A DNA stretch of 5,053 nt. Origin: a virus. Lineage: Duplodnaviria > Heunggongvirae > Uroviricota > Caudoviricetes. The stretch is from IMG/VR virus record IMGVR_UViG_2778261058_000018, positions 1 through 5,053 of that record. One strand, given 5' to 3'. The notes beneath the pieces were generated by a model that did not search any database, had not been told where the DNA came from, and saw only the letters and a list, made by a program, of their open reading frames with translations. Shown here piece after piece: positions 1 through 5,053 of the stretch. The translations under genes were made by a program, and so were the position numbers. Every line of letters begins with the position of its first letter. Position 1 is the first letter of the stretch.

Positions 1-414
1 GCCAGTGACACCATAAAAATGGTTTACACCGGAGACGGGCGCGTGGTGTGGGTTGGTAAGGATGTGACAGGTATTGAACCCCGTAACGCCAGTGTTATTG
101 AAATTCCTGATATTACCGCTAACCGCCGCATTACCGCACCGGGTTACTGGTTTTACCGCAATGATGAATTTGTTTTCGACTACAAACTTAAAGCGGAAGA
201 TGAGCGTGATGCCCTCTTAAAACAGGTCAGCATCATGACCAGCGAATGGGAAAAAGACCTGCTGCTGGGATTAATCAGCGATGAAGACAGGGAAAAACTG
301 AAAGCGTACCGCATTTACGCGAAATCGCTGCAGGCGCTGGATTTCAGCACCATCACTGATAAAACCTCATATAACGCCATCAACTGGCCGGAGCGTCCCG
401 ATGCCGCAGCTTAA
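1..414 (+). CDS. tfa: Tail fibre assembly protein (Tfa-type), 5'-partial; C-terminal ~138 codons in window
   Basis: The reading frame is open from window position 1 (first ATG at 19), so the gene most likely begins upstream. The C-terminal residues ...LKAYRIYAKSLQALDFSTITD...INWPERP follow the conserved C-terminal pattern of lambda Tfa as I recall it (..LEAWKKYRVLLNRVDTST..IEWPAVP..). Stop TAA at 412-414 overlaps the next gene's ATG at 401, suggesting translational coupling. Confidence 0.75.
   Translation, partial: ASDTIKMVYTGDGRVVWVGKDVTGIEPRNASVIEIPDITANRRITAPGYWFYRNDEFVFDYKLKAEDERDALLKQVSIMTSEWEKDLLLGLISDEDREKLKAYRIYAKSLQALDFSTITDKTSYNAINWPERPDAAA
390..393 (+). promoter_or_regulatory. Shine-Dalgarno (GGAG) for stf
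   Basis: GGAG lies 7 nt upstream of ATG 401, inside the 3' end of the upstream tfa ORF. Confidence 0.5.
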
Positions 415-3400
415 AGGTGTGATTAAAACTCCCACGGGTGAACCGCTGGGCGGCGCAACCATTACACTGACCTCCCTGCACAACCGTGCAGGGATTCTGA
501 AAAGTGTTTTCAGCCATGTCACCACACAGAACGGGGAGTATGACTTCCCCGTTCTGCCGGGTGTGTACAGCGTTCGCCTGACACAAAGCACACAGCGCCT
601 TTCAGAAATCGGTGTCATCCGCGTTTATGAAGATTCAGCGGATGGTTCGCTGAATGATTTTCTGGGCGCAACCGATATTGACCTGCGCCCGGAAGCCCTG
701 AAGAAATTCGAAGAGCTGGCGCAACAGGCGCAGCAAAGCGCAGAAAAAGCAGGAGAGCACGCCACCGCTGCTGAACAGGCCCGTCAGGATACAGAAACGC
801 TCGCCGGGGAAATACAGCAGGATGCAGAAGAAATTGCAGGTAATGTGCAGAAAGCTGAAAAGCTGGCCTCTGAAACAAACCAGAATGCCGCCCGCGCAGA
901 GCAGGCCGTCAAGGATGCCGACCTGATAGTCCAGAAAGCGGTCGATAAACTTGGTGAAGCTGCAACGCTGACCGGCGAGGCAAAAGCCAGCGCAGAAGCG
1001 GCAGCAAAAAGCGAGCAGAACGCGAAACAGCACAGGGACGAGGCGCAACGGATAGTCGATGACCTGAAAGGAACCAGCGCCAGCACGACGCAAAAAGGCC
1101 TGGTGCAACTCTGTAGTGACACGGACAACGACAGCGAGGAACTGGCAGCCACACCAAAGGCTGTCAAAACCGTCATGGACGAGACGAAAACAAAAGCGCC
1201 ACTGGACAGCCCGGCGTTCACCGGCACGCCAACCACACCAACCCCACCGGACGATGCAGTCGGTCTGGAAACCGCGAACGCGGCATTTGTCCGCAAACTG
1301 CTTGCCGCACTGGTTGACTCGTCCCCGGATGCCCTGGACACGCTGAATGAGCTGGCAGCTGCGCTGGGCAATGACCCGGAGTTTGCGACAACAATCATGA
1401 ACGCGCTGGCGGGTAAACAACCACTCAGTGACGTGTTAACCGCAATCAGTAATCTGGAAGAACGGGCAGATAATCTTCTGTGCTTTAATCAGGACGGGAA
1501 TGCTTCACTGTCTCCGCTGTCAGAAAAAGCCCGGTCACTGCTGGCACAGGCCACAGTGGAAGCCATGCGTAATGAGCTTGAGCTGAAAAGCGCAGCGGTA
1601 AGGGACATACAGACAGACCTTTACGACAGCACGGAAGGTCGCGTTGCGCTGCCTGGTGCATTTGGTTACGGAATGACGGACGCCGGAGCACGTTCAATTA
1701 TTGCCAGCAATATAGCGGATATAGCCAGAACCGCTCACAACCTGCACCCGGGACGGTATTACACCTTTTCCACGCGAACGGAAGAAACCACCGGGATAAC
1801 AGAAATTATCTGGCTGGATAATGGCTGGGGCGACAAAACCAGCCAGACAGCAACAAAGCTGGTTCTGTTCTTTGGAAAAGACGGACGGATTCTTATGACC
1901 GTTCGTGGCGATAATATCTCCGCCCCGGTCACCTGGACGAATCTGACGCCACAACTGGGCAATGCAGCACAAAAGGATGCGCAGGAGAATATTTACGACC
2001 GCACCGAAGGCCGCCTGGCGATTCCTGGCATGTTCGGTTTCGGGAAAATATTTTCCAGTAGCGACAGAACTGAATTTAAATCAGGGACTGATTTTCTCAG
2101 GTGGGTAAAAACAGCAAAACCCGGTCGTTATACCGTATTTGCGGACACAAATGTGGTGGTACCTGGCATACAGACAAACGGTGTTATTGAAATTATCTGG
2201 CCACAACCTAAAACCAGCCCGAATGATGAGTATGCCTATAAGATAATTATTTATTACGGTGTTAATGGTCATATTTATTATAACCGTTGCGCGGTGTCAT
2301 CAGATGGTGGTTATCTGGTTGGCTGGGAAAACCTGAAGGTTGATGAGGCTTCACTCAGGGCACTGATTGAAGCCCGCGCACCACTGAAAAGTCCGGCACT
2401 GACCGGAACTCCGACAGCACCAACACCGCCGGATGATGCAGCAGGTAATGAAATAGCCAATGCGGAGTTTGTCCGCAAACTGCTCGCTGCGCTGGTTGGC
2501 TCATCACCGGAAGCCCTCGACACACTGAACGAGCTGGCGGCGGCACTGGGCAATGACCCGAACTTTGCGACAACGGTCACTAATGCACTGGCAGGTAAAC
2601 AGCCGCTTAATGATGTGTTAACGGCTGTCAGCCAGATAACACCGGAAGAAAACACGCTGCCTTATTTCAGCGCAGATGGCCGGATTTTACTGGCGCAGCT
2701 GTCAGAAAAAGCCCGCGCATTACTGGCACTGGACACACCTGAAGCCATGCGCACGGAGCTTGAGCTGAAAGCGGCTGCGACGATGGAACCCCAGAGCGAT
2801 ATCCGCGACCGCACACCGGGCAGGCTGGCACTGTCCGGCATGTATGGGTTCGGTCAGGCATTTGCCAGCACCGAAGCCCTGACATTTGACGGACAGGCCG
2901 ATTTTGCTGAATGGCTGAAAGAGGCCACGCCGGGGCGTTATGCGGTCAGCATTGCGGACTCTTCCACACTACTGGCAGGCACCACAAAATTTAACGGCAT
3001 CATTGATGTGATGTGGTCGCCCTTTGATAACGATGAATCAGACACAACGCGTAAATTCAAAATGCTGCTGTGTTTTAACCAGTATTACGAAGGTGAGCAC
3101 AGTATTCATCGCCTGACTTACCGCTGGAGTGGAAACAACTGGAATGCAACAGTAAGCCCTGTCATTTACGACGGCGATTCGCTGGCGTTCTTACTGTCCC
3201 GGACAGCAGGCTCAGGCTCATATTTCAAATACCCGGCAGTGGGTGTTCCGGTGCTGGCTGTTTATCGCGGAACAACTTCCGGGGATAAAGAAATCAAAAT
3301 TGGCCTGGGTGATGTGGTGCAGGGGTCACAACTGGGCGGAGTTAATCTTTCGTGCACAATATCTTCTGCCGGGCCTGGCTCTTACGGTTCAACACCAAGT

Positions 3401-3508
3401 GCAGGAGCAACAGGGTACACTTTTCCGGGGCGTTATATGGCGTTATCCGGGGTCAGGGACTCTTACGGAACAAGCGGTCGTATCTGCCTGTTTGTGCGCA
3501 TCGAGTAA
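401..3508 (+). CDS. stf: Side tail fibre protein, lambda Stf-type, 1035 aa, modular
   Basis: ATG at 401 with GGAG at 390-393 (7-nt spacer); 1035 codons; stop TAA at 3506-3508. The N-terminus (..GVIRVYEDSADGSLNDFLGATDIDLRPEALKKFEEL..) and the segment TTQKGLVQL..LAATPKAVKTVMDETKTKAPLDSPAFTGTPT..ALDTLNELAAALGNDPEFATT..NALAGKQP resemble lambda Stf as recalled. An Ala/Glu/Gln-rich coiled-coil-like shaft spans aa ~105-225. Long uninterrupted ORF with uniform coding character. Confidence 0.9.
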   Translation: MPQLKGVIKTPTGEPLGGATITLTSLHNRAGILKSVFSHVTTQNGEYDFPVLPGVYSVRLTQSTQRLSEIGVIRVYEDSADGSLNDFLGATDIDLRPEALKKFEELAQQAQQSAEKAGEHATAAEQARQDTETLAGEIQQDAEEIAGNVQKAEKLASETNQNAARAEQAVKDADLIVQKAVDKLGEAATLTGEAKASAEAAAKSEQNAKQHRDEAQRIVDDLKGTSASTTQKGLVQLCSDTDNDSEELAATPKAVKTVMDETKTKAPLDSPAFTGTPTTPTPPDDAVGLETANAAFVRKLLAALVDSSPDALDTLNELAAALGNDPEFATTIMNALAGKQPLSDVLTAISNLEERADNLLCFNQDGNASLSPLSEKARSLLAQATVEAMRNELELKSAAVRDIQTDLYDSTEGRVALPGAFGYGMTDAGARSIIASNIADIARTAHNLHPGRYYTFSTRTEETTGITEIIWLDNGWGDKTSQTATKLVLFFGKDGRILMTVRGDNISAPVTWTNLTPQLGNAAQKDAQENIYDRTEGRLAIPGMFGFGKIFSSSDRTEFKSGTDFLRWVKTAKPGRYTVFADTNVVVPGIQTNGVIEIIWPQPKTSPNDEYAYKIIIYYGVNGHIYYNRCAVSSDGGYLVGWENLKVDEASLRALIEARAPLKSPALTGTPTAPTPPDDAAGNEIANAEFVRKLLAALVGSSPEALDTLNELAAALGNDPNFATTVTNALAGKQPLNDVLTAVSQITPEENTLPYFSADGRILLAQLSEKARALLALDTPEAMRTELELKAAATMEPQSDIRDRTPGRLALSGMYGFGQAFASTEALTFDGQADFAEWLKEATPGRYAVSIADSSTLLAGTTKFNGIIDVMWSPFDNDESDTTRKFKMLLCFNQYYEGEHSIHRLTYRWSGNNWNATVSPVIYDGDSLAFLLSRTAGSGSYFKYPAVGVPVLAVYRGTTSGDKEIKIGLGDVVQGSQLGGVNLSCTISSAGPGSYGSTPSAGATGYTFPGRYMALSGVRDSYGTSGRICLFVRIE
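1196..1450 (+). repeat. Intragenic direct repeat copy 1 (Stf collar segment, aa 266-350)
   Basis: In-frame duplicate of 2378-2632. Identical nucleotide runs include tttgtccgcaaactgct, ctgggcaatgacccg and tttgcgacaac. About 70 of 85 residues are identical by my hand count (APLDSPAFTGTPTTPTPPDD... vs APLKSPALTGTPTAPTPPDD...). Confidence 0.7.
2378..2632 (+). repeat. Intragenic direct repeat copy 2 (Stf collar segment, aa 660-744)
   Basis: Same frame, 1182 nt downstream of copy 1. Weaker similarity continues for ~70 further codons after each copy (..LSEKAR.LLA....EAMR.ELELK.. then D.T.GR.AL.G..G.G). Confidence 0.7.
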
Positions 3509-3510
3509 CG

Positions 3511-3514
3511 AGGA
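3511..3514 (+). promoter_or_regulatory. Shine-Dalgarno (AGGA) for the fibre-adjacent accessory ORF
   Basis: AGGA lies 8 nt upstream of ATG 3523, in the 14-nt gap after the stf stop. Confidence 0.5.
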
Positions 3515-3522
3515 AATAAAAC

Positions 3523-4098
3523 ATGAAAATCAGAGCGGTAAAAGGCATCAGAAACGCGCATTATCTCGAAAATGGTGCGGTTGACTGCGAGGTGCTATTT
3601 GAAGGTGAAAGGGAATTCGTCCCGTATACCGCCATGCAGGACGATAGCGCCCCGACAGGCCAGCGCATCTGGGAAGAGTTACAGAGCGGCAAATGGGGCG
3701 AAATCGCCCCGTTCACCGTCACGCCGGAACTTATCGCAGCGGCAAAAGATGCCAAAAAGCGGGAAATCGAGGTGTGGCGCACAGAACAGGAAGCGAAGCC
3801 GTTCACGTTCGAATGGAACGGCCACATCTGGAACGCTGGCCCCGACTCACTGGCTCGCCTTTATCCGGTGGTGATGGCATCAAAATCCGATATGGCATGC
3901 GACGTTATGACGTGGGGTGACGCCGATAATCAACAGGTGAAACTGTCGATACAGGAACTGGAAGAACTGGCGACAGCAATGGCGCAGGCACAGGTCGATC
4001 GCAATGACGAGATTTATCAGCGCCAGCGTGAAATGAAGGAGCAGCTTTCCCAGCTGTCCATACTCGACGAGGTGAGAGCGTTAACTGTCGGTGATTAA
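3523..4098 (+). CDS. Putative tail-fibre-associated accessory or chaperone-like protein, 191 aa; function uncertain
   Basis: ATG at 3523 with AGGA 8 nt upstream; starts 14 nt after the stf stop; stop TAA at 4096-4098. Position directly 3' of a fibre gene and size fit a fibre assembly chaperone. However, the C-terminus (..QLSQLSILDEVRALTVGD) lacks the Tfa-type motif seen in the upstream gene, so it would be a different family (possibly DUF4376-like; cannot be verified without an HMM search). Confidence 0.6.
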   Translation: MKIRAVKGIRNAHYLENGAVDCEVLFEGEREFVPYTAMQDDSAPTGQRIWEELQSGKWGEIAPFTVTPELIAAAKDAKKREIEVWRTEQEAKPFTFEWNGHIWNAGPDSLARLYPVVMASKSDMACDVMTWGDADNQQVKLSIQELEELATAMAQAQVDRNDEIYQRQREMKEQLSQLSILDEVRALTVGD

Positions 4099-4120
4099 AT
4101 AATCAGTTTGTATAGTTTAT

Positions 4121-4148
4121 GACGATCGATAACATCATATCGATCGTC
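4121..4148. promoter_or_regulatory. Perfect 11-bp inverted repeat (GACGATCGATA-acatca-TATCGATCGTC) carrying two GATC sites; candidate Dam-sensitive operator and/or weak terminator
   Basis: Read directly from the sequence: arms 4121-4131 and 4138-4148, GATC at 4124-4127 and 4142-4145. Sits in the 123-nt gap between the accessory ORF stop (4098) and com. Followed by GGTTTG rather than a strong T-tract. Confidence 0.4.
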
Positions 4149-4212
4149 GGTTTGCATCGGTTGTGATTAAATACCCCCAGCCCTCCGGGCGCTCATGTCT
4201 GGTTATTACACA

Positions 4213-4218
4213 GGGGGA
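4213..4218 (+). promoter_or_regulatory. Shine-Dalgarno (GGGGGA) for com
   Basis: GGGGGA lies 3 nt upstream of ATG 4222. Confidence 0.5.
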
Positions 4219-4221
4219 ATC

Positions 4222-4407
4222 ATGGACTCTGTTCGCTGTAAAAACTGCAATAAATTACTGTTTAAAGGAGGTTTTAAGCATATAGAAATTAAATGTCCTC
4301 GCTGTAAACGTTACATTGTCATATCGAATGCCAAAGAGCATCCCACGGAGCTGTATTGTGGGAAAAGAGAAGAAATCACGCATTCTGACAAAACCCTGCG
4401 TTATTGA
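4222..4407 (+). CDS. com: Com-like zinc-ribbon translational activator of mom, 61 aa
   Basis: ATG at 4222 preceded by GGGGGA at 4213-4218; stop TGA at 4405-4407. Product [61 protein letters not shown] has paired CxxC motifs (C6/C9, C25/C28) and closely resembles Mu Com as I recall it. The track's longer ORF from ATG 4195 has no ribosome-binding site, so 4222 is preferred. Confidence 0.85.
4341..4363 (+). promoter_or_regulatory. mRNA stem-loop occluding the putative mom SD and GTG start (candidate Com-responsive translation initiation region)
   Basis: UCCCACGG (4341-4348) can pair with UUGUGGGA (4356-4363): six Watson-Crick pairs plus two G-U, loop AGCUGUA. The stem includes GGAG 4347-4350 and GTG 4358-4360. 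Confidence 0.4.
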
Positions 4408-5053
4408 GTATGAAGGCCATATTGTCGGCTATGGTTCAAAGGAGCTGCGTGTTGAAACCATATCCTGCTGGCTGGCCCGCACAATCATTCAGACAAAGCA
4501 TTATTCCCGCCGTTTTGTGAATAACTCCTACCTGCATCTGGGCGTATTCAGCGGACGTGATCTGGTTGGTGTTCTTCAGTGGGGATATGCCCTTAACCCC
4601 AACTCAGGGCGCCGGGTCGTGCTTGAAACGGATAACCGGGGCTATATGGAACTGAACCGTATGTGGTTACACGATGACATGCCCCGCAACTCTGAATCAC
4701 GGGCCATCAGCTACGCGCTGAAAACCATCAGGTTACTGTATCCGTCAGTGGAGTGGGTTCAGTCCTTTGCAGACGAACGTTGCGGACGTGCAGGCGTGGT
4801 ATATCAGGCGTCGAATTTTGATTTTATTGGCAGCCATGAAAGCACGTTCTACGAGCTGGACGGCGAGTGGTATCACGAGATAACGATGAACGCGATTAAG
4901 CGTGGAGGGCAACGAGGCGTGTATTTGCGGGCTAATAAGGAGCGGGCCGTGGTACACAAATTTAATCAATATCGCTACATCAGATTCCTGAATAAGCGTG
5001 CAAAAAAGCGCCTAAACACCAAGCTATTCAGGATTCAGCCATACCCGAAGTGA
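4358..5053 (+). CDS. mom: Mom-like DNA modification protein (adenine N6-acetamido/methylcarbamoyl-type modification, anti-restriction)
   Basis: The frame is open from 4316 (TTG) to stop TGA at 5051-5053 and overlaps the 3' end of com in a different frame, which is the Mu com-mom arrangement. Preferred start is GTG 4358 (GGAG 4347-4350, 7-nt spacer), giving 231 aa. Alternatives are ATG 4328 (no SD) or TTG 4316. The translation (..[36 protein letters not shown]...[20 protein letters not shown]...) matches what I recall of Mu Mom. Confidence 0.85.

What the first reader, a model, noticed from the sequence alone, without database searches (positions are those of the whole stretch)
1..4098. Two different accessory genes flank stf; the Tfa-type gene lies upstream of the fibre and is translationally coupled to it
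In lambda-like modules the order is stf then tfa. Here a Tfa-type C-terminus precedes stf, with its stop overlapping the stf start by 14 nt, while a 191-aa ORF of a different type follows stf. Either a second fibre gene lies just upstream of the window (tandem fibre cassettes), or the module has been rearranged. The downstream 191-aa protein may be the actual chaperone for this fibre, or an unrelated moron sitting between the fibre and com-mom.
Basis: partly seen in the sequence, partly recalled or inferred. Interest (0 to 1): 0.4.

Follow-up and report, generated by a model that had tools for sequence, protein, structure and literature searches.

The report
Two tail-fibre cassettes in tandem
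The window is the right end of a Mu-like prophage that carries two tail-fibre genes in a row, each followed by its own helper gene, so the "upstream" Tfa belongs to a first fibre just outside the window and the 191-aa DUF4376 protein is the helper of the fibre in the window; this is a common, already annotated arrangement.

Summary
It comprises a Tfa-type 3' gene fragment (1-414), a 14-nt stop/start overlap with a 1035-aa Stf-type fibre gene (401-3508), a 191-aa gene of a different family (DUF4376, 3523-4098), then com and mom. The source contig starts 2 nt before the window, so the upstream gene cannot be read in this assembly. A contig that is 99.74% identical over all 5053 nt shows it: Mu gp48 – 366-aa Mu-S-like fibre – 181-aa Tfa (Mu gpU homologue) – this fibre – DUF4376 – com – mom. 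The same four-gene order recurs in 40 of 69 related loci (Mu-like, phiP27-like and E. coli W-type myoviral prophages). In 17 lambdoid loci the order is J–Lom–Stf–DUF4376, with no upstream Tfa.

Across loci, Tfa tracks the C-terminus of the upstream fibre (rho 0.82-0.85) and not that of the downstream fibre (about -0.05). The N-terminal 70 aa of the DUF4376 protein track the downstream fibre tip (rho 0.73-0.81). The DUF4376 protein is homologous to Alteromonas phage V22 gp27, an experimentally proven fibre chaperone.

The verdict is tandem fibre-plus-chaperone cassettes, not a rearranged module or a moron. The 14-nt overlap is specific to the Mu-like lineage and is not a general feature. The finding is ordinary and of low to moderate interest.

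The parts
1..414 (+). 3' part (codons 45-181 of 181) of a Caudo_TAP / Mu gpU-type tail fibre assembly gene. It is the helper of fibre 1, which lies outside the window.
   Evidence: PF02413 at 78.8 bits; phrog_136. The fragment is 137/137 identical to the 181-aa Tfa of L081. That full-length protein matches Mu Tfa U, PDB 5YVQ_B, at E 4.9e-39. The source contig starts 2 nt upstream of the window.
390..393 (+). Shine-Dalgarno-like GGAG, 7 nt upstream of the fibre start codon and inside the tfa coding sequence.
   Evidence: Read directly from the sequence. The same junction sequence is conserved in Mu-like loci L001, L004, L008, L011, L031 and others.
401..414 (+). 14-nt overlap between the tfa stop (TAA 412-414) and the fibre start (ATG 401-403).
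   Evidence: The overlap of -14 is present in 8 of 36 non-redundant related loci, all on the Mu-like backbone.
401..3508 (+). Fibre 2: a 1035-aa Stf-type accessory tail fibre.
   Evidence: PF08400, PF03406 and a weak PF13620 hit; phrog_2636 at 1.5e-249. The protein is 99.4-99.7% identical in L080 and L081.
401..949 (+). N-terminal anchor ('collar') domain plus the start of the coiled coil of fibre 2 (aa 1-183).
   Evidence: aa 3-183 match the Vibrio phage XM1 collar spike gp40 (7KJK, E 1.2e-9). aa 3-90 match the Ur-lambda Stf collar domain (9E7M/9MGH, E 9.6e-9). The attachment modes are described in the papers read.
1196..2770 (+). Internal duplication of the fibre shaft/knob module (copy 1 from 1196, copy 2 from 2378).
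   Evidence: 254-nt direct repeat, 78% identical, spacing 1182 nt. At protein level, aa 263-493 versus 657-894 are 56% identical.
3510..3514 (+). Shine-Dalgarno-like GAGGA, 8 nt upstream of the DUF4376 gene start.
   Evidence: Read directly from the sequence.
3523..4098 (+). 191-aa DUF4376-type protein, the predicted cognate chaperone of fibre 2.
   Evidence: PF14301 at 59.1 bits; phrog_1141 at 2.6e-85. Homology to the V22 chaperone gp27: BLASTP E 6e-7, hhalign probability 91.6% over 148 columns. The gene lies directly downstream of an Stf-type fibre in 70 loci.
3523..3732 (+). N-terminal module of about 70 aa (three beta-strands plus a helix in the AF2 model), the proposed fibre-tip-specific part.
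   Evidence: Its identity matrix correlates with that of the last 100 aa of fibre 2 (Spearman 0.81, n=62; 0.73, n=36; permutation p 0.0005). The AF2 model shows strands at 6-14, 20-26 and 33-37.
3739..4053 (+). Conserved DUF4376 domain (aa 73-177): a helical body with two beta-hairpins.
   Evidence: Pfam envelope 73-177. It shows no co-variation with the fibre tip (rho 0.06, p 0.21). The AF2 model has mean pLDDT 85.8. Its BFVD fold matches are DUF4376 proteins of many phage types.
4222..4407 (+). com (context: it marks the end of the tail module).
   Evidence: PF10122; phrog_13819 at 7e-43; gene call in L003.
4328..5053 (+). mom (context: the last prophage gene, whose stop codon is the last codon of the window).
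   Evidence: PF25680 at 253 bits. The gene call in L003 is followed by a dhaK remnant.

Best explanation
The window holds the second half of a tandem pair of fibre-plus-chaperone cassettes at the right end of a Mu-like (transposable) prophage.

Cassette 1 lies mostly outside the window. It is a Mu-S / P2-H-like, baseplate-attached fibre followed by its Mu-gpU-type Tfa, and only the last 137 codons of that Tfa are in the window. Cassette 2 is an accessory Stf-type fibre of 1035 aa followed by a DUF4376-type protein.

Proposed mechanism; each step is inferred unless a source is named:
- Tfa folds and trimerises the C-terminal tip of fibre 1, as shown for Mu gpU.
- The DUF4376 protein does the same for fibre 2. 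Its variable N-terminal beta-strand module docks on the fibre tip. Its conserved helical DUF4376 body trimerises as a transient cap. Experiments showed that V22 gp27 is needed for a functional fibre and that A5 gp9 binds its fibre; the docking and capping geometry is those authors' AlphaFold-Multimer model.
- Fibre 2 would join the virion through its N-terminal collar domain, independently of the baseplate socket used by fibre 1. The particle would then display two receptor-binding fibres.

In this lineage cassette 2 occupies the place that the inverted S'/U' genes and gin occupy in Mu. The 14-nt tfa/fibre overlap reflects tight packing of the late operon in the Mu-like lineage and may couple translation. 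It does not indicate that Tfa serves the downstream fibre.
For: Shown here:
1. Family assignments for all genes.
2. L081 is 99.74% identical over all 5053 nt of the window and carries gp48 – 366-aa fibre – 181-aa Tfa – 1035-aa fibre – DUF4376 – com – mom, with no invertase.
3. [quoted passage not shown] The Tfa matches Mu gpU, 5YVQ_B, at E 4.9e-39.
4. The four-gene order recurs in STEC1575, FDAARGOS_943, ETEC1732, E. coli W, P393-F10, NRZ103545 and phage phiP27. It is present in 40 of 69 related loci.
5. In 17 loci the order is lambda J – Lom – Stf – DUF4376, and 7 more loci have another upstream gene. In none of these is there a Caudo_TAP gene next to the fibre.
6. Co-variation of identity matrices. 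Tfa versus the fibre-1 C-terminus gives rho 0.82 and 0.85. Tfa versus the fibre-2 C-terminus gives -0.04 and -0.09. The DUF4376 N-terminal 70 aa versus the fibre-2 C-terminus gives 0.81 and 0.73, and versus the fibre-1 C-terminus -0.04.
7. A natural swap: L080 and L081 share fibre 2 and DUF4376 (99.4% and 100% identical) but differ in fibre 1 and Tfa (62% and 40%). The breakpoint is at about window position 322.
8. Homology to the experimentally validated chaperone V22 gp27 (experiments described in PMC7289586).
9. The AF2 model (pLDDT 85.8) has three N-terminal strands, a helical body and beta-hairpins. This matches the architecture described for V22 gp27 and A5 gp9 (PMC10579305).
10. The fibre N-terminus is homologous to the collar domains of Ur-lambda Stf and XM1 gp40 (papers).
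Against: - Nothing here is experimental for this prophage.
- The upstream fibre is inferred from near-identical and related loci, because the source contig ends at the window.
- Co-variation is confounded by physical adjacency: each chaperone gene abuts the fibre end that it tracks. The sharp drop within the DUF4376 gene (0.81 to 0.06 over about 200 nt) could partly reflect recombination at the conserved domain.
- The related loci were collected by similarity to the DUF4376 protein, so adjacency frequencies are conditional on that.
- Foldseek found no solved structure similar to the AF2 model (no hit at E <= 0.001). The published resemblance to intramolecular chaperone domains was therefore not reproduced.
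- The AF2 alignment was shallow (sequences 86-100% identical).
- Whether fibre 2 is actually mounted on a Mu-like contractile-tail virion, and where, is unknown.
- In one relative (STEC1575) the fibre-2 gene is a pseudogene.
Confidence: 0.85

Rival explanations
1. Rearranged module: the upstream Tfa is the chaperone of the downstream Stf-type fibre (gene order inverted relative to lambda), and translational coupling sets their stoichiometry.
For: The 14-nt stop/start overlap. Lambda Stf normally uses a Caudo_TAP Tfa (established knowledge). Tfa identity correlates moderately with the fibre-2 N-terminus (rho 0.48-0.61).
Against: - Tfa does not co-vary with the fibre-2 C-terminus, the part that Tfa proteins act on (rho -0.04 and -0.09).
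- L080 and L081 keep the same fibre 2 with a 40%-identical Tfa.
- Twenty-nine of 69 loci have the Stf-type fibre plus DUF4376 with no adjacent Caudo_TAP gene.
- In every locus where Tfa precedes fibre 2, except one cut by a contig end, another fibre-like ORF lies immediately upstream of Tfa (40 of 41).
- The overlap is lineage-specific, and other lineages even have a terminator-like hairpin between the two genes.
- The correlation with the fibre-2 N-terminus equals the backbone and linkage signal (fibre-1 C-terminus versus fibre-2 N-terminus, rho 0.55).
Confidence: 0.04
2. The 191-aa protein is a moron or cargo gene unrelated to the fibre that happens to sit between the tail genes and com-mom.
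For: DUF4376 is formally a domain of unknown function. NCBIfam has no model for the protein, and there is no solved structural relative.
Against: - It is invariably adjacent to an Stf-type fibre across at least four different phage backbones (70 loci).
- It is separated from the fibre stop by 14 nt, with its own SD and no promoter-like site.
- Its N-terminal module co-varies with the fibre tip.
- It is homologous to V22 gp27, which is required for a functional receptor-binding fibre.
- The PHROG families it matches are all in the tail category.
Confidence: 0.03
3. The DUF4376 protein is not (only) a transient chaperone. It stays on the fibre tip as a structural cap or adhesin, like T2 gp38 or Mu Tfa, and contributes to receptor recognition.
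For: Phrog_1141 and several database records call it a 'tail fiber protein'. The A5 gp9 chaperone remains bound to its fibre under high salt, and Mu Tfa stays bound (stated in the papers). The N-terminal module is the hypervariable part, as expected for a surface-exposed element.
Against: V22 gp27, the closest characterised relative, separates from the mature fibre and is not needed for binding afterwards. There is no evidence here for a receptor-binding surface.
Confidence: 0.2
4. Cassette 2 is a recombinational passenger that is expressed but not mounted on the Mu-like particle, or is decaying.
For: The fibre-2 gene is a pseudogene in STEC1575. Stf-type collar domains are documented on the lambda tail tube and on the XM1 neck but not on Mu-type tails. 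Lambda itself lost Stf in the laboratory without loss of viability.
Against: - The 1035-aa ORF is intact and 99.4-99.7% identical in independent assemblies.
- The fibre-2 N-terminal domain co-varies with the phage backbone (rho about 0.5-0.6), as expected for an anchor adapted to its virion.
- The four-gene arrangement is maintained across three myoviral lineages.
Confidence: 0.1

Closest known systems
Stx2e phage phiP27 genes L54-L57 (and prophages of E. coli W, Rac-SA53 tail1-tail4)
   Same: The same four-gene order: fibre – Caudo_TAP Tfa – Stf-type fibre – DUF4376 protein, at the end of a contractile-tail module. The phiP27 DUF4376 protein is 75.5% identical to the window's.
   Different: The backbone differs (phiP27 is not Mu-like and has no com-mom). 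The phiP27 fibre 2 is shorter (490 aa). The tfa-to-fibre spacer is +23 nt rather than a 14-nt overlap. L57 was annotated 'unknown'.
Phage Mu S-U / S'-U' G segment with Gin
   Same: The same backbone and position: gp48, then an S-like fibre and a U-like Tfa, then com-mom. Both encode two alternative receptor-binding fibres.
   Different: There is no gin, no inverted repeats and no gix-like site. The second fibre is on the same strand, is of the Stf (collar-anchored) type rather than an alternative S C-terminus, and has a DUF4376 helper instead of U'. Both fibres can therefore be made at once rather than alternately.
Alteromonas phage V22 gp26/gp27 and A5 gp8/gp9 (DUF4376 chaperones, 'transient chaperone caps')
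   Same: A DUF4376 protein of about 190 aa encoded immediately downstream of the receptor-binding fibre. Collinear homology (25% identity, hhalign probability 91.6%). The same predicted layout of N-terminal strands, helical body and beta-hairpin.
   Different: The relationship is distant, and the partner fibres are unrelated in type and length. The enterobacterial protein is untested. Foldseek did not recover the resemblance to intramolecular chaperone domains that the authors report.
Lambda stf-tfa (Ur-lambda side tail fibres)
   Same: The fibre has the Stf N-terminal collar domain (PF08400; 9E7M hit). In 17 related loci it sits after J-lom, exactly like lambda stf.
   Different: The helper gene downstream is DUF4376, not Caudo_TAP. 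In the window the fibre sits in a myovirus (Mu-like) module, where the tube is covered by a sheath, so the lambda docking site (the gpV/gpM junction) is not available as such.
Vibrio myophage XM1 collar spike gp40
   Same: A homologous N-terminal beta-sandwich domain followed by a coiled coil (aa 3-183, E 1.2e-9). It is a precedent for this domain mounting an accessory fibre or spike on a contractile-tail phage, at the neck.
   Different: The XM1 distal part is a tailspike, its gene is not in the baseplate and fibre cluster, and no DUF4376 helper is described for it.

Membership tests
Caudo_TAP / Mu gpU-type tail fibre assembly protein (upstream ORF) | Sequence match to the family model above the curated threshold | tested here: met
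   PF02413 at 78.8 bits against a cut-off of 22.1, profile positions 8-130 of 131; phrog_136 at 1.3e-38.
Caudo_TAP / Mu gpU-type tail fibre assembly protein (upstream ORF) | Homology to the structurally and functionally characterised Tfa of Mu | tested here: met
   The full-length 181-aa protein of L081, identical to the window over all 137 residues, matches 5YVQ_B 'Tail fiber assembly protein U' at E 4.9e-39 over residues 1-158.
Caudo_TAP / Mu gpU-type tail fibre assembly protein (upstream ORF) | A separate small gene immediately downstream of the fibre gene it serves | tested here: met
   This is not visible in the window (contig end). In the 99.74%-identical L081, fibre 1 ends at 6344 and tfa starts at 6347. 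The same holds in 40 of 41 loci.
Caudo_TAP / Mu gpU-type tail fibre assembly protein (upstream ORF) | Specificity linked to the C-terminus of its partner fibre | tested here: met
   Co-variation with the fibre-1 C-terminus gives rho 0.82 and 0.85; with the fibre-2 C-terminus it gives -0.04 and -0.09. The signal is confounded by adjacency.
Caudo_TAP / Mu gpU-type tail fibre assembly protein (upstream ORF) | Chaperone activity on the fibre | not testable with these tools
   Requires co-expression and folding assays.
DUF4376-type intermolecular tail fibre chaperone (V22 gp27 / A5 gp9 class) | DUF4376 domain in the C-terminal two thirds of a protein of about 190 aa | tested here: met
   PF14301 at 59.1 bits against a cut-off of 25, residues 73-177 of 191. 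In V22 gp27 the domain spans 92-184 of 195 residues.
DUF4376-type intermolecular tail fibre chaperone (V22 gp27 / A5 gp9 class) | Homology to an experimentally validated member | tested here: met
   Against V22 gp27 (MN877442 ORF27): BLASTP E 6e-7, 25% identity over 131 aa; hhalign probability 91.6%, E 8.4e-7, 148 columns.
DUF4376-type intermolecular tail fibre chaperone (V22 gp27 / A5 gp9 class) | Gene immediately downstream of the receptor-binding fibre gene | tested here: met
   A 14-nt spacer in the window. The gene is adjacent to an Stf-type fibre in 70 loci from several phage backbones.
DUF4376-type intermolecular tail fibre chaperone (V22 gp27 / A5 gp9 class) | N-terminal beta-strands that pair with, and co-evolve with, the fibre head; helical core; beta-hairpin 'tentacle' | tested here: met
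   The AF2 model (pLDDT 85.8) has strands at 6-14, 20-26 and 33-37, helices at 44-55, 68-90, 109-122 and 143-176, and hairpins at 94-105 and 128-142. The N-terminal 70 aa co-vary with the fibre tip (rho 0.81), whereas the DUF4376 domain does not (0.06). The comparison with the published description is qualitative.
DUF4376-type intermolecular tail fibre chaperone (V22 gp27 / A5 gp9 class) | Fold resemblance to intramolecular chaperone domains (T5 pb1 4UW8, K1F 3GW6) | tested here: not met
   A Foldseek search of the whole model against PDB gave no match at E <= 0.001 and did not list these entries. Domain-wise or trimer comparisons were not possible.
DUF4376-type intermolecular tail fibre chaperone (V22 gp27 / A5 gp9 class) | Required for production of a functional fibre | not testable with these tools
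   Requires co-expression and binding assays.
Lambda Stf-type side tail fibre | N-terminal collar/anchor domain (PF08400) homologous to Ur-lambda gpStfN | tested here: met
   PF08400 at 92.5 bits. The 9E7M/9MGH chain gives E 9.6e-9 for aa 3-90, and XM1 gp40 (7KJK) gives E 1.2e-9.
Lambda Stf-type side tail fibre | Followed by a Caudo_TAP tfa gene | tested here: not met
   The downstream gene is DUF4376. No Caudo_TAP ORF lies within 350 nt downstream of the fibre in any of the loci.
Lambda Stf-type side tail fibre | Located after J and lom in a siphovirus tail module | tested here: not met
   The window lies in a Mu-like myovirus module. The feature is met in 17 related lambdoid loci.
Mu/P1-type invertible fibre segment (G/C segment) | Serine invertase gene, flanking inverted repeats with gix/cix sites, and oppositely oriented alternative fibre and Tfa genes | tested here: not met
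   There is no invertase among the genes, no inverted repeats of 20 nt or more, and no match to a Hin/Gin-type crossover consensus with up to 3 mismatches.
Translationally coupled gene pair | Overlapping stop and start codons, conserved among relatives, with downstream translation dependent on upstream translation | tested here: inconclusive
   The overlap is present (401-414) with an independent GGAG. It is conserved only in the Mu-like lineage (8 of 36 loci). Dependence cannot be tested in silico.

The most novel reading that the evidence does not exclude
This Mu-like lineage may have replaced Mu's invertible G segment (alternating S/U and S'/U' fibres, plus gin) with a constitutively co-expressed second fibre of the lambda-Stf collar type and its DUF4376 cap chaperone. 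The contractile-tail virion would then carry two fibre sets at once. One would be an S-like set on the baseplate. The other would be an Stf-like set anchored by a collar domain at the neck, as in XM1, or at another ring. That is a different solution to host-range bet-hedging, and a docking mode not yet seen on Mu-type particles.
Probability: 0.4. Interest if true: 0.45.

Novelty: new member of a known kind. Interest (0 to 1): 0.25.

Why it matters
- Annotation: a Tfa gene upstream of a fibre gene should be assigned to the preceding fibre. 'DUF4376 domain-containing protein' genes downstream of Stf-type fibres in hundreds of E. coli, Salmonella and other prophages can reasonably be called fibre chaperones.
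- Phage and pyocin engineering: retargeting with this class of fibre tips would need the matching DUF4376 N-terminal module, not the upstream Tfa.
- Biology: many enterobacterial myoviral prophages encode two independent fibre systems, and a Mu-like lineage has one in place of the G-inversion switch.

None of this overturns current understanding.

Tried and rejected
1. Reading the true upstream sequence. The only contigs carrying this exact fibre start 2 nt before the window, so near-identical contigs found through the DUF4376 protein were used instead.
2. Testing whether Tfa and DUF4376 are remote homologues, as one paper implies. hhalign of the local alignments gave probability 0.3%, and no ORF is hit by both HMMs. 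The idea was rejected at this depth. The profiles were shallow, and the DUF4376 alignment contained a few out-of-frame ORFs.
3. Sequence search of the 191-aa protein against PDB gave nothing meaningful. Foldseek against PDB gave no hit at E <= 0.001. BFVD returned only other uncharacterised DUF4376 proteins.
4. NCBIfam gave no hits for any of the three proteins.
5. Looking for an inversion system. There is no gix/cix-like site and no inverted repeats. The megablast hit to the P1 S gene near cixR (H23) is just the conserved fibre repeat.
6. Promoter and terminator scan. No sigma-70-like site on the + strand and nothing convincing between the genes.
7. A homologue search for a deep alignment returned only sequences that are at least 86% identical among the 120 listed, so the AF2 alignment was shallow.
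8. A fibre-chaperone complex prediction could not be run, because no multimer mode is available and the two genes are in different frames.
9. The start-to-stop distances were overestimated by 3 nt for lineages without the overlap. They were corrected by reading the junctions.

Full report
WHAT IS IN THE WINDOW. Six-frame ORF listing and family searches give five co-directional genes.
- 1-414: the 3' end of a tail fibre assembly gene. Frame 1 is open from base 1, giving 137 codons. It matches Pfam Caudo_TAP at 78.8 bits and phrog_136.
- 401-3508: a 1035-aa fibre. It has an N-terminal 'prophage tail fibre N-terminal' domain (PF08400, 92.5 bits), a Phage_fiber_2 repeat and many tail-fibre PHROGs.
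- 3523-4098: a 191-aa protein with a DUF4376 domain (PF14301, 59.1 bits, residues 73-177; phrog_1141).
- 4222-4407: com.
- 4328-5053: mom.

The stop of the first gene (TAA 412-414) overlaps the fibre start (ATG 401) by 14 nt. A GGAG lies 7 nt upstream of that ATG. The fibre stop and the 191-aa gene are 14 nt apart, with a GAGGA in between.

The two accessory proteins are unrelated at sequence level. hhalign of local alignments gives probability 0.3%, and no ORF is hit by both HMMs.

ORIGIN AND THE MISSING UPSTREAM SEQUENCE. The exact fibre protein is encoded on an E. coli contig (NLOO01000030.1) that begins 2 nt before the window. A truncated dhaK follows mom, which marks the right end of a transposable Mu-like prophage. 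The upstream region cannot be read in that assembly.

Searching with the DUF4376 protein gave a 98%-identical protein. One of its contigs, L081, is 99.74% identical to the window over all 5053 nt (13 mismatches, no gaps). It extends upstream with this gene order: tape measure, DNA circularisation protein, baseplate genes gp44-48, a 366-aa protein, a 181-aa Caudo_TAP protein, the 1035-aa fibre, DUF4376, com, mom.

The 181-aa protein is identical to the window fragment over all 137 residues, so the window lacks only its first 44 codons. The full-length protein matches Mu Tfa gpU (PDB 5YVQ_B) at E 4.9e-39.

A 93%-identical homologue of the 366-aa protein (L004) aligns with Mu fibre gpS over 99% of its length and with the C-terminus of P2-type fibres. 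It also matches tail-fibre PHROGs, although it has almost no Pfam coverage.

The Tfa in the window is thus the U-equivalent of an S-equivalent fibre that lies just outside the window.

RECURRENCE. The order baseplate J – gp48/I – fibre 1 – Tfa – Stf-type fibre 2 – DUF4376 is annotated in several places:
- complete E. coli genomes carrying Mu-like prophages (STEC1575, FDAARGOS_943, ETEC1732);
- an unrelated myoviral prophage next to uspF (E. coli W, P393-F10, NRZ103545);
- the Stx2e phage phiP27, genes L54-L57.

A scan of IMG/VR with the 191-aa protein returned 71 loci. ORF classification by BLAST and HMM found 70 loci, counting the window itself, in which an Stf-type fibre is followed directly by a DUF4376 gene. 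Among the 69 loci other than the window, the gene upstream of that fibre was as follows:
- 40 loci: a Caudo_TAP gene lies immediately upstream of the fibre. Counting the window as well gives 41 such loci; in 40 of them a further ORF of at least 150 aa lies upstream of the Tfa, and the exception is cut by a contig end.
- 17 loci: Lom, itself preceded by a lambda-J-type central fibre (Pfam check). This is the lambda stf position, with DUF4376 in the tfa slot.
- 7 loci: a gpD-like gene.
- 5 loci: other genes.

The Stf-type fibre and the DUF4376 gene therefore travel together in at least four backbones, and 29 of these loci have no adjacent Tfa.

WHO SERVES WHOM. I compared pairwise identity matrices of protein segments across non-redundant loci, using Mantel-type Spearman correlation with 2000 permutations.
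- Tfa versus the last 100 aa of fibre 1: rho 0.82 for the N-terminal half of Tfa and 0.85 for the C-terminal half (p 0.0005).
- Tfa versus the last 100 aa of fibre 2: rho -0.04 and -0.09.
- N-terminal 70 aa of the DUF4376 protein versus the last 100 aa of fibre 2: rho 0.81 (n=62) and 0.73 (n=36).
- The same 70 aa versus the fibre-1 tip: rho -0.04.
- The conserved DUF4376 domain versus the last 100 aa of fibre 2: rho 0.06.

A natural experiment agrees. L080 and L081 share fibre 2 and DUF4376 (99.4% and 100% identical) but have different fibre 1 and Tfa (62% and 40%). The breakpoint is at about window position 322.

One caveat applies. Each helper gene is physically adjacent to the fibre end it tracks, so linkage contributes to these correlations. 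The absence of any Tfa/fibre-2-tip signal and the Tfa-less lambdoid loci are the stronger arguments.

WHAT THE DUF4376 PROTEIN IS. The literature shows DUF4376 proteins acting as fibre chaperones.
- Alteromonas myophage V22 gp27 (195 aa, encoded directly downstream of the receptor-binding fibre gp26) is required for functional gp26 and is not part of the final complex (PMC7289586).
- A5 gp9 and relatives are modelled as trimeric 'transient caps'. Their N-terminal beta-strands pair with the fibre head, and they have a helical core and a beta-hairpin tentacle (PMC10579305).
- A Campylobacter CJIE1 H-fibre needs its downstream DUF4376 gene (PMC7882524).

I fetched V22 gp27. The window protein aligns with it collinearly: BLASTP E 6e-7, and hhalign probability 91.6% over 148 columns.

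An AF2 model (mean pLDDT 85.8, from a shallow alignment) shows three N-terminal strands, a helical body and two beta-hairpins. This is qualitatively the published layout. The co-varying N-terminal 70 aa are exactly the strand module that the Alteromonas study proposed to co-evolve with the fibre head.

Foldseek found no solved structure similar to the model, so the reported likeness to intramolecular chaperone domains was not reproduced. In BFVD the model matches DUF4376 proteins of podo-, sipho-, myo- and crAss-like phages.

HOW FIBRE 2 MAY ATTACH. Residues 3-183 of the fibre match the N-terminal domain and coiled coil of the XM1 'collar spike' gp40 (7KJK, E 1.2e-9). Residues 3-90 match the Ur-lambda Stf collar domain (9E7M/9MGH, E 9.6e-9). 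In Ur-lambda, twelve such domains (four trimers) form a collar around the gpV/gpM junction (PMC12617516). In the myophage XM1, six trimers bind the neck proteins.

Across loci, the fibre-2 N-terminus co-varies with the phage backbone (rho about 0.5-0.6), as expected for an anchor. It is an inference that this Mu-like particle mounts fibre 2 through such a collar, independently of the baseplate socket used by fibre 1.

COMPARISON WITH MU. The backbone and the com-mom end are Mu-like (about 89% nt identity to Mu, D108 and SfMu over 4232-5053). Between U and com, however, Mu has the inverted S'/U' genes and gin. Here there is no invertase, no inverted repeat and no gix-like site. That slot holds cassette 2 on the same strand.

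THE OVERLAP. The ATGCCGCAGCTTAA junction is conserved in the Mu-like loci only (8 of 36 non-redundant loci). The W-type and phiP27-type loci have a 23-nt spacer. Others have spacers of about 45-63 nt, and four of these contain a GC-rich hairpin plus a T-run. Coupling is possible in this lineage but is not a property of the arrangement. The fibre gene also has its own ribosome-binding motif.

VERDICT. The 'tandem cassettes' reading and the 'downstream protein is the real chaperone' reading are supported. The 'rearranged module' and 'moron' readings are not.

The arrangement has been present in databases since phiP27 (deposited as AJ298298), and DUF4376 chaperones have been described since 2020. 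This is therefore a new member of a known kind. Three points go a little beyond current annotation:
- the quantitative evidence that the N-terminal module of enterobacterial DUF4376 proteins is the tip-specific part;
- the substitution of Mu's G segment by an Stf/DUF4376 cassette;
- the implied dual-fibre virion with a collar-type anchor.

Noticed in passing
window 1196-1449 vs 2378-2631 (extending to about 1588 / 2770): The fibre gene contains an internal duplication with a period of 1182 nt (78% nt identity). At protein level, aa 263-493 and 657-894 are 56% identical. Three knob-like copies (aa about 404-497, 531-625 and 798-894) are 35-51% identical. The shaft therefore carries stacked repeated modules.
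   Followed up: partly
window 4121-4148: A 28-nt palindrome, GACGATCGATAACATCATATCGATCGTC, with two GATC sites lies in the spacer between the DUF4376 gene and com. From memory, it recalls the Dam/OxyR-controlled region upstream of Mu mom. It was read from the sequence only.
   Followed up: no
window 401-949 (fibre aa 1-183): The fibre N-terminus is homologous to the neck-bound collar spike gp40 of myophage XM1 and to the Ur-lambda Stf collar domain. This suggests a collar or neck attachment on a contractile-tail phage.
   Followed up: partly
window 1-210 and 3685-4095: The same PHROG family (phrog_11571, 223 positions) is hit by the Tfa fragment (aa 2-69 to profile positions 39-104) and by the DUF4376 protein (aa 55-190 to positions 84-219). 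This hints at natural hybrids with a Tfa-type N-terminal part and a DUF4376 C-terminal domain, that is, module shuffling between the two chaperone classes.
   Followed up: no
L013, L015, L046, L070 (junction between Tfa and fibre 2): In these lineages the spacer between Tfa and the Stf-type fibre contains a GC-rich hairpin followed by a T-run (for example CAGCCGCCAGCAGGCGGCTTTTTAT). This suggests that the second cassette can be a separate transcription unit.
   Followed up: no
L080 vs L081; window about 322: Two prophages share fibre 2, DUF4376, com and mom at 99% or more but differ in fibre 1 and Tfa (62% and 40% aa identity). The recombination breakpoint lies inside the conserved 3' end of tfa.
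   Followed up: yes
window 5053 and L003 5120-5284; L001, L004, L008, L080 flanks: The prophage ends right after mom. It is inserted at a different chromosomal site in each strain: in dhaK here, in flhA, next to a molR-family pseudogene, beside pduF, and next to dicB/Rac-type prophage genes. This is typical of transposable Mu-like phages.
   Followed up: partly
L001 12070-14004: In STEC1575 the fibre-2 gene is annotated as a pseudogene lacking its C-terminus, while the DUF4376 gene downstream is intact. The second cassette can therefore decay.
   Followed up: no

Follow-up and report, generated by a model that had tools for sequence, protein, structure and literature searches.

Two neck segments and three putative knob modules in a mosaic long tail fibre of a Mu-like prophage

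The window analysed here, a stretch of 5,053 nucleotides, contains the 3' part of a tail-fibre assembly gene (Caudo_TAP/Tfa), an intact fibre ORF and the gene of a DUF4376 protein (Table 1). The first gene is truncated because the source contig begins within it, 2 nt ahead of the window. In homologous loci this Caudo_TAP gene lies upstream of the long fibre gene and comes after a different, shorter fibre gene, its Tfa product is 176–181 aa long and it overlaps the fibre start; the truncated gene most probably encodes the chaperone of that preceding, primary fibre. The homologous loci also carry genes for GP46, baseplate J/gp47 and YmfQ upstream of the fibre and com/mom downstream, and are inserted at varying sites (dhaK, flhA and near pduF). 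The host element is a Mu-like transposable, contractile-tailed (myovirus) prophage and not a lambdoid one. NCBIfam has no family for any of the window's three proteins, and Pfam gives no match in fibre residues 268–1035. In public databases proteins of this fibre family commonly go under the erroneous name 'shikimate transporter'.

The only inverted repeats in the window are 16–18 nt long with 82–88% complementarity, which by our estimate is about the level of chance. One pair, at 363–380 and 3429–3453, flanks the fibre ORF with arms of 16–17 nt at the same complementarity, and by estimate chance alone would yield about three pairs of this kind in 5 kb. No invertase was found among the ORFs of the window, and an invertible segment was rejected.

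Table 1. Genes of the window and segments of the fibre protein (aa, residues of the fibre).
Feature	Position	Strand	Basis or remark
Tail-fibre assembly gene (Caudo_TAP/Tfa), 3' part	1..414	+	Pfam PF02413, E 1.8e-20
Fibre ORF, intact, 1035 aa	401..3508	+	start overlaps Tfa stop by 14 nt
Anchor, aa 1–130, Ig-like virion-attachment domain	401..790	+	Pfam phage_tail_N (PF08400), E 2.8e-26, aa 4–130
Ala/Glu/Gln-rich shaft, ~aa 131–227	791..1081	+	composition and strong AT skew
Phage_fiber_2 repeat, aa 228–267	1082..1201	+	Pfam PF03406, E 3.7e-16
Neck ('collar') copy 1 (C1), aa 265–399	1193..1597	+	carries LDTLNELAAALGNDP core; 72% identical to C2
Knob module 1 (M1), aa 400–525	1598..1975	+	homologous to M2 and M3
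Knob module 2 (M2), aa 526–658	1976..2374	+	hypervariable loops aa 578–590, 601–614, 640–646
Neck ('collar') copy 2 (C2), aa 659–793	2375..2779	+	72% identical to C1
Knob module 3 (M3), aa 794–925	2780..3175	+	homologous to M1 and M2
C-terminal tip domain (T), aa 926–1035, and stop codon	3176..3508	+	distinct from module (hhalign)
DUF4376 protein, 191 aa	3523..4098	+	Pfam PF14301, E 6.8e-16; 14 nt past fibre stop

The N-terminus of the fibre is of the Stf type, as the first-pass annotation had it, but the label 'Stf' does not extend to the chaperone, which is of the DUF4376 type and not a Tfa, nor to the element, which is Mu-like and contractile-tailed. The anchor, of which five types occur among the homologues, matches the PDB sequences 7kjk (XM1 neck 'collar spike' gp40, E 1.2e-9) and 9e7m ('Tail fiber protein', E 9.6e-9), and the shaft can be aligned to the helical region of XM1 gp40 as far as aa 183 and is presumed to form a trimeric coiled coil. 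The Phage_fiber_2 repeat matches residues 99–155 of Mu S (PDB 5yvq, 8ju3). The protein is presumably a homotrimeric long accessory tail fibre. Lambda Stf is located at the tail tip, whereas XM1 gp40, which among solved structures is the nearest homologue of the anchor, is a neck fibre, and by analogy with the latter the fibre might be attached at the virion neck instead of the baseplate.

Two neck copies and three modules are present in the protein as had been proposed. C1 and C2 are 72% identical without gaps across 135 aa (E 1e-53), so that the repeat, which had been described as 85 aa, does occur twice but is longer. The two copies are offset by exactly 1182 nt, with 72% DNA identity over the whole 405 nt and 78% between 1196–1449 and 2378–2631, and the longest exact run shared in this allele is 18 nt. 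C1 is near-invariant in the homologues (entropy 0.10) and matches PDB 9d93 'tail collar fibers gp4', and the core of C2 has 83–85% nucleotide identity to the 'repeated element b2' in gene S of phages P1 and P7.

The similarity of the modules, about 125 aa each, is significant for all three pairs, with 34% identity between M1 and M2 (E 1e-16), 31% between M1 and M3 (E 1e-11) and 37% between M2 and M3 (E 6e-23). A module profile recovers the three copies of the window as well as copies in independent proteins. M1 and M2 abut directly as tandem knobs. All of the motifs by which the modules had been recognized are found at the residues assigned to them, but the first copy of NG-I/V-I-E/D-x-x-W is degenerate and reads TGITEIIW. 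By sequence the module has no relative in Pfam, NCBIfam or solved structures. When profiles of the module and of M3+T were searched against PDB sequences only the neck motif was matched (9d93, 6v8i) and the module was not, and no link at the sequence level to any solved knob was found in this way. The module is absent from phages lambda, Mu, P1 and P2, and is carried by only 13 of 50,697 phage records.

The fold of the modules was assigned from AF2 models of the monomer built on shallow alignments (27 and 54 sequences), which stayed shallow because a second homologue search gave mostly partial proteins. The predicted knob model matches phi812 (9euf), AS12 gp42 (6eu4), R2 pyocin (6cl6, 6cu2), phage K gp144 (5m9f), phi11 gp45 (5efv), Pa193 gp47, T4 gp34 (5nxh), Mu S (8ju3) and NF5 Gp17 (9m7x), and a model of M3+T, in which the module part has a pLDDT of 75–90 and the same order of secondary structure as M2, returns the identical list. 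An antiparallel sheet of 5–6 strands with outer loops, one of which has a short helix, is seen in the model and corresponds to the Knob fold. Knob-like domains listed by Buth et al. 2018 (PMC6116203) include 6eu4, 5m9f, 5efv and T4 gp34, the last given there as 5NXF and here as 5nxh. The modules, which had been called 'tip-like', are therefore better described as predicted Knob folds, known as beads along fibres (PMC6116203).

The last 110 residues form a separate domain, T, that lies outside module 3 (hhalign probability 2.9%). Its PGRY motif had suggested a degenerate fourth module, an idea rejected on the same hhalign value. The T region of the AF2 model is beta-rich with moderate confidence (pLDDT 55–85), and T has no match among PDB sequences. 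Across the family T is always at the C-terminus, and it is hypervariable, with variation peaking at aa 958–967, 981–992 and 1016–1026; it is presumably the distal receptor-binding head. In Alteromonas phages, DUF4376 proteins serve as chaperones of the tail fibre (PMC10579305), and by analogy the protein encoded here is presumed to be a chaperone or cap that helps T to fold. In 8 loci the first 65 aa of this protein change together with the type of T. A chaperone length that tracks the number of knobs, as in Alteromonas, was considered and dropped, as the protein stays at 187–194 aa for fibres of 664–1061 aa with 1–3 knobs.

With the anchor written as A, the neck as C, the knob module as M and the tip as T, all near-full-length homologues that were examined have the order C-M-M-C-M-T (118/118 protein clusters at 100% coverage, from E. 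coli, E. marmotae and Salmonella). Among 5426 complete E. coli genomes, 23 have the same order, including that of E. coli W. An exhaustive profile search of the family (E<=1e-10) gave 85 cluster representatives with three (n=3), two (n~14) or one (n~60) copies of the module, and the architectures recovered include AMT, ACMT, CMT, AMMT, AMCMT and ACMMCMT. Natural fibres exist with the orders A-C-M-M-T, A-C-M-T, A-M-C-M-T and A-M-T, and stand-alone C-M-T fibres of about 410–420 aa are also found. In the same prophage type one allele of 749 aa is A-C-M-T, and another of 777 aa is A-C-M-M-T and is 93% identical to the window fibre up to aa ~579, after which the end differs. The family is combinatorial, with 1–3 knobs and 0–2 necks, and the fibre gene of the window is, on these comparisons, a real and fairly ordinary mosaic with an arrangement common to many E. 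coli and Salmonella prophages.

A recombinational origin of the repeats is supported by the sequence relationships. Simple duplication in situ of a neck and module unit was considered, but C1 and C2 are 72% identical while the adjoining M1 and M3 are only 31% identical, and the closest relatives of each neck (up to 97–99%) sit in other fibres and not in the partner copy; the necks of single-neck fibres reach 97% identity to C2, against 72% for C1. Recombination is therefore preferred. A natural single-neck allele in E. coli C311 has a neck of the C1 type for the first ~220 nt and of the C2 type thereafter, followed by M3-T, and this chimeric neck supports recombination at the neck segment, which acts as an in-frame recombination joint. 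The two necks had also been proposed as a built-in substrate for homologous recombination. The C311 allele agrees with that idea, but in the window allele the substrate is a weak one because the identity is 72–78% and the 18-nt run is below the minimal pairing segments of 23–27 nt for Red-beta and 31–34 nt for RecA (quoted in PMC3945230).

Among the homologues the variation, measured as entropy, is highest in the loops of M2 and in T. M2 and T have 10 types each, found in 31 combinations, and M1 is conserved as essentially one type in 118 homologues. The types of M2 fall to 29% identity inside proteins that are otherwise 79–94% identical, and within M2 the entropy is 0.93 in predicted loops against 0.60 in strands. 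M2 and T are the two hypervariable regions, and they are exchanged independently of each other. The variability of M2 could instead come from relaxed constraint or from cassette hitch-hiking, and not from receptor binding.

Taken together, we read the protein, with a probability of about 0.7, as an accessory fibre with Knob beads and a separate head that was built by recombination between fibre genes and contacts the host by T and the M2 loops. From the N- to the C-terminus it would consist of the Ig-like anchor, the helical shaft, the Phage_fiber_2 repeat, C1, M1, M2, C2, M3 and the head T, which the DUF4376 protein encoded directly downstream would help to fold or cap. The arrangement would have arisen at short conserved joints, namely the core of the neck and the conserved DxTxGRLAxPGxFGxG sequence with which every knob begins, and not by simple local duplication, and additional neck and knob units would make the fibre longer. 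We infer that host contact is most likely made via T, with a second, lateral contact via the variable M2 loops, which would parallel the two-site model of R-type pyocin fibres. A more far-reaching version, which we hold only tentatively and consider doubtful, is a bivalent receptor-binding protein in which M2 and T are independently exchangeable specificity cassettes with a neck and knob spacer between them, so that two surface structures are both needed or either is enough; the neck would then be a universal in-frame adaptor for stacking distal units onto an existing fibre.

An unlikely alternative is that the extra neck and knob units are pure structural spacers that set the length and flexibility of the fibre, with specificity in the C-terminal head alone. 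Within one prophage type the number of knobs does range from one to three in fibres that otherwise resemble each other, C1 and M1 are nearly invariant, and the constant length of the chaperone regardless of knob number suggests that the tip alone is chaperone-matched. A passive spacer is, however, hard to square with ten divergent M2 types in proteins that are otherwise alike and with variation concentrated in the predicted loops, and the pattern parallels that of R-pyocin Knob2, which bound LPS-mimicking ligands in crystals (PMC6116203). Still less probable is the model, developed from the first-pass annotation, that two complete distal halves are fused in one ORF, with the modules as receptor-binding tips of a dual-specificity or branched fibre. 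The stand-alone C-M-T fibres indicate that C2-M3-T is a transferable distal unit, M2 is swapped independently of the tip, and single proteins with two receptor-binding domains have been described (T-shaped fibres, PMC11990801). Nevertheless, C1-M1-M2 has no tip domain and is therefore not a complete distal half, whereas natural fibres with C-M-M carry a T of their own at the end; the modules carry a predicted fold that is common as an internal bead, and M1 is essentially invariant, unlike a receptor-binding tip. For the features of the T-shaped fibres (BASEL, PMC11990801; a Gp12-like and a T5-like RBD and an intramolecular chaperone) there was no match in Pfam, NCBIfam or PDB sequences, and no other second receptor-binding domain was detected with Pfam or PDB sequences. 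Branching is not supported, the fibre being a single ORF with no second attachment domain in it and no adaptor gene in the window. An artefact of sequencing or assembly has a negligible probability. The source contig does break just upstream, within the Tfa gene, which indicates that the fibre region was difficult to assemble, but the ORF is intact, the neck copies with 72–78% DNA identity are too diverged for an assembler to have collapsed or duplicated them, at least 118 protein clusters have the same order, and the independent complete genomes refute it.

The fibre matters since tail fibres decide which bacteria phages or phage-derived delivery particles reach, and engineered Stf chimeras are already in use for reaching chosen bacteria (PMC11338833). 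Natural members of this family show at which in-frame joints, the neck core and the knob starts, distal units can be swapped or stacked, and the M2 loops and the head domain are two candidate regions of specificity for engineering the host range. To a specialist the result is to be expected, as mosaic fibres, duplicated knobs and repeats of neck elements are already documented. A definition of the knob domain would improve annotation, because the module is without a relative in Pfam, NCBIfam or structures and the protein goes under a wrong name.

In the constant part of gene S of phage P1, repeated element b2 is one of two tandem copies (b1 and b2, 222 nt each), a precedent for two neck copies per fibre gene, but there the two lie side by side without intervening knobs. 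P1 changes the distal part of its fibre by Cin inversion, and unlike the invertible S-type fibres of P1 and Mu the window has no invertible segment or invertase; the neck core alone is common with P1 Sc. With lambda Stf and E. coli prophage Stf the window fibre shares phage_tail_N, the helical shaft, the Phage_fiber_2 repeat and the conserved VMDET..KAPLDSPxFTGTP / LDTLNELAAALG neck, which is present twice in the window fibre. It differs in its distal part and in the downstream gene, DUF4376 instead of Tfa/Caudo_TAP, and lambda is a lambdoid non-contractile phage whereas the window fibre belongs to a Mu-like myovirus prophage. Recombination between Stf genes and the fibre genes of prophages has been described (PMC3945230).

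The fibres of Alteromonas phages V22 and A5 have a shoulder, stem, neck, one or two knobs and a head with a DUF4376 gene directly downstream, as here, and natural variants differ by knob duplication (PMC10579305). There the knob duplication comes with an extension of the chaperone, which is constant in length in the present family, and in the window fibre the neck is repeated too; the sequences are unrelated beyond DUF4376. The R-type pyocin fibres (P. aeruginosa PA0620; PDB 6CL5, 6CL6; PMC6116203) are likewise fibres of a contractile tail with tandem Knobs followed by a separate C-terminal head. They are trimeric, as is presumed for the window fibre, and in both the second knob and the domain at the C-terminus hold most of the diversity (Buth et al., PMC6116203). 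There is no detectable sequence similarity, and the window fibre differs in having three knobs, a 135-aa neck between knobs 2 and 3, another anchor and a DUF4376 chaperone. Close in sequence is tail3 of Escherichia phage Rac-SA53 (KU052037, 1061 aa), with the order C-M-M-C and 90% nucleotide identity to positions 881–4038 across 47% of the window. It has another anchor, diverges within M3 and ends in another tip (33% identity in T), but the gene order of Rac-SA53, with a fibre, Tfa, the long fibre and a DUF4376-like gene, matches the locus type of the window.

The 1035-aa fibre ORF carries two copies of a neck or 'collar' segment (C1 and C2) and three copies of a knob module (M1–M3), between an N-terminal anchor (A) and a C-terminal head domain (T). 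The protein is of a well-known kind, a mosaic tail fibre of phages, beaded with knobs and ending in a chaperoned head; the neck and knob arrangement is real, widespread and undescribed. The motifs listed in the first-pass annotation were all found at the residues it had given, and its two collar copies are real, showing 72% identity without gaps (E 1e-53), with the correction that they extend over 135 aa and not 85. On the DNA level they are offset by exactly 1182 nt, as had been noted, and are 78% identical across 254 nt and 72% across 405 nt. The three modules are likewise homologous, with 31–37% identity and pairwise E-values of 1e-11 to 6e-23. An assembly or sequencing artefact, which had been considered as a source of the duplication, is contradicted by the recurrence of the same order in homologues, in complete genomes and in the induced phage Rac-SA53. 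The order neck-module-module-neck-module-tail domain is present in all 118 near-full-length homologues found (79–94% identity, 1032–1086 aa, from E. coli, E. marmotae and Salmonella), and the stretch from C1 to M3 occurs at a coverage of at least 80% in 23 of 5426 complete E. coli genomes, including E. coli W.

Features of the window, with residues of the fibre ORF and mean per-site entropy among 118 full-length homologues
Feature	Window position	Strand	Residues (aa)	Entropy
Caudo_TAP tail-fibre assembly gene (Tfa), 3' part	up to 414	+
Fibre ORF	401–3508	+	1–1035
Anchor (A)	401–790	+	1–130	0.75
Neck C1		+	265–399	0.10
Knob M1		+	400–525	0.23
Knob M2		+	526–658	0.61
Neck C2		+	659–793	0.37
Knob M3		+	794–925	0.41
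Head (T)		+	last 110	0.68
DUF4376 gene	3523–4098	+
com	about 4222–4407	+
mom	about 4328–5053	+
com-mom region	4195–5053
Antisense ORFs (261 and 204 aa)	635–1420	-
Inverted repeats	363–380 and 3429–3453

The exact fibre protein is encoded on the NCBI contig NLOO01000030.1 (assembly GCA_002229605.1), which starts 2 nt ahead of the window and has its first base inside the Tfa gene (L008:1–416 on the contig), so that the primary fibre gene and the remaining prophage are absent from this assembly piece. The com-mom region shows 89% identity to that of phage Mu and forms the prophage end; it is directly adjoined by a truncated dhaK, of which 54 aa remain, followed by dhaL, dhaM and treA (L008:5120–7356). 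Complete E. coli genomes have closely related loci, in which a GP46-family protein, baseplate J/gp47, YmfQ, a short tail-fibre protein and Tfa are encoded upstream, and related elements are found at differing chromosomal sites, adjoining flhA, pduF or an ABC transporter gene. The Mu-like com-mom genes, the upstream baseplate genes and the differing insertion sites together show that the element is a transposable, contractile-tailed prophage of the Mu-like type, in which the fibre ORF is a second, accessory fibre. Phage Mu differs in having the invertible S'/U' genes and gin at the place held here by the long fibre and DUF4376 genes. The 14-nt overlap of the fibre start codon with the Tfa stop suggests that the two genes are translationally coupled. 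The antisense ORFs lie opposite the Ala/Glu/Gln-rich shaft, where the AT skew reaches 0.58, and are most simply a by-product of biased codon content in the coiled-coil region rather than genes. The imperfect inverted repeats (16–17 nt, 82–88% complementary) bracket nearly the whole fibre ORF and were treated as chance, since about three such pairs are expected per 5 kb and there is no invertase.

Sequence searches of Pfam, NCBIfam and PDB with aa 268–1035 gave no match except the neck motif. The structure of M2 alone, predicted from paralogous and orthologous modules aligned together, has a pLDDT of 79 overall and about 90 across residues 30–120, and that of M3 with T one of 72.7; both contain a short strand, a 10-residue helix and four to five antiparallel strands in this order. 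Solved relatives of the models are the phi812 receptor-binding proteins, AS12 gp42, the R2 pyocin fibre (two entries), phage K gp144, phi11 gp45, the Belisarius tailspike, Pa193 gp47, T4 gp34, Mu S and NF5 Gp17. The Knob domain was defined on R1/R2 pyocin fibres, with phi11 gp45 (5EFV), K gp144 (5M9F), T4 gp34 and AS12 gp42 (6EU4) as structural relatives (Buth et al., PMC6116203), and this overlap argues that the modules, as predicted, are Knob-type beads and not the 'tip-like' units of the first-pass annotation. The T domain is distinct (hhalign probability of 2.9% against the module profile) and follows the last module in every family member possessing it. In Alteromonas phages, members of the DUF4376 family chaperone or cap tail fibres (PMC10579305), and the first 65 residues of the DUF4376 protein, the presumed chaperone of T, co-vary with the T type (8 loci).

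An exhaustive profile search with the module among 1.84 billion cluster representatives gave 136 proteins at E<=1e-3, of which 85 reach E<=1e-10; many of the weaker matches are short and multi-repeat (about 36 residues), and these are regarded as spurious. Three modules are present in 3 of the real representatives, two in about 14 and one in about 60. The family is combinatorial: its architectures include AMT (14), MT (9), ACMT (8), CMT (5), AMCMT, AMMT and MMT (2 each) and ACMMCMT and AMCMCM (1 each). Even in this one Mu-like prophage type the fibre gene has several forms, among them those of 1035 aa, as here, and of 749 aa (A-C-M-T, strain 06-00048). Few isolated phages have the module (13 of 50,697 records), but it is seen in Rac-SA53, phiP27, SerU-LTIIb, Avunavirus phages and the jumbo phage Goslar. 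The Avunavirus phages carry it in two adjacent proteins (phage 18-1-2, L012:3449–7052) and Goslar in a P1 gpS-like fibre of >1300 aa (L013:2431–6387); since these are virulent, the module is spread over very different phage types. Across 39% of the window (region 1–4038), 'Actinobacillus phage vB_Apl-pPE4' (PP818812.1) matches the Tfa, fibre and DUF4376 genes at 86% nucleotide identity, unexpectedly close for a Pasteurellaceae phage and due either to a wrong host assignment or to very recent transfer. Many database entries of the fibre family (P0001, P0005, P0006 and many others) are named 'shikimate transporter', evidently an annotation error propagated through NCBI nr. The finding is of practical use for annotation, as the module is without a family model and the protein is widely mis-named.

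A recent duplication of a neck and knob unit was rejected, because M1 and M3, the modules after C1 and C2, are only 31% identical. C2 has up to 97% identity to necks of single-neck fibres, compared to 72% to C1, and C1 is 90–99% identical to necks elsewhere. The C2 core shows 83–85% DNA identity to the 'repeated element b2' of P1/P7 gene S, which in P1 is present as a tandem pair (b1 and b2). The arrangement probably arose instead via recombination between fibre genes at conserved joints, namely the neck and the knob start. The most direct evidence for this is the chimeric neck of the E. coli C311 fibre (759 aa), which has a single neck followed by M3-T: at positions differing between C1 and C2 its bases are C1-specific up to about nt 220 and C2-specific from there on, as would be expected from a C1×C2 crossover, or from the reciprocal event building the long form. 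In some modules (P0132) an M1-type body follows an N-terminal motif of M3 type, so the conserved start DxTxGRLAxPGxFGxG seems to be a second joint. The proposal that the collar copies invite in-frame deletion has to be qualified in the window allele, where their longest identical run is 18 nt and they diverge by 22–28%; minimal efficient pairing segments are 23–27 nt for Red-beta and 31–34 nt for RecA, and at 12% divergence the efficiency of even phage recombinases falls about 100-fold (PMC3945230).

The best solved relative of the anchor is the 'collar spike' gp40 of Vibrio phage XM1 (7kjk, E 1.2e-9), which is bound as six trimers to a myovirus neck (PMC10457771); the anchor domain likewise matches a 'Tail fiber protein' chain of 94 residues (9e7m). 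On the Mu-like virion the fibre may be attached at either the neck or the baseplate. The label Stf (lambda-type side tail fibre) fits the N-terminal half but not the remainder, and nothing suggests the branching that had been envisaged.

M1 is essentially of one type. M2 has 10 types at 85% identity over residues 552–640, where identity drops as low as 29%; T has 10 types as well, and the two are seen in 31 combinations. Variation in the M2 model falls mainly in predicted loops (entropy 0.93) rather than strands (0.60). The recombination joints and the candidate specificity regions can guide choices in fibre engineering. That the extra units are pure spacers is a serious alternative to their binding a receptor. 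In R-pyocin fibres most diversity is found in Knob2 and the C-terminal domain, and two separated binding sites were proposed to set how the fibre is oriented at the surface of the cell (Buth et al., PMC6116203). The distribution in the present family is alike, with M2 and T in the corresponding places, making a two-site mode of binding by analogy plausible, but unproven, for this fibre.

Follow-up and report, generated by a model that had tools for sequence, protein, structure and literature searches.

The stretch of DNA analyzed here (5,053 nucleotides in total, hereafter the window) corresponds to the right-hand end of a Mu-like prophage that is 99% identical to one found in flhA of E. coli ETEC1732; the element is carried by 47 of the 5426 complete E. 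coli genomes. The window encodes, in this order, a tail fibre protein (401-3508), the tail fibre assembly protein Tfa, Com and Mom (Table 1), and both the invertible G segment and gin are absent from the ETEC1732-type prophage locus. The Mom protein is 98-99% identical to the Mom proteins of the Mu family (97.8% for SfMu and Mu_3F6, 98.7% for Yersinia phage vB_YpM_23). A Shine-Dalgarno sequence, GGGGGA, is located ahead of com, at 4213-4218. Two starts can be considered for mom, namely the ATG at 4328 that is annotated in RefSeq and the GTG at 4358 that is the homologue of the Mu-type start. The tail fibre gene contains an internal duplication (1196-1449 and 2378-2631, two segments of 254 nt that are 78% identical and lie 1182 nt apart), which appears at the protein level as a recurring ...TGTPT.PTPPDDA...LDTLNELAAALGNDP.FATT... 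module.

Table 1. Genes and sequence features from tfa to the right end of the window
Feature	Coordinates	Strand	Basis or remark
tfa, DUF4376 tail fibre assembly gene, last of the tail operon	3523..4098	+	Pfam DUF4376, 6.8e-16; annotation
ATAG element	4112..4115	+	12 nt before GATC1; the conserved module has its left edge here
OxyR-like candidate operator	4112..4148		37-bp register of the Toledano motif ATAGnTnnnAnCTAT-N7-ATAGnTnnnAnCTAT; sequence match
Left palindrome arm, GACGATCGATA	4121..4131	+	1 variable column in 11 among 16 distinct window-type sequences
GATC1, Dam target	4124..4127		Counterpart of Mu GATC1 (~-87 in Mu)
Palindrome spacer (loop), ACATCA	4132..4137	+	3 of 6 columns vary in the window type
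Right palindrome arm, TATCGATCGTC	4138..4148	+	0 variable columns among 16 distinct window-type sequences
GATC2, Dam target	4142..4145		Counterpart of Mu GATC2 (~-69 in Mu)
CATC, degenerate counterpart of Mu GATC3	4155..4158		13 bp after GATC2
Activator-box-like TTGT-N6-ATAC (putative)	4161..4174	+	Aligned with the Mu C-binding dyad TTAT-N6-ATAA
Candidate -10 hexamer zone for com-mom	4195..4209	+	By spacing and sequence
com, zinc-ribbon translational activator, 61 aa	4222..4407	+	Pfam Zn_ribbon_Com, 2.5e-7; PHROG 13819 gpCom, 4.3e-43; RefSeq annotation
mom, DNA adenine modification enzyme	4358..5053	+	PHROG 1384, 1.8e-83; annotation

The interval between tfa and com contains a perfect inverted repeat of 11 bp, which starts 23 nt past the tfa stop codon and consists of two 100% complementary arms separated by a 6-nt gap. 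Among the perfect inverted repeats with a loop of 3-12 nt, this palindrome is the longest in the window, and an inverted repeat of at least 11 bp was obtained in only 3 of 300 dinucleotide-preserving shuffles. Each arm harbors one GATC, and both GATCs are embedded in CGATCG which is itself overlapped by ATCGAT. The first-pass annotation, in which this element was singled out as a candidate region of methylation-dependent control, had placed the palindrome and both sites correctly throughout.

The window contains 4 GATCs compared to the 15.3 expected, and if four such sites were placed at random, the probability that any pair falls within 18 nt would be 0.04. In the closest complete prophage, the density of GATC is ~1.1 per kb as opposed to ~5.5 per kb in the adjacent host DNA, that is, the prophage is strongly depleted of GATC relative to the host flank. 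Given this depletion, the retention of a tight pair of GATCs is conspicuous. In the copy of the prophage from ETEC1732 (L002, positions 1-21100), the 6.4 kb upstream of window position 3997 include no GATC at all.

A blastn search against phages detected no homology to Mu upstream of window position 4232. Such homology emerged when the gap was explicitly aligned to the Mu sequence that precedes com: window positions 4110-4175 are clearly collinear with the Mu DNA upstream of Pmom (aligned stretches: Mu, CATATAGAAAACGACGATCGAATCAATTAAATCGATCGGTAATACAGATCGATTATGCCCCAATAACC; window, TGTATAGTTTATGACGATCGATAACATCATATCGATCGTCGGTTTGCATCGGTTGTGATTAAATACC). The two regions share the location directly upstream of the com-mom operon, the ATAG element 12 nt before GATC1, the CGATCG context of both GATC1 and GATC2, the spacing of exactly 18 bp between these sites and their distances, 47 and 29 bp, from the ATA(A/C) of the activator box. 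As judged from this alignment, the palindrome is homologous, beyond being analogous, to the distal regulatory region of the Mu mom operon. The proposal that the region is gated by Dam methylation in the manner of Mu mom is thus supported by a base-for-base correspondence that extends to GATC context, GATC spacing and box distance.

The differences from Mu at the predicted operator are limited. Mu GATC3, located 13 bp after GATC2, is replaced by CATC in the window, which therefore has two GATCs instead of the three clustered within ~43 bp in Mu, whereas the palindrome, perfect over 11 bp in the window, is represented in Mu by a 7-bp core around the same two sites. The first-pass annotation considered the architecture to differ from that of Mu in that two sites lie in a palindrome; because the same two GATCs lie in the 7-bp core palindrome of Mu, the architecture is not really different at this point. 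Relative to Mu, the window type retains both of these sites, in a palindrome that has grown to 11 bp, and GATC3 is the sole site to have been lost. The element is wholly non-coding in the window, in contrast to Mu where the gin stop codon (L001, positions 872-874) lies between GATC1 and GATC2, so that the last gin codons overlap the operator; a stretch that is partly gin-coding in Mu is accordingly kept as non-coding DNA in the window type. In Mu, the final codons of gin and the Dam/OxyR operator share sequence.

The host repressor OxyR, which acts at Mu mom, was formerly called MomR. According to PMC7549136, which cites Sun and Hattman 1996, Mu mom has three GATCs in a 43-bp upstream region, and methylation of these sites prevents OxyR binding. 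Pmom is described as governed by Dam and OxyR (PMC3378877), and mom and agn43 are both under Dam and OxyR control (PMC2909390, PMC13337833). Taking position 947 of the Mu sequence (L001) as the start site, as derived from the published coordinates of an oligonucleotide spanning -58 to +20, the Mu GATCs are located at about -87, -69 and -56, and the activator box at -50 to -37.

The OxyR consensus of Toledano, when placed on 4112-4148, agrees with the window at 12 of the 20 specified positions, equal to the corresponding stretch of Mu; averaged across the 35 distinct homologues, no other register scores higher (mean of 12.2 compared to a background of ~5). A second register, which starts 3 nt before GATC1 and spans all three Mu GATCs, yields 13 matches in Mu and 9 in the window. 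The OxyR consensus is degenerate, and several registers have nearly equal scores because of the repetitive ATCGAT content. The axis of the palindrome (4134/4135) is offset from the center of the best register (4130), so that the OxyR motif on its own does not account for the additional dyad symmetry.

The OxyR/Dam region of agn43 (flu) from strain K-12, which has been established experimentally and belongs to a chromosomal gene for an outer membrane protein with three GATCs and heritable ON/OFF states, also aligns with the window and Mu sequences. It shares the landmarks ATAG, ACGATC, ATCGATCG and (G/C)ATCG; its GATCs lie 19 and 13 bp apart, compared to 18 and 13 bp in the phage alignment, and the 10-mer TATCGATCGT is identical in the right arm of the palindrome and around the second agn43 GATC (GATC-II). 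The agn43 operator differs in that it adjoins its own promoter; for Mu mom, phase variation has been reported as unknown (PMC2909390). A looser likeness exists with gtr of P22 and Salmonella and with opvAB, operons carried by phages or acquired horizontally in which the gating GATCs lie within OxyR half-sites, although neither shows sequence homology to the window element. In the gtr-type switches, GATC pairs 13 bp apart are located within one OxyR half-site (PMC2909390), similar to GATC2 and GATC3 of Mu. However, the gtr arrangement comprises four GATCs in two pairs, three half-sites and alternative activating and repressing OxyR positions, whereas the window has the 18-bp pair alone.

For the analysis of conservation, 47 com-mom upstream regions were collected from IMG/VR, two genome contigs (one from Scandinavium and one from an Enterobacteriaceae) and Mu; 35 of these are distinct and informative. 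These fall into two main sequence types. In the Mu type, all three GATCs are present, together with a T6 run and a -10 hexamer that reads TAAGAT; the window type has two GATCs, with CATC at the third site, and its interval before com is shorter by 11 bp. The GATC2 core is present in all 35 distinct sequences and the 18-bp spacing between GATC1 and GATC2 in 34 of them, whereas the flanks around the GATC cores vary. Site 3 is found at the 13-bp spacing wherever it is present, including sequences with strongly diverged flanks (L008, L048 and L049); it is CATC in every window-type sequence and GATC in the Mu type as well as in L008, L047, L048 and L049. Among the 16 distinct window-type sequences, variable columns account for 1 of 22 in the arms compared to 44 of 100 in the rest of 4100-4221 (Fisher p = 0.0004); from these counts, the arms evidently evolve under purifying selection. 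Given that half of the spacer columns vary and that position 4132, the first spacer base, is occupied by all four nucleotides, the pattern is that of conserved arms around a free center. The ATAG element is invariant in all 16 distinct window-type sequences and at least 90% conserved over the 47 regions.

Dyad symmetry is maintained in 89% of the cells across the compared sequences, and changes on both sides were detected, namely GTCGATCA/TGATCGAC in L049 and AATCGATCGATA/TATTGATCGATT in L008, the independent events being few. The module joins different upstream genes, and the left boundary of homology is located just before ATAG; judging by this distribution, the module travels with com-mom independently of the upstream neighbors. 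In Pseudomonas phage JD024, the host of which we take to lack Dam, com-mom is present and the 138 nt upstream of com contain no GATC. A more distant relative of Mom is encoded in Aeromonas phage pAEv1818, where mom lies behind a Q antiterminator gene and a terminator-like element recognized by eye (a G+C-rich dyad followed by a T run). This mom gene is accompanied neither by com nor by a GATC cluster, and hence the operator appears to be specific to the com-mom arrangement.

Other variants of the locus were observed. In IMG/VR contig L051 (~935-1105), a gix-like crossover sequence, TTCCTGTAAACCAAGGTTTTAGATAA, lies beside a 5'-truncated mom, which indicates a rearranged locus without com or the predicted operator. 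An exact 11-nt direct repeat, GTGATTAAATA, is present at 4091-4101, over the tfa stop codon, and at 4163-4173, over the activator-box-like site, so placed that the two copies bracket the candidate operator. In a decayed prophage within NZ_CP182374.1 (L083), com-mom has been deleted with a left breakpoint at about window position 4167, within the second copy of this repeat. Between the box and com, there is a G+C-rich dyad, GCCC-TCC-GGGC (4180-4190), which is kept in all window-type sequences and reads GCCCT-C-AGGGC in L039; the scan calls it as a minus-strand terminator-like site.

The alignment places the real differences from Mu downstream of the predicted operator. The activator-box-like site is 47 bp from GATC1, as in Mu, and the distance from the box to the com start codon is 11 bp shorter than in Mu. 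The arrangement characteristic of C-dependent promoters (an ATAA box with a TAnnnT -10 hexamer 27-28 nt further downstream) was found in Mu Plys, PI, PP and Pmom and in the divergent sequences L007, L008, L047 and L049, but the window deviates from it: the canonical -10 spacing yields TCTGGT or CTGGTT. A TATTAC hexamer is located at 4204-4209 (TATTAT in L044 and L045), and some relatives have TATCCT at offset 25. The promoter and terminator scan of the gap between tfa and com made no plus-strand call. In place of the CATAAT of the divergent momP2 promoter of Mu, the window has GGTTGTG. The other difference from Mu listed in the first-pass annotation, the lack of a T6 run, was borne out, as no T run in 4149-4221, between the palindrome and com, exceeds three nucleotides.

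A comparable difference applies to the activator itself. The ETEC1732 prophage encodes a single Mor-family protein, which is 63% identical to Mu Mor and 32% identical to C; no recognizable C gene was found in this prophage, and the open reading frame in the C position has no family match. A method that picks up only fairly close relatives recovered relatives of C from all 7 long viral contigs of the Mu type and from none of the 8 long ones of the window type. In the ETEC1732 prophage, a Mor-box-like, terminator-like dyad, AGCCGGTAAATCCGGCTTTTTTT, occurs in exact copies ahead of lys and ahead of the head protease gene (L005, 12931-12947 and 20653-20669). These copies are followed after 10 nt by CACCAT or CATACT and resemble the Mor-binding dyad of the Mu middle promoter (Mu L006, ~679-705), which suggests that late genes of this prophage may be transcribed from Mor-type promoters, without C. 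Because the window lacks this Mor-box-like dyad, a Mor-type promoter ahead of com was rejected. The motif ATACCCC(C)[AG]GCCC, located at window positions 4171-4183 by the com box, recurs at L005 12762, in the open reading frame upstream of lys, and at L002 10408, in the DNA-circularization gene, the gene that holds the P promoter of Mu. As a late-promoter box this motif is no more than a lead: the positions are intragenic and the match is not significant.

Taken in this context, the palindrome is most probably (we put the probability at about 0.7) the core of a Dam-sensitive OxyR operator that would keep com-mom silent as long as its GATCs are unmethylated. Under this scenario, when the adenines of GATC1 and GATC2 are unmethylated, OxyR would bind approximately 4112-4148, possibly extending to ~4157, and the bound protein would keep transcription of com-mom off; once both sites are methylated by Dam, OxyR would be excluded and the operon could be transcribed late in lytic growth. 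The OxyR binding, the Dam dependence and the direction of the effect are extrapolated from the experiments on Mu mom and agn43. The window-type element is a recognizable variant of the known Mu switch and not a new kind of element.

Alternatively, the palindrome could act at the RNA level, as a hairpin or an intrinsic terminator that would end or attenuate the head-tail operon transcript after tfa and thus insulate the toxic com-mom pair from late read-through. The position just beyond the tfa stop codon, the stability of the predicted RNA stem (-16.5 to -18 kcal/mol; z = -2.9 to -4.5 compared to shuffled sequences), the scan result of no other plus-strand terminator in the interval between tfa and com, the greater length of the palindrome in the gin-less window type than in Mu, and the pairing kept across lineages by some of the both-sided changes are all compatible with such a role. 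However, an intrinsic terminator combines a G+C-rich stem with a U tract, and here the stem is present whereas the U tract is absent: the tail that follows, GGUUUGCA, contains 3 U in 8 and was not called as a terminator by the scan, so that the weak terminator entertained as an alternative in the initial reading is not supported. Furthermore, the Mu equivalent is a 7-bp stem of -8.5 kcal/mol located partly inside gin, and the universally conserved features are the GATC cores and the 18-bp spacing rather than the strength of the stem. The Rfam search produced no match, and a tRNA search was empty as well. On balance, a function as a terminator appears unlikely.

The other alternatives retain the DNA-level role of the element. 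A promoter could be embedded in the palindrome itself (-35 TTGTAT at 4108-4113; -10 TAACAT at 4130-4135; start near GATC2), in which case Dam and OxyR would act on it directly, as in agn43 where the OxyR site adjoins the promoter (PMC13337833), and such a promoter could replace a lost C-dependent one. The hexamers, with their 16-nt spacer, are indeed present as originally drawn; the window type shows no variation at the key -10 positions (T4130, A4131 and T4135), in contrast to the middle positions, which vary, and both the non-canonical -10 spacing downstream and the failure to find a C gene are in line with a replacement. Nevertheless, reading the hexamers as a promoter is not supported and, in our estimate, improbable: they agree with the consensus at 7 of 12 positions, under the scan threshold, in an AT-rich region where many -10-like hexamers arise by chance, TAACAT is replaced by ATCAAT in the Mu-type sequences, the drawn -35 overlaps the conserved ATAG element, and the invariant -10 bases are equally accounted for by the arms and the OxyR element. 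The offset between the dyad axis and the center of the OxyR motif, together with the paired changes that partly maintain symmetry in L008 and L049, could instead point to a site for another dyad-symmetric protein of the host or the phage that overlaps the GATCs, such as Fis or a prophage regulator, with OxyR binding being secondary or absent; according to PMC3378877, a Fis footprint in Mu extends from -107 to -84 and hence overlaps ATAG and GATC1. This possibility seems quite improbable, given that no candidate protein was found for a dyad site other than that of OxyR, that the compensatory events include few independent ones, and that OxyR binding to the homologous Mu DNA has been experimentally established according to literature cited in PMC7549136, PMC3378877 and PMC2909390.

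Returning to the Dam-sensitive OxyR operator, a more speculative and rather doubtful extension of this interpretation concerns the prophages that lack both C and gin. In these prophages, com-mom may have lost the C-dependent core promoter while keeping the Dam/OxyR module, strengthened to a perfect palindrome, as the principal switch, which would act either on an embedded promoter in the style of agn43 or as a roadblock that, depending on methylation, would stop transcripts reading through from the tail operon. The expression of Mom could then be heterogeneous or phase-variable among lysogens.

For the evolution of the Mu family, these observations imply that the Dam/OxyR part of the Mu mom circuit is an evolutionarily separable module, which appears to be under strong purifying selection despite the swap of the upstream gene, the loss of gin and the apparent loss of the C-dependent promoter core. 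Otherwise, the element is the expected regulatory element of a known operon. The natural variant with two GATCs bears on the number of methylation sites that OxyR would need to discriminate between methylated and unmethylated DNA.

Follow-up and report, generated by a model that had tools for sequence, protein, structure and literature searches.

The question raised by this locus is whether a com-mom DNA-modification operon of the Mu type, located directly behind a side tail fibre module of the lambda type, has been captured by an unrelated phage, or whether it still occupies its own place in a Mu-family genome in which the fibre is the part that was exchanged. The window, i.e., the whole stretch of 5,053 nucleotides analysed here, corresponds to bases 3-5055 of the NCBI contig NLOO01000030.1 from E. 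coli (assembly GCA_002229605.1). This contig opens inside the fibre cluster, so that of its own prophage just the part between that cluster and the right end is visible; the left end, the transposase, the target duplication, and the intactness described below are read from relatives that are 92-95% identical. The features of the window are collected in Table 1. Taken together, they very probably represent a com-mom operon in its native place, next to the right end of a transposable E. coli prophage of the Mu family with a replaced fibre cluster, in which the S/U G segment and gin of Mu would have given way to a protein resembling the N-terminus of S, a U-like Tfa protein, a lambda-Stf-type fibre, and a DUF4376 protein.

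Table 1. Features of the window, with coordinates, strand, and basis of assignment
Feature	Position	Strand	Basis
Caudo_TAP, Mu U-like tail-fibre assembly gene, 3' part	19..414	+	Pfam PF02413, E 1.8e-20
Side-tail-fibre-type protein, 1035 aa	401..3508	+	Pfam PF08400 (phage_tail_N), PF03406 (Phage_fiber_2)
DUF4376 protein, 191 aa	3523..4098	+	Pfam PF14301, E 6.8e-16
mom control region, Mu-homologous but remodelled	4110..4221	+	Alignments with Mu and 19 other loci
com, 61-aa CCCC zinc-finger translational activator of mom (ATG start)	4222..4407	+	Pfam and Mu Com identity
Predicted Com-target RNA hairpin, AUGC-CAAAGA-GCAU	4328..4341	+	Local fold; motif from PMC6483171
Predicted translation-inhibition hairpin, CCCAC...GUGGG	4342..4362	+	Folds of window and Mu; model from PMC6483171
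mom, tRNA(Gly)-dependent adenine N6 glycyl-transferase, GNAT fold (231 aa, GTG start)	4358..5053	+	Sequence searches; mechanism PMC13219725

Identity and conservation of com and mom

The product of com matches the Pfam family Zn_ribbon_Com (E 2.5e-7; 30.5 bits against a cut-off of 22.9), agrees with Mu Com at 45 of 62 positions (73%, E 1e-33), and keeps all of the zinc-binding cysteines C6, C9, C25, and C28; a PDB sequence search with Com returned no match. The product of mom belongs to the Pfam family Mom, PF25680 (E 1.7e-75; 253.5 bits against a curated cut-off of 27.1), is identical to Mu Mom at 226 of 231 residues (98%, E 6e-178), and matches the Mom crystal structure PDB 8bv8 with E 3e-156. 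The genes share 50 nt, which each reads in a different frame, a layout identical to that of Mu (35768-35956 and 35907-36602), and the length of mom equals that of the GenBank Mu gene. An alternative mom start, the AUG at 4328, gives the 241-aa form found in UniProt and in structural papers, whose numbering is used for residues below. At the DNA level, the window is about 89% identical to Mu, D108, and SfMu from 4232 onwards. The preliminary description had recognised a Mu-type com and mom pair, overlapping and in different frames, and both the Pfam assignments and the similarity to the Mu proteins bear this out.

Relative to Mu, mom carries 54 nucleotide differences, 47 of which fall at third codon positions, with a dS of 0.39 and a dN/dS of 0.03. 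Judged by these values, mom is an old, strongly constrained orthologue and no recent copy of the Mu gene, and by the same comparison it is under strong purifying selection across the lineage. The likeness to the operon of Mu (AF083977, 35693-36602), as well as to those of D108 and SfMu, extends from gene order, gene lengths, and the 50-nt overlap to a GUG start inside an inhibitory hairpin, a CC(N)3GAG hairpin, a GATC-containing upstream region, and the right-end position. In contrast to the Mu operon, the window has a 61-aa Com allele, two of the three GATC sites, and an altered promoter core, and the upstream neighbour of com is a DUF4376 gene instead of gin.

The Mu right end and complete relatives

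In the source contig, the mom stop codon is followed by 117 bp that match the right end of Mu by alignment (locus L003, 5056-5170), and dhaK comes next. This right end holds repeated MuA-binding sequences of the form TTTCGC(A/G)TTT... and a terminal ...GTGCGCCGCTTCA (...CGCTTCA), past which similarity to other insertions ends. The host flank that follows consists of a disrupted dhaK fragment, dhaL, dhaM, and treA, and matches many E. coli chromosomes at 100% identity. Since the Mu right end adjoins mom, com-mom occupies the place it has in Mu, with no other operon between it and the right transposon end. The earlier statement that the neighbourhood is not Mu-like finds no support once the source contig is followed beyond mom, into the Mu right end and the interrupted host gene.

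The arrangement of DUF4376, com, mom, and right end recurs in three E. coli chromosomes, namely STEC1575, ETEC1732, and Z0117EC0133. The closest complete relatives are Mu-type prophages of about 35 kb. The STEC1575 element, of 34 kb, encodes repressor c, ner, transposase A, AAA ATPase B, gam, gp16, and a Mor-family gene; endolysin, terminase, a DUF935 portal, protease, and the Mu gpT major head protein; and sheath, tube, tape measure, the DNA circularisation protein N, and baseplate proteins (homologues of 44-48). ETEC1732, whose prophage is inserted in flhA, has the same organisation and is of the Mu type by gene content; it is the closest relative, with 95% identity over Tfa-com-mom and a 1037-aa fibre, and two of its tail and baseplate genes are frameshifted. 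Z0117EC0133 is a deleted remnant in ddpF with a truncated transposase, no head or tail genes, and an intact com-mom. Both STEC1575 and Z0117EC0133 start with the Mu left end TGTATTGATTCACTTGAAGTACG, the Mu-type left end sequence being TGTATTGATTCACTTGAAG..., and are flanked by the 5-bp direct duplications TTGCA and TTGCC. A 5-bp target duplication is the signature of Mu transposition.

These closest relatives share with Mu-like (Muvirus-related) prophages of the Enterobacteriaceae the transposon ends, the 5-bp duplication, the c, ner, A, B, gam, and Mor genes, the head, the contractile tail, and the baseplate. They differ from them in having no C gene, a GH108 endolysin, Mor-type boxes at the lys and head promoters, a replaced fibre cluster, and no gin or G segment. 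Their baseplate proteins are 31-38% identical to gp47 and gp48 of Mu; a short protein with 45% identity to the first 100 residues of Mu S comes next to a U-like assembly protein that follows it. The lineage is a genuine but distant relative of Mu.

Translational control of mom

In Mu, Com binds a short hairpin with the loop motif 5'-CC(N)2-3GAG-3' and a closing C-G pair, and this binding opens a neighbouring hairpin that holds the GUG start of mom (PMC6483171). Within a 60-nt context, the window folds into both of the hairpins described for Mu: the first predicted hairpin bears a CC(N)3GAG motif, and the second (CCCACG...UGUGGG) sequesters the mom GUG at 4358-4360, the Shine-Dalgarno sequence GGAG being located at 4347-4350. 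The Com-target site reads CCUGCGAG in Mu and CCAAAGAG in the window, and elsewhere the N3 of the motif is UCA, ACA, UUC, GUU, or CAG, with invariant stems in all lineages sampled. By analogy with Mu, Com would be translated first and would bind the CC(N)3GAG hairpin, the elements of which are present, and its binding would open the adjacent hairpin and free the mom Shine-Dalgarno sequence and GUG.

The kept CC(N)3GAG with a free N3 agrees with the SELEX result. No covariation was found in either hairpin across the sampled lineages, in which variation is confined to the loops and the stems do not change, and the folding energy of the hairpin region is no better than that of shuffled sequence (z -0.5). 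Because the stems are invariant and doubly coding, and the energy is close to that of shuffled sequence, conservation of the hairpins is no independent proof of their structure. A scan of the whole window against Rfam at a permissive E-value gave nothing for com-mom and only a chance snoRNA match at 2300-2368.

The mom control region

A spacer of 123 bp separates the DUF4376 gene from com. The preliminary description had set the start of the cassette at 4121, which lies just inside the stretch homologous to the Mu mom control region, whose onset is at about 4110. The TATAG element is kept at 4111-4126 and is presumably an OxyR-like half-site. In Mu, GATC occurs three times ahead of com, at -109, -91, and -78 relative to its ATG, and this region is bound by OxyR when it is unmethylated. 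The control region of the window has two, at 4124-4127 and 4142-4145, and the third is replaced by CATC (4155-4158). Both the conserved pair and the CATC are found in all 11 of the Stf-lineage loci aligned.

GATC is scarce in this DNA as a whole: the window has four sites where about 15-17 would be expected, and the fibre gene, 3.1 kb long, has none. The observed-to-expected ratio of this depleted background is 0.23-0.32, with about 0.3 over whole relatives, compared with 0.45 in Mu and 0.8 in host DNA. As GATC is depleted elsewhere and yet the pair is retained, the retained pair is likely to be functional. The two sites within the OxyR-like site probably keep Dam/OxyR gating of the operon.

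Downstream of its GATC trio, Mu has a C box (ATAACCxC), a T6 run, and the -10 element TAAGAT. This promoter core is lost in the window, where the T6 run, the TAAGAT -10, and the spacing are gone and 11 bp are absent relative to Mu. The block GATTAAATACCCCCAGCCCTCCGGG at 4165-4189, which contains the C-box-like ATACCCCC, is near-invariant over 11 members of the lineage, whereas its flanks vary. The Shine-Dalgarno sequence of com, GGGGGA, lies at 4213-4218. A sigma-70 promoter scan upstream of com found none, -10 hexamer candidates not being assignable with confidence, and no Mor box was found upstream of com in the window; the consensus scans for Mor boxes and promoters are crude.

Late transcription in a lineage without C

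In the prophages of STEC1575 and ETEC1732, the Mor/C family is represented by a single gene whose product shares 63% identity with Mor and 32% with C; no second, C-like gene was found in either. ETEC1732 has an additional ORF of 165 aa, placed between mor and lys, which was considered as a C analogue and rejected, as it has no Pfam match and no similarity to C. With a core that is not conserved and no C homologue in STEC1575 or ETEC1732, the region upstream of com does not look like a C-dependent promoter. As the relatives lack a C activator, the transcription step is not transferable from Mu.

In the relatives, the Mor box AGCCGGTAAATCCGGCT, almost identical to the Mor site of the Mu middle promoter (Pm), precedes with a T7 run both the lys (endolysin) gene and the head protease gene. 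The stretch of the relatives from the head promoter to com showed neither another Mor box nor a convincing terminator on the + strand, and a strong hairpin terminator is located downstream of mom. The cascade of the lineage may accordingly be read as a two-step one, from early genes through Mor to late genes, and com and mom would be transcribed late in lytic growth, possibly by read-through from the late operon or else from an activator-dependent promoter within 4165-4221.

A refinement of the native-operon reading follows from this, in which control of the operon has been rewired: com-mom would be transcribed by read-through of the Mor-dependent late operon, or by some other activator acting at 4165-4189, and the switch by Com and hairpin would be unchanged. 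The single Mor/C-family gene, the placement of the Mor boxes ahead of lys and protease with no convincing terminator before com, the terminator after mom, the lack of a sigma-70-like promoter upstream of com, and the near-invariant block all point in this direction. This proposal is sequence inference from relatives throughout. Moreover, the block keeps the C-box-like ATACCCCC, which a Mor-like protein might recognise, and a promoter of the operon's own is favoured by the length of the spacer (123 bp) and by the conservation of the two GATC sites. Rewired transcription is therefore offered tentatively, as a possibility that falls somewhat short of an even chance; the accompanying idea that Dam/OxyR gating has been cut to two GATC sites belongs to the same joint claim and is held just as tentatively.

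Intactness of the operon

The copy of com-mom in the window might also be the silent relic of a defective prophage and no longer active. The contig break inside the fibre cluster leaves room for this, and the relatives supply examples of decay: the Z0117EC0133 remnant keeps com-mom intact despite its truncated transposase and its lost head and tail genes, and ETEC1732 has its two frameshifted tail and baseplate genes. Nevertheless, the DNA at hand shows no damage to either open reading frame, to the RNA elements, or to the right end, mom is under strong purifying selection throughout the lineage, and complete prophages exist within it. An inactive relic is on balance unlikely, although it deserves more weight than the two alternatives taken up below.

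The fibre module and the direction of exchange

The first gene of the window is incomplete, its 5' end lying beyond the start of both window and contig (the gene call runs off the contig), and its product is 30% identical to Mu U by tblastn. The fibre encoded behind it has a PF08400 N-terminal domain (E 2.8e-26) and a Phage_fiber_2 repeat, its N-terminus is 48% identical to lambda Stf/orf-401 over the aligned parts, and tblastn matches it to lambda Stf, phage 434, Stx phages, and Rac-SA53, in line with the earlier recognition of a 1035-aa fibre of the lambda-Stf type. An internal duplication is present in the fibre gene (1196-1449 against 2378-2631). With the lambda Stf and lambdoid cassettes (Rac-SA53, phiP27, 434, and Stx), the window shares the PF08400 domain, the fibre repeat, and the downstream DUF4376 gene. 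Unlike them, the module here sits on a baseplate cluster of a Mu-type myovirus, behind a short S-like fibre and a U-like Tfa, and the fibre carries an extra duplicated module (1035 aa compared with 777 aa in some relatives). In relatives, the gene that separates the Stf-type fibre from com is in every case a DUF4376 gene, and from this position its product is presumed to be a fibre chaperone or assembly partner.

Searches for the inversion system of Mu were negative: no Gin homologue was found by tblastn in the window or the source contig, no gix/cix site within three mismatches was found in the window, and no long inverted repeat or hidden invertible segment was detected there. The absence of gin and of a G segment that had been noted at the outset is thereby upheld.

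It had been proposed from this fibre and this absence that a mosaic phage captured mom as a moron, i.e., that a lambdoid or other non-Mu phage took up com-mom in its late region behind an Stf fibre. The DNA of the window from 1 to 4040 is indeed about 90% identical to Tfa-Stf-DUF4376 cassettes of non-Mu E. coli prophages, including Rac-SA53, phiP27, and a prophage of E. coli W and 'DH5alpha', and no gin or G segment is present in the window. However, no com-mom follows the fibre cassette in any of those non-Mu prophages, whereas in the source contig a Mu right end with MuA-binding repeats stands directly after mom and is followed by the disrupted dhaK. In addition, homology to Mu runs from about 4110 through the right end, and the complete relatives are all transposable prophages of the Mu type, with 5-bp target duplications and a Mu left end in STEC1575, as also in the Z0117EC0133 remnant. 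Capture by a non-Mu phage is thus highly improbable. Because Mu homology resumes at about 4110 and the fibre cassette is lambdoid, the fibre module is the part swapped into a Mu-like phage; com-mom being in its ancestral position, the exchange ran opposite to the direction that had been proposed.

Distribution of the arrangement

The arrangement is a common one: a match to DUF4376-com-mom with at least 80% coverage was found in 18 of 5426 complete E. coli genomes. A search of genome contigs with Mom gave three loci only, too few for statistics, and an IMG/VR sample of 43 loci encoding a close relative of Mom was used instead. Gin lies directly upstream, as in Mu, in 20 of the 43, and Mu-type S/U genes without gin are found in five. 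The DUF4376 gene is directly upstream of com in 13; an Stf-type fibre is visible in 12 of these, and the contig of the thirteenth starts inside DUF4376. A truncated Stf stub stands directly before com in a further four. The Stf lineage thus comprises 17 of the 43 loci, none of which has gin and all of which carry the 61-aa com allele, the allele of the gin lineage being 62 aa long; a fibre of about 1040 aa, like that of the window, is present in 3 of the 17. A separate Mu-like lineage (loci L008, L048, and L050) has U-com-mom without gin and a Mom that is 82-87% identical. With several gin-less mom lineages, the absence of gin beside mom is not unusual. Genes arranged in this way already bear the RefSeq names 'protein mom' and 'Com family', and a literature search found no paper that describes this lineage specifically.

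Modification chemistry and specificity

The preliminary description had Mom convert adenine to N6-(1-acetamido)adenine; N6 of adenine stands as the modified position, and the chemistry needs updating. Mu Mom acts on double-stranded DNA, where it transfers glycine from Gly-tRNA(Gly) to the N6 of adenines within S-A-S sites, after which an on-base rearrangement yields N6-carbamoylmethyl-dA (PMC13219725). Residues R111, S124, D149, and R151 are essential to the enzyme, and W48, H58, Y59, Y159, W181, and an HTH-like insertion at 175-209 are important (PMC13219725). All ten of Y28, W48, H58, Y59, R111, S124, D149, R151, Y159, and W181 are identical to Mu in the window, and the HTH-like DNA-binding insertion is wholly identical. 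Given its 98% identity to the characterised enzyme, the Mom of the window would glycylate N6 of S-A-S adenines in phage DNA, and rearrangement to N6-carbamoylmethyl-adenine would then block many restriction enzymes.

That the homologue has acquired an altered sequence specificity or an altered modification, as had also been suggested, is highly improbable, because the five substitutions relative to Mu that could be cited for it (Q31H, V133T, R226K, K235R, and V236I) are all conservative and lie outside the functionally important residues and the HTH-like insertion, and because Mom keeps 96-98% identity whether the lineage compared has gin or an Stf fibre.

Biological meaning

The cassette is a normal com-mom anti-restriction operon, a real but ordinary feature. 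It gives no sign that mom has spread into unrelated phages, and what it records is an ordinary exchange of fibres in a Mu-family prophage. The near-frozen state of Mom, with a dN/dS of 0.03 across lineages separated by a dS of about 0.4, fits the tight structural constraints reported in 2026, and the varying N3 in the preserved CC(N)3GAG constitutes a natural data set that agrees with SELEX.

The sole thread worth an experiment is the rewired mom promoter in a C-less background. The lineage is a natural C-less variant of the mom promoter and could show which layers of mom control are dispensable. If the rewired control proposed above is true, a toxic mom gene would be placed under a circuit unlike the textbook one of Mu, in a widespread C-less lineage.

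Structure of the fibre gene and its variants

The lambda-Stf-type fibre gene contains an internal direct duplication of 254 nt, the two copies of which share 78% identity and lie 1182 nt (394 aa) apart. The fibre measures 777 aa in some relatives and about 1040 aa in the ETEC1732 prophage and three IMG/VR contigs; the longer version has the look of a recombinant built from two modules. A stretch of the fibre gene matches the constant region (Sc) of tail fibre gene S of P1 and P7, next to cixR, at 83–85% nucleotide identity; this stretch is the shared fibre 'collar' segment. No cix or gix sites were found in the window.

In four IMG/VR mom loci (L029, L033, L039, and L042), the Stf-type fibre is reduced to a stub of about 130 aa. 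The stub joins the com control region almost directly, and the DUF4376 gene is missing; these loci are deletion variants within the window's Stf-fibre lineage.

Features located in the window, its E. coli contig (L003), and the STEC1575 (L004/L005) and ETEC1732 (L054) prophages
Feature	Record	Position
Fibre gene	Window	401-3508
Duplication, first copy	Window	1196-1449
Duplication, second copy	Window	2378-2631
Collar segment	Window	2484-2612
In-frame AUG, 30 nt 5' of mom GUG	Window	4328-4330
Likely terminator hairpin CAGCGG-TTAAT-GCCGCTG, then T-run	L003	5078-5100, just past window end
Mor-operator near-copy	L005	4559-4643 (- strand)
Mor-operator near-copy	L004	5469-5485
Mor-operator near-copy	L054	9430-9460

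Start and end of the com-mom operon

Initiation at the in-frame AUG upstream of the mom GUG yields a Mom of 241 aa, the form that RefSeq and UniProt list and that the 2026 structure paper (PMC13219725) also uses, and this AUG falls within the stem of the predicted Com-target hairpin. Mom is reported to tolerate deletion of its first 10 residues (PMC13219725), which is consistent with the GUG as the real start. Beyond the mom stop and before the right-end MuA-binding sites, a hairpin better formed than that of Mu is likely the operon terminator.

RefSeq (records L002, L004, and L054) labels com a 'Com family DNA-binding transcriptional regulator', contrary to its actual role as an RNA-binding translational activator, and its names for Mom vary between records ('protein mom', 'hypothetical protein', or 'tRNA(Gly)-dependent adenine aminoacyltransferase Mom').

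GATC depletion

GATC is strongly depleted across the window (1-5053), with 4 sites observed against about 15–17 expected; half of these form a pair upstream of com, and no GATC occurs in the 3.1-kb fibre gene. The observed/expected ratio is about 0.3 across the whole STEC1575 and ETEC1732 prophages; the corresponding values are about 0.45 for Mu and about 0.8 for the flanking host DNA.

Lytic cascade of the related prophages

In these two complete Mu-type relatives, near-copies of the Mor operator of the Mu middle promoter (AGCCGGTAAATCCGGCT, then a T7 run) precede the genes for the endolysin and the head protease, and no Mu C gene was found; together, these observations suggest that the lytic cascade of the relatives is two-tier rather than three-tier.

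Follow-up and report, generated by a model that had tools for sequence, protein, structure and literature searches.

A candidate Com-responsive translational switch in the com-mom operon of a Mu-like prophage, and its counterparts in front of other DNA-modification genes

The com-mom switch of bacteriophage Mu was worked out between 1987 and 1991. Among the systems described to date, the Mu operon is the closest to the locus presented here (Wulczyn and Kahmann, 1991; Hattman, 1999; Nowacka et al., 2019, PMC6483171). In Mu, Com binds the mom RNA, and mom is not translated without it (PMC6483171; PMC3378877); Com is regarded as essential for this step (PMC3378877). The start codon of Mu mom is named as a GUG, which lies in the stem of a hairpin referred to as the 'translation inhibition structure' (TIS), and Com binds a second, short hairpin just 5' of it (PMC6483171). 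In the loop of this short hairpin, Com recognises the motif CC(N)2-3GAG (Nowacka et al., 2019, PMC6483171); the native 19-mer target reads GAAUGCCUGCGAGCAUCCC and the target region reads GAAUGCCUGCGAGCAUCCCACGGAG (PMC6483171). The same authors noted another CC(N)3GAG in Mu and observed no melting of the TIS with a truncated Com (PMC6483171), so that TIS opening has the status of a model in Mu itself.

Com homologues are also found in front of DNA methyltransferases, namely at FluMu Hin1523, Pnm1 Nma1821, Hia5 and in phage B3 (Morgan et al., 2002; Drozdz et al., 2012, PMC3299994). Such combinations of Com and a methylase have thus been described previously (PMC3299994, citing Morgan et al., 2002), and for hin1523, candidate sites of Com binding had been pointed out at the 5' end of the gene (PMC3299994).

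Here, we describe a viral DNA of 5,053 nucleotides from the IMG/VR collection, which was analysed at its full length and is referred to as the window in the following. It holds four genes, all on the + strand, the last of which, mom, ends with the last base (Table 1). We estimate at about 90% the probability that positions 4222-5053 represent the com-mom operon of a Mu-like prophage and that 4326-4363 represents a Com-responsive translational switch. Judged from its sequence, this switch is a close orthologue of the one in Mu and has all of its sequence-level defining features. In this respect, the finding is already known biology, with nothing new beyond phage Mu.

Table 1. Positions of genes and predicted regulatory elements in the window
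Feature	Positions	Strand	Evidence or remark
Tail-fibre gene, 1035 aa	401-3508	+	
Tail-fibre assembly gene, DUF4376	3523-4098	+	
com, 61-aa CCCC zinc-ribbon translational activator	4222-4407	+	Pfam PF10122 Zn_ribbon_Com, E 2.5e-7
mom, DNA adenine-modifying enzyme, 231 aa + stop	4358-5053	+	Pfam PF25680 Mom, E 1.7e-75
Putative Com target GAAUGCCAAAGAGCAUCCC, counterpart of the Mu 19-mer GAAUGCCUGCGAGCAUCCC	4326-4344	+	Homology, alignment
Putative Com-binding hairpin AUGC / CAAAGA / GCAU, 4-bp stem	4328-4341	+	Covariation across 35 Com loci
Predicted TIS hairpin, 8 pairs (6 Watson-Crick, 2 G-U), 7-nt loop	4341-4363	+	RNAfold
mom Shine-Dalgarno sequence GGAG	4347-4350	+	Equals the RBS annotated in the Mu record, L001:519-522
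mom GTG start codon	4358-4360	+	In the TIS 3' arm; the homologous GTG is the mom start in the Mu record

In a megablast search against phage genomes, Mu, SfMu, D108 and their relatives align with the window from 4232 onward at ~89% DNA identity. The same operon with the same switch is found in SfMu, D108 and Mu-like prophages of E. coli, Shigella and Yersinia. Complete E. coli genomes show the same arrangement at up to 94.9% identity, at the right end of Mu-like prophages that occupy varied insertion sites, for instance inside flhA. The region 3500-5053, which comprises the tail-fibre assembly gene, com and mom, has matches in 647 of 5426 complete E. coli genomes, and at least 80% of it is covered in 18 of these 647. 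The exact phage is absent from the collections searched, where the best DNA identity to the window is ~95-97%; the window-type allele, with a Com beginning MDSVRC... and the loop triplet AAA, was found repeatedly among IMG/VR contigs. Between the tail-fibre assembly gene and com, within 3523-4221, the window has neither a gin invertase nor an invertible G segment. Mu, SfMu and D108 carry gin and the G segment upstream of com, whereas the E. coli relatives have the layout of the window. The tail-fibre gene contains a 254-nt direct repeat (1196-1449 and 2378-2631, 78% identity, 1182 nt apart), a duplicated module bearing the Phage_fiber_2 repeat region.

Window and Mu have the gene order, the 50-nt out-of-frame overlap of com and mom, and the arrangement GGAG N7 GUG in common. 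Both encode a zinc-ribbon Com of the CCCC type and a Mom protein of 231 residues that is ~98% identical between the two; identity to Mom of the Mu-type phages SfMu, Mu_3F6 and vB_YpM_23 is 97.8-98.7%. Com, with its four zinc-binding cysteines at residues 6, 9, 25 and 28, is encoded just upstream of its target gene and overlaps it, and a Mom-family DNA-modification enzyme follows downstream. At the protein level, this Com is 74% identical to its Mu counterpart, and its spacer between the zinc knuckles is one residue shorter; its start, preceded by GGGGGA, aligns with the ATG of Mu com. The com stop codon lies at 4405-4407. All coordinates in an earlier note on this DNA prove correct, including those of the overlap (4358-4407), in which mom is read in the +1 frame with respect to com. 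Across 4099-4231, which comprises the promoter region and the beginning of com, megablast finds no alignment with Mu, and similarity sets in at 4232. Aeromonas phage pAEv1818 has a Mom homologue of 69% identity directly after its antiterminator Q gene; upstream of it, we found neither a com gene nor a Com hairpin. Mom is therefore not invariably paired with the Com switch.

Around the start of mom, the agreement with Mu is nearly complete. The segment GAGCAUCCCACGGAG....AUUGUGGGAAAAGAGAA is identical in the two except for four loop bases, and when SfMu and D108 are added to the alignment, GAGCATCCCACGGAG....ATTGTGGGAAAAGAGAA is invariant except for four loop bases, CTGT in the window versus AAAC in Mu. 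The TIS arms UCCCACGG and UUGUGGGA equal those of Mu at every base, and the TIS loop reads AGCUGUA in the window and AGAAACA in Mu. Likewise, the stem AUGC/GCAU of the Com hairpin and the CC(N)3GAG motif are present in both, whereas the loop is CAAAGA in the window and CUGCGA in Mu. The two 19-mer targets diverge solely at the three 'N' positions of CC(N)3GAG, where UGC in Mu is replaced by AAA. The earlier note had proposed that the locus follows the logic of the Mu operon, and the presence of an orthologous element whose TIS arms, Shine-Dalgarno sequence and GUG are identical to those of Mu supports this proposal.

RNAfold predicts the TIS as a hairpin of -9.3 kcal/mol, in which 4341-4348 pair with 4356-4363 (U4341-A4363, C4342-G4362, C4343-G4361, C4344-G4360, A4345-U4359, C4346-G4358, G4347-U4357 and G4348-U4356). 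The five core pairs CCCAC/GUGGG have a probability of ~0.98 in folds of 56, 101, 181 and 301 nt, and the GUG is paired with a probability of ~1.0 in all folding contexts. GGAG and GTG had both been assigned to the stem in the earlier note. This is correct for the GTG, but the Shine-Dalgarno sequence is half buried: G4347 and G4348 form G-U wobbles in the stem, whereas A4349 and G4350 belong to the loop, and the unpaired probabilities rise from 0.17 (G4347) through 0.45 (G4348) and 0.71 (A4349) to 0.95 (G4350). Folding of 4300-4400 recovers the expected hairpin with its well-defined core, although its stability is unexceptional, with a shuffle z-score of -0.64 for this stretch.

Immediately 5' of the TIS lies a short hairpin with a C-G closing pair, in which the CC(N)3GAG motif spans the loop and the predicted stem is formed by 4328-4331 and 4338-4341. 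A scan of genome contigs with Mom alone yielded 3 loci; a scan of IMG/VR with a Com alignment was far more productive and gave 80 loci, which were reduced to 35 distinct Com sites. At each distinct locus, the site was chosen as the first CCNNNGAG after the zinc ribbon, and pairing was not required; this pattern fixes the C-G closing pair and leaves the three outer stem pairs free. Across the 35 sites, 95.7% of the stem cells are paired, the closing pair included, compared to 7-52% in slid controls. Three of the four stem pairs show double-sided changes, and the observed covariation score was reached by 0 of 500 shuffles. The stems seen are AUGC/GCAU, GUGC/GCAU, ACGC/GCGU, GCGC/GCGC, AGGC/GCCU, GCAC/GUGC and AGUC/GACU, and a GA 5' and a C 3' of the stem are nearly invariant. 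With respect to com, the hairpin lies in codon phase 1 in the Mu type and in phase 2 in the Pseudomonas type. As it occurs in different com frames, its conservation acts on the RNA and not on the tail of the Com protein.

A covariance model built from 22 distant sites, none of them from the enterobacterial mom clade, detects a single significant site in the window, covering 4322-4347 of the + strand (23.9 bits, rough E 2e-4), the next-best match scoring 6.7 bits. Both this model and homology agree with the earlier note, which had expected the Com target at around 4320-4340 and was essentially right. A permissive Rfam search over 4050-4600 gave nothing near a gathering score, and no Rfam family covers the element. 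The loop triplets found in nature are AAA, CGG, CAG and UGC. This variation and the free variation of the TIS loop agree with the SELEX-derived rule, by which only CC...GAG and the stem matter.

On its own, the Com hairpin is weak (-2.4 kcal/mol). Its 5' part and the two preceding bases, GAAUGC at 4326-4331, can also pair with GCAUUC at 4381-4386, enclosing the TIS, and in long-context folds this helix outcompetes the Com hairpin, leaving it a probability of 0.01-0.09. We considered the long-range helix as a conserved feature and rejected it: it appears in the minimum-energy folds of the window and of close relatives and is absent from the distant loci L004 and L096. Nor do we include in the family signature the second CC(N)3GAG, at 4343-4350, which Nowacka et al. 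noted for Mu; it overlaps the TIS 5' arm and the Shine-Dalgarno sequence and is not conserved outside the near clade.

Taken together with what is known for Mu, these elements would act as follows. As long as the mRNA is not bound by Com, the TIS is predicted to enclose both the GUG from which mom would be translated and a portion of its GGAG, and initiation by the 30S subunit would be blocked. Com, a product of the same transcript, would bind the small hairpin immediately 5' of the TIS, with which it has U4341 in common, and would recognise CC(N)3GAG as presented by the loop and its C-G closing pair. Binding would destabilise the TIS and expose the start signals, and the toxic Mom would be made only once Com accumulates late in infection. 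For the window, both Com binding and TIS opening are what we infer by homology with Mu.

It is also conceivable that unmasking occurs mainly in cis, with ribosomes that translate com melting the TIS and Com protein playing a minor role. Given that com stops only at 4405-4407, ribosomes on com must indeed cross the TIS and may exert some effect in cis, and the earlier note had likewise suggested that the overlap couples com to mom. Measured from the start of the Com site, however, the com stop varies across loci between 169 nt downstream and 22 nt upstream. In some of them, com ends before the start of the target gene or even before the Com site, and hairpin and spacing are nevertheless kept: at L101, the end of com and the methylase start are separated by 30 nt, and at L107, the Com site follows the com stop by 22 nt. 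For the majority of the distant Com loci, the target start is likewise predicted to be paired, at a distance of 14-25 nt from the hairpin. Since com and its target do not overlap in some loci, the overlap does not belong to the conserved mechanism, and coupling through it finds no support as a conserved feature. Moreover, Com reportedly acts in trans on mom fusions (Wulczyn et al., 1989; Hattman et al., 1987). It has further been described as indispensable for the translation of mom (PMC3378877) and as a protein that binds RNA specifically (PMC6483171). We therefore regard unmasking in cis as improbable, and prefer unmasking by the Com protein.

The proposed switch presupposes that mom begins at the GUG, and this codon is favoured by several features of the sequence. 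As the earlier note had pointed out, the GTG at 4358 opens a reading frame of 231 codons plus stop and has a well-placed GGAG, the spacing being 7 nt. The alternative would be translation from the AUG at 4328 (241 aa) or the UUG at 4316 (245 aa), in which case the hairpin around the GTG would merely be internal. The mom frame is open from 4316, and longer forms of mom (241-245 aa, starting at ATG or an earlier codon) are annotated in the GenBank records of SfMu and D108; an older RefSeq entry, 'protein mom' of E. coli ETEC1732, also starts upstream of the GTG. Public records are inconsistent in this regard: the GenBank record of Mu (AF083977) annotates the homologous GGAG as RBS and the homologous GTG as mom start, in line with the GUG given for Mu in the literature (PMC6483171), and for E. 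coli VL40, a RefSeq entry of more recent date ('tRNA(Gly)-dependent adenine aminoacyltransferase Mom') has the GTG start as well.

The sequences themselves argue against both upstream codons. A search for GGAG, GAGG or AGGA 5' of ATG 4328 and TTG 4316 found none, nor any purine-rich ribosome-binding sequence, which bears out the earlier note with regard to the ATG and extends to the TTG. The unused in-frame AUG at 4328 is instead part of the 5' arm of the Com hairpin, and in the close relatives L036 and L041 it is replaced by GUG. In L004, a Scandinavium MAG with a Mom of 82% identity, a UAA in the mom frame stands immediately 5' of the Shine-Dalgarno sequence, between the position of the upstream AUG and the GUG, which is therefore the only possible start in this locus. 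Finally, the pattern of substitution changes at the GUG. Among 28 ungapped haplotypes of the Mu/window clade, 13 of the 28 variable sites 5' of 4358 occupy the third position of com codons and hence the second position in the mom frame, as expected if the com frame is followed there, whereas 6 of the 8 variable sites within 4358-4407 fall on mom position 3. From this shift of codon positions from com to mom, it follows that protein constraint in the mom frame starts at 4358. The L004 stop, the codon-position switch and the spacing of the Shine-Dalgarno sequence thus favour initiation at the GUG, and we judge an upstream start to be slightly less probable still than unmasking in cis. For annotation, this means that mom should begin at GTG 4358, with 231 aa, and not at ATG 4328. 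Two loci, L045 and L069 (around 1123-1140), have an extra A in the A-run after GUGGG, which puts the GUG out of the mom frame and brings a UUG one base upstream into it; this is either a shift of the start codon or a homopolymer sequencing error.

The stability of the TIS does not exceed chance: the 33-mer has a shuffle z-score of -1.81, and in a sliding scan, 8.7% of all 33-nt stretches in the window fold at least as well. What raises the hairpin above chance is its conservation, not its stability. Among the 28 haplotypes, 1 of 16 positions is variable in the arms. The corresponding figures are 5 of 7 for the loop (arms versus loop, Fisher p = 0.003) and 47 of 96 for the flanks, where the sequence is com-only or mom-only (arms versus flanks, p = 0.001). 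The sole variable arm position is C4346, which is a U in L010, where a U-G pair is kept. Both arms code for Com and the 3' arm for Mom too, so this conservation is partly due to coding. The com third-codon positions, however, reveal a constraint at the RNA level over 4326-4356, where 2 of 11 are variable, as against 11 of 12 in 4290-4323 just upstream. The two that vary are the free loop bases 4335 and 4353, and the frozen synonymous sites include 4341, 4344 and 4347 in the TIS 5' arm.

Beyond the clade, the CCCAC/GUGGG arms persist in the distant loci L004, L070 and L096, with loops growing from 7 to 17 nt. As this core is invariant in the clade, covariation comes from the outer pair alone, which is U-A in the window and Mu, U-G in L004, and C-G in L096 and L070. 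In L004 and L070, the Shine-Dalgarno sequence lies in the loop and the GUG is still in the stem; on this comparative evidence, the conserved feature of the TIS is the occlusion of the start codon, not of the Shine-Dalgarno sequence. That the TIS might be a chance by-product of two overlapping frames, devoid of a regulatory role, is hardly credible: although its folding energy is common in the window and both of its arms are coding sequence, such a view is at odds with the frozen com sites, the freely varying loop, the retention of the arms in L070 next to a different cargo gene, the changes of the outer pair and the experimental structure probing of the Mu site cited in PMC6483171.

At 4121-4148, the window contains a perfect 11-nt inverted repeat, GACGATCGATA and TATCGATCGTC, with 6 nt between the arms and one GATC in each arm (4124 and 4142); GATC is otherwise depleted, with 4 sites in the window versus 15.3 expected. 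This repeat aligns with the Dam/OxyR control region upstream of the mom promoter in Mu. Two of the three upstream GATC sites of Mu are kept, whereas the third reads GCATCG, and the equivalent of the Mu C-activator dyad TTAT N6 ATAA has diverged to TTGTGATTAAATAC. The combination that controls Pmom in Mu, three clustered GATC sites and a C-protein dyad upstream of com, is thus not found in the window. A sigma-70 promoter scan over 4050-4420 yielded no matches, which fits an activator-dependent promoter yet is uninformative. The operon of the window may use a different late activator site.

At the Com-methyltransferase loci, a zinc ribbon is followed by a hairpin of the form GA-stem-CNNNGA-stem-C, located 14-40 nt before the start of the DNA-modification gene, and the target start is usually predicted to be paired, as in the window. 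The difference lies in the cargo, which is a D12, N6_N4 or C5 methyltransferase in these loci and Mom in Mu and the window; the presence of N6_N4, D12 and C5 enzymes downstream of Com was confirmed by Pfam. The IMG/VR loci L070-L087 (around 1304-1350) carry the module known from Mu, CCCCAC...GAGGAG N8 GUGGGG, before an N6_N4 DNA methyltransferase. The probable start of this methylase is the stem-located GUG; the AUG chosen by longest-ORF reading lies only 2 nt after the Shine-Dalgarno sequence.

In the phages JD024 and PAN70 and at the loci L108, L114 and L129, by contrast with Mu and the window, the predicted helix that covers the start uses bases of the Com hairpin or its loop, and for this reason, the Com-bound and the inhibitory fold would be mutually exclusive. 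Two architectures may accordingly be distinguished. In the first, represented by Mu, the window and the methylase loci of the L070 type, a separate inhibitory hairpin stands next to the Com hairpin, and a CCCAC...GUGGG stem and a GUG start are common to all of them. In the second, found at mom loci of the Pseudomonas type and at many metagenomic loci, among them many of those with a methyltransferase, the inhibitory helix and the Com hairpin overlap, and the two folds are predicted to exclude each other.

The gene kinds behind Com appear to be Mom and the D12, N6_N4 and C5 methyltransferases. It is tempting, if rather speculative, to view the Com switch as a portable cassette, consisting of the zinc-ribbon gene, the GA-stem-CNNNGA-stem-C hairpin and a start-occluding helix, which was recombined before at least four kinds of DNA-modification gene; we consider this possible, but hold it with some doubt. 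What might be new in this work is confined to the systematic covariation, the occurrence of the hairpin in different com frames and the distinction of two architectures. If the overlapping architecture is real, it would explain the opening of the start site by Com more clearly than the arrangement in Mu. For the window, the RNA element at 4326-4363 should be annotated as the probable Com switch that silences a toxic DNA-modifying enzyme until late infection.
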